64,000 bases of DNA from Okamejei kenojei (lineage: Eukaryota), in the NCBI GenBank assembly GCA_035221665.1, contig CM069137.1, positions 81,158,001 through 81,222,000 of the forward strand, written 5' to 3'. This document shows positions 1-64,000 of this stretch, one piece after another. Position 1 is the stretch's first letter; the number at the start of each line of letters is the position of its first letter. The translations under genes and the position numbers were made by a program. The notes beneath the pieces are model-generated. The model saw only the letters and a list, made by a program, of their open reading frames with translations. It had not been told where the DNA came from and ran no database searches.

Positions 1-388
1 TTATAACACTGACCAAGATGGATCCATTACCACAGGTTCTTGAAGTAACCAGAAGAAGGTGGCAGCTTATCCCGGAGCTACAGACCGAGCTGAAACAGAT
101 GAAACAAATGTGCTCACCAATGCCCAGTCTCAAAATGACCCTCCCTTCAATCACACAGCAGCTGAAGGAGAGCAATCAGGTTGTGGAGTTGAAAAACCTT
201 GATTTTGGAGTTCAGCTCAGTTACAGAACTGGATTGAGGTAAATCCCAGCCGGGATCAAAGTGAGGAGCTGAGTTGGGATGGATCAGACAGACAGTTGGC
301 ATTGATGGAGAAAGGAAGAATAATGCTGGTTTCACACGCAGATGGACAACTTGGGAGAAAGAACTACTCCATTTGTGAAAAGAAACTA
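1..388 (+). mobile_element. Possible degenerate retroviral/LTR pol remnant (RT connection/RNase H-like)
   Basis: Broken frames give WQLIPELQTELKQMKQ..P.L (resembles W-x-E-x-Q-AF-x-LK-x-L-x-P-x-L) and RIMLVSHADGQLGRKNYSICEKKL (resembles RPVAYASR..EKNYS.CEKELL). Weak; context with the downstream PPT/LTR supports it. Confidence 0.35.
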
Positions 389-725
389 TATTTGTGATGA
401 ATGTGGACAGACTTTCAAACAGCGGAAACACCTGTCAGTTCACTAAATGCGCCTTACTGGAGCAAAACCTTTGCAGTGTGAAGTTTGTGGTTTCCAGTGC
501 AGGCAAAGACCATCCTTGAAGTACTATATGACCAAGCACAAGGCAGAAGCTGAACTTGAATTTGCTTGTGACCAATGTGAGAAGCGGCTCGAGAAGGCTC
601 ACAATTTAAATGTGCATATGTCCATGGTTCATCCCTTGACCCAGAATACAGATAAAAATAAACCCATTGAAATTGAATCAAGTCTGCTAAGTATAGAAAC
701 ATTAATTAAACAGGAACCCAGCTAA
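382..725 (+). pseudogene. ZNF276: ZNF276 processed pseudogene, C-terminal piece (last three C2H2 fingers to stop; probable 3'UTR to ~984)
   Basis: NYICDECGQTFKQRKHLSVH*MRLTGAKPLQCEVCGFQCRQRPSLKYYMTKHKAEAELEFACDQCEKRLEKAHNLNVHMSMVHPL matches the ZNF276 C-terminus. No introns; premature TAA at 444-446; zinc-ligand His residues mutated. Confidence 0.9.
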
Positions 726-984
726 TAGTTATTGAACAGCAAAATGAGGAGTCTAAAGAATCTTGCACCCTTTTTCAGTGTGAGCAAGACACAAAGGATT
801 AACATGAATAAACGCAATCTTGTGCTGGTTGGGCAGTGTTTAATTTCAAAAGATTATAAACATCTGGTTTTATGTTTATTATTGTCAGATGTACTGAGGT
901 ACTTTGAAAAGCTTTGCTTTGCATGCTGTCCTATAAAATCAGATAATACTGTTCATCAATGCAATCACGCCAGGCTCACCTAGA

Positions 985-1143
985 GCAAAGGAAAGATTAG
1001 TGTGGAGAATATAGTTCTGAGCATTATAGCACACCAGTTCCAGAGACTAAGTCCAATGTCTGCAATGGGGTAGAGGTGAATCAGGCAGAATCCTAGCAAA
1101 TGGAAGGACTGTTCAGGACTCTGATAACAGAGGGGAAGAAGCT
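985..1143 (-). repeat. Antisense LINE 3'-tail fragment between the two ZNF276 pieces
   Basis: ...ctgataacagaggggaagaagct resembles the antisense LINE tails elsewhere in the window (e.g. ~14890-14930 tgataacagctgagaataaact). Confidence 0.55.
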
Positions 1144-2878
1144 AGTTGGTGTTGTGGTGAGGCAGGATTCCACTTTGCCACAGTATATCTGTAAGAACTG
1201 TCACGCTCAGTTTTGCAAGTGTTGGACTGTCTTGAACAAATTCATTCAAAAAGTGAATACTTCACCAGTAGCTTCAGTGCAACATGGACAACAGGCTAGC
1301 AGATGTGTTGCAGCAACTGAAACATCATCAGTGCAATCACTTTGTGTGGTATGTCAGCTGCACGGAGGCGGAGAGGAGAGCTCTTCAGCGCGTCGTCCAC
1401 AGAGTGCAACAGATTATTGGGACACCGCTACCAGACTTGGAGGGCATCTACCACACACGGTGCCTCAGGAAGGACGTCAGCATACATAACGACTCCTCTC
1501 ACCCTTGTAGTGGATTGTTCGAACTACTCCCTTCCGGCAGATGTTACAAGGCCTTCCATGCCAGCACCTCCATACTCAGGAACAGCTTCATTCCCAGAGC
1601 TATAGCGGCTCTGAACCGGCCCTGCTGAGTACCCCCCCCCCCCACCCCCATGGACTGTCTCCCCTGGCCTCGCACTTTAGTCTGTGTTGATTTTACTGGT
1701 CTAATGTTCGTTTTTACAAACCTTGTTCTCGGGGTATCTAAACCTAAATTTTATTTGTCAATGAAATTGTGACATCGGATGGAAGTTGCAAACCAAATCT
1801 CATTGCACTTTTGTTTAATGACAATAAAATATTATTATTATTATTACTTTCACAATCTCCATTAAGACTATTCTGTGTCTGGTGACTTCAAGCAGATGTT
1901 AAACGATGGTGTCTTGGTTGCAAGCCCACAGGTTCTACAGATTTTGGTCACCTGGGCTCACCATCATGGTAGTAGCTGTGATTCTCAGCCACATGTACAG
2001 AGTGTTTTAACAGCAGAGTATCGAGGAGGAGTCGGCACTGTGTGGGGGTGTCCAGAGGGCCACAGTTACATCCTGGACATGCATTCAAGTCGCAGCGTTG
2101 TTTTAAATGAGGGACAGTGCCCATCCAGTAGAAATAAGGACTCAATGGAGGAAGTTCTAGATGGTTCAAAAACCCTTTCATCTCGGAATGGAACAATGAC
2201 TGAAAATGGTGAGTGTGATAATATTGTGAAGCATCAACCAGTCCCAGTGTTAGCAGACTTTCAGCCTTGTAGGAGCCACGTGGAGCCATTTCATGGTCGG
2301 TGGATGTGGACAACTCGGAATCACCATTGAAGAAGGATATGTTCTTGCGCTCAGATCCTGAATATACAGAGTGCCCTTGGGAAAAAGTTCAGGTACAAGA
2401 TGCAACTCAACCATTAAATGTGAAAAAAACAGTTAACTGCAATGAAGCATCTTGTTCTATAAGAAATGATGTTGTGAATGGATAGGAGTCCAGTGATCTT
2501 TCTGAAAGGTATTTATCAAGTGAAGATGAAAGGGAAATAAAAGTTAAGAATGGCTCTTCAGATGAGTCTTTTCAACCATATTGGAAGAAGATGAGTAAGT
2601 TACCAGTTAAGAAGTGCAATATTAAGGATGTGAAGAAACAATCTGGACAAAAACATGGCCGGAAACCAAAGTCAAACTTGGAAAGGCAAGATTTCCCCAC
2701 CATGTATCGATGTCAGTATAAGTGTTTACAGAGAAATTGACGGACTTAAGAAACACATAAAAGAGCAGCATGAAGAGGTGTGTGGAAGACCTTGCCCCCA
2801 CGCAGGATGTAACAAGGTGTTTCTGATTGATCGCTACCTGCAGCGCCATGTAAAGCTGATCCATACAGAAGAACGAAC
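1136..2878 (+). pseudogene. ZNF276: ZNF276 processed pseudogene, N-terminal/central piece (zf-AD C-half through second C2H2 finger), interrupted by a LINE at 1344-1842
   Basis: KKLVGVVVRQDSTLPQYICKNCHAQF (ZAD); SPQVLQILVTWAHHHGSSC..EYRGGVGTVWGCPEGHSYILD; YREIDGLKKHIKEQHEEVCGRPCPHAGCNKVFLIDRYLQRHVKLIHTEER. Frameshifts and stops; no introns. Confidence 0.9.
1344..1842 (+). mobile_element. 5'-truncated Rex1/Babar-like LINE inserted into the ZNF276 retrocopy
   Basis: WYVSCTEAERRALQRVV..HPCSGLFELLPSGRCY..LRNSFIPRAI ORF2 end, AATAAA and (TAT)n tail; candidate TSD atcacttt (1336-1343) / attacttt (1843-1850). Confidence 0.8.
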
Positions 2879-3045
2879 ATCTTTACAGATCAGCAGGAAG
2901 TGCAAAGCCTTTGGTCACAACTTCGGAAAGACAAACCACATTTGATCAACAATCTTGAAGCATTTTGAGCTCTATCGTATGACCAAGGGTCTAGAGAGAG
3001 AGAAGCTGAACATTTTGAAACTGATGGACCTCTTGAAAGAGATTA
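2876..3045 (+). pseudogene. Two fused cDNA fragments of a CRACR2A/CRACR2B (EFCAB4/Rab46)-family gene
   Basis: NIFTDQQEVQSLWSQLRKDKPHLINNLEAF resembles CRACR2A [48 protein letters not shown] resembles [25 protein letters not shown]. The intervening coiled coil is missing. Paralog not determinable. Confidence 0.7.
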
Positions 3046-3785
3046 TGCATAACCCTATCCAGGAAGACAATGACTCAGACCTGGTGGGTAATCAGTGTGA
3101 TGACAATCAGGACATTGTGGGGATGGCAATTATGGTGTTTCTGATGAGAAGGACAATTGCCGTTTTGTTCCCAACCCTGACTAGATCGATGCCGATGGTG
3201 ACAGCAGAGGAGACATCTGCAAGGACGACTTTGACAACAACATCCCAGATATCTATGACATGTGCCCCGAGAACAGCGCCAGCAGTGAGACTGACCTGAC
3301 GAAGTTCCAAAGGGGATGATGCAGATCGTTGCTAACTGGGTAATGCGCAACAAGGGCAGGGAGTTACTGCAGACTGCCAACTCTGACCCTGGCCTTGCTG
3401 TCAGATTTGAGGAGTTCGACGCCATCAACTTCAGTGGCACCTTCTACGTCAACACAGACCACAATCTACGCTGGCTTTGTCTTTGGCTTCCAGTCCAGCA
3501 GCCACTTCTACGTGGTGATGTGGAGCAGGCCACACAAGCCTACTGGGAGGAGAAGCTGTCCAAACCCATGGATACACCAGCGTCTCACTCAAGGTGGTGA
3601 TCCCCACCACAGGCCGAGAGGGGGGGAACACCTGTGCAACGCTCTCTGAAGAGACTGGGAACACCCTCGGACAGGTGCAAACTTTATGGCACAACCCCAA
3701 TATCGGCTGAAAGGATTACACCGCCTACAGTTGGCACCTGACCCATCGACCCTAAACAAGCATCATCAGGATGGTTGTCAATGAA
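3046..3785 (+). pseudogene. THBS2: Thrombospondin subgroup A (THBS2-like) processed fragment: type-3 repeats plus C-terminal lectin-like domain
   Basis: HNPIQEDNDSDLVGNQCDDNQDI; [25 protein letters not shown]; NWVMRNKGRELLQTANSDPGLAV.FEEF..INFSGTFYVNT; YAGFVFGFQSSSHFYVVMW; GEHLCNAL; TGNT.GQVQTLWH; KDYTAYSWHLTHRP. Intronless, frameshifted, with internal deletions. Confidence 0.85.
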
Positions 3786-3793
3786 GAGAGTGA

Positions 3794-3963
3794 GAACTGG
3801 ATGTGATACCATTGGTTTGATGGACTTTGGGGTACTATTGAACTGGTTGCCATACCTTTGGTTTGGTGGACTTTGGGGTACTGTGATACATTATTGCTCT
3901 AACATTCTGCTAATCATTGTTCTAATAGTTGTGACCATTGTGTGTACCTACCGAGGACTGTGA
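3794..3963 (+). mobile_element. Env transmembrane-like tail remnant
   Basis: NWLPYLWFGGLWGTVIHYCSNILLIIVLIVVTIVC: Trp-rich membrane-proximal segment plus hydrophobic anchor, directly upstream of a PPT; contains a ~46-bp tandem duplication. Confidence 0.5.
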
Positions 3964-3980
3964 ATATTAACATGTTTGAT

Positions 3981-5202
3981 AAAAAAGAGGGAATGAAAGA
4001 GATAATAGTCAAATCTAATAAGGTTTTCAAAATGGAGCCATTCTACAAAAGCATGGTCTAGTAGAACAAAAGAATGGCGGTGTCAAGTCTGAATGTCTTT
4101 GCAAATTATAGGGAACACAATATGGAGGACAGGTTGTCTTTTTAATAAAGACATTAAAATGGAAACGTGCATAATAACATGTGCTTCTTTCAAAGCCATA
4201 AAGAAGCCAAGATTGAAAGAAATAGCTGATGCTAGAGAGATGTAATAACTTGTTATTGGATGATTTTGATTTGGACCCAGCTTTTCCTATATTCTGAAAG
4301 TCTATAGAATCTTTCAGTCATGCCATGGTCAGACTTTGTAGGAGAGTTTTACGGATAAGAAAAATGTATAAATGCGCTAACTTTCCTTTGTTCTGTGAGT
4401 GGAGCCCGAGAAGCACGAGCAACGTTTGTTTTGTAAGAGATGAACTTTGATAAGGGACTGAGCCTCCCGTTGTACCCTCTCTCTCCCATCTTCCGGCAGG
4501 TTACCCAGTGAGCTGGTGTCCGTGATGGACACACAATGGTTGCAGTAGCGGGGAGTGAACGTGGCGTGAGTAGCGGGCCCGTCACTGGTGCACCGCGTGT
4601 GGGGGCAAGGGCTCTGTGGTTCCTTAGCCTGTGAACTCCCACTTGTTTACCAACCCTCCCCCCCCCCCCTCCCTCCCTACGATGCCTCCGTGTTTCTTCC
4701 CTCAAGAGTCAAGAGGGTTTTATTGTCATATGTCCCAGATAGAACAATGAAATTCTTACTCGCAGCAGCAGAATAGAATATGTAAACATAGTACACTGTA
4801 AACAATATAATAAACGAGAGAGAAAAAAAAGCTCAGTGTGTATATACACATACTCACAAATATATATCATCCCACACATTGATCTATATATTGTATGTAT
4901 ACACATACGCACTCACAAATAAAACAATAATAGTGCAATAATAACAATAGTAGTCTATGTAATTCAGAACTTATTTGAGGGGTTGTAGTGTTTAGTAGCC
5001 GAATGGCTATAGGGAAGGAGCTATTCCTGAGCCTGACTTCCTAGCCTTGGATTAAACTTTACCCCTGAAGCGGTTCACGTCTTGTATAAACACAGTTTAA
5101 TATTTAAATGATACAGCTCAACAATTAGTACAAAAGGGCAAGGTGTGTTAACGTGTTGACTGTGAAATGAAGCCTAGCTCCGTCGTCTGCTGCACCCCGT
5201 CA
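3981..5202 (+). mobile_element. Polypurine tract (3981-3993) and putative 3' LTR of an ERV starting TGAAAGA at 3994
   Basis: AAAAAAGAGGGAA|TGAAAGA closely resembles the gammaretroviral PPT/U3 junction; TATAAA at ~4367; ATTAAA at 5051. The 3' end is uncertain: TCTTTCA ending 4316, or ..CCCGTCA ending 5202. Confidence 0.6.
4703..5035 (-). repeat. Antisense LINE 3' tail inserted in the putative LTR
   Basis: caagagtcaagagggttttattgtcatatg.. tail pattern shared with other LINE ends in the window. Confidence 0.6.
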
Positions 5203-5933
5203 GCTGTTTACCCAGATTGGCGTTGATTGGTTGGCCCAGATCATGCCAGGTCCCCGTGAGAGCTCGACGAACGATGGTTCGAGGCCAAAGTGGCTCGGCC
5301 ACATGATGGCGCCACATGACCCTCCCCCCCCCCCCCAACCCCCATCACTCGGATATGGCAGACAATTGGCAAAGACAGACACCATCGGCCCCTCCCACTG
5401 CCCCTCCCATGATCCATTATCGCAAGGGTTTACTCTATCTACAAGAGGAGTAACTGGCACCACATAACCGACTCATCAATGTGAGGGATGATGTTCAGGC
5501 CTGAGAAATACAGGCACAGCACTGTAACTACTAACGTGAAAGGTGCTTCAAGAAGGATGGAAACTAAAATTAAAACAAATAAGAAAATAGTTTTTTAGAG
5601 TATTTTACATTATTACTAGAACAGAGATCTGTATTATTATGCAAATATTTACATTATTTGTGTTTATGGTCCCATATCACTCGCTAATGCACATATTCAG
5701 AAAGGAAAACAAACATTATATCACTTGGCAGCACATGGTTTGCAGCCTGCAAATAAACAAGACATAAGTCACAGTTTTGCTTTCCAAAGCGTAATTAAGA
5801 AACAACTCTAGGAACAATGAGAAATGGAGCTTTGGTATGTGTATAAACTGGGTATAATTTCAATTGGTTGCTAGTTGGTACTGGGTAATGTAAACAGGAG
5901 TTCATTTATTTAACAAAGAACATAGAACAGTAC

Positions 5934-6050
5934 GGACACAAAATGCTGAAGTAACTCAGCGGGACAGGCAGCATCTCTGGAGAGAAGGAATGGGTGACGT
6001 TTCGGGTTGAGACCCTTCTTCAGACTTCTTCTGCAGTTCTTTCCTATACA
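5934..6050 (-). repeat. Penelope-terminus-derived short repeat with minimal hammerhead motif
   Basis: Minus strand reads AGTCTGAAGAAGGGTCTCAACCCGAAACGTCAC. Very high copy number in the window. Confidence 0.7.
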
Positions 6051-6489
6051 GAGAACAGTATGGCACAGGAATGGGCCCTTCATCCCACAATGTTTGTGCC
6101 GGACATGATGTCTGGTTACACTGATCTCATCTGCCTGTACATGATCCTTATTGCTCTATTCCCTGCACTTCCATGTGCCTATCTAAAAGCCTCTTAAACA
6201 CCATTATCATATCTGCTTCCACCACCACCCCAGGCAATGCGTTCCAGGCCCCCAACACTTTCTCTGCATAAAGCATTTGCCCCACACATCTCCATTAAAC
6301 TTCCCCCCCTCTCACCATATAGCTATGCCCTCTAGTGATGGACCCTGGGGAAAAAGGTTCTAACCATCTACCTGATCTCTGCCTCTCATAATTTTATATA
6401 CTTCTATCAAGTCTCCCCTTTGATATTCCACAAAAAACAATCCAACTCTATCCAACCTCTCCCTGTAGCTGAAACCCTTTAATCCAAGC

Positions 6490-7198
6490 AGCATTCAGAC
6501 CTCCTCCACTGTCAGAGTGAGGCTTAATCCAAATTGGGGAAACAGCATCACGTATTTTGCTTATGCAGCTTACACCCCAGTGGTATGAATATTGATTTAT
6601 CTAACTTCACTTAACCCCAGCATTCCCTCTCTCTCTATCTCTCCCCCACCTATGTCATACCAGCTTTTATTCTCACCTAGCTACAGCTAAAGGGGCTGTC
6701 CCACTGTACAAGCTAATTCAAAAGGTACTCGGGGCTCTCGTGGACATTTTTCAACATGTTGAAAAATCTTCACGAGTCTTCACGAGCTTACCGCGTTTCC
6801 CGACTACCTGACGTTAGCGTTACAAACCGCTAAGAGACGACCCGAGCTCCGACTTACCCGCTACGTACATTCTACGTGCTTACCACGAGTTTGATTTTTT
6901 TTTTAACTCGGGAGAGCTCTTGAATTAGCTCGTACAGTGGGACAGCCCCTTAACAATGGCCTGTTTCCTTTATCATCGTTACTTTGTTGCATATCTTTCA
7001 TTCATTTGTTCCATATCTCTCTACTTCATCGTCTATATCTCTCATTTCCCTTTGTCGTGACTTTCAGTCAGAAGAAGAGTCTCGACCCGAAACGTCACCC
7101 ATTCCTTTTCTCCAGAGATGCTGCCTGTCCCGCTGAGTTACTCCAGCATTTGGTGTCTATCTTCAATGTGAACCAGCATCTGCAGTTCCTTCCTACAC
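6490..7198 (+). mobile_element. Penelope-like element 3' fragment (GIY-YIG end plus terminal repeat), interrupted by a MITE
   Basis: Degenerate match to LHCQSE..KL.EQH.IF.L.SL.P.GMNI, followed by the terminal repeat with a degenerate hammerhead at ~7066-7100. Confidence 0.7.
6691..6950. mobile_element. PIF/Harbinger-type MITE
   Basis: 31-bp TIRs AGGGGCTGTCCCACTGTAC(A/G)AGCTAATTCAA with 1 mismatch; TAA TSD restoring the host sequence cagcTAAcaatgg. Confidence 0.9.
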
Positions 7199-7199
7199 C

Positions 7200-7510
7200 A
7201 TAGTGGTAAACCTTCTCTGCACACTCTCCAAAGCCTCCACATGTTTCCTGTAATGAGACGAACAGAACTGCACGCAATACTCCAAATGTGGCTCATTCAA
7301 AGTCCTATAGAGATGTATGATGACTTCCTGACTCTTATATTCAATGCCCCTTGCAATGAAGGCAACCATATCACACGCCTTCTTTACCACCTTAGCTACT
7401 TGTGCTCCCACCTTTAGTGAGCTATGAACTAGCACTCCGAGATCCCTTTGCACATCAATGCTGTTAAACACCTTGCCATTAACTGCATACTTTCCTCTTG
7501 CATTCAAACT
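7200..7510 (-). mobile_element. CR1 LINE ORF2 fragment
   Basis: QRDLGVLVHSSLKV..LYRTL..PHLEYCVQF..HYRK.VEALESVQRRFT. Confidence 0.85.
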
Positions 7511-8169
7511 CCTGCTTAATTTAGATTCAACCTCCTTACTTGCAGCTCACAATGCTGAAGATTTTCAGCTCATATCATGGACACAGCTATCAGAAAATCA
7601 CGAGATTGATCTGTAATTTTCAAAATTCTGAAGGTTCAGACATGCAATGCATGAATTTACCCATGTATCAGGAGACTCTTTGATTTGTTACATTTTCACT
7701 CATGGGATCTGTTATATTTCTTATTTAGAAGCATAAGGTCATAAATAATAGTAGCAGAATTAGGCCATTCGGCCTATGCATTACGATGCGATACGATACG
7801 GTGCGATACCATAAACTTTATTCATCCCTGGAAGGATATTGGTCTGCTGACAGTCACAACACACAAGGTACACAAAAACATGAAATTAAAAGTGGAAAAG
7901 AAAGATAAGGACAGGAAAAGGACCATCAAGTCTCCTCTGCCATTCAATCATGGCCGATCTCTCTCTCTCTCCCTAACCCTATTCTCCTGACACCTGTACT
8001 AATCAATAATCTGTCTATCTCTGCCTTAAAAATGTCCATTGACTTGGCCTCCACAGCCTTCTGTGGCAAAGAATTCCACAGATTCACCACCCTGACTAAA
8101 ATAATATGTTTCTCTGCCTTAAAAAAACAGATCAGAGCTGGAATTCCCATTACTGTACCAGATAACATG

Positions 8170-8525
8170 TTTTAGTTTCAGTTTTAGTTTTAGAGATACA
8201 GCGCGAAAACAGGCTCTTCAGCCTACCAAGTTCACACCGACCAGCCATCCCCATACACTAACACTATCCTACACACTAGGGACAATTTACATTTTTACTG
8301 AAGCCAATTAACCTACAAACGTGTACGTCTTTGGTATGTGGGAGGAAACCGGAGCAGCCGGAGAAAACCGGAGCAGCTCAGGCAGAGAATGTACAAACAC
8401 CGTACAGACAGCACCCGTGGTCAGTATTGAACCTGTGTCTCTGGGGCTGTAAAGCCGCTACTCTACCGTTGCGCCACCTGGTGCTGTAAGGAGGCAACTC
8501 TGCCGCTGCACCACCGTGCCGACCA
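8170..8525 (-). mobile_element. HE1/V-SINE copy
   Basis: Reverse complement of the tRNA-headed SINE seen at 11775-12095; (TTTAG)n tail. Confidence 0.75.
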
Positions 8526-9499
8526 TGCCTAACCTTTAAATCTGGCGTTGCTTTGGATAAGGCTATTTTGTATGTTAAAAATAAATTAAAGGCTGTAAGC
8601 CATCACAAAAGTTCAGGGTTATCAGTAATTACACTATGTTGGCCTCCTGTGCTCATGGTAACCAATAGCAATTTGTATTGATGTCACAAGATTATTATAT
8701 TTTCGTCAAGGTTTGAACGAGAGCTATTTTTCACCTTGTGAACCTCACTGTAGAAACCTCTTTTCAGTCATAGTAAATTAATATATATTGTTCAAGGGCT
8801 GATAGTAGTAAATCACAACACAATTCTGAGTGGCCTTTTGTGCTGAGAATAAACAACACTAATCTTGTATTAGCACTTTCCATTAACTGTGTTTAATTAT
8901 TTTGACTGAAACTTAAGAAATTCAATCATGTGGACTCAAAGAACTGTTTTACCCCCCAAAAAAGACGCAACGTATTGGAGTAACTCGGTGCGTGAGGTGA
9001 CATCTCTAGAAAATAATGATCGGTGACGTTTCAGGTTGAGGCCCTTAGTCAGACTAAAAGAAGCGTCTTCAGTCTGAAGAATGGTCCCGACCCGAAATGT
9101 TGCCTATCCATGTTCTCCATAGATGCTGACCCGCCGTGTTACTCCAGCACTTTGGACCTCTTGCTAAAACCCTTCTCTCACCTTGTTTCTTAAATGCTGG
9201 TTTTTAAATGCTTTGGCGGTCGCAAAGACGACAACTAAGTTTTGATAACTGGTTTTATTCACAAAACAGCTATTTAGCTTACAGATTATTGGCCAGATTG
9301 ACTGGCCAATTACTAAAAGGGTTTGACGGTGGTGGATAACAATGGAAGACATTTAAAGACTGCATGGATGAACTACACGTTTGGCAAAAGAATAAAATCG
9401 TAGTGCATCCGTGGATGAAACAGCACAAAGGATCACAAAGTAGCCAGAAAAAGCAGCATACCAGAGGACCAGAGACCCAGCAGCGGAGGACACGGGCTT

Positions 9500-11076
9500 A
9501 ATTAGAAAGGAAAAATAGATTATGAAAGAAAACTGGCAGGAACATAAAAACTGACTGCAAAAGTTTTTATAGATATGTGAAGAGAAAGAGGTTAGTTAAA
9601 ACAAATGTAGGTCCCTTGCAGTCAGAAACAGGTGAGTTGATCATGGGTAAACCGGACCAATTGAATAACTACTTTGGTTCCGTCTTCACTAAGGAAGACA
9701 TAAATAATCTGAAATAGCCAAAGGAGGAATTGAGTGAAATCCAGGTCAATAAATCCCCAGGGGCCAGATAAAGAGTACTTAAGGAAGTTAGCTCAGGAAT
9801 AGTGGATGCATTAGTGATAATCTTAGTCAAAACTCTTTAGAAGCAAATGTAACCCCTCTTTTTTAAGAAGGGAGGGGAGAGGAAAACGGGGATGCGGAGA
9901 GAGAAAACGGGAATTACAGACCCAGTTAGGGTAGTGGGGAAAACTGCTAGAGTCAGTTATTAAAGATGGGATAGCTTTGGACCAGCATGGATTTACAAAA
10001 AGGTAAATCCGAATCTTGTGGATTTTTCGAGGATGTAACGTAGCGTGCCAGTGGATGGGGGATATCTGGAGACTTTTCGACAAGGTCCCACATAAGAGAT
10101 TAGTATACAAACTTAAAGCATACGCAGTATTGATGTGTGATATAGAACCTAAACAGGAAGCAAAGCAGGCAGGCAGTAACTAGTGGGGTACACAGGGCTC
10201 AGTGCACCCAATCTGGAGGAATGTTTGAAGGCAATATCTCAAGTTTGCGGATGACACTAAGCTGGGGGGCAGTGTTCGCTGTGAGGAGGATGCTAGGAGA
10301 CTGCAAGGTGACTTGGATAGGCCAAATGTTTGGCAGATAGTATAATGTTGATAAAAGTGCCCACTTTGGTGGCATTTGGTGGGCAAAAAACAGGAAAGCA
10401 GACTATTATTTAAATGGTGGCCGATTAGGGAAAAGGGGAGATGCAGCGAGAGACCTGGGTGTCCACCAGTCATTGAACATGCAGGTTGGGTTGTACAGGG
10501 TCTTGGTGAGACCACACCTGGAGTAAGTTTTGGTCTCCAAATCTGAGGAAGGACATATTGCCATAGAGGGAGTGCAGAGAAGGTTCACCAGACTGATTCC
10601 TGGGATGTCAGGACTGTCTTATGAAGAAAGACTGGATAGACTCGGTTTATACTCTCTGGAATTTAGGAGATTAAGAGGGGATCTTATAGAAACTTACAAA
10701 ATTCTTAAGGGGTTGGACAGGCTAGATGCAGGAAGATTGTTCCCGATGTTGGGGAAGTCCAGGACAAGGGGTCACAGCTTAAGGATAAGGGGGAAATCCT
10801 TTAAGACCGAGATGAGAAAGACTTTCTTCACACAGAGAGTGGTGAGTCTCTGGAACTCTCTGCCACAGAGGGTAGTTGAGGCCAGTTCATTGGCTATATT
10901 TAAGAGTGAGTTGGATGTGGCCCTTGTGGCTAAGGGGATCAGAGGGTATGGAGAGAAGGCAGGTACGGGATACTGAGTTGGATGATCAGCCATGATCATA
11001 TTGAATGGCGGTGCAGGCTCGAAGGGCTGAATGGCCTACTCCTGCACCTAATTTCTATGTTTCTATGTTTCTATGT
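9500..11076 (+). mobile_element. CR1 LINE, 5'-truncated, ORF2 heavily deleted in the 5' part and intact at the 3' end
   Basis: RT motifs (DF..KVPH.RL, SKFADDTKLGG) and intact C-terminus IEGVQRRFTRLIPGMSGLSYEERLDRLGLYSLE..; (TTTCTATG)3 tail. Confidence 0.9.
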
Positions 11077-11119
11077 CCTTACAAAACGTCTGACCACAAC
11101 GGTGGTCAGCACTCAACTG

Positions 11120-11146
11120 CCGCGCGAAAGCGAAACCGCGCGAAAA
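11120..11146 (-). promoter_or_regulatory. Tandem E2F-like sites in a small CpG-rich patch
   Basis: GCGCGAAA twice (minus strand TTTCGCGC) at 11122-11129 and 11138-11145, within CpG-rich 11085-11225. Confidence 0.3.
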
Positions 11147-11761
11147 CCAGCAGCCCCTCCCGAGTCGCGCCACCGCGGCTTCCGAACGCCGGGTTCGATA
11201 CCTGCGTGCGCCAGCAGGCGCTGCTACAATGCAGAGCAGCAGTCAGCTGTACATTTACAGTTCCATATCCACGATCCCCTCTGAACAAGTTGGGAGTTAT
11301 AAAGGATAAACAACATGAAGACAATGAAGACAATATTCCCAGATATCCCATTTAACTTGGCATAGTCTGCCCCAGGCTCTGCACCACTACTATTGCTTAC
11401 TACTGATTCATTGGAAAAATCTTCACGCTGAGGATTAACACTGACCCCATGCTTCAGAAGTTAAAATAATTCTGTTCCATTTTCGTTTGCTATGGTAAAT
11501 ATTTCAAAAATATTAGCTCCCTAGGCATGAAATCTCAATGCTCAATGCCAGCAGGACAATTGCCTGACTCGGAAATCTGAATACGTATATAGATATCAAA
11601 TCTCTACAAATTGCTATTGGTTACCATGAGCACTGGAGACCAACATATAGTGTAATTACTGATAACGCTGAACTTTTGTGTCTCAAGTAATAGCTTACAG
11701 CCTTTAATTTATTTTTAACATACAAAATATCCTCATACAAAGCAACACCAGATTTAAAGGT

Positions 11762-12100
11762 GGGGTGGCACAGGGGTGGCACAGGGACACAGTGGTAGAG
11801 TTGCTGCCTTACAGCGCTTGTAGCACCGGATACCCAGATTCGATCCCGACTACGGGTGCTGTCTGTATGGAGTTTGTACGTTCTCTCCATGACCTGCGTG
11901 GGTTTTCTCCGAGATCTTCGGTTTTCTGCCACACTCCAAAGACAGACAGGTTTGTAGGTAAATTGGCTTGGTGTATGTGTAAATTGTCCCAAGTGTGTGT
12001 TGGATAGTGTTTATGTGCGGGGATCACTGGTTGGCGCAGACCCGGTGGGCCGAAGGCCTGTTTCCCACTCTGTGTCTCTTACCTAAACTCAACTAAATCA
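11762..12100 (+). mobile_element. HE1/V-SINE, near full length
   Basis: tRNA-like head with A box (TGGCACAG..GGTAGAG) and B box-like GATTCGATCCC, V-domain gtatggagtttgtacgttctc..gtgggttttctcc, CR1-like tail. Confidence 0.85.
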
Positions 12101-12518
12101 AGTCTGATTAGGGAGGATCTGCTGCTTACAGCATGGCAGTTACTACATGGCAGCTACATTATTGCTATCCACTGCCAATAATTGAGAATGGTCAAAGGGA
12201 AACAGTCAAGTAGCATCTGTTGTGCCGGTTTGAGGGGAAGAGAAATCTAGAGATGGATTCTGGTCTTTAGCCATGGTAGAGGAAATGAAAATAAAGTGGT
12301 GGATACCACAGCCAGACCCCTTAGCTTTTGTTTGTTAACCATCCTGGGGTGAACTAGAGTCCCAAAAATAAATTAGATTGATGTTGTTTATACTGACAGT
12401 ACCATCAGCCAAGTTGGTTCCAAATGCATTGGCTTATGCCTTGCCTATGGGATCAACCAGCAGACCATTGATGCTTGTTTACCTCTTGTACTTCCATACC
12501 ATGTGCTCAGGCCATTTT

Positions 12519-13435
12519 TAGATTAGATAGATTAGATTCCTTTATTGTCATTCAGACCTTTCGGTCCGAACGAAATTCTTGTTACCTTGCAGTTATAACA
12601 TACAACAAAAAATTAAAAAACACATAATAAACACATATTTAACATCCACCACAGTGAGTTCACCAGGCACCTCTTCACTGTGGTGGAAGGCAAAAGTCTT
12701 AAAGTCTTTGTCTTCTTCCCTCCCTGTTCTCCCCCTGCGCTGAGGCGATCCAGGCCCCCGATGTTATCGCCCACTAGGCCCGCGGCCGAGCCTCCGAAGC
12801 CGGGCTGCCGCCACCGCCGTCGCCGGAATGCTGGAACACCGCCACAGCTCCGAATCAGGGTCCACTGCTGGAACGCTGGAGCACCGCAGCTCTGAAGCCG
12901 GACCGCCACTGGAGCACCACTGGAACGCCGTTGGAGCAACCGCTGGAGCACCGCAGCTCTGAAGCCGGACCGCCGCTGGAGCACCACTGGAACGCCGCTG
13001 GGGCAACCGCTGGAGCACTGGAGCTCTGAAGCCAGGCCGCCGCTGGAACGCCGCTAGAACGCCACTGGAGCGCCGCTGGAGCACCGCTGGAACGCCACTA
13101 GAGCACCGCAGCTCCGAAGCCGGGTCACCGCCGCCGCTGGAACGCTATAGCTCTGAATGCTGAACGCTCGCCACAGCTCCGAGGCAGCCAGCTCCGCCAT
13201 TAGGCTTCCGCCATTAGGCCTCAGCACAGACGGAGACGGTGACGTGGGATACGACAAGAAAAGGTCACATCCCTCTGAAGGGAGAGACCAAAACCCTGTT
13301 TCTCCCACCCTCCCCCCCCCACACACACAAACGCAACCTAACAAACCAAAACAGACACAAGAAGACAAAAAAAAGAAAAAACAGACGGACTGCAGGCATG
13401 CCGCAGCTGCCACGCAGCGCCGCCACTTCCCGAAT
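12519..13435 (-). mobile_element. Non-autonomous LINE-derived retroposon with internal GC-rich VNTR
   Basis: Minus-strand start ggaagtggcggcgct, LINE-like 3' end with (TCTAA)-type tail, and gccgctggagcaccgcagctctgaagccgg / ccgctggaacg repeats at ~12825-13160. Confidence 0.6.
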
Positions 13436-13727
13436 TTGTAGAACATAGAACAGTACAGCCCAGGAACAGGTTCTTCAGATCACTATGTCTGCATCAAATA
13501 TGATCCCATAGTGAACTAGTCCCTTCTGCCTGCATATGATCCATATCCCTGCATCCCAACATGTTCATGTGCCTATCAAAAGCCCCATAAATGCCAGTAT
13601 CAAATCTTCCTCCACCACCACCTCCGGCAACGCTTTCCCTCTCTAACATTAAAGCTATACCTTCTGGTCTTTAACATTACCACCCTGGGAAAAGATTCTG
13701 ACTATCTATGCCTTTCATAATTTGATA

Positions 13728-14395
13728 TGAATGAATGAATGAATGAATGAATGAATGAATGAATGAATGAATAGGTTTATTGGCCAAGTATTCACATACA
13801 AGTGACAACATGACATACAGTGACAGTTAGGAATGGCGCATAAAACATTAAACATTAATAATAAAACATTATCGATTAAACATGTGAATTAAATAAAATA
13901 CCAGAGCAAAAGGAGGCTACAGAGTTTTGGTTATTGAGTATAGCTACTACTCGTGGAAAAAAGGTTGTTTTTATGTCAGGCTGTGGCAGCTTTGACAGTC
14001 CGGAGTCACCTTCCAGAGGGAAGTGATTCAAAGAGTTTGTGGCCAGTGTGAGATGGGGTCAGAGATGATCTTACCCGCTCGCTTCCAGGCCCTTGCAGTG
14101 TACAGTTCATCAATGGAGGGAAGGTTGCAACCAAGAACCTTCTTTGATGATCGGACGATTCGCTGCAGCCTCCAGATGTTGTGCTTGGTGACTGAGCCAA
14201 ACTAGACCATGACGGAGAAGGTGAGGACAGACTCTACGATGGCTGTGTAGAATTGGACCATCATTGCCTGTGGCGTATTGTGCTTACTTTGCTGCCGCAG
14301 GAAGTACATCCTCTGTTGTGCCTTTTTGACTGTGGAGTTGATGGTGGCCTCCCATTTAAGGTCCTTGGAGATGATGGTTCCCAGGAACTTAAAAG
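13728..14395 (-). mobile_element. Rex1-like LINE 3' fragment with (TTCA)n tail
   Basis: (GAAT)n at 13728-13772; HTGHKLFESLPSGR and FKFLGTIIS..KAQQRMYFLRQ on the minus strand. Confidence 0.8.
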
Positions 14396-15968
14396 ACTAG
14401 CTGCTTGCAGTGTAGCTGCTTGCAGTGTAGCTGCTGCTGGCACTGATGATGGTTGCCACGGTGTACTGATCCTTGCTGTAATTTTATATTCTTCTATCCC
14501 TTCAGCTGCTAATGTTCCAGAGAAAACAATCAAAGGTTGTCCAAACAGGTTGTATTGCCAATACTGTCCCTCTTGCAACGAAGTCTTTATAATGTTCACA
14601 ATGCCATTGTTCCATGCACTGATCCAGGCTCTAAGTTCGTCAGTTTTACCAATAATATTCCTTGCATTGAAATACACACAGATCCGTCCATCGTGCAAAG
14701 CTATTCAGTCAACGAAAAGATACACGAGTACAATCGTGCCATCCACAGTGTACAGATATAGGATAAAGGTTATAACGTTTAGTGCAAGATAAAGTCTAAC
14801 AAAGTCCGATTAAAGATAGTTTGAATGTCTCTAATGAGAAAGATAGGAGGTCATGACAGCTCTCTAGCTGGTGATAGGATGATTCAGTTGTTTGATAACA
14901 GCTGAGAATAAACTGTCCATGAATCTGGAGGCATGCATTCATAAACCCAATAAACCTACAAACCGATACGTCATTAGGATGTGGGTGGAAACTAGAGCAC
15001 CTGGAGGAAACCTACACAGTCACAGGGAGAACATGCAAACACCACATAGACAGCGCACAAGGTGAGGATAGAACCTGGCACTCTGGCACTGTGAGGCAGT
15101 AGCACTACCAGCTGCTCCACAGGGAAGGGCAAGGATGGGGGTTAAAGGAGAAATGGGAGATACAGAGATGGGAGATGAGTGTACAAAGAAGGAAAGGTCT
15201 ATGGTAGGGGTGGGGGAGATGTGTGTAGAAATCTACACTTCTTGCTGCCTCAGCAATGCCAGCAGCATAATCAAGGACGAGTCACACCCCAGACACACCT
15301 TGTCTCCCCTCTCCCATCGGGCAGATACATTAGTATGAAAATGCACGCCTCCAGATTCAGGAACAATTTCTTCCCAGCTGACATCAGGCAACTGTACCTC
15401 ACAAACTCGAGAGCAGTCCTGACCTACCATCTCCCTCATTGGGGACCCTTGGATTATCTTAAATTGGACTTTACTGGACTTTATCTTGCACTAAATGTTA
15501 TTCCCTTTATCCTGTATCAGTACACTGTGGACGGCTTGAGTGTAAACATGGTAGTCTTTCCACTGACTGGATAGCACGCAACAAAAAAGGTTTTCACTGT
15601 ACATCGGTGCACATAACAACAAACTAAACTAAACTAATATATCGGAATGCATTGCAGAGGGGGTGGATGGCATTGGAATTAAATAGGGAGTAGGAGGGTA
15701 TTACTTGAGGTTGGAGAATTTAATGTTAATTGCCAATCAAACCCCTCTCACCTGCATCCATCTATCACTTACCAGGCTTTGTCTAACCCCCAATTCTTTC
15801 TTCCAGCTTTCTCCCCCTACTCCAATCAGTTTGAAGAAGAGTCCCAACTATAAATGTTACCTACCCATCCACAGATGATACTTGACCTACTTAATTCCTC
15901 CAGCACTTTGTGTTTTGTTCAAGATTCCAGCATCTGCAGTCTATCATGTCTCTTATTCTTAAAAAGTA

Positions 15969-16547
15969 CTAGACTAAGTGGGACCCGTTGGATCCCATGT
16001 TCACATGGGGGGGGGGGGGCTGGTCCCCCAACGCAATATTCCACCTCTCCACCAATTCCAATATTGGTGGCCAGTGGGGGGAGGGGCTTTCTAGAGTGTG
16101 TGTATGAGTGTTGTGGGCTGAAGGGCCTGGTTTCCAGAGGGTTAGTATGGATATTGTGGACCAAATCAATTCTTGGGCTGGCAGCTCAGTCACTCAGGCC
16201 TGGTGGGCTGGCAGCTCATTCACTCAGGCCTGGTGGGCTGACAGTTCACTCACGGCTATTCCTAAAATTCCATTTCAAGCAGAGTGCAGGCCACCAAATT
16301 CAAATGCAATTTCATATAATTTGGGCTTTATACCCCTTTATCATGGTGATTGACAGGCGAGAGGACCAATCAGCTGATCTCAAGATTTTTACTCATAACA
16401 TTTTTATTTTTCATCGATCGGAAAAATCCTCGAAGCTGCCTCAGCGGAAGAGGACTGTAAGATGGCCAAAAATCATAGCGATATATGGTAGCATTTTTTC
16501 CAAAATCAATACACAGCACAGGAAGATGAGATTTTTAGTTATATAGA
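15969..16547 (-). mobile_element. Non-autonomous Helitron
   Basis: Minus strand starts TCTATATAACT and ends GGGATCCAACGGGTCCC (hairpin) ACTTAGTCTAG; inserted between A and T with no TSD; internal 30-bp repeat about x3 at ~16173-16250. Confidence 0.8.
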
Positions 16548-16699
16548 TTCTCTGACTTTTCCATGGTAACAGAATTTACTCGTACAGTTATTATATGATA
16601 TGGTGTGCACATTGCTTCAAAAGCATCGAGAATGGTCCAAGTCGTAATTGTATTCCCCTCATTCTTCACCTACTCCATGTCTCTTTTAGACTTTTACAC

Positions 16700-17010
16700 A
16701 TTAGAGGTACTGCGGGAACAGGCCGTTCAGTCCACTGGGTTTGTGCCGACCAACAATCACCCCATACACTAGCACTATCCAACACACTAGGGACAATGTA
16801 TAATTTGTTTTAACAGGAGACAACAAGTAACCTACAAACCTGTACTTTGGAGTGTGGGAGGAAATCGGAGCACCCGGAGAAAACCACGCGGTCACTGGGA
16901 GAATGTACACACTCCGTACAGACAGCACCCATAGTCAGAATCAAACCTGAGTCTCTCAGGTCTGAGTCTCCGTAGTAGAGCAACTCTACCACTGCGCCAC
17001 ACTGCAGCGC
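16700..17010 (-). mobile_element. HE1/V-SINE copy
   Basis: Reverse-complement similarity to 11775-12095. Confidence 0.7.
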
Positions 17011-19859
17011 CACTTTGACTCTTTCCCTTGCGATCATCTTTTTTCAAAGGCTATCCGAGTTAGCCCCTGTTAACTTACTTACCTCTTTTCGCCCTGGTGA
17101 TGCCTAACCTGATCAATAGTCCAAAATTTCCCACTTGAACAATAATACTTGTTTAATAAATTGGTAAAGTGACAGCATTTGTGTGTGTTTGAAAGCATCC
17201 CTGCCACAAGTAAGAGGTGAGTGTTTCATGGCACAAGCTAGTAAAAGGCAGTTCAAAATATTCCATATTTGCTTACAGTATGGAGGAGGTAATTTTGACC
17301 TATTGAATAAATGCTAGCTCATCAAGCTAATCCCATTCCCCACTAATTTTCCCCTAGCAGCTTCCCACCTTCTCGATTGTAGCACTGTTTTGCTGTGGCC
17401 AATCAACCTATCAACCTGTGGGATGTGGATGTGGGAGGATACCTCAATGCAGTGATAGATAATACATGCAAACTCCACACAGACAGCATCACTGGAGGTG
17501 TGAGGAAAATGCTCTAATAACTGTACTACTGTTCACATAAATAATACAAAAGAGAGCTCTGAATTAGGCTGGATTTGATTTACAGGCAGCCTAATTAAAA
17601 AATGCATAACTGTCTGGATTCTAATGAATGTTCTACATCCAAAAGATTCCTAGCGTATTCCCAGACACTGATAAATTAGATGGTTACAAGTAGCATCTTC
17701 TTTTTGCATTATTTTAGTTTTTGTTGCTTTCTCAGTCCGTCTGTATTATCAGTAAGATATTTTTTGGTTGTTACTGCATGTTTTACTGGATATTTTCCTT
17801 TCATAATCCCAGTGGATTTTGGAGCATCAATGAATCATTAATGAAGCCTTTAAGATAAATGCCACAATGTGGGTTCCATCTGGAGACGAGTTTCAAAGTC
17901 TGTATGCATTTGAATCTAAATGAGGATAATTTAAAATTTTCAGATTTTTTAGCTTTTGCATATTTTTGCCAGTTTGGATTTCAACAACAGTTCTGGCTGC
18001 GTGTTAGAGTCTTGTTGTCAGATCAAAGCCTTGGTTTCTTGGTCAATGGACAGCAAAGGGAAATCTAATGAGAGGATCAAGTACATTTTAAAACATTTAT
18101 TATGCAGGGATTATGTCAAAGGAAAGTTTGGATCAGATGGAATGGCATACAAAAATGACTGCCTCAATGGGATGTTTTACATTTATTGTTGATGCCTTCT
18201 ATGACGTATTTCTTGTTGGAAACAGAAATAATCCTATTTGAAAATTAAATTCCAGCTGAGAACCAAATGATTCTTCAACCTTTAGCGGCTAACCTAATTA
18301 GTAAGGACATTTCTAATTCCAATGCTAATTCAGGAACATTCCAATACATGTTCCTAATATAGCCATAGTTCTTAAGAAGGTTATGTTAAATGTTCAGGGC
18401 CATGTACTACTCTTGTTTCACACGAGAAACATGGATAATTAATAGATTTACATTGTAATTTGTGAACCACTACTAAAATTGCAAGTCGGCACATCTTTGA
18501 TATATCTGCGGACATCATTTCTGGAGTGGAAGTTAACCAATAACGGATAACTCGCAGTAATCGGAGATAGAAATGCAGACTCAAGAAACTGCAGGTGCTG
18601 GAATTCTTAATCGAAACACAAAGGAACTCAGCACAGCGGGCAACACCTGGGATGGGAATGGACAGGTGATGTTTCAGGTTGAGACCCTTTTTCAGACTGA
18701 TGGAAATGAATCTGGGATAGACCAACAAACTGAAGTCTACAGCAGGGCGGTTTGTCCAAAATTGGACTTTGCCCTCAGCTCGCAAACTTCATTGAGCTGG
18801 CAGTGAATTCAGTTTGCCCTTTGGAGAATATTAACCTTGATCTTCTTGTTTTGTTAGCATCTGGCCTTGGTTTTGAGGAGAAGGGACTGGGGTCACTCCA
18901 GTGTTCTGTGACACTCGATGGACAAACAACTGCAGGTCCTGTCTTCATGTGAAAAGTTATATATACATATTTTAAAATTATTTGATCTTTCTCAGCAGTG
19001 GGTGGTCCCCATCAATGTCTAGGCTAGGAAGACCTCACTGGAGCAGGGACTGCTCCTGATCAATTCAACGCAGTGCAGTTAATGAAATAGGCATCATGTT
19101 CTGTGTCACAAAGAGGCATCTCAGCATGAACCGCATAATCAAGGATAAGTTACACCCTGGCCACTCCTGCTTCTCCCCTTTCCCATCAAGCAAAAGGTGA
19201 AGATGTGCACCTCCAAATTCAGGGACAGTTTCTTCCCAGCTGTTATCAGGCAAATGAACCATCCTACCAACAACTACAGAGAAGTCCTGAGCTATATTCG
19301 AGGCATTCAGACTACCGTTGGTCGGACTTTACTGGACTTTATCTTGTACTAAACCTTATTCACATTTATCATGAGTCTGTACACTGTGGATTGCTCGATT
19401 ATAATCATGTATTGTCTTTCCGCTGACTGGTTAGCACGCAATAAAAGCTATTCACTGCACTTCAGTACACATGACAATAAACTAAACTCAAAATTAATGT
19501 GACAAACCATAGCCGAGCAAAACTAATCCTTTTTCCCCTTAAGATTATATTTTTCATCACTTTAAACCTTCTTAAACCATCATAATCATTCTTGATTGGT
19601 ACAGGTGTCAGAGGTTATGAGGAGAAGGCAGGATAATGGGGTTAGGAGAGAGAGATAGATCAGCCATGATTGAATGTGGAGTAGACTTGATGGGCCAAAT
19701 TACCTAATTCTACTACTATCATTTATGACCTTATGACATAAACAAATATAGAGGCCAAAAGGTTTGTTAGTCTGCCTTTTAGTAAATGTCACAATCAAAG
19801 ATCTTAGAGCTCTAAGATCTTTGGTCACAATGAGAGAAAAACAGAGCTTTGCATCATAA

Positions 19860-20623
19860 AGGGCCTGTCCCACAGACGTGACCTTTCAGCGACTGTCTTC
19901 GACCTTCAAGCTCGAGGGTACTCGCCTGAGAAACCTCGAGCTGGATCGACCATCAGCGATGAAACCGCGTGCTGGATCGACCGACCGCACACGCACACAC
20001 AAACACATCACAAAGGCGGGGGCCAGGGAAAGCGGGGGAGCGCTGTCTGAATTTCAAACCCACAATGAGCAGAAAGGTAAAAGATGGCTGCACAGTAAGT
20101 CCTTTAGAGAGCGCGAGGGTGGGGGGAGAGACGGGGAGAGAGGGGGAGAGAAGGGGAGAGAAGGGGAGCGAAGGAGAGAGAAGGGGGGGGAGAAGGAGTG
20201 GAGACACTTTTAAGAAGCCAGACAATGTTTAATAAAGTTTAGCGGGCATTTTACATTATCGGTCATTTTTTCTTGGTCCTGAAAACTCCAATGAGCCAAT
20301 TAAAATGACTGGTCAGCGAAGGAGATTGCCTATGGCTGCCCTTGACTGCCTGTAACTACATAGCGAGCCCACTCCACTGCACTATGCATTCAAAACTACC
20401 ATGTCGACCAATTTTTACTCGCGGAAAATGTTTCAACATGCTGATAATTTTTCCTCGACCAAACTGAGGACGCGAGTATGCGGGAACTTCCCTCGAGCAT
20501 GAAGGAGAGTTCCAGTGACCTCATAGGACCTCCTAGGACCACGTGTCGACCATGCTGCGAGTTTGAGTTGAGTGCAAACTTTTCTAAACTCGCAGATTAG
20601 GTCGCCGCAGTGGGACAGCCCCT
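19860..20623. mobile_element. PIF/Harbinger-type MITE
   Basis: TIRs AGGGCCTGTCCCAC / GTGGGACAGCCCCT, TAA TSD, internal GA-rich tract. Confidence 0.85.
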
Positions 20624-20816
20624 TAAGGTCATAAGGAATAGGAGTAGAATTAGGCTATTTGGCCCATCAAGTCTACTCCGCCATTCAGTCATGGCTGATC
20701 TATCTCTCCCTCTTAACCTATGCATCCTATTCTCATAAAGTCTGTGGAGAATATAATATCACAGGAACCAGATGGCTGTTCAAGTACATACACATGCCTG
20801 GTTAACTGCAGGATAA

Positions 20817-21473
20817 AGCCCCTGTCCCACTTAAGCAATTTTTTCGGTGACTACAGACCATTAGGTTGTCGCCACATGGTCGCGGGATGACGCTTGTATG
20901 GTCGTGAGTAGTCTCCTCAAGCCGCCCAAAGAGTCATAATGTTTTTCTGGTCGCCGCTGGATTTTGAAATGTTCAAAACCTTTCGGCCACTGTGGGCTTG
21001 ACGTGGCTTGTCTTCTCCTGTCGTAGGCGCTGTCGTAGGTTGTCGCCGGGATGACGCAGGTTGTCACCTGCTGACGTTGGTTGGCGCCGGGTGTTGGCCG
21101 GTGATTTCCATTGGCGACTACCTACGTCAACCGGCGACACGTACCGGCGACTGAATTGTGTTCAGTTGTCTTCAGTTGTCGCCGACAGGGTTGTTGCTTG
21201 TCGTAAATTGTTGCGGGTGGACTTTGGTTGTCGTAGGTTGTCACCTATGTAGTCACAGTTGTGGTAGGTGTGGTCATAGGTGGATGTCTAATGGTCGCCG
21301 GTTGTCGGTAGCTTGCCGTAGCTTGACGTCGATTAGGTGGTAGGTTGTCATGTAGCTTGTCGTAGGCATTGTCGTGGGGGGGGGGGTCCAGTCACCGGTT
21401 TTTCGGCGACCTGGTAGGACTGTGACAGTCGCCGGCAGTCGCCGAAAAAAATCGCCTAAGTGGGACAGGCCCT
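20817..21473. mobile_element. PIF/Harbinger-type MITE with internal GTCGCC/GTTGTC-rich repeats
   Basis: TIRs AGCCCCTGTCCCACTTA / TAAGTGGGACAGGCCCT, TAA TSD; same family at 39226, 41905 and 45780. Confidence 0.85.
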
Positions 21474-22027
21474 TAAGTCAAGGTTTTCCCCCTCTGAACT
21501 CATTACTCCATAATCTTCTGCCCATTGAGTGGAATGAAGGGACGAATAAATGTTATTGTGGGCACCGAACCTATAAAACCAAGCAGTGCATCACCTGGAC
21601 TTTACAACATTGTCTAACAATAAAATACAAAGCAATAAAAGGCCTTATCTAAGGCATTACATTAAAATACAATCAGAGCAGCCGGAGGTCAGCTGACCTG
21701 GTTGTTCTGACCGATCAAGCAATACTCAAAAACAAGGATATTATCATCTTATAGCTCATTATTTATCAAGAGGGACTAACAATCGCCCATGAAGTAATTA
21801 CTGTAATGTTAGTGCAATCCCATTATAAATATGTCATTTCATGATTCACCTCCACTGACAACAGATTTTTCTTGACTGTTGAACTGGGCTCACCCATAGA
21901 GTATGTGAAGCCAAGCTTAACGAGAACTGATGGAATTAGTAATGTCGTCAGAGTTCTCATACAAAAATACAAGGATAGATTGCTACCAACAAAGAATTTG
22001 CAGTTCATTTTATATTAACAGTTAAAG

Positions 22028-22270
22028 AGTCATAGATTCATGCAGCATGGAAACAGGCCCTGCAGCCCAACTTGCCCACACCAGCCACCATGACCCATCT
22101 ACACCAGTCCCACCTGCCTGCGTTTGGCCCATAGCTCCCTAAACCTGTCCTATCCATGTACCTGTCTAAACGTTTCTTGAACTTTGGGATAGTCCCTGCC
22201 TCAATGACCTCCTCTACCAGCTTGTTCCATACACCCACCACCCTTTGTGTAAAAAAGTTACCCCTCAGGT
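22028..22270 (-). mobile_element. CR1 LINE 3' end
   Basis: NLRGNFFTQRVVGVWNKL.EEVIEAGTI..FKKRLDRYM. Confidence 0.8.
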
Positions 22271-24702
22271 TCGAGCCAAGGGATGACAGAGGGCAGAGGG
22301 TTTCCATTTGGCCCATTATACCAGGGCTGGCACATTGATAGAGCCATCCACTTATGATCCCATTCTTGCAGTCTATGCACCAGTACATATTTCTTTTCCA
22401 GGTATTTATCCAAATTCCTTTTGATTTTTTTGATTGAATCTGTTTCCACAACCCTTTCGGTTAGTGCAGTCCAAATTCCCGGTGATTTGTTTTATTGTCA
22501 ATTTATCTCAAGTCTGTGTCCTCTGATTACTGAACTTTTTAGGACTTTTTATGTATGGGTTCTCTTCAGGACTGTACTTCTTTGCTATTTTTCCCCCTGC
22601 ATCTACTCTTGCCCCATGGAAATCTCAGTCTGAACTCAGAGGGCTCACTTTCCACCACAGATGTAGATTTGCAAACCATTTTGCAAACCTTTTTGCCTCA
22701 GTGTGCACAAGCCAAATGAGCATCATCATTGAAGAGTGCATCAGAACTGATTTGCTTCCAAGGATATTCCAGATAATTATTGTCCCATTTAATTAAAATG
22801 ATAGTCATACAATTTAATTACAAGCATGCTTGCAATGAAGCAGAAAGAGTGGAAAAGCCGACGGCACTGGTTGCAGATAGATCTCACTATGCACTTCTGC
22901 TGAGGACTGAGAGAAGTCAAATGAATATGTTGTAACATATTTAGATTCCTTATGTTCCATATTCATAGCCAAATTTGTACCTACATTAACTGGCACTGCA
23001 AGATTTTTTATACTCCTCCATAAAAATTCATAAAGTGCTTGGATATATGAAATATGCAAAACAGTAGAGACACAAACAACTGCAGATGCTGTAATCTTGA
23101 ACAAAACACAAAATTCTGGAGGAACTCAGTGGGTCAGGCAGCATCTGTGGAGGGAATGGACAGATGATGTTTCAGGTCCAGATTCCTATTCAGACTGTCT
23201 GAAGACTGATGATGAATGCTGACTCAAAATGTCGCCTGTCCGTTCTTTCCACATATGCTGCCTGATCCGCTGAGTTCCTCCTGCACTTTGTGCTTTGCTT
23301 TTAGTCAAAACAATAGCCAGCCTGGGCATGGGCAGCAGAGAATTTGGCTGACGGACTTAAAAGCAAAAAGATTGCAACCTCTGGCTACGCAGGACATCAG
23401 AATGTAATTTGGCCTGCAGTCTAAAAGGTACTGAGCTGATAACAGATTCTTGGGGCAAACACCAGAAGAAGACTGAAGGACACAGAATGCTGGAGTAACT
23501 CAGCAGGTCAGGCTACATAAGGTCATAAGATATAAGATTAGAATTAGGCCATTTGGCTCATCGTCTGATGTATCATGGCTGATCTATCTCTCCCTCCTAA
23601 TCCCATTCTCCTGCCTTCTTCCCATAACCTCTGACACCTGTAGGAATTCTGCAATCCAAGGTGAAATTGTACAATCTTGCTCTTTGTAGGAACTAGGAAC
23701 TGCAGATGCTGGTTTACACAAGAGGACACAAAGTGCTGGAGTAACTCAATGGGTCAGGCAGCATCTCTGGAGAACATGGATAGGTGATGTTCGGGTCGGA
23801 ACCCATCTTCAGACCCCTATCCATGTCCTCACACTCATTCACACTAGTTCTATGTTATCCCATTTTCTCATCCACTCTTTGCACACTAGGGGCACTTTAC
23901 AGAGGCCAATTAATCTACAAGCCTGCATGAAGTTGTAAAATTGTCCCTAGTGTGTAGGATTACTGTATGGGGTGATCACTGGTCGGCGTGGACAGTGGGC
24001 CAAAGGGCCTGTTTCCGCACTGTATCTCTATAGTCTGTCTAAAGTCTAAATCAAACCAAACCTCTACCTAAAACCCCCCATCACTTTATTCCTTCATATT
24101 AAACAATTTTTGAGTTTGTTAGTTTGCTCGCTAACATCTCTGAAGTTAGTTTGCTCGTTAAGATCTCAGGAGTAACTTTATCGCTTTTTCCTTCCTTGGA
24201 TGTACCTTTTCAAACCTCTAGTTTCCCTTTCCCATGTCTGATGAAGGGTCTCGACCTGAAATGCCACCTATTCCTTTTCTCCAGAGATGCTGCCTGTCCT
24301 GTTGAGTTACTCCAGCGTTTTGTGTCAGTTTCCAGTAAAACCTCCATTGCAAATGATGTCTATTATATTTAGGTCAGAGCATTTGCCCATTATCTTTCCA
24401 AACTCCTGCCAGCATTTCATTATATGCGCCATCGTGACCTATCCTTTAGAGGGTGCAGCTGTACGCTCTTCATTGCCTTCCCATTGACCCACCAGCCTGC
24501 TCACGCCATCACTCCCTGCGAACGCATGACGATGACCTTGGGGAATTCTATGTGATGAGACCAACACAATTACAGATTCCCTGAAGGGCATTATTACAAA
24601 TCGTCAGCTACTGAGTCAATTATCCCTGCCATTTGTTCTGCCAGCTGTGTGATAACGATCAAGATAATTGCAATAGTCAGAATGGATTAGTTTTAATCAG
24701 AG

Positions 24703-24984
24703 TGTGGCGTCAGCCTAAGCACGGGCCACTTATGCTTGAACCCTCGTCAGGAGATACGAGGGCGGGCATGTGACGTCATGGGCTTGAGGGAGTGTCCTTT
24801 AAGGTCTCTCACCTCGAGACCTTGGGGAGTCAACAGGTAGCTGAGCCCGAGAGATCAACCTCGCTCAGCTACAGCAACATTGTAATATGGTTAGCGCACC
24901 AACTTAATGTGTCACCACTGAATAAACAACACTTTGAACCAGCCTGACGTCTCACCTTTATTCACCATGTTTGGTGCCGCTACA
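24703..24984 (+). mobile_element. Putative solo LTR (Gypsy-like)
   Basis: TG...CA with imperfect terminal inverted repeats TGTGGCGTCA / TGCCGCTACA, TGACGTCA motif, TTTAAG TATA-like element, AATAAA at 24921; flanks agag/aggg. Confidence 0.6.
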
Positions 24985-27282
24985 AGGGACACTTATTACT
25001 AGCAGTTTATGAGTTAACTATGACGGAACTACTCTTTACCTGATCGTGGTTGGTAAACCGTCCCTTATTATAATAAAACTACAAAGATTAATGACATTTT
25101 ATGCATGGTTATAACAATTGCATCTGGAGTAACATGCTAAATTGTGCTCTAGGGAATCAAACGGATGTGTATCAGTACTTTCTACCGTTCATGAGGCACA
25201 TTGATCCCGCCTGCCTGGTACTGCTTAGCTGGCACTGTGATCTCCCTTTCATTGTGGAATTATCAGTGATCGGTCTGCTGCTCAAGGCAGGCTCACTGCT
25301 TTACATGAGGTATCAAAAGGAAATACAAAGGGAAGAGCTGAAACAAAAGGTGGTAACTGGAGCACGAGAATTATGCAACAGTAACCAACAACTAACAAAG
25401 TCCTGCTTCGCTGAAGTAGATATTTCTTTTTTTTCCCCCTTTAGATCTTTTGCTATGCTTGTCATACCATTTGCTGTGCTAAGTACCTGCAGCTTCAGTT
25501 TATTCAGCAGGGGATTTTGTTTATGTGGAGGGAAAACATGAATAGGAGCTGTTTTGTAAAATGAAAGGAACAAAGGGGGGAGTCTGTCACCAGCTGTACA
25601 GTTATTCAGAGGAAGGCAGGCGGTTCAGAATTGAAACATCTTCTATGCACAGGTCAAAATCTTTCAAATATCATAAAAGTTCATTGAAATTCTCATCATT
25701 CACTAGGAAGAAAAGTTTGTTCTCTACACCATGCCTACATACACCCTGCAACTCTCCGATCTTGTGTTTGGCCACAAACACAATCTGTTTGCACATGAAA
25801 GGGAATCAATATTGTTACATTCTGTGCATTATAAAATGAAGCTGTTCAATAAATTCTGTTTAGTTTAGAGATACAGCGTGGAAACAGGCCCTTCGGCCCA
25901 TCGAGTCCGCACCAACCAACAATCACCCATTCGCTAGTTCTCTGTTATCCCACTTTGCCAGCCGTCACACTAGGGACAATTTACAGAGGCCAAATAATCT
26001 ACAAGCCTCCACGTCTTTGGAATGTGGGAGGAAACCGAAGCACCTGGAGGAAACCCTCGCCATCACAGGGAGAACGTGCAAACTCCGAACAGTCAACACG
26101 AAACAGTGGTGGAGGATATCATCAACATCAACAAGCCAGGCCGACCCAGCAACTCTGACCCAATGCCACCGCCTGGACAGCGGGCCTTGATGGCCAAGTT
26201 ACGACTCTACATTTTTAACAACTTTGGACTTGAATCATACAAAAGGGCGTGGCAACTCTTGTGAATCGCCTCAGTGAAAACTACTACTCCTACACTCTTG
26301 TACAGAAGTACGGTTGTGTTTATGTATAATACATTTTTTTACTGAACATTACTGATGCAAAAAGATAATTGCACTGTATCTAACTACATGTGACAATAAA
26401 ATACCGTTGAACCATTGATTGTTTATCAGCCAAAGTGCACAATGTAATTATTTCAGAGGTCTGGAGTGAGTATATTTGGTTCCCCTACACTGTGAGGAGA
26501 AAAAAAAAAAAAAAAACCGTGTCCTCTGTTGCTGGCCCTGACTTGTTCTGGCCTTTTCCTACCTCTAGTTCCCTCCACTCTACTCTCAGTCTGAAGAAGG
26601 GTTCCAACTCGAAACGTCAACTTCCTGAGATGGTGCCTGGCCCGCTGAGTTACTCCAGCACTGTGTGTCTATCCCCTACATTGTCAACTGAGTTTTCTGC
26701 ATTCTTCAGCTCACGAGTGTGATCTTAATTTCAAGGGAATCTGTCTGCTGTACACTTTTGTTGCAAGAAACCTTCCTATTAAGGCGCCACAGAGAGGATG
26801 ATTTGTCTTGTGCTGGTTTCAGTTCTGGACGCCCCCCTGTGCCTAACCCAGGCACTGAGGGAAAGCCACTGGAGTGTTTATTATCATGTATTATGATAGA
26901 TTTCCTCGTCTTGTGCACTGTACCCAAGGCTCAGTCTGTGTTAACGTTACCTGGCTAGACAGGATTTCCAATCTCCCCATGTAGAACACCATTTATTCAG
27001 AACAATAGCTAGCTTCAGTCAGAACAGCAGCTTAATGACGATGCACAAATGGTGTTTACAGAGAAGTTCAGGTATAAATAGTATTTTTAACCCTGCACCT
27101 ATTTTGCTTTTCCCGAAGACCAAAGACAAAGGGAATAAAAGTGCATTTTGCATGGCACGTTTAAAGGTTTTGTTTTGCAGACGTTTTTAAATTATGAAGG
27201 CTGTAAGCAATTGACGGAAAGCAATGTGTTAATAAGACTTAACTTCAGTTCCACCATATGGAGTCAGGACACTGCCCCAGCT

Positions 27283-29155
27283 AGTTTAGTTTAGTTTAGT
27301 TTAGTTTAGTTTAATTTAGTTTAGAGATACAACGTTGAAAAAGTTATTTCAGCCCACCGAGTCCATGCCAACCAGCGATCATCCATGCACTTGTTCTATC
27401 CTAGACACATGGTACAATGTAGAGAAGCCAACATACCTACCAACCTGCACATCTTTGCTACCTGAGTCCCGGTGCAGAGACCTGGCTGGCGAACTGGCAG
27501 GAGCTGGAGATGAAAGTCGTCACCCGGTGGGGCGCTGGGCGGTTCTCCTCAGAGTGCTTTCCTACCGGGACAGGGTGCTGGTCATTAACCAACTCGTGGC
27601 CTCCATGCTCTGGTACAGATTGACCGCATTGGTCCCATCAGCCACTTTGCTGGGATCATCCAGAAGACGTTGGTGGACTTCTTCTGGGACAACGGAAAGC
27701 ACTGGGTCTCTGCAACGGTCCTGAGTCTCCCGATCGAGGAGGGGGGGTTAGTCGCTGGTGTGCATAAGTTGGCGGCTCTCCGCCTCAGGACCCTGCAGAG
27801 AAACCTGTACTCAGGGCATCCTTGCAGGTGGCACGTACTTTTTCCAACGGGGCCGCTGCCTTCAAGGAGGTACGCGGATCCAGATGGTGGGCGTCAGCCG
27901 TGCGGTCCTGCTGGGGATGCCCGGCTTCTACAGGGACTTGTTGAGAGTCTGGAACCTGGTTGCCATCGACCAGGCCCCCCCTCCGCCGGTGGAGGGCGAC
28001 GGCCCGGGCGTGAGAGCAGCCGGTCCTTGTCCCGCCCCACCAGGTGTCGGGGGGGCTCAAATGTGTGGAGTACTTGGGGTTGAGCAAACCCCCGCTCAGC
28101 CAGAAGTATTCCTCGAACCCAGGCGCCGTAATCCATCCCGGGAGCCGGTCCCACACAATTTGAGCTGCCTTTCCTCGACACCCTTCATCTCCCTCTGAGA
28201 CGCAGGGAGGCGTGTCCAGTACAGGCTCCTCCTCCACACCCTGCACTTCCTCGCCCTGGTTCACTGTCCGGACACTAAGTGGCGGTCGGTGTTGCCTTCC
28301 TGTCACGAGGGGGAGGCCCCGGTGGGGGTCCCTCTACGCAGGGATTCTCCCCCTCTACATTGGGGACGTGGGGTGGAGGGTATTGCACCGAGGTGTTCCC
28401 TGCAACCTGTATCTCTCGCGGTTCACAGACTCGCCAGCCGCCTGCCACTTTTGCGGTCTGGAAGAGTCTGTGTACCACGTGTACATGGAGTGTGTGAAGC
28501 TGCAGCCACTGTTTGAATATCTAAAGGGGCTGCTCCTTGCCTTCTGGCTGCATTGTTCACCTACCATTCTCATCCTTGGACACTCTGTGCGTAGGGGAGA
28601 GGGTAGGGCTGAAGATGACCTGGTTGGGTTGCTCCTGGGCCTGGTCAAGCTGGCCACCCACGAGTCAAGGCGCCAGGCGGTGGAGGGGTCTACCCGAGCC
28701 GGTTGCTTGCCCCTTTTCCGGGGTTACGTCCATGCCCGGGTGGGGTTAGAAAGGGAATACGCCCCTTCCACGGGCACCCTGGGGGAGTTCCGGGACCACT
28801 GGGCTCCGCAGGGTGTTGTATGCGTCCTCAATAAGGATTGTAACGTAGTTGTATAGTAGTTTATTATGGATATATGTTTGTATTGTATTATGGTGGTGGG
28901 TTCTGGCTTGTTGTTTTATAGTGTAAATATTATTTTTCAATAATTGAATACATTTTTTGATTAAAAAAATAAATTTAAAAATACCCCAAAAAAACCTGCA
29001 CAGCTTTGGAGTGTGAGAGGAAACCGGAGCCCCCGGAAAAAACTCACGCTGTCACAGGGAGAGTGTACAAACTCCAAGCACCCGCAGTCGGATCAAGCTC
29101 TGGTCTCTGGTGTTGTAGGGCAGCAACTCTACTGTTGCGCCACCGTGCCGCCCAG
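27283..29155 (-). mobile_element. HE1/V-SINE split by a Tx1 insertion
   Basis: (TTTAG)n tail and 3' half at 27283-27457; 5' half resumes at ~28993-29155. Confidence 0.75.
27458..28992 (+). mobile_element. Tx1-clade L1 LINE, 5'-truncated ORF2
   Basis: LSYRDRVLVINQLVASMLWY, DFFW..KHWVS..LSLPIEEGG, zf-RVT WRVLHRGVPCN..CHFCGLEESVYHVYMEC; A-rich tail; 16-bp TSD aacctgcacatctttg / aacctgcacagctttg. Confidence 0.9.
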
Positions 29156-29667
29156 CATACGACCGCTATGTCAGAAACACTGGCCTAATCAAGTTTGAAT
29201 CGTCCACGATTGCAACAGCCTGGACCCACGCAGATAGCAAAAAATGAAAGAATTTTAAGATTTGACAAGATATATTTTAAAAAGGCGTGTGCGGCTTTTA
29301 TATATATATCATGGTTGACTGCAGTCCTAATACTTTATATAACACGAAAAGACAGTAAAACATATCAATAGCATGATTCAGAGCTGGTTTGATCTTTTAT
29401 TTAATCTCCATTTGCTGTCGAGGTAGCTCAGAAGCAAGAGCCCAATTGTCCTCGACCTCCTTGGAACAGAGACAAGAAAGATTAAGTTAATGCCCCATGC
29501 AGTAAGACTACTTATCTGCAGGTTTACCAATTAACGCTCCCACCCAGTTTACTGTTCATCAGTCGCCATTTGCAAGGTTCGATATCAAAATCCTGATTTG
29601 TGACTCTTCCTACTGCATACACCTAACTCGAGATTTAATCATAGTCGTTGTTCCCGAGATGTTTGTT

Positions 29668-30645
29668 TAATGTCATATGAGGAAAGATTGGAAAGACTGG
29701 GCTTGTATTCACTGGAATTTAGGATGAGAGGGGATCTTATAGAATCGTATAAAATTATAAAAGGACTGGACAAGCTAGATGCAGGAAAAGTGTTCCCAAT
29801 GTTAGGGAGCCCAGAACCAGAGGCCACAGTCTACAAATTTAAAACTGAGATGAGAAAAAACTTTTTCACCCAGAGAGTTGTGAATTTGTGGAATTCTCTG
29901 CAAAGAAGGCAGCAGAGGCCAATTCACTGAATTAATTTAAAAGAGAGTTAAGGGCCTGTCCCACCAGCATGCGATTGTTTGCGTCTAGCGCGACCAAACG
30001 TGGTCGCTTTTGGCGTACGGCCTCGCGGGGCCGGTCCCAATTTGAACCGCGGAGGCGTATGGAGTTGTGCGGGGCTTCTCCTGACATCATACTCACCAAT
30101 CATCTGGGCAGGAGGCGGGCCGACTGAATTTGGACGTTACACGGCGTCAGGTGATGACCTCATCACGCAACGGCACGCCGGGCGGTGACGTCATCGCGCA
30201 AAGCCACGTGCTAGGCGTACACCATCAAGATGCTGCGTACGACGTCAAGACGCTGCGTATGCCCGTCGAGACGCTGCGTATGCCCTCAATGCGCCTGTGG
30301 GATTTTTGGACAGTGCAAGATTTTTGGAGCCCCGTTCGATGGCGGGACCAGCCCCGCACAACTCCGTATGCCTTTGCCGATTGAAGTGGGGCCAGCCCCG
30401 CGAGGCCGTACGCCTCAAGCGACCACGTTTGGTCGTGCTAGACGTGTGCTAGATCGCATGCTGGTGGGACAGGCCCTTTAGTTAGAGCTCTAGGGGGCTA
30501 GTGGAATCAAGAGATATGGGGAGAAAACAGGCACAGGTTACTTATTGTGAATGATCAGTCATGATCACAATGAATGGCGGTGCAGGCTCGAAGGGCCAAA
30601 TGGCCTCCTCCTGCACCTGTTTTCTACGTTCTATGTTTTCTATGT
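29668..30645 (+). mobile_element. CR1 LINE 3' end interrupted by a MITE
   Basis: SYEERLERLGLYSLEFR..; tail (TTCTATGT)n. Confidence 0.85.
29951..30477. mobile_element. PIF/Harbinger-type MITE (CpG-rich subfamily)
   Basis: 25-bp TIRs AGGGCCTGTCCCACCAGCATGCGAT; TTA TSD; extended subterminal inverted similarity. Confidence 0.9.
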
Positions 30646-32956
30646 CAGATTGTTAACTAATTATGGTTCATTACTCATCATTAATGAGCAGATGAGGGTT
30701 TTGGTGGCAGATGGACTGAGGTTGGGAAGCAAGCGGGAGATCATTTAATGAAAAGACACAGTATGATCTTTAATTAAATAAGACAACAATTCAAACTTTA
30801 TTACACGGTTATTCTTGTGATTTAGAGCAGTACAATAAACCATGGCATTTCTACAGCTTTATAAATACGTTGGCAAATAAATTTCAACTAAACATCTGCA
30901 ATTGCTTATTTGCAATAGTAAACAAGTTTGTGCTTTATTTAGAACCAATTCAATTTGTTCCCTGGATTTAACAGCAAAAACAAGTGAAACCATGGTGGTG
31001 AATGCTCTGGGTATAACTACCTAGGGAATTAGACGATGAGGAAATGGGTGGCCATCTTCTTGTCCATTGTCCCATCTCTTGGGGTGTCAGTTTGCGACAG
31101 ACACATAATTCCAAGAAGGCGGCAGTGGAAGGTGACGGGGAAAGTTAATGGCTGTGAACAGTTTGCAAACTCACCCCCCACGCCCTTGGAAGGCTCCCTA
31201 AAGCTGCACGATCAACTCAGCGCTCAGAAGTGGAGGGTTGGCTGCTGGAAGCAACGGAAGGCACATTTGTAGTGGAGGAGGGAGCTGACGGCATAGTGCT
31301 GGGCCAGGCCAAACCATATTTCACCGATCCAGTGCTGCCACGGTACCGGGCCTTAAAGTGAGAAAATAACAAAACTGCATAGCTCTTTGGGCCATGATCG
31401 GACTTTTTAGATACTTGGAAGTTGCAAGATGACGCCTGAATATGGAAACTCTCTGCTTGCTATTCCCGAAGAGGGTCTATCGTACTCTTGTATCTACTGT
31501 ACTCATGTATAGTATAACTTGAACAGATAGCATGCAGTACAAACATTTCACTGTATCTCTGAACACGTGACAATAAATAAATTAAACTAAACTACATTCC
31601 AATGATGTAGAAGAGAGATTTCATTCTTCTATTCTTGATGATTTGTAAATTCATTGCTCATTTGTAGGTAGCCAAATACATGCTCTGTTGGTTTGAAGAA
31701 GGGTCCTCACCCGAAACGTCACTTATCCATGTTCCCCAGAGACGCTGTCTGACCCACTGAGTTACTCTAGCATGTTGTAACCTTATGTGTAAACCAGCAT
31801 CTGCAGTTCCTTATTTCCAGCCATAAAACCTAAATATAATGGAAGGTTTTTGTTTATACCACAGTCTGTATCTATTTCTCCCCACTTGTGGCATCTTTCA
31901 GTTCTCAGGCTCTTCCACATTCTGCCCACACTAGTCATAGAGATATACTGGCCCTTCGGCCAACTCATCCATGCCCACCAAGGTGTCTTCCTGAGCTCTT
32001 CCTACTTGCATGCATTCGGCTCATATCCCTCGGAAGCTTTCCTACCCATGAATGTGTCCAGAAGTCTTTTACACTTTACACTTCCTCTGGCAGCTCGTTT
32101 CATACACCTGCCACCTTCTGTGTAGAAAAATCCTGCCCCTCTGTTCCATTTAAATCTTTCCCCTCTCACCTCAAAGACCATTGCCCTCTCGTGTTAGCCC
32201 AACTACTCCCCCCCCCCCCCCCACCCTGGGAAAAAGTGTGTGACCTTTTAGCTTATCAACATTGTTACATTGTTATGTGTATTTACGATTTGGATGAAAA
32301 TGTGACAAGCAGGTAATGACCCAGCACCAATCCATGTGGCACATCACTGGACACCCTCTAGTATCACCTTCCATCAACCCAATTATGTATTCAATTGCTT
32401 GGATCCCATGTGATCTCTCCTTCTATATCAGCCTAGCATGCAAACCCTTGTCAAAAACCTTGGTAAACTCCATGTAGACTTCTACTGACATGTACTGCCC
32501 TGTCCACCTCAATCCTCTGCTTCAAGAAACAGAATTGAATTTCCCAATCACAAAGCCATGCTGACGACTCTAATTAGTCCTTGTATTTCCAAGTGAAGAT
32601 AGATGCTGTCTCTCAGAATCCCCTACAATAACTTTCCCACTTCTGATGTTAGCTTCACCAGCCTGTAGCTCCCTGGGTTATTTTTGCAGATCCACTTAAA
32701 TAAGTCTAAATAAAAAATGTCTGAGAATATACTTGGTCATGCCCTTGGGATTTATCCACCGTTATGCGCCTCAAGGCTGCCAAAACTTCCTATTTTGTAC
32801 TGTCAATACTTTTCAGGACTTTACAGTTCTCTTCCCTGAACTCACTAACTTCTATAACCTTTCCCACAGTAAATACAAATGAGGTTTTTATTTAAGATCT
32901 CTCCCTTATCTCATACCTCCACATAATAGTCAATCACACTAGTGCTTAATGAACAA

Positions 32957-33532
32957 ATATACCAAGCTGTGAGAAAGTATAGTGGGAATTATCTATCTGA
33001 GGAGGGACTGGCATAGTACTAAAAATAGTAACTATTGACAGTCCCTCCGAAGATAGATAATTCCCACTATACTTTTGAACTAAAAGCTTGGTATATTTTT
33101 TTTATATCCCTTCATAACATCTAATAAAAATAAAATCTAATAAAAATAAAAAGTACAGACAATAAATCGTGATTGTTTGTAGATTTATCAAGAAGAATTC
33201 TGCCTCTGAATCTGAACTATGCAGGATAAGATCAGTTTTTCTCATATCTCGCAAGTTTTCCATGCCACGATTTGCGTCTGGTCTCGCTGTACTGCTGCAG
33301 CATTGCCGTCTGCGCGTTCATGGTTCGAATTGAAGAAAATTTCGTGACCGATGTTTTGAGCATGCGCAGTTTTACCAAGGAAGAAAATAGTAAAAAGAGC
33401 ATGCGCAGTGCTGCCCAGGAGAAAATAGCAAAAACTAATCGGGGGTAGTGCGATTTATTTTTGGTCCGTCGAATAGCGATTGACCAATCATGTTTCTAGA
33501 ATGCTCATGAATATTCATAGATGGGATATAAA
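32957..33532. mobile_element. Unclassified element with a ~140-bp hairpin and a second inverted-repeat pair (possibly Crypton-like, non-autonomous)
   Basis: Arms aatataccaagc..aaagtatagtgggaattatctatct..ggagggactg and their reverse complement at 32957-33097; tttatatccc (33101-33110) / gggatataaa (33523-33532). Confidence 0.45.
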
Positions 33533-33759
33533 GGGATCTATTATCTTCTTTGGTATAAACCAGCATCTGCAGTTCCTTCTTACACACTATATAATTTATT
33601 ATTGGGATAGTTATTATTATGACTACTAATTATATTGTTATTATTGTGTAAGAATTTTGGTCAGTTATGCACAACATTCATTTTAGTTCCTAATTGCAAT
33701 TGTTGTATTGGGGACATATTTCGTGTTGCACGGAAAGGTGAAGAAATTGGTGCGAGTCT

Positions 33760-34365
33760 AGGTGGGGGATTGGGGTGGGGGGAGGAAAACAAGGGGTATT
33801 GGGGAGAAAGGGGAGGGGAAGGGGATTGTTAGAGTTAACCTTAAATTGGATAATTCAATGTTCATACGGTTGGGTTGAAATCTACCCAAGCGGAATATGA
33901 GGTGCTGTTCCTTCAGTTTGTCTGTGGCCTCACTCTGGCAATGGAGGAGGCTCTGGACAGAAAGATCAGTGTGGAAATGGGAAGGGGATTTAAAATGGTT
34001 AGCAACTGGGAGATCCGGTAGGCCATTGCAGACAGAGTGCACTAGTTTGGTGAAACGGTCACCGAGTCTACGCTTGGTGCAACAGAGGCCACATTAGAAA
34101 CACTGGATGCTGTAGAAGAACTTAGAGAAGGTGAACCTCTGACTCACCAGGAAGGACTGCTGGGGTCCCTGGATGGAGGCGAGGGAGGAGGTATAAGATC
34201 AGGTGTTACACCTCCTGTGGTTGCAGGGGGCGGTAACTGGGGAGGGGATGGTTTGGGTTGGAAGGGACGAGTGAACCAAGAGTTATGGAAGGAATGGTCT
34301 CTGCGGAAAGCAGAAAGAGGTGGAGATGGGTATATGTGACTGATGGTGTGATCACGTTAGAGTTG
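33760..34365 (-). mobile_element. Penelope-like element fragment (GIY-YIG endonuclease region)
   Basis: DLPVANHFKSPSHFHTDLSVQSLLHCQSEATDKLKEQHLIFRLGRFQPNRMNIELSN. Confidence 0.85.
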
Positions 34366-34829
34366 ATGGAATGGAGTAGCCTTGTTTTTATTAGTAAAAA
34401 GGGAGAGCAGAGGACCATTTCTCAGTCAGTCTAATGCCATCGTAGATTAAAGCCTGTTGGAAAACTTAAAATGTCTGACATAATATAGCCCAGAGAATAC
34501 TTACCTTTTAGTGTAAAATAGCATTGCTTGACAATATTTTAGGAAACACAATGAACTGTAGATGCTGAAATCTTGAATAAAATAATGAAGTGCTGGAGGA
34601 ACTCAGCAGGTCAGGCAGCATCCTTGAAGGGAATAAACGGGCGTTTATTTTCAGGAGCCTTCTTCTGGTTCCGACCCAAAACGACATTTCTCCATTCCCT
34701 TCCACAAATGTTGTCTAACCTGTCGAGTTCCTCCAGCACTTTGTGTTTTGTACTTTATTTCATGATACTTCCAAGTCAAGTCATAAGATACTTCAAGTTG
34801 TGAAACTGTCGCAAGCAAAGGGTGTGACA

Positions 34830-34990
34830 GTTTCAAATCATAAAATTGTGGCCATCATACAATTGCTCAAAATGTCCGTCAAGGAAATCTTCAAATCATA
34901 AAATGTGGTCATTATACATTTGCTGAAAAGGTCCAAGTCAAGAAAATCTTCATTCATAAAACTGTGACCATTATACAATTACTCAATGTG
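34830..34990. repeat. Degenerate ~60-bp minisatellite, about 3 units
   Basis: tcataaaattgtggccatcatacaattgctc / tcataaaatgtggtcattatacatttgctg / tcataaaactgtgaccattatacaattactc. Confidence 0.75.
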
Positions 34991-35165
34991 TTGAAGCTTC
35001 TGTGATTTTGCCCAAGGCAGCAATTACACTTTTTCATGTTTGTTCAGCAACTGACCAGGTGTTGATCTCACATATCAGTTTTAGGAGAAAGGATCAGAAA
35101 GAGATGAGAGGCAAGCGGCGGAACAAACATTAGATGGAGAAAACTAAGAGACAAATGGAAATGAT

Positions 35166-35381
35166 GTGTAAGAAGGAACTGCAAAGGCTGGTTTACACCG
35201 AAGGCAGACACAAAATGCTGGAGTAACTCAGCAGAACAGGCAGCATCTGTGGAGATAAGGAATAGGTGACGTTTCAAGTCTCGACCAGAGATTCTTCAGA
35301 GATGCTGCCTGATCTGCTGGGTTACTCCAGCATTTTGTGTCTATCTTTGGTGTAAACCAGCATCTGCGGTTCCTTCCTACA
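35166..35381. repeat. Inverted dimer of the Penelope terminal repeat
   Basis: tgtaagaaggaactgc..acacaaaatgctggagtaactcagc and its reverse complement gctgggttactccagcattttgtgt..gcggttccttcctaca. Confidence 0.75.
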
Positions 35382-38300
35382 CCTCCAATTTGTGTGTGAC
35401 CTCACCCTAATAAAGGAGGTGGCACAAAATAGAAAGACCAGCATGGCAAGGGGAGTTAAAATGGTTAGCAAATTGAGGGAGACCACTTGGTTCAATTTAT
35501 GGATAAACTTGTTTTTTTCCCAATTGTATGTACATAAAAACATTAGTGAGTTGCTACTTCAAATTTACTCAATGGTCTTGAAAGGAAACAGTCACTTTGT
35601 ATTTAGATTAAATTAGGCTGCATACCCAAGCCAGTTCAGCAGTCAATGATCAGGAGGTTTGGGTGTACTAATGACCTATCTTAGTGATATCTAACCTTTT
35701 GGATCTGCAGTAAGTGGAGCAAAATATTTTCTTAAAACTGCTGATGGATCGTGCTGTTTTGGGAAATTGATATCTTAAATGAAAGAAGACAAACATACAA
35801 ACAGCATCTGTAAATTGTGCTACACAACATATCACTGAGACTGCCAGAACATCAAAGAATCATATTGTGCACACTTGAAAAGAGGAGACCTCCATGCAGA
35901 TGAATTTCTGCACAAAAGAGTGAGATTCTTATAAATGTTCCAATTCAGCAAACAGAAATATGCAAATTCTTTTTGATCTAATCTAACATTGAAGGATTTG
36001 ATTTTTTTTTAATCAAACAGTTAAATTATTGCAAGCAACCCAGTCAATCTTTCTTCTTACATTAAGTATAGAGTTTGCACCACTTCCTCAAGGTACTAGC
36101 CATGTTTTTGTAAATCTTTGTAAATTTTACAAAACTGGTTTGTAAATGAAGGTGAAAAGGTGCAGAGTGGATTTATGAGGATGTTGCTAGGACTCTTGGG
36201 CCTGAGCTATAGGGGAGAGGGGTATACAGGCAAGAACTTTATTTTTTAGAACGCAGGAGGAAGAGAGGTGTTTAAAATCATGAGGTGAAGTAGATAGCAT
36301 GAGTGCACAGAGTCTTTTTTTCCCAGAATGTGGGAATCAAGAAACGGTTTAAGGTGAGAAGAAATAATTAAGAGATGAATATACAGCAGCCCTGCAGCTC
36401 ATTGAGTTCACGCCGACCATTGATCACCCATTCACATTAGTTCTATATAATCCCACTTTCTCATCCACTCCCTACATGCTGGGACGATTTACAGAGGGCA
36501 ATTAACATACAAACCTGCATGTCTTTGGAATGTGAGTGGAAAACCACACGGTCTCAGGGAGAACGTGCAAACTCCACACAGAGAGCACCCGAGGTCGGGA
36601 TTGAACCAGGGTCTCTCACACCGTGAGGCAGCAGTTCTACAAGCTGCACCACTGTGCTGTCCCCAGTTTAATAAGATTTAATAAAAATGGAACAGCAACT
36701 TGAAGGGCCAATTTTACACAGAGGGTGGTAGGTATATAGAATGAGCACACAGAGGAAGTAGTTGAGGCAGGTAAAGTAACAACATTTAAAAGACATTTGG
36801 ACAGATGCATAGACAGGATAGGTTTAGAATGAAATGGACCAAACATTGGTAAACTGAACCAGCTTAGATGGGAAATTTTGGTTGGCGTGTGTCATGGGGC
36901 CTGTTTTCATAAAGAAGGACTATGACTATTTAATACGAGAACATACAACGGCCAGGTGAATGAGGTTCTTATGTATAGAAAGCAACTGCAGATGCTGGTT
37001 TAAATCAAAGATAGACACAAATTGCCAGAGTAATTCAGTGGGCCAGGCAGCATCTCTGGAAAGAAGGAATGTGACGTTTCAGGTCGAGACCCTTCTTCCG
37101 ATTGATGTCAGGCGAGAGGGAGGTACATAAATAAGGAAGTGTATAGATAAAGAAGTGTAAAGTGCGAAAATGGGACAAATGGAATGCAGATCAAGGAAAA
37201 TGTAGAATAGATTGTTGTTTGTAGGGAGAAGCTAACAACTAAGTTAACAGAGATAAAATGTAGTCGGAGACTAAAAATGGTCGGAGAACTGGGAAGGGGG
37301 AGGAATGGAGAGAGCGGGAAAGCAAAGTGTTACTTGAAGTTAGAGAAGTGAATATTCATACCGCTGGGGTGTAAGCTACCCAAGCAAATGATAAGATGCT
37401 GTTCCCCCAGTTTGTGTTGGGCCTCGCTCTGACAATGGAGGAGGCCCAGAACAGAAAGGTCTGTGAGGGAATGGGAGAAAGAGAAGTTGTTATTGCAGGT
37501 TTTCCAAACAGCCCATCTGTTTACCAGTCTAAGGTATCAAAGTCAAACTATCTATTTTCAGAAACATTGAAAGCTCCCAAAGGACTACTTTCCATCTGGT
37601 TATGATACACCACACTTTTAACGTAATGATAATGTGCATATCTTCTTCTACTGTTTACATTTACCCCAATTGGAAACACACTGTTTCAAAATAGCTCTGA
37701 CTTTCTAATTTATAATCCTAATTTCAAGATGCCATTAAGATTACCATGGATAGTAAACAATGTCCCTATTGTGTTTTATTTTTGGAAAAGCCTTTGGAAA
37801 TTTCAACATACAAATTTCATTAAACTGTTGTACAGAAAATAGAAGTAGATGTGTAGTGGTCTCACCGTAACCATGGATAACAACACTTCATGAAGATCAA
37901 CACTTCATGTGGACACCTCTCATCAAAACAAAGTGAAGCACTCCCAAACGAGAGTCTTTATTGTTACATATAAAACAATTATTTTCAATTCTTTCAAAAG
38001 GATTTTTACCATAAATTCCATGATGAAATTGCACTTGTCTCATTTGTTCATAGTAACAAGCCCCCTGTCTTGCTGTGTAACTCCACACGTGATCCTATCT
38101 TCCCTTATTATTAACACAAAGCAATAAATATTGATGTGATTAGCCTGGAAGATGGTAGCTTCATAATACATAACATTGAAGTGTATTGCAGATGAATTTT
38201 GTTCACTTCATTCTTTTGAATGTATTATATTTGTACTTTATCCGTAAAGTGCAATCACAAGTAATCGGGAAAACTATTACGCTATGACTCTTTTGGATGA

Positions 38301-39225
38301 CTAAGAGCCATCTTAGAACAACAGGTAAATAAATTGAAAGCTGAGCTTGCAGAATCAACATCAGAACACACACTGGCTTATGGAACAGGAGGTTTTGGTT
38401 TTGAAATATATTTTTTTTATTTTGTAGTTTTCTTAACATTATACGTTTGGCAGTCTGATATAATGTTTAGTTTATTTTAGATTGGTGATACAGCATGAAA
38501 ACAAGCTCATCAGCTCACCTTCCACACCAAACATCGATCACCTGTTCACACAAGTTTTATATTAATCCAATTTTCATCCAATCCCTGCTTGCTAGGGGCA
38601 ATTTACAGGCTAATTAACCTACAAACCCTCACATCTTTTTGGATGTGGGAAGAAACCAGAATGCCTGGAGGAAATCCACATGGTCACACGGTGAGAACAT
38701 GCAAACTCCACACAGATAGCACCGGATGTCCGGATCGAACCCTGATCTCTGGTGCTGTAAGGCAGTAGCTCCATCAGCTGCGTCACTGTTGTTAGCAAGA
38801 TGGCTTCCATGATATCCTGGCTAATGGCTGCATCTTGATTCATACATTAGTGGTTACCACAAACAGCAACTGAGCAAAGAGGAAAGGGATAGAACTAGTG
38901 TACGTGTGATCATTAGTCGGAGCAGACACGTTGAGCTGACAGGCCTGATTCCATGTGGTATCTCTAAGCAAATCCAACATGAGGCATACATCTAGATTAT
39001 TGTCACACTCATTTTAGGTACCTAGAAACCATCTTAACACTTGTACACACTGGGCATTCTTATAACACAGCCCCTCTAGGTTTCCTAAATTGCTGTGTTC
39101 TCCTGCCCATTCTAGAATGTGTCATCAAAGCGTTGCAAGACTAAAATAGGTGATGGAAATGGACACCTTCCTGGGACAAGAGCCAAGCAAGTTAATGACA
39201 AGAATTCAACAGTGCACTTTTGTAA

Positions 39226-39650
39226 ATGGCCTGTCCCACTAGGCAATTTTTAGGCAACTGCCGGCGACTGTTATAGTGGTATCAGGTCGCCGAAAAAACT
39301 GGCGACTGGACTAATGAGCCTGTCCCACTTAGATTATTTTTTAGGCGACTACGACAATGGAATTCATCGAAGTCAGCACCGGCGACAACCTACGTCACCT
39401 GGCGACAACCTACACCATCCTGGCGACAACCTATGAAAACCTACGACAGCACCTACGTCAAGAGAAGACAAGCTACGCCAAGCCCACGGTCATCGACTGT
39501 CGCCAAAAAGTTTTGAACAGAAAAACGCTATGACTCTTTGGGCGACTAAGGAGACTATTCACGACCATACAGGCGACACCCCGGCGACCGTGTGGCGACA
39601 GCCTTGTCGCCAGCAGTCGCCTAAAAACACGCCTAAGTGGGACAGGCCCT
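39226..39650. mobile_element. PIF/Harbinger-type MITE with a duplicated left end
   Basis: TAA TSD; left TIR at 39226, second left TIR at ~39316, right TIR ending 39650; opposite orientation to the 20817 copy. Confidence 0.8.
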
Positions 39651-39759
39651 TAAGGATGTGAATCTGTAACTTTATACAGCATGAGCAACTTTAGAGATAC
39701 AGCGTAGAAACAGGCCCTTAGACCCGCCAAGTCCGTGCCGATCAGAAATCACCCGTACA

Positions 39760-41065
39760 TGGCAGGCAGTGACTAGTGGGGTACCGCAAGGTTCGGTGCT
39801 GGGACCACAGCTATTTACAATATACTTCAATTATTTAGATGAAGGGATTCAAAGTAACATTAACGAATTTGCAGATGACACAAAGCTGGGTGGCAGTGTG
39901 AACTGTGAGGAGGATGCTATGAGGATGCAGGGTGACTTGAACAGGTTGGGTGAGTGGGCAGATGCATGGCAGATGCAAGTTAATGTCGATAATGTGAGGT
40001 TATCCACATTGGTGGCAAAAACAGGAAGGCCGATTATTATCTGAATGGTGTCAAGTTGGGAAAAGGGGAAGTACAAAGTACAAAGAGATCTGGGGGTCCT
40101 TGTTCATCAATCACTGAAAGTAAGCATGTTGTGAAGAAAGCTAATGTCATGTTGGCCTTCATAACAAGAGGAGTTGAGTATACGAGCAATAAAGAAGGTG
40201 CGGGATCAGTTCATTCCAAAGAGGAAGAAAGATTCCAAGAGGAGTAAGGGGTGACCGTGGCTGACAAGGGAAGTCAGGGACAGTATAAAAATAAAGGGGA
40301 AGAAATATAACAGAGCAAGAGGGAAGCCAGAGGATTGGGTAACTTTTAAAGAGCAACAGAAAATAATTAAGAAGGCAATATGGGGAAAAAAGATGAGGTG
40401 CGGAGGTAAGCTAGCCAAAAATATATAGGAGGATAGTAAAGTTTCTTTAGGCATGTGAAGAGGAAAAAATTAGTTAAGACCAAAGTTGGAACCTTGAAGA
40501 CTGAAAAAGGTGAATTTATTATGGGGAACAAGGAAATGGCAGACGCGTTGAACAGGTACTTTGGATCTGTCTTCACTAAGGAAGACACAAACAATCGAAC
40601 ATTGAATTTTCTCAATTCTGTTAACCCTTGCTGTCTCCTCCCCTTCCCACCTCTCCCTCAGCCCTCGGGCCCTGGCATTCCCTCTATCTCTATCTCCCTC
40701 CCCCACCCCAGTCGCACCAGCTTCTCATTTTCACACCACAAACAGCTTACAATGGCTTGTTCCCTTTATCATCGATACTTTTTTGCATATCTTTCATACA
40801 TTGTTCTTTATCTCTCCACATCACCGTCTATATCTCTCGTTTCCCTGATCCCTGACCAGTCTGAAGAAGGGTCTCGACCCGAAACGTCGCCTATCTCCTT
40901 CGCTCCTTAGATGCTGCTGCACCCGCTGAGTTTCTCCAGCTTTTTGTGTATCCCTGATGTACTAGTGGCCTGATGACCTAGGGTGACGGAGGAACTGAAT
41001 GAAATTCACATTAGGCAGGAAATGGTGTTGGGTAGACTGATGGGACTGAAGACTGATAAATCGGG
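39760..41065 (+). mobile_element. Rearranged CR1 ORF2 fragments with a nested Penelope terminus (~40595-40952)
   Basis: VTSGVPQGSVLGPQLFTIY..FADDTKLGG at 39769 precedes KRKKLVKTKVGTLKTEKGEFIMGNKEMADALNRYFGSVFTKED at 40455, which normally lies upstream. Confidence 0.8.
40860..40892 (+). ncRNA. Minimal type I hammerhead ribozyme motif in a Penelope terminal repeat
   Basis: CTGAAGA-A-GGGT-CTCG-ACCC-GAAA-CGTC: CUGANGA core, stem II, GAAA and a very short stem III with a GUC cleavage triplet. Confidence 0.65.
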
Positions 41066-41904
41066 TAAAATGCACCACACATCCATTCTGTCTCTTGCTC
41101 GCCTGACCAACTGGGCCAACATGATGTTCAGTGAGAAAGTTGTGAGTGATTATATATGTTACAATAATAGGTTTTTATCATGAACCGATAAATCACACTA
41201 AACTGCAGTCTTGTCCACATAAACTGAATGGAGATAGTCAGATGTTTATATCTCCAGCACCCATTGTAGGACTGATCTTTTGATGGGAAGTGTTTTGGCC
41301 ACTACTTGTGCAGTCAAACAACAGGCTGTTGCAACCAGCAGAGGGTCCAGATTTGTCCTTTCGCTCGCTTAAAAAATCTCTCTTTAATTTGTTATAAGGA
41401 TTTTAAGAATTAATGTGAATCCCACATTAAACAATTAACGTATGATTATTTGATTATGCTAAATACCCCCAAACACTATTTTATAGATCACTATAACAAA
41501 GGTCTCATTACAGTTTATGGAACCTCAATTTCCTGTTGCATGATACACAGCTTTTAATACATGCAAAAATCATTTAAAAACTAACAATAACGTAACTAAT
41601 TTCAAAGATATATTGGTCTTCAAGGACCAACCTTTAGAAGATCATCTGTCATCAATCAGTCTGAAGAAGTGTCTCAACTCGAAACATCACCCATTCCTTT
41701 TGTCCAGAGATGCTGCCTGTCCTGTTGAGTTACTCCAGCTTTTTGTGTCTATCTTCGATTTAAACGAAGATAGATACAGAAATGAGAAGGAAAAAAAAAG
41801 TGGTCCCACACAAATCCAGTCCACCACTAATATCCCATCAGTGGTGGTATGGAAGGTCTATCTATTTACCTTAAGCCTTTCAGTTTAATTCCTTCTGATC
41901 ATTA

Positions 41905-42438
41905 AGCCCCGTCTCACTTAGGCGATTTTTTTCGGCGATTACAGGTGACTAGGCTGTCGCCCACATGGTCGCGGTGTGACGCATGTATGGTCATGAGTAG
42001 TTCCCTCAAATTATAATGTTTTTTCGTTCAAAACCTTTCGCCGACTGTGGGCTTGATGTGGCTTGTCTTTCCTGTCGTAGGTGCTGTCGTAGGTTGTTGC
42101 CAGGTGACGTTGATTGTCGCCGGGTACTGACTTCGGTGAATTCCATTGGCGACTACCTACGTCAACCTATGTCAACCTACGTCAAACGGCGACAGGTACC
42201 GGCGGACTGAATTGTCTTCAGTTGTCGCCGACAGGGTCGCTGCTTGTCGTAGCTTGTCGCGGGTGTGGTTGTAGGTAGTCCTAATGGGTCGCCGTAGCTT
42301 GACATTGACTAGGTGGTAGATTGTCGTAGCTTGTCATAGACATTGTCGTGGGGGGGTCCAGTTGCCGCTTTTTCGACGACCTGCTACGACTTACAGTCGC
42401 GGGCAGTTGCCGAAAAAATCGCCTGTGGGACAGGCTCT
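41905..42438. mobile_element. PIF/Harbinger-type MITE
   Basis: Degenerate TIRs agccccgtctcact / gtgggacaggct flanked by TTA/TAA; body similar to the 20817 copy. Confidence 0.75.
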
Positions 42439-42599
42439 TAAGCCATTATCATCCCCCTGTTTCTTCACAGATCCTTTGTAATATCACTCAATAACTTGAG
42501 TTACCCCAGGTGATCTTCAAACTTGTTACTGTTTACCCAAAACCTTGTTATATTTAGAAGATGAAAAATAGAGTCCTTTTTAATTCCTGATGTTGGATA

Positions 42600-44920
42600 A
42601 CCCAATCATCATCGCAGTCAGTCGAAACGAGTATGACTGTCCTCTCCATAAGGTAGTCTAGTTGTGGGTCTACAGATGTCTGTAGATGCCGATCCACGAT
42701 CCATGCACCTTAGTGCAATGTGGGCAGTGGAGACTGGTGGTGGTTGGTAATCCTGCACGGATTTCCTCCAGGAGTGCCTGTCCATGCAATGTGCTCCCAC
42801 TTGATGTGATGTGGAATTTCGTCAGACTGTTCTTGATGTCCTTGAAGCATTTATTTGGCCCGCGGGGGGGGGGGTGGGGGGGTCGCCAACCTTCCTTCAA
42901 TTAAGAGTACAGGATTTTAGGGAGGTGTGTTAGACATATGGATGACATGGCCAGTCCATCGAGGTTATTGCTGCATTATTGTGGTGGTGATGCTGGTCAT
43001 GTTGGCTTCCTCCAAAACGCTGTTGTTGGTGCGTTTGTCCTCCCAGCTGATCCTCAGAATCTTTCGTAAGGATCTTTGATGGTATTGTTCCAGGGCTCTC
43101 AGGTGCCTGCTGTAGGTGGTCCATGACTCGGCTCCATACAACAGGGTGGAGAGGACAACGGCTCTGTAGACCAGCAGTTTTGTTTGAGCCTTTAGGTCTC
43201 GGTCTTCAAAGACTCTTTTCCTGAGTCTGGCGTAGGCTCTGCTGGCACAACTCAGGTGATGGTTGACCTCAGAGTCGATGTCAGCTTTTGAGGAAAGAAT
43301 GCTGCCAAGGTAGGGGAAGTGGTCAACGTTTTCAAGAGTGGTGTCGTCCACTTTTATAGTGGGCTGGGTAGACAGCTGGTTGGGTGGAGGTTGATGTAGG
43401 ACCTGGGTCTTCTTGATATTTAAGGCTAGGCCCATGGCTCTGTATGCCTTGGCAAAGGCATTCAGGATGCCCTGGAGGTCTTCTGCAGAGTGTGCTGCAA
43501 TGGGGCAATCGTCCACTCACTGAAGCTCCATGATGGCGGTGTCACTGACTTTGCTCTTGGCCCTCCACCTATTAAGGTTGAAGAGCCCACCGTCAGTTCT
43601 GTAGAGGATTGGGATCCCATGTAGCAGCTCCTCACCGATGAGCTGAAGTATGGCAGCAATGAAGACGACAAACAGGGTGGGTGCGATGATGCATCCCTGT
43701 TTGACCCCCGTTTCTTGATGGCATCTTGAACCGCTGTCATAGTGGGAGGTTCATCCATGTCTTCTCTGATGGGACGCTGGGGATGCGGTGAGTAATATCT
43801 GGTTCAGTTGCGCTGTAATGGTTGAGGAGTTCCTGGAAGTGCTCTTTCCATCGGGCGTTAATGGATTCATTGTCCTTCAGCAGTTCTTATCCATCTTTTG
43901 AGCGCAGGAAGGTTAAGCCACGGTAACTTGCACCGTATTCAGCCTTAGTAGCGCTGAAGAAGCCTCAGGCGTCACCCGAGTCTGGCAGTCTCTGGATTTC
44001 CAGAACCTTTCCTGTCCATCAAGAGTTCTTAAGCTCCCTCACCCGGCTCTGAACATCCACCTTGGCTCTGGAGTGAGCCGCTATTTTGGCCTTGCAGGTT
44101 ACATCATTTTTCCAGGCACGAAAGGCTTTCCTTTTCTTGGAGATGAGCTGCTCTATCTCTGTGTCGTTCTCGTCAAACCAGTCCTGGTGTTTTATGGACT
44201 TGCACCCAAGGATGTTTTTACAGGTATCATGGATGGTGCATTTGAGCCAGCTCCAGGCTCTTCAATGTCATCAGGATGTTCCTGTTGGAGGCTTTCCCCA
44301 AGAGAAGCCTGAAATCGCTGCGGGGTGGCAGTTTCCTCCAGGCTTTCAAGGTTCATCCTTGGCCGGATCTGTTTCATTTGAATCCTCCTCTTCCTCTCGA
44401 GTATGATGGACATCATGGAGCAGATGAGGCGATGATCTGTCCAGCAGTCATCTGCATCGATCATGGCCCTTGTGATGTTCACGTCACGGCGGTCCCTGGC
44501 TCGTACAATGACATAGTCAATGAGATGCCACTGTTTAGAACGTGGGTGTGTCCAAGATGCCTTTAGTTTGTTTTTCTGGCGAAAGAGGATGTTAGTGATG
44601 ATGAGGTCATGCTGAGCACATTTGTTAAGAAGCAGAGCTCCATTGATGTTCCCGATAGCCTTCCTTTCCTATGGTACCCTTTCAGAGATGTTGGTCCTGG
44701 CCGACCCTGGTGTTGAAGTCTCATAGGAGAATAATCTTATCCTCCCTGGGGATTTTAGACAGTGTCTCTTCCAAGCAGGCGTAGAAGGTCTCTTTTACTT
44801 CCTCTTCAGACTCTAAAGTAGGGGCATAGGCACTCACAACTGTTGCCATCTGGTTGTTGGCAAACACTAGACGGACGGTCATGAGACGCTCACTGATCTG
44901 GTAATCCAATAGATTGGGTT
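42600..44920 (-). mobile_element. RTE-clade LINE (endonuclease plus RT), degraded
   Basis: ISERLMTVRL..ATVVSAYAPTL..KETFY (APE); DCWTDHRLI; DDCPIAAHSAEDLQ..GLALNIKKTQVL..VDHFPYLGS..LVYRAVVLSTLLYGAESWT. Confidence 0.92.
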
Positions 44921-45094
44921 CATAGCGTGAACCATGGAGCCATTGCACTCGCATACTTCACCATGGTGTTTTTTTTAATTTCCATGCTCCCAATACTTCC
45001 ACACAGTGAATGCTCCCACACACACCAACACAGTGAACACTCCCACACACACCCACACATGAGTGATCCCACACCAGAGTCAACTGCCTGCCCC

Positions 45095-45352
45095 TCTTCT
45101 GGGCCTATGTCCGTGCTCGCGTGACCCTGGAGAGGGAACACACGGTGCCCACGAGGACTCTAGAGGCCTTCCGTGAATGCTGGTCGCCGCAGGGGTGGGG
45201 GGGGGGGGGGGGTCGAGTGTATTGTAGATAAAGATGGCACAATTGTATTATAATGATTGCCCGATGTAATGTGACTATTGAAAGTATACCTTCTGGTATA
45301 CTGTAAAATGGAAAAACTGAATAAATTCCTTGTTAATGAGAAGGAAAAAAAA
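45095..45352 (+). mobile_element. Tx1-like LINE extreme 3' end
   Basis: Similar to 28700-28960 (YVRARV.LEREH...F...W.PQG.VEC), with AATAAA and an A tail. Confidence 0.7.
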
Positions 45353-45365
45353 GTGGTCCCACACA

Positions 45366-45561
45366 NNNNNNNNNNNNNNNNNNNNNNNNNNNNNNNNNNN
45401 NNNNNNNNNNNNNNNNNNNNNNNNNNNNNNNNNNNNNNNNNNNNNNNNNNNNNNNNNNNNNNNNNNNNNNNNNNNNNNNNNNNNNNNNNNNNNNNNNNNN
45501 NNNNNNNNNNNNNNNNNNNNNNNNNNNNNNNNNNNNNNNNNNNNNNNNNNNNNNNNNNNNN
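45366..45561. other. Assembly gap (196 N)
   Basis: Run of N. Confidence 1.
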
Positions 45562-45779
45562 GACCACTCCACACACTCCCACATACACCCACATATACCT
45601 GGTGGTGATAGTTGACAGCCCAGCCTGGTAGCGGTGCGGGACATGGATGGTGTCGGCAGCCTGGCTTGGAGTTGGCCCGGGGGAGTAGGGTCAACACACA
45701 AGCCTGGCGGTGAAGGTCATTAGATCCATCCACTACAACTGAAATCCGTTATAAAGAGGTCCGTAAGAACAAGAGTGTA

Positions 45780-46290
45780 GCAAGTTTTTTGGCGACTACA
45801 GGCGACTAGGCTGTCACCACATGGTCGCGGGGTGACACCTGTTTGGTCAGGAGTTGCCTCCTCATGTCGCCTAAAGAGTCATAACCTTTTTCTTGTCACC
45901 GCTGGATTTTGACATATTCAAAACCTTTTGGTGACTGTGGGCTTGAGGTAGCTTTTCTTCTCCTGTCATAGGTGTGGTTGTGGGTTGTCGCCAGGATGAC
46001 GCAGGTTGTTGCCAAGTGGCGTAGCTTGTTGCCGTGTGATGACTTCGGTGAATTCCATTGGCGACGACCTTCGTCCACTGGTGACAGGTACCGGCGACTG
46101 AATTGTCTTCAGTTGCCTTCAGTTGTCGCCGTCAGGGTCGTAGCTTGTCGTAGCTTGTCACAGGTGGACGCAAGTTGACTTTGGGCTTTCATAGGTTGTC
46201 GCAAGTGTTGCTGTAGGTTGTCGTAGGTGGACGTCCTGATGGGTCGCCGGTTGTCGGTAGCTTGCCACAGCTTGACGTCGACAAGGTGGT
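45780..46290. mobile_element. Truncated Harbinger-type MITE
   Basis: Body matches 20840-21340; TIRs missing. Confidence 0.75.
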
Positions 46291-48786
46291 TGGTTGCCTC
46301 AATGTACTCTAATGTTGACACTTTGTTGTATTGTACTTTTGCCGTCCTGTTGTACTTTGACATCCAAGGAGTTAACTACACCCGTCTATTACAGAATCTT
46401 GCATTTGCCGGAGTTAGTTAGCAGCATGTCTTGCTGTTGCGAGGTAACATGACAGTGTTTCAGCCTAACCTCCAAGCCTCACCTACTTTGGGCATGATTT
46501 CCCACTGAGGCTACCCAGGTACTGTTTTTATTCTGCACCACATACGGTGGAAATGATTACCTTGGAACAAAAGAGCTGTCAGAAATAATGAGCGCTGGCT
46601 GAAGCATCCAATCAATGTCAATCTAATATTGACAAGCCAGGATAAGTGCTAGGATTCTCCACTTACTTCACGATGCGAGTTAAATTCATCTTCTGCAGAG
46701 GAGCTGCAAACTTGGCAGTGGATCATACTGATCACTCTCTGCTCCTCTGAGATGGGCTCTCTGTAAGAGCTGTTCCCCCAGTGAGTTCTGAATCACTAAA
46801 GTACATCCCTTTCTTTTTGGCAACAGATTCACCGCTGGTTTGGTGCCCTGTCAAAGCTGATTTAACTTCCCACCCGCTCCGCAATATAATTTATTGTTTT
46901 ATTCCATCCCACAGGATCAATATGAGACAAAATGCACCTTTGCACTTTCTATGAATACATGATAAGTCTGCATATTAAAACAATCTGACTGTGCCTTATC
47001 CTGATCGTTTATAGTGGAAGATATTCATTCCTCAGCACAGCCTCTCACGCAAAACATCAATTTAAAATATCTATGTTTCTGTTTAGGTTTAAGACAGAGG
47101 GATTTGTGTGTTTGATCTCCACCCTACATCTGACTTTCACCCAGGGCCTGGTCGCTTTCTTGAAGGCTCAGAACACAAAGTGAGTCCCTCAAGCTAGTCA
47201 TCTTATTCAGGCCTTGAACAATATGTACAGTGGAAACACATCAAGAGAGGACTCAACAAATGTCCAGATGTTTATAGGGTTTGTGTTACAATTGTTGCAC
47301 TGGATTTTACATTTTCACTATAATTCATCAGTAAATTACTTTTCTTTATGGTCTTTGATCATTGTTTCATCTCTGCAGTCTATCTGCCCGCCAGCTATTT
47401 GTAGGAAGGAACTGCCGATGCTGGTTTATACTGAGGTTAAACACAAAATGCTGAAGTAACTCCTGTGTTTATCTTTGCTCCAGCTATCTATGCCTTGCAA
47501 TCAAAACACTTCCACAATCTAATTGCTATTTGTTCTAACATGAGGGATAGTGTTTATTTGTCATATGCATTGGATATGAACTGGAGCAATGAAATCTGAC
47601 TTATTGCAGCTTTGCAGGCACATTAGAGCTAACAACATAAACAACAACGATTATACAATACATTAACAGTTATTCTAAGTAAATTATAGTGTAAAAACGA
47701 CATCTGCAGAGCAACCACAGTGATGCAAAGTCTTTCAGTCAGAGGAAGGGTTCCAACCTGAAATGTCATCCATCCTTTTAAGCCAGAAATGCTTCTTGAC
47801 CCACTGACTTGCTACAGCACTTTGTATCTATCGTCAGTATAAACTAGCATCTGCAGTTCCTTCCTACACATGCAAAGTCCATTGTAGCTCGATGCTGAGA
47901 TAATGTTGTGGTTAGCGTTCCTCAAGCTGAATAAGGGTCTCGACCCGAAAAGTCACCCATTCCTTCTCTCCAGAGATGCTGCCTGTCCCGCTGAGTTACT
48001 CCAGCATTTTGTGTCTATCTTTGGTTCAAGAACTTGGCTGATGGGAAGAAACTAGTCTTGAACTGGGAGGTAACGTTTTCAGGCACCTGTGCCTTCCACC
48101 CAATGGTAGCAGTGAGAAGAGAGAGTGGCCAGGATTGCGAGGGTCTTTGATAATATTAGCGGATCCTCTTGAGGCAGCACTTCCTGGAGATCTCTTCGAT
48201 GATGAAAAGGTCGGTAGTCACAACGTGCACAACATTCTGCACCCTACTTAGTTCCTGATCATTCGTATTACTGAACCAGGCTTTAATGCAACTGTAAGAG
48301 CAAATGGAAAGCACATGCGGAGTTGATGTTCAAAGTAACTGGCAATTTATTCAAAACTGGTGCGCACCAGGAGACCCGTCAAGCCTGATCTCCTGAGTGC
48401 TTCTTTGGTACAACCTTTACATCCTCAGCTGACAAGATCACTCAGAAACATGATTAACAATAAAACTAACTCTTGATTACAGAATGGAGGTTACAGACAT
48501 ACAACAAACTAACAAACTAGGTCTTGATTACACAATAAAATGATTATCCACAAGTCTAAGTTAGTTGGCAGTAGATCCAATTTTACTTCGGAGTCACGTG
48601 AGTGACTACGTGAAGAAGCCCCGCGAGGCACATGCACGTCATTATGTCCGACGCATGGCGCACCGACGGGCTGGAGACCGCAGCTCCACCAGCGGTAAGT
48701 AGTAAACCGGCAGGTAAGTGATTTCAAAACTTTCTGCAGGTATTTAAACTACGTGAGACTCAGGAGCCAGCGGGAGTCGTTAGAGA

Positions 48787-50030
48787 ATGGAGAAAGTTGC
48801 GAAAAAGTCTGCCGTCCGTAGCAGGAGTTTAACTCGCGGGCCCGCCGTTAGTGCTCGCAGATTGGATAGGGAAATACCGGTTGCGGTAACGCCGGCTCTG
48901 ACGCTGACTGCAGCTCAACTGTCTCCATTAACTCCAGTGCCTCAGGGTGCTGAGGCCACTCCAGCAGGGAGAAAGGCCAAACGGAAATCTGTCAGGCCCG
49001 TTTTACCTGACGAGTCTGATGAAGAAGACTCCCCTCCTTCCAACCAAGAAGGTCTGGGGATGTCTAGATCAAATGGAAAGAATGCTTCAGACAATGATGA
49101 GCCATGAAGTATTCCAATCGGGGTCGCATGCCCCTAGGATTCCCCAAACAGCCTCAGGCAGAGGCCCATATGGCGAGGAGGACTTCACCGCCGATGAGTA
49201 TCAATCGGAATCACCCTCGCCAGCACCTTGTTTAGGGCTGGTAGAGACCTCCCTAGAGCAAGACTCAGGAGAGCCAGGGCAGGAGGAGTCTGACCCTGAA
49301 GTTGGTGTCACTGCCCTTGGGCACACACCAAGGCACATGAGCCACGCTCCAGGTGTCCCGGATGTGGCTAGAAAATTTGCCATTCCGGAGGGTACTGGTG
49401 AAGCCATAGAGGAAAATCTGGCTTCTAATATTAACTACATGGCCTCTCACCAGCTACAGGATTCCATTATGGAACAGACGACCACGCGTTACCAGACACC
49501 TGGTGCCCAGCGTGAACTCTGCTAACTGGGCACAAATGAGCGCAACGATGCGTGGACAAGAGATTCGTTTCCAGCGAGTCCTCAAATTAGTGGGGGCAGG
49601 GATCACAGCTTTCAGGAAAATGGTCACCGATGTCCGGGACACAGCAGGATACGTTGGCCCTGCTGTGCAATGCATACTTCGAGATCAACTGCATCCGGAA
49701 AATTGCTATCAAGGTAACGTTGAACCCACGCTTTGCAGCTCTGTGTAGGTCCTCAAATATTCAAGCGCCAAATTTTCTATTTGGCGTAGACCTGCTCAAA
49801 CAGGTCAAAGACCTGGAGGAAGATGCCAAAACCATTGGCCTCATGAAAGCGTACATACCTTCGGCCAGGATGCCACCTCGCAGGTCTTTCTCAACAAGAC
49901 GGGCGTCAGATCCTGGTGCAGGCCCAAGCAGAGTGGTACCAGTTGGACGCCGTCCTTATCCACCTGTGTACGCCAACCACAACCCGAGCATGGCAAGGAG
50001 AACGAGAAGTTCTAGGTCGACTATGGAGGT
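48787..50030 (+). pseudogene. DIRS ORF1 (gag-like), frameshifted
   Basis: Low-complexity N-terminus, then PSVNSANWAQM..QDTLALLCNAYFEINCIRK..LNPRFAALC..FLFGVDL; position upstream of RT. Confidence 0.65.
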
Positions 50031-51176
50031 ACGGGTAACTCATTCAGTCCAGGATAAATCCGCTGGGGAACAACCTCCGGTTGGGGGAAGGTTACAGTTA
50101 TTTTATGATGAATGGTGCTGCATAACATCTGATCTGTTTATACTGGACACTGTCTCAGGGTCTCAAATAGAGTTTATGTCAGGTTTACATCCACCTGCAC
50201 AAAATATGCCTAGTCGGGTATTGTTTTTTTCTGGACCAGAAACTCTGCCGGTAAATGAAGAAATTGGGGTTTTGTTCCAAAAAGGGGTAATCGAGAGGAC
50301 GATATACCATCCTCAACAATTTGTGTCCAATATATTCCCCAAACAGAAAAAAGATGGTGGGTGTCAAGTCATTCTGGACCTAACCCAGTTAAATTCCTAT
50401 GTCCAGTGTAGGCATTTTAAAATGGACACCTTCAATACTGCTAAACAGCTGTTATCAAAAGATTGTTATATGGCAACTATAGATCTGAAAGATGCATATT
50501 ATTCAGTACCAATTCATCATCCGTACCATAGATACTTGAAATTTAGTTGGATGGGACAGCTGTGGCAATTTAAAGCATTGCCCAATGGGTTAACCTCAGC
50601 TCCTAGGTTGTTCACAAAATTGTTAAAACCAGTTCTGGTGCTACTTCATGCCCAGAATCACATTGTGATGGCTTATCTAGATGATATATTAATTATAAGC
50701 AACACTCAGGAAACAGTGAGTCAGTTTTAGCAACCAAACACCTGTTTGAGAGGTTATGTTTTCTTGTCCATCCAACAAAATCCAAGCTAGAGCCATCCCA
50801 AAAAATTAACTATTTGGGGTTTGTCATTGATTCAGTTGATATGTCAGTGACTTTGCTGTTGAAATCACGGAGGTCTGTACCAGTCTTGTAGAAAAGCAAC
50901 AACCCTCCATCCCGGCAAGTAGCCAGTGTTATTGGTAAATTGGTGGCGGCTTTCCCTGCAGTGGAGTTTGGACCTCTGCACTATCAAAGTTTGCAACAAG
51001 CTAGAGAACAAGCACTTAAAGAACATGCAGGTCATTTTGACAGACCTATGCAGTTGCCAGCCAAAGCCATCGCCGAATTACAATGGTGGATAATCAATGT
51101 TGCACTAAGTATCAAAAACATTTTGATTCAACAACCGTCAGTGGTATTACAAACAGATGTTAGTGCTTTGGGATAA
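50030..51176 (+). pseudogene. DIRS RT/RNase H, frameshifted
   Basis: PVGGRLQLF..W; FVSNIFPKQKKDGG..ILDL..LN; IDLKDAYY; LPNGLTSAPRLFTKLLKPV; YLDD; ELQWW..LQTDVSALG. Confidence 0.92.
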
Positions 51177-51525
51177 CCAAATGTTATGTGTAGTCAAGCA
51201 CATGAGTCAATATATCGAGGTAACTAAGAGTCTCAGAGGCTCTGACACAGTAATGCTCATCAGCCACAAAAAACCTCATAAAAAGATGTCAGTACAAACT
51301 ATTTTTAGATGGTTAAAACAGGTTTTGGATTGTGCTGGAGTAGACACTAATGTGTTTAAATCTCACTCCACCAGGGCGGCATCAACATCCTTAGCGAAGG
51401 CCAGGATGTGCCTCTAGATCAAATCCTCGGGGCCACAGAATGGTCTAGGGAGGTGACCTTCTCAAAATTCTATGACAAACCTGTCCTGACAGTGCAAGGT
51501 TTTGGGCATGCTGTTTTGGGTTTGA
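51177..51525 (+). pseudogene. DIRS tyrosine recombinase C-terminal remnant
   Basis: LISHKKPHKKMSVQTIFRWLKQVL..FKSHSTRAASTS..ILGATEWS..TFSKFYDKP (HxxR and catalytic Y). Fused to RNase H by a large deletion. Confidence 0.88.
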
Positions 51526-52327
51526 TTTATTTTCTAAATTTCATTTGTAATTTCCCCCTGGGACAGAGGGGTTATTACTGTTTTTGTTTATTATTATTTA
51601 AAAAATGTTTATTGGATTATTCGAAGCAATGTTCAATACATTATTTATTCACTACTGTGTCAACTGAAGCAGTGTGTTGTATGGAATGGATCTACGGCAT
51701 GAAATCACAGAGCTTTTAAATCTTCACGTAGCGACTCAAGTGTCTCCGAAGTAAAATAGTAAGATTAAGCGAGAACTTACCAGTTTGAAGTTTGATCTTT
51801 ATTTTATGAGGAGTTACGATGAGGGATTACGTGCCCTCCGCTCCCAGCCCTCATAATCGCAAGGATCATCTGGTAGTTCTAGTCTTCTGAGTCTTACTAT
51901 ATCACTTCGACTATAGTTTCTGTGTTTTCACACCGCTGCTTTGAAGTATGACGCGCATGCGCATGGCGGGGCTTCTTCACGTAATCCCTCATCGTAACTT
52001 CTCATAAAATAAAGATCAAACTTCAAACTGGTAAGTTCTCATTTAATCTTACTATTTTCTGTTACAATGACGGGTGCACGCCATAACATAATCAATGAAG
52101 AGTGCTGTCACTGCTGCGTTCCATGTCTCTACTTTTAGGCTTTGTCTGCAGTTCCCTGTCACTACATTAACGCAATCCACATCCCTCTTTACTCATTATT
52201 AGCCCATTATTATTTCACCCATGACAGCAACCAATGCGCTTCACTGTAGAATAATGTTGTGGTTAGTACCCCATAATAAAGGAATGTGCTGTACACCAGT
52301 AAAATATGCATTAGAATATTTGGTGAG

Positions 52328-52730
52328 CTTCTCCATGGATTGTCACCTTGTCGTGGTGGAGAAGCTTGTGTGGACCTGAGATCCTGAGAGCGATGCTGTC
52401 TGGAGCTATGCTCCTGGTAGGGCCACCCATGGCGGTAAGGTCGAGGGGACGTCTCTGACAAAGAGCAATTCAACCAAGACCTCAATGGTGGAACAGGCGG
52501 AGGACGATGGCTGACCTTAGTGGAGCGTCGCAACGGCTGGGAAGGCAGATGATGGCTGCAGCAGAAATTGGTCTCCGGTGGTCTTGGACTCCATGCTACT
52601 GGATCCTGATCCAGATCTGTCAAGGACCATGGGGTGGCTGTCTGTGCAGGGTGTCATCCATACAGGGAATAGCACCCTGGAGACACCCATGGTCAGCCAT
52701 GACCAAAGGGGGCGTAAGATTTGGTGACAT
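52328..52730 (+). mobile_element. RTE-clade LINE 5'UTR-derived fragment
   Basis: caccttgtcgtggtggagaagcttgtgtg..gctatgctcctggtagggccacccatggcggtaaggtc..gacaaagagc matches the conserved RTE/Expander 5'UTR motif from memory. Confidence 0.65.
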
Positions 52731-52769
52731 GTCAAATGTCCTGAGACAATCGTTGTATTGGTGAGCTTG

Positions 52770-53720
52770 CTTTGTGACTATACTGGGCCAAGGATGGATC
52801 TTCAGAGATATGTAAGTCCAGGAACTTGAAGTTGGTGATGCTCTCCACTACCATTCCTTTGATAAAGACAGGTGCATTGTCCCTCGGCTTTCCCTGTGTA
52901 AAGTCAACAATCTGCTCCTTGGCCCTGCTCACGTTAAGGGAAAGATTGTCGTTCTGGCAAAACTCTACCAGATTGATGATTCATTATCGTGTAGTCTGAT
53001 TCATCATTGCCTATTACTCATCCATTGATGGTGGTATTGATGGTGAATTTAAACATGGAATTGGAGCTGTGTCTGGCCACACAGTCATGGGTACAGAGAG
53101 ATTTGATCTGGGGACAATGAACAAAGCCTTGAGGTGCCCCAGTGCTGTTGGTCAGCATGTAGAAGGTATGGTTGACAGTTTACATTGACTGAGGGTTGTA
53201 ACTGAGGACGTTGAGGATCCAGTTGCATATAGAGGAGCAGGCAACATGGTGGGAGTGTCCCAGCAAGCATACCTGCCTCGCCGCCATGGACTGGGCATCC
53301 GCTCACCGCGGACTACGAACTCGGCCTCAAGCCATAGGCGTCGACAGAAACCAGCGAGCGAGGTGGACCATCAAGAGTGTCGAGAGCGAGGTGGTCCGTT
53401 GAATACAATGAGGGGATCCAGGTGGGGGGGGGGAGGATGGGGTGGGGGGGTGGTGATGCGGGGAGAAGGAGGGGGGGCGGGGAGGAAATGCCATCGAATC
53501 ATTGAGAGACCCAGTTCCTTTACTTGACAATGAGATTGGTGTTGAACACTGAGCTCTAGTCAATGAACAATGGCCTGATGGACATACCCTTGCTGTTCAA
53601 TTGGCCCAGCGCAGTGTGGAGCTCGTATCTATTCTTAAGCAGTTGTGGCTTTAAATGAATAGAAATGGGCCCAGGTCATTATTGAGGCAGGAGTTGATTT
53701 GCATCATGACCAACTGCTCA
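52770..53720 (-). mobile_element. Rex1-like LINE RT fragments
   Basis: KEQIVDF..PVFIKG.VVESITNFKFLDLHISED and upstream RT-like pieces. Confidence 0.65.
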
Positions 53721-54419
53721 AAGCACATCGCCACCTTTAAGTTAACTTTATTAAGTTGGCCTAATCCTTTTCCAGTAAGGTACTGAGTTTGGCTATTTTA
53801 CATACTTTCCCTATTTCTTTTTCATTCCTGGAAAATTCCACCTTCAGTTCCCCATGGCTGGTGCTTGGCAAGTCCAAGTAAGCTGTATTATAATTAAACT
53901 ACCTGATAAATCGCTGCCTGTCTATCTCATCTCCAAGCTGCTGAAAATTTCTCTTCTGTCACCGATAGCCCCTTTTATCTTCGTTTCTCTGATCTATCAC
54001 CGCCTTTCTCTCTTTTCTTACAGAATGTTCTTCTATTGAATTCATTCATTCTTAATTCCTCATACCTAGCCTTCCATTTATCCCTATAATTTACTGATAT
54101 TTGCAATTTTTTTAGTTTGTTTCTCATGTTCCTCTCATGTAGCTTGCTGCCCTTCCATTACTGCAAACATTACCACAGCACAATATAATTTAATATATTT
54201 TAAATGTTTTATCATCAGCTTGCTGGAGACTGAGTACAGGCATTCCCGACGGAGTGTTACAGACTGTCTCATTATTCTTTTTCTGGGCACTTTAGCGCTC
54301 TGTTTCACAAGACAACTTCCCACAGTAAACCGCTCTGTTCCCATTTCTCACCTGTTGAGTTACTCAAGCACTTGGTGTTCTACACAAGATTCCCGCACCA
54401 GCAGTTCCTTGTGTCTCAT

Positions 54420-54910
54420 AAGTTCATAAGCTCATAAGTTATAGGAGAAAAATTACACCATTCAGTCCATCAAGTCTACTCTGCCATTCAATCAAGGCTG
54501 ATCTATCTTTCCCCCTCAACCCCACTCTCCTGCCTTCTCCCCATAACCCCTGACTCCCTTACTAATCAAGAATCTGTCAATCTCCACTTTAAAAATATTC
54601 ATTGACTTGGCCTCCACAGTCATCTGTGGCAATGAATTCCACAGATTCACCACCTCCTTATCTCCTTTATAAAGGTATGTCCTTTTATTTTCAGGCTGTG
54701 GCCTCTGGTCCTAGACTCTCCCACCAGTGGAAGCATCCTCTCCATATTCACTATTCAAGCCTTTCATTATTCGGTAAGTTTCAATGAGGTCTCCTCATCC
54801 TTCTAAACTCCAGCAAGTACAGGCCCAGTACCATTAAACACTCATCATATGTTAACTCAATCATTCCTGGGATCATTCTAATTAACCTCCTCTGGACCCT
54901 CTCCAAAACC
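54420..54910 (-). mobile_element. CR1 LINE 3' end
   Basis: LERVQRRLIRMIPGM.ELTYDE.L..LGLY.LEFRRMR; TCATAAG tail repeats. Confidence 0.8.
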
Positions 54911-55649
54911 ACTCTCTTATCTAGGGGCATTCCCATAATTGCAATGGCTCTGATGCTTTTCAGTTCATTAATACAACTGTTCGTATTGTTCATACAAATC
55001 TTAACTAGCTGAGCCCTGCCATGGTTTCCAATTACAGTAACAAATTCCAAAGAGAAAAATTGTTTTAAAATAATCAAGTGCTCAAAGCCATGTAAACTAA
55101 TTGATCTGTTGTTCCACCTCCTCAATTAAGCTAAGGTTACAGATATTACCTGATCTCGGATGCTCAATCTTCACAGGTTTCCTGTGGAGTGTGTGTGTTG
55201 ATTGAAGGACTTGGAGAGCTTTTGGCCATTTCATATACAATCAAACAGCAGGCTGCTGCAAACAAGAAAGCTTACTCACACTCTTGGTCTCTTAAAAATT
55301 CTCTTTTGAATTCTTAAAAAGGATTTTAAGAATGAATGTGAATGCCACGTTCAATAACACTAAAACACTAACTTATAGATGTATGTGATTATGCTAAGTG
55401 CTGCTATATAATCACAACCCCCACAATTTTGACAATTTTAACATTGTAAGGATCACTCTAATAAAGGTCTTTTAATATTGTGCATAATTTCAATCTCCTG
55501 AACCATAATAATTTTTTTTTTCAATACATGCAAAAATCACATTAAAACAAACAAAACATTTCCAGGATAAATAACTAATTTCAAAGATATATTGTCCTTA
55601 AGGGACCAACCCTCGAAAGCATCCCATCAGTAGTGGACTGAAATATCTA

Positions 55650-57273
55650 CAGTGGCTTGCAAAAGTATTCATACCCCTTGAACTTTTCCACATTTTGTCA
55701 CGTTACAACCACAAACGTAAATGTATTTTATTGGGATTTTATGCGATAGACCTACACAAAGTGGTGCATAATTGTGAAGTGGAAGGAAAATGATACATGC
55801 TTTTCAAATTGTTTTACAAATAAAAAACTGAAAAGTGTGGCGTGCAAAAGTATTCAGCCCCCTTTACTCTGATACACCTAAATAAAACCCAGTGCAACCA
55901 ATTGCCTTCAGAAGTCACCTAATTAGTAAATAGAGTCCACTTGTGTGTAATCTAATCTCAGTATAAATACAGCTGTTCTGTGAAGGCCTCAGAGGTATGT
56001 TAGAGAACATTAGTGAACAAACAATGTTCCTTGGGCATCATGAAGCCCAAGGAACACACCAGACAGGTCAGGGATAAAGTTGTGGAGAAGTTTGAAGCAG
56101 GGTGAGGTTATAAAAAAAATCCCAAGCTTTGAACATCTCACGGAGCACTGTTCAATCCATCATCCGAAAATGGAAAGAGTATGGCACAACTGCAAACCTA
56201 CCAAGACATGGCGGTCCACCTAAACTGACAGGCCGGGCAAGGAGAGCATTGATCAGAGAAGCAGCCAAGAGGCCCATGGTAACTCTGGAGGAGCTGCAAA
56301 GATCCACAGCTCAGGTGGGAGAATCTGTCCACAGGACAACTATTAGTCGTGCACTCCACAAATCGGGCCTTTATGGAAGAGTGGCAAAAAGAAAGCCATT
56401 GTTGAAACAAAGCCATAAGAAGTCCCGTTTGCAGTTTGCCACAAGCCATGTGGGGGACACAGGAAACATGTGGAGGAAGGTGCTCTGGTCTGATGAGACC
56501 AAAATTGAAGTTTTTGGCCTAAATGCAGAACGCTATGTATGGCAGAAAACTAACAATGCACATCACCCTGAACACACCATCCCCACTTTGAAACATGGTG
56601 GTGGCAGCATCATGCTGTGGGGATGCTTTTCTTCAGCAGGGACAGGGAAGCTGGTCAGAGTTGATGGGAAGATGGATGGAGCCAAATACAGGGCATCTTG
56701 GAAGAAAACCTGTTAGAGTCTGCAAAAGACTTGAGACTGGAGCGGAGGTTCACCTTCCAGCAGGACAACGACCCTAGACATACAGCCAGAGTTAAAATGG
56801 AATGGTTTAGATCAAAGCATATTCATGTGTTAGAATGGCCTAGTCAAAGTCCAGACCTAAATTCAATTGAGAATCTCTGGCAAACTTGAAAATTGCTGTT
56901 CACAGACGCTCTCCATCCAATCTGACTGAGCTTGAGCTATTTTACAAAGAAGAATGGGCAAAAATTTCAGTTTCTAGATGTGCAAAGCTGGTAGAGACAT
57001 ACCCCAACAGATTTGCAGCTGTAATTGCAGCGAAAGGTAGTTCTACAAAGTATTGACTCAGGAGGGCTGAATACTTTTGCACGCCACACTTTTCAGTTTT
57101 TTATTTGTAATACAATTTGGAAACCATGTATCATTTTCCTTCCACTTCACGATTATGCACCGCTTTGTGTTGGTCGATGACATAAAATCCCAATAAAAAA
57201 CATTTACGTTTGTGGTTGTAACGTGACAAATGTGGAAAAGTTCAAGGGGTATGAATACTTTTGCAAGCCACTG
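55650..57273 (+). mobile_element. Tc1/mariner DD34E transposon, Passport-like, full length (1624 bp)
   Basis: TA TSDs; ~210-bp TIRs starting CAGTGGCTTGCAAAAGTATTCATACCCC with an internal direct repeat (gcaaaagtattcagcccc). Confidence 0.97.
56040..57056 (+). pseudogene. Tc1 transposase, disrupted (TGA at ~56103 and frameshifts)
   Basis: MKPKEHTRQVRDKVVEKFEAG*GYKK; WSDETK; QQDNDPRH; [15 protein letters not shown]; ends STKY*. Confidence 0.93.
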
Positions 57274-57744
57274 TATATCTCTACCTCAGCCATTTATCAT
57301 AGAGTCATAGAGTGATACAGTGGGGAAACAGGCCCTTCGGCCCAACTTGCCCACACCGGCCAACGTCCCAGCTACACTAGTCCCACCTGCCTGGGCTTGG
57401 TCCATATCCCTCCAAACCTGTCCTATCCACTATATTTGATTTATTTCTCCCCCATCCTAATCCATTTTAACCTCCTTTTTCTTCACAGATCTTTTGCAAT
57501 TTCACTCAATTCTTTAGTTACCTCAAATGTCCTTTTCAGGAAATCTTCAAACATTTTCCAATTCACCCAAAGCATCTGCTGACCCTTAAAGTGGTGATGC
57601 ACAAGAATGCTGGAAGACATTAACTATGCAAATACATAGATTTAAATATCCACAAATCAACCAAAACTCTAGCAACCTCCAATTCCCATTAGCATTTAAA
57701 AATTGTGAGACATCCTGACCCCTTGCTTGGTTGCAGTCAGTGTG

Positions 57745-57800
57745 ACCTACATTCCCTGGCAGAGTGACCTGGTTTCTCACGATTAAAACACATACTTTCT
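57745..57800 (-). mobile_element. Degenerate Gag CCHC zinc knuckle of an ancient LTR element
   Basis: Minus strand TGT TTT AAT CGT GAG AAA CCA GGT CAC TCT GCC AGG GAA TGT AGG = CFN(R)EKPGHSARECR (second Cys changed to Arg). Confidence 0.6.
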
Positions 57801-59333
57801 GTCCATTCTTTCACTGTTCCCTCATTTCTCCACGCTACAGCTGACACCTCCGCCTCTTCTTTCTTTAATTATATCCAAGTCTTATGCTGCGACTCCTCTT
57901 TTCATTAACCCTTAGCCTAATGTACAAACACCCTGTATTTATCTTCACTCCAGCTAGCTATGTGTTGTAATCTAAACACTTCCATAATCTAATTTTTATA
58001 TTTTCAAACACAACCTCATCTTCAGTTATTTTACTACTAAATTGGCCCAATTTCCTGTAATCTTTTTTCCAGTATTTCAGGTTCTTAACTTTACCATTTC
58101 GCAAACTTTCCCCATTTTCTAATGATTCCTGGAGATTCCTTCTTCATATGTTCATGTCACAGGAGCAGAAGTAGGGCCATTCGGTCCATCAAGTCTATTC
58201 TGCCATTCAATCATGGCTGATCTATCTTTCTCTCTCAACCCTATTGTCAAGCCTTCTCCCAATAACCTTTGGCATGCAAACTAATTAAGAATCTGTCAAT
58301 CTCCCCTTTAAAAATACCCCGTGACCTGGCCTCCACTGCCATCTGTGGCAATAACGTTCACAGATTGACCACGTTCTGGCGAAATAAATTCATCCTGATC
58401 TCCTTTCTAAAGATACATCCTTTTATTCTGAGGCTGTGCCCTCTTGTCCTAAACTCTCCCACTACCAGCAGCCAATATATCATCTGCGATAGACACAAAA
58501 AACTAGAGCAACTCAGCGGATCAGGCAGCGAGACACAAGGATCTCTGGAGAAAAGGAATAGGTGATGTTTTGCGTCAAGACCCTTCTTCAGATTGATATT
58601 CAGGGAAAAGGGAAATGAGAGATATAGAAGGTGCAATGAGTGGGGTAAAACATAAATTAGAGGAACAGCCTCATATTTTGCTTAGGCAGCTTACGATCCA
58701 GCGATATGAATATTGATTTCTCTAACTTCAAGTAATCCTGGCATGCCCTCTCTCTCCGTCCCTCCCCCACCCGAGTCATGGTACAAGTCTCATAGTCACC
58801 CTGTTGAGTTTCACTGTCTGCATAACTCATTTTCACCCACCCCACAGCCAACAAGGGACCATTGTGGGCTCCAATCTTCCTTGATCATTGTTGCTTTTTG
58901 CATATCTTTCATTCATTTGTCCTATATACCCTCGTTTCCCTTTCCCCTGAAGAAGGATCTCAACCCGAAACATCACCTATTGCCTTTTTCCAGAGATGCT
59001 GCCAGACCCGCTGAGTTACTCCAGCTTGTGAAAGGCGTTGTATCTTCTGAATCTTTCCCCTTATCCAAGCCATGCACCACTGTGAGAACATAAAAATAGA
59101 TTCTTGCCCATTCAGCTTTTCCTTAGCTTTAACTTGCCCTGCAGTATGTAACGTAAATCAGAAGGACTCAACGAAGTAGAAAGTAAAGCGTGCCAACAAG
59201 TTAGAGAAATGTGCGCTCTCACTTCAACTAACAGTAACACCAAAGTACTTTTATCAGCTTGTTTTACACGTCAGGATATAAACTAGACAGCCCCAGGAAA
59301 TTCTGCTTTGCTTTCCTTTCCTATAAATGATAA

Positions 59334-59899
59334 AGGGCCTGTCACACCAGCATGCGACTCCATGCGGTGAGCGCGATCAAACTAGAAGCGAGGGACGCGC
59401 GGAGGTCGGGTGATCCCTGTACAGGGCCGTTCCCAACAGCATGCGCCTGCATGCAAAGAGCGCAACCAAACCGGCAGCGGGGGCCGCGCGGAGGTGGGGT
59501 GAGTGGTGCAACGCAGCGCAAAGTGAGGCGAACTTGGAGCACAGTCTGAAAGGTAAATTCGCCAGGACAGAGAGGGACACACAGAGAGGGGCACAGGCAC
59601 ACACAGAGAGGGTCATGGAGCCACACACAGAGAGGGTCACGGAGGCACCTACAGAGAGGGTCATGGAGGCACAACATCGAGGCGGTGCGTAACGCGTCGA
59701 GGCGACTGCGAGCCGACAAGCCTTTGCCGCGCGGAATTTTTGAACATGGTCAGTTTTTTGGAGCCCCGCGCGATGTCGGGACGAACTCCGCACAACTCCG
59801 GCGATCGAAGTTAGACCGGCCCCGCGACACCGGACGGTTCAAGCGACCATGTTAGGTCGCGCTCATCGCATGGAGTTGCATGCTGGTGGGACAGGCCCT
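59334..59899. mobile_element. PIF/Harbinger-type MITE with internal ~24-bp VNTR
   Basis: TIRs AGGGCCTGTC(A/C)CACCAGCATGC, TAA TSD; cacacagagagggtcatggag repeats at ~59565-59670; ends shared with the 29951 copy. Confidence 0.88.
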
Positions 59900-60877
59900 T
59901 AACGGGTTTACACTTGTTAATCAGGGGGGATGGTGGTTAAGGAGTCCATAAGATAATACACGAAGTCCATACTATATGATAAATCAACAGGCTACTTTCA
60001 TGGCATATTGATTACAGATTGAAGCTAGAGTTAACAGTGCTGATCAGCATTCTATCCAACCAAAGTGGGTAAATCTGGATGAAGTTCCCAAACTGGTTAA
60101 AAAAATTAGCATTCTTGAAATAGTGAAAGTGGTCTCTTCTGAACATTGTTGCAAACTACCGACTCCTGCTCCAACAAGTACTACTACAGTTATTTAGTCT
60201 CAACTAATTTAGGTCCTTCTTCTGGTCCCTTTACTTCAGCAACCTTCACCAATTGTCACAAAAATGTTAACAAAGTCATTAGGAATGAGACACACTTTTT
60301 AATATTTACTGAGTGATTTAAAATTACAGCATGGAATCTGGCCCTTCGGACCATTGAATCCACACTGTTCACGCTAGTTCTATGTTATCCCACTTTTTCA
60401 TGCACTGCCTACACATTACAGAGGTCAAGTAACCTACAAGCCCGCACGTCTTTGGGATGTGGGAGAAAACTGGAGCCCCTGGTGGAAATCCATGCAGTCA
60501 TGGGGGGAACATGGAAATTCCACACAAGGAGCACCTGAGGTCAGAATCGAACCTGGGTTCTGGTGCAGTGAGACAACGGCTCTACCTGCTGTGCCACTAT
60601 GCAACCCTTAGAGTCTACAAATGCCAAAATACTCTTCACAACTATTTTACGTCTATCTTCAAAGAAAAATTGTTTAGTTTAATTTAGTTTAGAGACAGAG
60701 CATGGAAACAGGCTCTTCAGCACACCGAGACCACACCAACTTTCGATCACCTGTATGCACACTAGTACTATGTTACCCCGCTTTCGCATCCTACACACTG
60801 GGGACAATTTAGAGAAGCCAATTAACCTACAAACCTGGACATCTTTGGAATGTAGGAAGAAATGGGAACATCCAGAG

Positions 60878-61217
60878 CATGCGGCCTTCTGAGCTATTAA
60901 GTGCGGCCTTTTGAATGAATCCAAATTTTGTAGAACAAATCCTTTTATTTTTATTAATATGTTTTTGTTCTCTTTTATTATTTTTATTTTAATCTTAAAA
61001 TGAACGTATTTAAAATACCAAAGAGTAAACAAAGCTTCAACGAAATAATCCTCCCCGACTGATGGCCACAATTAAAACATTAGTAAGTCATGAGGGCTAT
61101 TTTAACAAAAAAATGTAGATTTTGAAGTATATATGATTGAAGTATCTTGGATGTGGCCTTATTGGATTACAGCTAACTTAATGCGACATTCCAACATGAA
61201 AAGGTTCCCCACCCCTA
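60878..61217. mobile_element. hAT-type MITE inserted in a HE1 SINE
   Basis: Right TIR AGGTTCCCCACCCCTA; left TIR mostly deleted; 8-bp TSD atccagag / atccatag; the SINE continues on both sides. Confidence 0.7.
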
Positions 61218-62279
61218 ATCCATAGAAAACCCATACAGTCACAGGGAGAGCGTATAAACTCCATACACACAGCACCCATAGTCTGGATCGAATCCAAGTC
61301 TCTGGTGCTGTAAGGTAGTAACTTTACCGCTGGTTTTGCTATTTTATATTGTTATTGTTGTGGCACAGACACACACATTTCTTGATTAGTACGGGTGTCT
61401 AATACGGGAGAATGGGGTTTATAGGGAGAAAGATCAGCCATGATTGAATGGCGGAGTAGATGGGCCGAATGGCCTAATTATGAACATATGAACATTTTCT
61501 AGTTTTCATCGCTGTGAAGCCATTTGGGATGGTTCAAACACTGCAAGCGCTATATGAATGCAGGTTATTGTTGCTGTAGAGGCTAGAGCATCCAAGGTTT
61601 TGTTTTAATAAGATTGCGTTTAACAGCTCAAACGTGGGATTTAGTGTCCAACCAAAAATAAATTCAAGTCAGGATGTTGAGGCGATTAAGGTGACAGATA
61701 TGATCAACAGATGATTTATGAGGAGAGACAAAGCACCATTTCCACATTTAATAAAATCCACCACAAGAACTTGCAATTATAAAGTATTTAAATGTCATAA
61801 ATATCACATCATTTCACAGGAGTGACATCTGCCTATCTAATAGGGCAGCGCAGTGGAGCAAGGCTGCCTCTTGGCTCCAGAGTCGCAAGTTCAATCCTGA
61901 CCTCCGGAGTTGTCTGAGTGCAGTCTGAACTTTCTCCTGCAGTCTGATCACATTTCACTGTGCCAACTGGCACATGTGACAAATAAATGTATCTTGTATC
62001 TTGTATCTCCACGTGACCATGTAGATTCCCTCCACAGCTCCACATCTTAAATACATGCAGACTGGCCACCGTTACGTACCCCTAGTGGGTAGGTAAGTGG
62101 TCGAACCTAGTCTGAGGACAATGAAATGAGATTATGGTGGGATTGGCGTAAATGTGAGCTTTGTGGTCGACCCAGACTAGTTGGCTGAAGGACCTGCTCC
62201 TGCACTGTGTGATTCGATGACTCCATAGCTTGCGCAGCCATCAGATGCCTTTCCATGAGCACGCCGATTATTGACCACA

Positions 62280-62770
62280 GTACAGTCCTTGGAGTGCACG
62301 AGGATGAGGGATGATCTTATAGAGATGCATAAGATCATGAGAGGAATAGATAGGGTGAATGCACGGAGTAGGGAAATCGAGAACCAGAGGACATAGGTTT
62401 AAGGTGAGGGGGGATTGATTTAATAAGAAACTGAGTGGCAACTTTTTTACACAAACGTTTATAGGTATATGGAACGAGTTGCCAGAGGAAGTAGTTGACA
62501 ATATTTAAGAAACATTTAGAAATGTACCTAGATAGGATAGGTTAAGAGGGATATGGCCCAAATGCAGACAGGTGGGCCCAAATGCAGACAGGTGGGACCA
62601 AATGCAGACAGGGTGTTATAGTTGTGGAGTTCTATAGTCATACAGCATGGAAACAGGCCTTTTAATCCAACTTGCCCATGTCGACCAACATGTCCCATCA
62701 GTGTAGATGGGATGATGGTTGGCTAGGGCAAATTGGGTTGAAGGGTCTGTTTCAATGCTGTATGACTGTA
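62280..62770 (+). mobile_element. CR1 3' end with a 20-bp tandem repeat x3
   Basis: RMRDDLIEMHKIMRGIDRV..; ccaaatgcagacaggtgggc repeats at ~62558-62612. Confidence 0.7.
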
Positions 62771-64000
62771 GGAATCTATGTCTCTAGCACCCTCAATTGT
62801 GGGAGCTAAGACTATCCCCACTGTCAGTGTAAGAAATGTCAAGGAGATTAATAACTTAACTGATAAGCTAGGAGGCTCACATATTGAATGTTCATACTCT
62901 TTTGGGATCTTATTAGTGCCAGCCAGGCCAGGAGTCGAATCACCTGTGAGGGTGAAGAACAATCTCAGAGGTGTGGTTGGCATCAGGCTAACGTATTGAC
63001 AAATTTGAATTTGTTTGACAAATAAAGCTAACGTTTTCTGGAGAGTAATCAAGGTCACGAGAGCAATAGAGGCTGCAGGTGAATTCAGTGGGATCGGTTA
63101 AGAGGTATTTTTAGCTGCAGTAGGTTAAGGTCAAATGATTCAGGAAACTGCACAAAAGGCTGCAATGCAGGACTGTGTCAGATACAGCAACCTGCGGAGT
63201 TAACAGATTTCCTGCCAACTAGAATTCTGCTTTAGACAAATATTTCACAGACCCTGCATATTTTGATGAATGTCTGAACCACAGAATTATTATTATCATA
63301 CTCCAAAACATTTGACAATAGCTGCAAATTTTGATCTTTTCTTATTTGCATCTGAACTGCAGTGGGAATTATTAAAGTGTGATATTAATCATGGACATTT
63401 TGGAATTGTGCTTCTTCCTGTAACTGTGTCCCAGCATGTCGCTGCATTCTAATTACTTCTTGTTTGCTCTTTATTTCTTTCAGTGCACGCTTCCCACACT
63501 TCATCTTGTCATCACAAAGGCGATGCCCTTTCTCACTCTATCTGGCGTCCCGGCATAGATCCACAGTAAATCCACACCATGAGATTTCAACTCCGATACT
63601 AAAAGGGATGCATGCAGATTGAAGGAATTGGGAGTGGAAGAGAAGCTGACGCCAGAGTGAGTTGTGCTATGTTTACACGTCCTCTATGGACATCTGCTGG
63701 GAGTTCCGAGGATTCAGAGGAATTATTGTTCCCTAGCAACGAGAGGAAGCAGCCAGATGTAACTAGGTTATACGGTCATAAGGTCATAAGTGATAGGAGT
63801 AAAATTAGGCCATTCGGCCCATCAAGTCTACTCCGCCATTTAATCATGGCTGATCTATCTCTTCTTCCTAACCCCGTCCTCCTGCCATCTCCCCATAACC
63901 TCTGACACCCGTACTAATCAAGAATCTATCTATCTCTGCCTTCAAAATATCCACTGACTTGGCCTCCACAGCCTTCTGTGGCAACTACCAAGAAGGCCTG

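Follow-up and report, generated by a model that had tools for sequence, protein, structure and literature searches.

The window analysed here, a stretch of 64,000 nucleotides of contig CM069137.1 from the skate Okamejei kenojei, takes in the final (3') two-thirds of an LTR element 6.7 kb long. This element is very probably one copy of a multi-copy, non-coding family in which four nested pieces of host mRNA were caught serially by template switching of reverse transcriptase (RT) and then amplified. The captured genes are THBS2, CRACR2A (EFCAB4B), BICD2 and ZNF276, and an intron-containing parent was located for each of them. THBS2 lies within viral sequence, CRACR2A within THBS2, and BICD2 and ZNF276 within CRACR2A. 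The mosaic is present, whole or in part, at no fewer than 79 other loci. Its features are listed in Table 1. A preliminary description had proposed RT template switching onto host RNAs in a non-autonomous, possibly amplifying endogenous retrovirus (ERV), a reading that the LTRs, primer binding site (PBS) and target site duplication (TSD), the loss of introns and the shared junctions support.

Table 1. Features of the window copy (negative positions lie upstream of the window)
Feature	Position	Strand	Remarks
THBS2 left piece	-27..21	+	starts 27 nt upstream of window; 95% to parent exon C8:31347992-31347950
CRACR2A late-exon piece	20..44	+	cut by BICD2 insertion; compared with parent exon near C19:28489815
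BICD2 cargo	45..195	+	Pfam BicD; parent C16:58482251-58482347 joined to 58496972
16-nt joint	197..212	+	no convincing match on either strand in 6 copies
CRACR2A non-colinear piece	213..364	+	parent C19:28489783-752, then 28501143-016
9-nt direct repeat around ZNF276	356..364 and 2870-2878	+	one mismatch in window copy
Inverted LTR filler at ZNF276 5' joint	365..378	-	fragment of the element's own LTR, positions ~24-55
ZNF276 left piece	379..1143	+	parent C17:55215577-479 and 55211077-55210416
ZNF276 head-to-tail joint	1137..1143	+	7-nt microhomology AGAAGCT, mid-exon, no fitting splice donor
ZNF276 right piece	1137..2877	+	mid zf-AD exon, seven more exons and 9 nt of the left piece's starting exon
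Later repeat insertion with (ATT)n end	1344..1843	.	absent from sibling copies spanning the site
CRACR2A resumed piece	2870..3043	+	from right copy of 9-nt repeat; parent C19:28498947-865 and 28492965-896
THBS2 right piece	3044..3785	+	resumes in parent exon of left piece; TSP3 repeats and C-terminal domain
Env-tail-like stub	3786..3980	+	Trp-rich, then hydrophobic; resemblance to env from sequence only
Polypurine tract	3981..3993	+	directly before 3' LTR
3' LTR	3994..4452	+	TG...TA ends; ~90 nt shorter than sibling LTRs
4-bp TSD AGGG	4453..4456	+	repeated directly before 5' LTR

The 5' LTR of the window copy lies about 2.2 kb upstream (-2244..-1576) and diverges from the 3' LTR by 8.2%; across seven copies the divergence between paired LTRs is 5.3-10.3%. 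LTR ends in siblings are mostly TG...CA, while the 3' LTR of the window copy ends in TA. A purine tract stands upstream of all 36 located 3'-LTR starts, and a PBS-like sequence, matched by tRNA-Ser(AGA) genes of the same genome (2 of 11 pattern matches checked), follows the 5' LTR end in 15 of 15 cases. Of seven copies in which both outer ends are present, six are flanked by a perfect 4-bp TSD and one by a TSD with a single mismatch; isolated LTRs have a 4-bp TSD in two of five cases. The LTR is repetitive: a first look gave 852 candidates, of which 40 were scored. The preliminary description had correctly placed a polypurine tract ahead of an LTR starting at 3994 and had the element reach upstream of the window, and the checks it suggested, for a matching 5' LTR, a PBS, a 4-6 bp TSD and genome-wide repetition of the LTR, all gave positive results. 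Its span of 1 to 5202 was too long: the element ends at 4452, and 4457-5202 is flank.

Little viral coding sequence is left. The copies are full of stops and no RT remains in those scanned; the one RVT_1 match, in copy L063, falls within an insertion that the window's element does not share. Gag and pol coding capacity is absent, yet the integrations are dispersed, which marks the element as non-autonomous. An env-signal-peptide-like stretch and a pol-like remnant precede the left THBS2 piece. The remnant, within about -514..-110, aligns at 50-65% to an MLV-type integrase locus and matches pol loci bearing MLVIN_C (tblastx E 5e-12, blastn 72%), with no direct Pfam match (0 of 34 frames for the remnant alone; 0 relevant of 60 frames). 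It had been noticed as weak pol-like sequence ahead of the cargo, but within the window, where positions 1-378 are in fact cargo. Likewise, the stub once described as env-TM-like does resemble an env tail, but homology is supported by neither Pfam nor matches to other ERV loci. With class I (gamma/epsilon-like) ERVs the element shares 4-bp TSDs, TG...CA LTRs and a tRNA PBS two bases past the LTR, and its pol-like remnant may be that of an MLV-type integrase tail; it differs from them in having no RT, the phylogenetic criterion, and no coding capacity. The lineage is best read as a non-autonomous ERV of class I type. Among the 23 top-scoring env-tail loci, all with THBS2 upstream, neither a helper nor a member with intact env turned up, and no autonomous partner sharing the LTR is present in these or in the six top integrase loci.

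The cargo consists of intronless, partial mRNAs between element sequences without poly(A), the form by which LTR-mediated retrocopies are recognized. Intron loss was confirmed against all four parents: nine introns are lost from ZNF276, two from CRACR2A, a 14.6-kb intron from BICD2, and four clearly from the right THBS2 piece, which has a short fifth joint in addition. The only A-run of seven or more in positions 1-4000 is a 7-mer at 2423, in keeping with the original remark that poly(A) is lacking. That remark came with a list of three captured mRNAs lying back to back; ZNF276, CRACR2A and THBS2 are indeed intronless and in sense orientation, but BICD2 is a fourth (at about 45-195) and the pieces are nested, with THBS2 and CRACR2A each interrupted by what they contain. 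CRACR2A took the place of about 30 nt of THBS2 with no flanking duplication. Its exon order runs from a late exon (213-244) back to an early one (237-364) through an 8-nt identity, AGGTAAAT, and its resumed piece has two exon joints and one internal deletion at ~2966. BICD2 is represented by two consecutive fused exons with an internal deletion of ~75 nt.

For THBS2 and CRACR2A, DNA searches for the parent gave family copies only (4/4 and 3/3 fetched candidates), and the parents were found through family and protein searches. A word-based protein search with 2834-2965 returned nothing, and EFCAB4B was recognized in the resumed piece by phmmer instead. Paralogues were set aside: the thrombospondin on C9 matches the THBS2 cargo at just 68-77%, the CRACR2 paralogue on C18 does not match the CRACR2A cargo, and the BICD gene on C19 was rejected as the BICD2 parent. 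A weak Pfam match to HECW_N at 206-394 had no PDB match, and the DNA there is CRACR2A.

ZNF276 is circularly permuted: one full lap is closed, with a 6-nt overlap between entry and exit. The left piece consists of the second-last exon (from nt 4), the last exon and a long 3' UTR that extends into an old repeat. The 9-nt repeat around the cargo is present once in both copies that have no ZNF276 (L114 and L115), and it coincides with a microhomology to ZNF276 mRNA. Between its left copy and ZNF276 lies the inverted filler. Eighteen of 35 joint 25-mers share at least 12 exact nucleotides with natural LTRs, and the nine longest matches (16-18 nt) are all inverted, against a maximum of 15 in 1750 shuffled sequences and 1/152 in the cargo control. 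The match is noisy copy by copy, all 40 shuffles being beaten in only one of 15 copies. L115 contains a second, longer inverted piece of LTR, PPT and PBS that begins at the same motif. The inverted filler is a presumptive fingerprint of the RT complex. TSDs between the pieces had been said to be missing, which is true around CRACR2A but not strictly so around ZNF276, where the 9-nt repeat resembles the kind of TSD that the preliminary description thought would count against template switching. This repeat does not overturn the template-switch reading, because it coincides with the mRNA microhomology and is accompanied by the LTR-derived filler; no poly(A) and no retained introns were found.

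Depending on the junction, 17-44 of 55 other loci share it with the window copy, as expected if the mosaic was replicated as a unit; this check, too, had been suggested at the outset. In L114 and L115, CRACR2A reads through the empty ZNF276 site. At diagnostic columns these copies have host-gene letters in 16/45 and 12/42 cases, compared with 101/2035 (5%) in the other 54 copies (Fisher 6e-10 and 1e-6), which indicates that both are probably surviving earlier stages of the element. Differences between parent and family are more frequent in THBS2 (56/749) and CRACR2A (21/302) than in ZNF276 (29/1163) and BICD2 (3/118), a difference with p=5e-8, and this clock does not separate the THBS2 and CRACR2A layers. 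BICD2 appears young by this measure despite predating ZNF276. In a count that leaves aside two ZNF276 exons (~450 columns) and the short second BICD2 exon, non-synonymous fractions are 0.065 for THBS2, 0.076 for CRACR2A, 0/563 for ZNF276 and 0.013 for BICD2, and the synonymous differences (0.117, 0.052, 0.059 and 0.098, respectively) give no order of the layers. No copy was found that represents a stage with THBS2 alone or one lacking BICD2, so the capture order of THBS2, CRACR2A and BICD2 is taken from their nesting.

The proposed sequence of events would begin with replacement of the middle of the env-like region by THBS2 mRNA, followed by capture of CRACR2A into THBS2 and of BICD2 into CRACR2A. 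ZNF276 would have come last, not long before most of the copies arose. RT would have switched from the element to ZNF276 mRNA at a match of 8 nt, copied this mRNA toward its 5' end, jumped through the 7-nt microhomology into the ZNF276 3' UTR and copied back to the point of entry; there the template would have been blocked, or RNase H would have cut it. RT would then have touched the element's own LTR DNA briefly before returning to the element. A helper ERV would have mobilized each of these stages in trans. We give about even chances to the broader view that the lineage is a self-propagating accumulator of cDNA, in which every newly captured host mRNA went into the cargo already present and at least one of them, as a single linear molecule, was copied head-to-tail in one full lap, by an extra strand transfer on host RNA, giving a circular-looking pseudogene without a circular RNA (circRNA).

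The same history could have involved covalently closed circRNAs of ZNF276 (and CRACR2A), copied once round. A circle would give a full lap that stops where it began, the non-colinear exon order in both genes is the mark by which circRNA-derived pseudogenes are recognized, the ZNF276 landing site has a pyrimidine-rich AG before it and the CRACR2A take-off is donor-like; LTR-flanked, non-colinear circRFWD2 pseudogenes are described in mouse (Dong et al. 2016, PMC4897178). We nevertheless consider circular templates unlikely. The ZNF276 and CRACR2A joints lie mid-exon and are not a back-splice donor/acceptor pair, the ZNF276 parent has no donor that fits the joint, and AGAAGCT is matched at 6/7 letters in today's parent and at 7/7 in two of four unrelated copies of the 3'-UTR repeat. 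Exon-shuffled joints of this kind are made by RT in vitro (PMC2923612). Internally primed, LINE-driven retrocopies (target-primed reverse transcription, TPRT), inserted into proviral DNA that kept replicating, are very unlikely. The 9-nt duplication resembles a LINE-type TSD, and a purine-rich, priming-like site with extra bases at the ZNF276 5' joint looks like TPRT, but those bases are inverted LTR, CRACR2A replaced THBS2 sequence with no duplication, and the poly(A) tail and single-gene content of L1-type processed pseudogenes are lacking. Three sense-strand insertions in turn within ~400 nt of one lineage would also be improbable in a 2.76-Gb genome.

Selection for a fusion product useful to element or host, such as a THBS2 domain on an env anchor, seems extremely unlikely. 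In several copies the right end of THBS2 reads in frame into the env-like tail, as expected by chance in one case of three, and cargo-bearing forms account for all 23 env-tail loci inspected; against this, the window copy has its left THBS2 joint out of frame, THBS2 was broken up by later captures, and the outer layers combine the non-synonymous fractions given above with stops throughout the copies. The cargo seems to be carried along as a neutral passenger. The chance that the mosaic is an assembly chimera, a worry raised at the outset, or a segmental duplication is next to negligible, because TSDs and flanks are specific to each locus, the copies are 86-94% identical to each other, and contigs from three other organisms (X6, X7 and X14) bridge cargo junctions.

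Most of what is known of how retroviruses capture host genes comes from single end products. Some acutely transforming retroviruses contain two cellular genes. Maize Bs1 has reportedly transduced pieces of several host genes and is said to make a hybrid protein; it is a plant element, whereas the skate lineage is ERV-like, belongs to a vertebrate genome and shows no sign that a frame was kept. Multi-gene LTR retrocopies are known from Bs1, which is cited in Tan et al. 2016 (PMC5131818), and from the mouse MERVL element 'Super' described there. Like other LTR-mediated retrocopies covered there, 'Super' has partial, intronless, tail-less mRNA inside an LTR element, with up to four parent genes per element and microsimilarity at switch points; in the skate element this is 7-8 nt at three joints and weak or unassigned at the others, some of which show just 1-4 nt, as read by eye. 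'Super' is listed there as one locus, whereas the nested four-gene unit of the skate occupies at least 80 loci and has earlier stages, a comparison that concerns locus number and not the nesting of 'Super'. The HERV-K/FAM8A1 capture cited there and the transforming retroviruses also have host mRNA in place of internal viral sequence in a defective genome that needs a helper, but they involve one or two genes and are not known to include a nested serial record. The circRFWD2-derived pseudogenes number dozens of LTR-flanked, tail-less, non-colinear copies with joints at the back-splice sites of one gene; the skate joints are mid-exon microhomologies, 3' UTR included, in a nest of four genes. Our literature search, outside subscription papers and repeat libraries, found no description of the skate family and no report that combines nesting, preserved intermediates and amplification.

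Since intermediate stages survive in the germ line, capture order, joints and timing can be read directly, and the staged copies put to the test one step of the template-switch model, the 'further cycles of retroposition'. Whether non-colinear pseudogenes need circular RNA is a question on which the full lap of ZNF276 bears; if the lap on a linear mRNA is true, some LTR-flanked 'circRNA-derived pseudogenes' could be RT products made in vivo. If the accumulator reading holds, the family records retroviral transduction in fossil form, dated and stage by stage. For skates, 100-200 such copies would mislead the annotation and expression estimates of THBS2, CRACR2A, BICD2 and ZNF276, and the insertion sites of the element could serve as phylogenetic markers.

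Sequence comparison in the 2.76 Gb source genome placed a 5' LTR matching the sequence from 3994 onward at -2244 to -1576 (negative coordinates lie upstream of the window), about 2.2 kb before base 1, where the preliminary description had expected the element to continue. AGGG stands directly before this LTR and again after the end of the 3' LTR at 4452. The paired LTRs and the repeated AGGG, a TSD within the predicted 4-6 bp, give an element of 6.7 kb that stops well short of the 5202 once claimed. Its length includes a 500-nt insertion (1344-1843) and another of about 100 nt inside the 5' LTR. Among the seven copies with both outer ends, out of 40 inspected, the 4-bp TSD is exact in six and has one mismatch in the other, and its sequence differs from copy to copy. 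A PBS-like sequence, also predicted, follows all 15 located 5' LTR ends; the best preserved match the 3' end of host tRNA-Ser(AGA) genes (11 pattern matches; both of the two checked were tRNA-Ser). A purine tract precedes 36/36 3' LTR starts, and LTR pairs diverge by 5.3-10.3%. The pol remnant upstream of the window resembles loci with an MLV-type integrase (tblastx 50-65%, E 5e-12) and alone has no match in Pfam. On either side of the cargo lie short stretches that look like an env signal peptide and an env anchor; the env-TM-like stub reported earlier holds as a likeness only.

The cargo is of host origin. Intron-containing parents were located for ZNF276 (C17), THBS2 (C8), CRACR2A (C19) and BICD2 (C16), which confirms intron loss and adds BICD2 to the three genes recognized before; parent exons of ZNF276 and BICD2 share 97-98% identity with skate proteins, which points to a skate-like cartilaginous fish as host. 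A single parent exon supplied both THBS2 parts, minus about 30 nt between them, and the CRACR2A parts flanking ZNF276 also derive from a single exon and share a 9-nt repeat. The pieces are therefore nested rather than back to back, THBS2 and CRACR2A each resuming beyond an inserted piece. Of the tails and TSDs said to be missing between pieces, the tails are indeed missing, but the 9-nt repeat surrounds ZNF276. A second thrombospondin gene (G000:C9:60518797-60519157) has its TSP_C exon split across two frames in the assembly, through sequencing error or a true frameshift.

Order of the cargo pieces in the window copy (window coordinates)
Feature	Position
THBS2, left part	-27..21
CRACR2A late exon	20-44
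BICD2	45-195
Joint of 16 nt, no assigned source	between BICD2 and CRACR2A 213-244
CRACR2A late exon, continued	213-244
CRACR2A early exon	237-364
Filler	365-378
ZNF276	379-2877
CRACR2A, continued	2870-3043
THBS2, continued	3044-3785

The suspected amplifying family is real. Of 40 candidates scored, 39 are other loci that match the internal region (main blocks 86-94% identical), and 79 other loci with the whole or partial mosaic were fetched (39 + 4 + 3 + 16 + 17). First-look candidates, which are not copy numbers, came to 852 for the LTR and to 120, 140 and 229 with internal pieces as queries, suggesting 100-200 cargo copies in the genome. Nine junctions are shared by 34, 34, 38, 37, 31, 17, 42, 44 and 39 of 55 loci tested, many misses being deletions or partly fetched loci. 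Contigs of three other organisms bridge the BICD2-CRACR2A (X7, X14) and CRACR2A-ZNF276 (X6, X7) junctions; the mosaic is thus neither private to this genome nor an assembly artefact, and a chimeric assembly is ruled out. Subfamilies (L034-L072) are marked by common internal deletions (819-955, 1134-2053, 1184-2059). The window copy is of a rarer long type (1185-1343: 19 matches, two of them parent exons) and lacks the leader of about 1 kb found in most other copies. At G000:C21:32432901-32442900, an LTR (oriented 4824-5365) with matching 4-bp flanks is followed by shortened cargo and a second LTR; the flank letters repeat after both LTRs, and the locus appears rearranged or recombined.

Other repeats were noted as well. 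An integrase C-terminal match 30 kb upstream (G000:C7:81128296) belongs to a different ERV. In another ERV family (L110-L113, e.g., G000:C19:35014805-35017954), an MLV-type pol end precedes an Ig V-set frame (E 1e-8) in the env position, with no Pfam env match in the one locus scanned; this frame could represent either an atypical env or a second capture of a host domain. The window also holds a GC-rich tandem array (12874-13129; periods 67 and 11 nt) and a 176-nt inverted repeat pair (55694-55869 and 57055-57230) whose arms are 92% complementary and separated by 1185 nt; the pair may be a small DNA transposon.

Earlier stages of the mosaic survive. Domain-match spacing indicated short copies, and in two of the 16 loci then fetched (L114, L115) CRACR2A runs unbroken through an empty ZNF276 site. 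Because a precise deletion between the 9-nt repeats could leave a site of this kind, we counted host letters at non-CpG columns that distinguish the family from the host gene. Such letters stand at 16/45 columns in L114 and 12/42 in L115, while the other 54 copies (52 with ZNF276 sequence, two of undetermined status) keep 101/2035, at most seven per copy. This excess marks L114 and L115 as lineages in an older state rather than as deletion products. Distance to the parent is 7.5% for THBS2, 7.0% for CRACR2A and 2.5% for both ZNF276 and BICD2, and non-synonymous fractions are 0.065, 0.076, 0 and 0.013, respectively. A simple clock is disfavoured, since synonymous fractions give no ordering of the four layers, 118 columns underlie the BICD2 distance, and fast evolution is possible for CRACR2A itself. 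There is good support for ZNF276 as the final capture; which of the other three came first is read from their nesting.

ZNF276 is circularly permuted. It starts at nt 4 of the second-last exon and takes in the last exon plus the 3' UTR; from there it switches to a point midway in the zf-AD exon and, after seven more exons, stops 9 nt into the exon in which it began, entry and exit lying 6 nt apart within about 2 kb. The back-joint falls mid-exon at AGAAGCT, which agrees with today's parent 3' UTR at 6/7 letters and with two of four unrelated copies of the repeat in that UTR at 7/7; no donor/acceptor pair in the parent reproduces it. CRACR2A, too, is out of exon order, its parts meeting at an 8-nt identity; with about 86 codons absent between its end and start, what is seen there falls short of a full lap.

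The filler resembles the element's LTR. The 25-mers that span the CRACR2A-ZNF276 joint share at least 12 exact letters with natural LTRs in 18/35 copies, and every one of the nine longest matches (16-18 nt) is inverted and lies close to LTR positions 24-55. Shuffled controls attained 12 in 3.5% of trials, with a maximum of 15 in 1750; 25-mers from other cargo attained 12 in 1/152. A stricter own-LTR test was weak: one of 15 copies beat all shuffles, though 10/15 best matches lay at the same LTR position. We infer that the filler ties ZNF276 capture to the element's reverse-transcription complex. On reaching the entry point in ZNF276, RT would have switched to LTR DNA of the element itself and not to the homologous return site, which suggests that the template, the same molecule, physically ended there. 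In L115 (G000:C23, ~28663500), an inverted piece comprising the LTR start, PPT end and PBS complement occupies a deletion and begins at the same motif as the ZNF276 filler; RT may be especially prone to jump onto its own cDNA there.

The cargo was very probably built up by successive RT template switches in an ERV lineage of class I type that depended on a helper. No helper, the autonomous ERV that would mobilise the element in trans, was found: THBS2 is present in all 23 env-tail loci. The permutation would reflect a head-to-tail jump on linear mRNA, which we favour over a circular RNA template, an unlikely source. LINE-driven insertion into the provirus is consistent with the 9-nt repeat, but fits neither the LTR filler, the absent tails nor the repeated targeting, and is very improbable. 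Retention of the cargo by selection for a fusion product has the in-frame right joint as its sole point in favour, and we give it hardly any credence.

The mosaic is real and, by most features tested, an LTR-mediated retrocopy, as the proposed shuffling of host cDNA by template switching implied; this mechanism class is already known. Two-oncogene viruses offer one comparison. Bs1 and FAM8A1 are others (cited via PMC5131818). Tan et al. (PMC5131818) describe the template-switch model, two-gene chimeras and possible further cycles, and give the four-gene MERVL retrocopy "Super" of mouse at one locus. For RFWD2, Dong et al. (PMC4897178) report 33-42 LTR-flanked non-colinear copies and point out that open RNAs with close ends could mimic them when copied by RT; RT produces such joints in vitro (Houseley and Tollervey, PMC2923612). 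In the literature covered, which took in few subscription papers or repeat databases, neither this family nor any nested multi-gene ERV that amplified and left surviving stages was found described. Two questions become open to direct testing through the full-lap permutation and the four-gene nest whose intermediates are preserved.

Follow-up and report, generated by a model that had tools for sequence, protein, structure and literature searches.

A permuted ZNF276 retrocopy carried as cargo by a repeated, putative LTR-type element of rajid skates

Introduction

How does the copy of a spliced mRNA come to lie in a genome with its 3' part ahead of its 5' part? Permuted retrocopies are usually read as a sign that a circular RNA or DNA was involved, and the question is raised here by a copy of ZNF276 near the start of a 64,000-nt stretch of skate DNA (the window; all coordinates refer to it). 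The initial annotation had proposed that reverse transcriptase (RT) entered one ZNF276 mRNA in mid-coding sequence, copied toward its 5' end, jumped to the surviving 3' fragment of the same molecule and ran off at its own entry point, with a circular RNA or cDNA as the alternative. In this study, the pieces of this locus, their junctions and their relatives in sequencing runs of skates were compared, and the competing explanations were weighed.

Results

Order and abutment of the ZNF276 pieces

Alignment of Amblyraja ZNF276 (P0004, 631 aa) to the window by tblastn placed aa 517-631 at 378-722 with 93.9% identity, and aa 106-173, 173-178, 181-313, 317-463 and 469-518 in five segments at 1139-2876. 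The coding end of the gene with its presumed 3' untranslated region (UTR) (aa 518-631; 382-1143) thus precedes aa 105-518 (1137-2877), and the order first reported is confirmed by this alignment. The block comprises the following features.

382 to 725, forward strand: 3' coding piece of ZNF276, aa 518-631 with its stop codon, lacking introns (that at PLQ/CEV of L001 is absent), with a premature stop at codon 539; located by tblastn.
726 to 867, forward strand: presumed ZNF276 3'UTR, directly after the stop, without a poly(A) tract; an RNA-type contig covers 546-771.
868 to 1143, reverse strand: antisense 3' end of an old non-LTR repeat, which we take to be Rex1-like, cut at a 7-nt microhomology (1137-1143).
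1137 to 1343, forward strand: ZNF276 aa 105/106-173, the C-terminal part of the ZAD; Amblyraja match and RNA-type contig.
1344 to 1845, forward strand: later, 5'-truncated non-LTR insertion, presumably also Rex1-like, with an (ATT)n tail and a 5-nt target duplication (1339-1343 and 1846-1850).
1846 to 2877, forward strand: ZNF276 aa 173-518/519, lacking introns and broken by frameshifts and a stop, ending 9 nt past the HT/EER exon junction.

The 5' piece reads through codon R518 and one further base, to 2877, and the first base of the 3' piece, 382, is the second base of codon 518. The near-seamless join that had been claimed for the two pieces is therefore upheld: there is no large overlap or gap, the exact overlap is 3 nt (GAA), extending to about 8 nt with two mismatches at 378-381, where the parent bases at the break are those inferred from the protein and from the two halves themselves. 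The chance of two independent breakpoints meeting within 3 nt is about 0.003-0.004. The 5' piece had been described as running from the ZAD to IHTEER; its end, at codon 518, is as described, but it begins only inside the ZAD, at aa 105/106. Neither a match to ZNF276 aa 1-104 nor a second ZNF276 segment was found anywhere within the window.

Both junctions of the block with its flanks are present in other copies. Among the 32 of 21,489 contig records listed, the left junction is bridged by record 17 of run X18 (233-544) and record 25 of run X6 (270-483, 23 differences), and the right junction by record 21 of X18 (2649-2915); an assembly artefact is thereby ruled out. A 30-mer across the right junction had 0 matches in metagenome contigs, and the joint of the parent mRNA, 2877 to 382, was not among the 15 of 114 joints listed.

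Gene structure, divergence and host lineage

Exon boundaries were taken from L001, a bony-fish-like ZNF276 contig (its taxon was assigned from its C-terminus), in which a splice acceptor lies inside the first E codon of HTEER and is followed by a 100-nt exon and then an intron at PLQ/CEV. Gene model P0002, with an insertion after HT, marks the same boundary. The window lacks both of these introns, skate intron positions being assumed to be conserved, and by the L001 ortholog the break falls within an exon, 6-9 nt from its edge, and not at an exon boundary, the position that the initial annotation had linked to a circular RNA origin. In a further gene model, P0001 (Discoglossus pictus ZNF276, 1155 aa), zinc fingers one to three are apparently duplicated in tandem.

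The two halves are equally diverged, in keeping with the initial annotation. Private amino acid changes number 6/113 in the 3' half and 30/403 in the 5' half (P=0.53), and nucleotide differences from RNA-type contigs are 27/523 and 11/207 (P=1.0). Only the contig with 11/207 differences, of 810 nt and aligned through its positions 432-638 to 1137-1343, is clearly parent mRNA, because it continues for 431 further bases upstream.

Among cartilaginous fish, the queried stretch was matched best (88%) by ZNF276 proteins of the skates Amblyraja, Leucoraja and Rhinoraja. Eleven sites (12 flagged columns) are diagnostic, with one state common to Amblyraja and Leucoraja and not found in Rhinoraja and Mobula. 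Of these, five single sites and one column show the rajid state in the window, four the older state and two a third residue; the extra rajid-state column adjoins a short deletion that the window also shares. These rajid states indicate that the capture probably took place in rajid skates.

The closing junction and the repeats inside the block

The repeat ahead of the 5' piece spans 868-1143, not 985-1143 as first given. The tail of the repeat comes first, as would be the case for a resident of a 3'UTR, its family boundary falls at 869/874, and other copies run on past 1143, as seen in the loose ends of contigs. Since it is only 59% identical to another copy in the window (19227-19493), it is far older than the capture, and it was probably resident in the 3'UTR of the parent ZNF276 gene, as judged from its sequence and position. 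At the closing junction, 7 nt (1137-1143) are common to ZNF276 codons 105-107 and the antisense repeat, and in no register of this overlap do GT and AG occur together. No A tract was found in 726-1143.

The 5' piece is split by the insertion at 1344-1845, which was the last to arrive; sequence depth over it is 30-100 times that of the surrounding element.

EFCAB4B on both flanks

The sequences on either side of the block belong to a second gene, EFCAB4B (CRACR2A).

1 to 208, forward strand: piece of the same repeated element, with depth like the rest of it.
209 to 244, forward strand: EFCAB4B aa 460-471, ahead of more N-terminal pieces; 10/12 residues identical to Amblyraja P0150.
242 to 364, forward strand: EFCAB4B aa 110 to 149/150, with one frameshift near 311; 20/24 and 7/9 identical to P0150.
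365 to 381, forward strand: 17-nt spacer between the left GAAC and the ZNF276 3' piece.
2875 to 2965, forward strand: EFCAB4B aa 149/150-179, directly continuing 242-364; 22/30 identical to P0150.
2967 to 3047, forward strand: EFCAB4B aa 328-353, by match to EFCAB4B.

EFCAB4B is interrupted by the ZNF276 block at codon 149/150; nothing is lost there, and 4 nt are duplicated (GAAC at 361-364 and 2875-2878). The chance of EFCAB4B resuming with only such a duplication is about 0.004. As the initial annotation required, the upstream flank, of which 381 nt lie within the window, is not the N-terminal half of ZNF276. Most of the spacer falls within a stretch (362-378) that imperfectly repeats the first bases of the ZNF276 3' piece (14 matches in 17 columns, shuffle P=0.0011), and 15 of 3918 local windows score as high. 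Record 17 of X18 spans the spacer with a single gap, which is assigned to position 311; other copies have a 1-nt gap at 311 of the EFCAB4B piece.

The identity of the EFCAB4B pieces comes from a representative-sequence search. ESM Atlas searches gave no usable match, a PDB search with 2879-2962 gave no match, and a homolog search with 2876-3049 scored 0 of 11 candidates. For 1-394, the Pfam families BicD (E=8.6e-5) and HECW_N (E=0.019) were rejected, both being below their cut-offs. The leftmost 208 nt had no usable family or ESM Atlas match; positions 21-44 weakly match EFCAB4B aa 450-457 (7/8 residues, E=0.19). This match ends two residues before the EFCAB4B piece at 209, and a 164-nt piece may be nested in EFCAB4B there.

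EFCAB4B is about twice as diverged as ZNF276: private amino acid changes are 15/96 versus 36/516 (P=0.008), and 10/55 versus 32/432 in invariant columns only (P=0.018). In one contig of X6, a joint from 360 to 2875 connects the EFCAB4B halves without ZNF276, with at least 39 nt on each side. The higher divergence and this joint suggest capture in layers, with an earlier element that lacked ZNF276. However, the joint, seen in a single contig whose part between is recorded as "not known," may instead have arisen later, by deletion at the GAAC repeat, and EFCAB4B evolves faster in batoids, which may inflate its private changes.

A repeated, putative LTR-type element

Downstream of EFCAB4B, the cargo continues and ends in features of an LTR-type element.

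3047 to 3787, forward strand: thrombospondin fragment, type 3 repeats and C-terminal domain, colinear, ending before the stop; Pfam TSP_C, E=2.9e-12.
3790 to 3963, forward strand: Trp-rich stretch and hydrophobic segment within the open reading frame (ORF) 3742-3963, which we take to resemble the end of an envelope transmembrane protein.
3981 to 3993, forward strand: 13-purine tract, with TG directly after it.
3994 to 4535, forward strand: LTR-like repeat, TG...CA, with a TATA-like box near 4366 and a presumed right end.

The best PDB match of the thrombospondin fragment is thrombospondin-2 (E=3.3e-31 and 1.1e-20); by eye, it seems to be one type 3 repeat short at 3047-3125. Record 14 of X17 and record 24 of X18 were left out of any dating of this fragment, since parent and element copies could not be told apart in them. 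The envelope-like ORF had no Pfam match, and a search of viral contigs gave 68 pattern hits, 0 of them confirmed. This stretch contains a 46-nt tandem duplication (3794-3882, 88% identical) that is skipped in a contig of X6.

We infer the LTR identity of 3994-4535 from its motifs and from depth, which rises about 8-fold over 4083-4396, with one contig starting at 3990; no database match was obtained for it. All identified cargo is in sense orientation relative to the purine tract and this putative LTR. Loose ends at 4361 and 4416 are common to X17 and X18, both typed as RNA by guess only, and suggest LTR subfamilies with different right-hand parts. After the CA at 4534-4535, there is one base and then TGG, like a primer-binding site (window 4531-4680); no tRNA gene for a matching primer was found within the window. 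Depth in 4554-4700 is above that of one locus (183 in X1), and a second, truncated leader may also follow this LTR in a tandem arrangement.

Depth and joints come from four of the 23 listed runs and from organisms A and B only; contigs that bridge the junctions are present in both. In X1, summed contig depth was 1,785-3,718 over 1-785 and 2042-3925, compared with 15.8 for a single-locus contig (3 differences). By summed contig depth, a measure that does not itself give a copy number, the element thus reaches roughly 100-200 times one locus, which we take as a rough indication of at least about a hundred copies. The window and the six X1 contigs listed inside the element differ by approximately 8-13%. 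Across five organisms (A to E), 0.21-0.35 of the words were found in DNA-type or untyped runs. Depth drops to 273 (X1) and 379 (X6) at 1885-2041, and joints from 1176 to 2059 (8 letters fit either side) and from 1131 to 2062 are among those listed; it follows that most copies have lost this part.

The ZNF276 retrocopy therefore does not stand alone. With EFCAB4B on both flanks and the whole block repeated, it forms part of the cargo that a repeated LTR-type element carries in rajid skates, together with pieces of EFCAB4B and thrombospondin. The reading frames of this copy are broken by stops and frameshifts, and it shows no sign of function.

Elsewhere in the window, a 379-codon open frame with YLDD (49591-50730) has what we take to be reverse-transcriptase-like, DIRS-like motifs, and a 200-codon frame (56114-56716) presumably resembles a Tc1-type transposase. 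Fragments at 42965-44668 and 27589-28856 are, we assume, from non-LTR elements of RTE-like and Tx1-like types, and an assembly gap of N lies near 45300-45500.

Discussion

A model of template switching

The best model, which we consider rather probable, is that RT switched templates at microhomologies, looped once over one ZNF276 mRNA and returned to its point of departure. The single-molecule jump of the initial annotation is retained in it as a proposal; what that annotation missed was the setting, the cargo of an LTR-type element with several captured genes, and the lossless interruption of EFCAB4B. Pieces of EFCAB4B and thrombospondin would already have been aboard a nonautonomous LTR-type element at the start. 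During a single later round of minus-strand synthesis, running right to left in the window, RT would have passed, at the 3-nt GAA microhomology, from the element RNA to codon 518 of a copackaged ZNF276 mRNA. It would have copied to codon 105, switched at the 7-nt microhomology into the old 3'UTR repeat of the same mRNA, and copied back to its own entry point, where the template, cut by RNase H, would have ended. After a miscopied stutter of 17 nt, RT would have resumed on the element RNA where it had left. The new element would then have been amplified, and 1177-2058 later lost from most copies.

From right to left, the proposed path runs through the LTR, thrombospondin, EFCAB4B 353-328 and 179-149, ZNF276 518-105, the ZNF276 UTR back to 518, EFCAB4B 150-110 and EFCAB4B 471-460. 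Along it, template reuse does not exceed 3-4 nt, and at two points the path jumps 3'-ward into sequence not yet copied; EFCAB4B aa 460-471, placed before aa 110, reflects the same type of 3'-ward jump as in ZNF276. This pattern would fit RNase H-coupled switching. The microhomologies at the switches are 3 nt (2875-2877) and 7 nt (1137-1143), with parent bases partly inferred, and the left junction carries the spacer. RNase H-dependent copy-choice switching is described in the available part of PMC3187697.

In a wider form of this model, the family gathered host mRNA in layers, and the ZNF276 loop was copied exactly once and set losslessly into earlier cargo. We hold this tentatively, at a little under even chances. 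If true, the locus records a general one-pass rule of RT, in which no template base is copied twice and the enzyme returns to its departure point, and subfamilies without ZNF276, with full-length ZNF276 and with deleted ZNF276 preserve the successive steps.

Alternative explanations

No feature cleanly separates an RT loop from a circle opened at the same microhomology. Of the circular alternative raised at the outset, the form that survives is a ZNF276 cDNA circle not made by splicing, closed at the 7-nt microhomology and joined to the DNA of the element through a single microhomology-mediated crossover at GAA(C). One event, with microhomology at both ends, would then account for the permuted order as well as for the split of EFCAB4B without loss, and the spacer resembles a templated insertion of the type made during DNA repair. 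However, this requires a free, spliced cDNA circle that hit what later became the source copy of the element, gives the sense orientation only an even chance and leaves the out-of-order EFCAB4B piece unexplained; we regard it as the chief rival, but as unlikely.

Alternatively, the template may have been a ZNF276 RNA already broken at codon 518, both fragments of which were copied, or an RNA circle, not made by splicing, copied for one round. Either predicts the same abutment, and a model in which breaks in the RNA force copy choice has been described (PMC3187697, in part). The 7-nt closing microhomology, however, is expected of template switching and not of ligation, and the return to the same position in EFCAB4B is not explained by such a template by itself, which makes this distinctly improbable.

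Two independent captures, or trimming of a tandem duplicate of a colinear retrocopy, are very improbable. The family does show deletions at microhomologies (the 8-letter joint from 1176 to 2059), but the ZNF276 ends and the EFCAB4B ends would each have to meet within 3-4 nt (about 0.004 for each), the halves are equally diverged and the window holds no second ZNF276 segment.

A pseudogene of a back-spliced circular RNA (circRNA), like the mouse circRFWD2 copies, is scarcely credible here, even with the noncolinear order, missing poly(A), many copies and LTR context that it shares with the cases in the available part of PMC4897178. The closing junction joins the UTR of the last exon to the middle of the ZAD, with no register that has both GT and AG; alternative gene models diverge near aa 54 and not aa 105; and the opening point lies inside an exon, though a circle would allow that. 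A LINE-made processed pseudogene was rejected, there being no poly(A) tail with flanking target duplication and the flanks being fragments of other mRNAs. Duplication through a circular DNA intermediate has by definition a genomic source with introns; its permuted order with one shared opening point is found here, but the block is intronless, and a genomic source was rejected, leaving a cDNA circle as the possible form.

Comparison with known systems

The element likely belongs among the LTR-mediated retrocopies; a predicted matching 5' LTR and a target duplication of the whole element would lie upstream of position 1. It has a spliced-mRNA origin, microhomology at switch points, amplification with shared junctions, and truncated ends with neither poly(A) nor target duplication, the only repeat being the 4-nt GAAC. 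In the available text of Tan et al. (2016; PMC5131818), such retrocopies likewise join partial spliced mRNAs of several genes, with a median microhomology of 6 bp at switches, no poly(A), extra sequence at some junctions and secondary amplification as nonautonomous elements. Mouse "Super," with four genes and a SINE in MERVL, and CG17604_r of Drosophila are cases described there; Super has 8 switch values for its 4 genes, and a permuted piece may lie within it. In contrast to the Drosophila cases, in all of which captured sequence replaced element sequence, the skate ZNF276 was inserted losslessly into earlier cargo and is permuted. The strings "circular" and "rearrang" occur 0 times in the main text of that paper (PMC5131818).

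The circRFWD2 pseudogenes (PMC4897178, in the part available) are likewise noncolinear retrocopies, with 33 high-confidence copies, LTR-enriched flanks and few A tails. Their junction is a back-splice of exon 6 to exon 2, whereas the closing junction in the skate joins a 3'UTR repeat to mid-coding sequence at a microhomology. In the same source, Dong et al. (2016) considered that RT acting over structured linear RNA could yield noncolinear copies (PMC4897178). Maize Bs1, as far as the available texts describe it, is also an LTR element with host gene fragments, three in its case, and shared switch points (PMC5131818, PMC13317346); it has one to five copies and formed a new chimeric gene, whereas the skate element has about a hundred or more and broken frames in this copy. 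Forced and dynamic copy choice in retroviruses likewise involves RNase H-dependent switching within and between RNAs and deletions with insertions (PMC3187697, in part), but it was measured on viral vectors, whereas the skate case is inferred from a germline fossil of a host mRNA. A literature search that covered few subscription papers listed neither this element nor any permuted retrocopy borne by an LTR element. The element is thus a variation on known LTR-mediated retroposition: permuted, inserted losslessly into older cargo and amplified.

In conclusion, a closing junction that is not a splice junction, found inside an LTR-type element, indicates that template switching by itself is probably enough to produce a permuted order, a point relevant to the reading of circRNA-derived pseudogenes. 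Since the element is repeated and common to at least two skate species, the order of capture and its junctions can be tested on existing assemblies. The dispersed ZNF276, EFCAB4B and thrombospondin fragments would confound read mapping in skates and the annotation of those genes.
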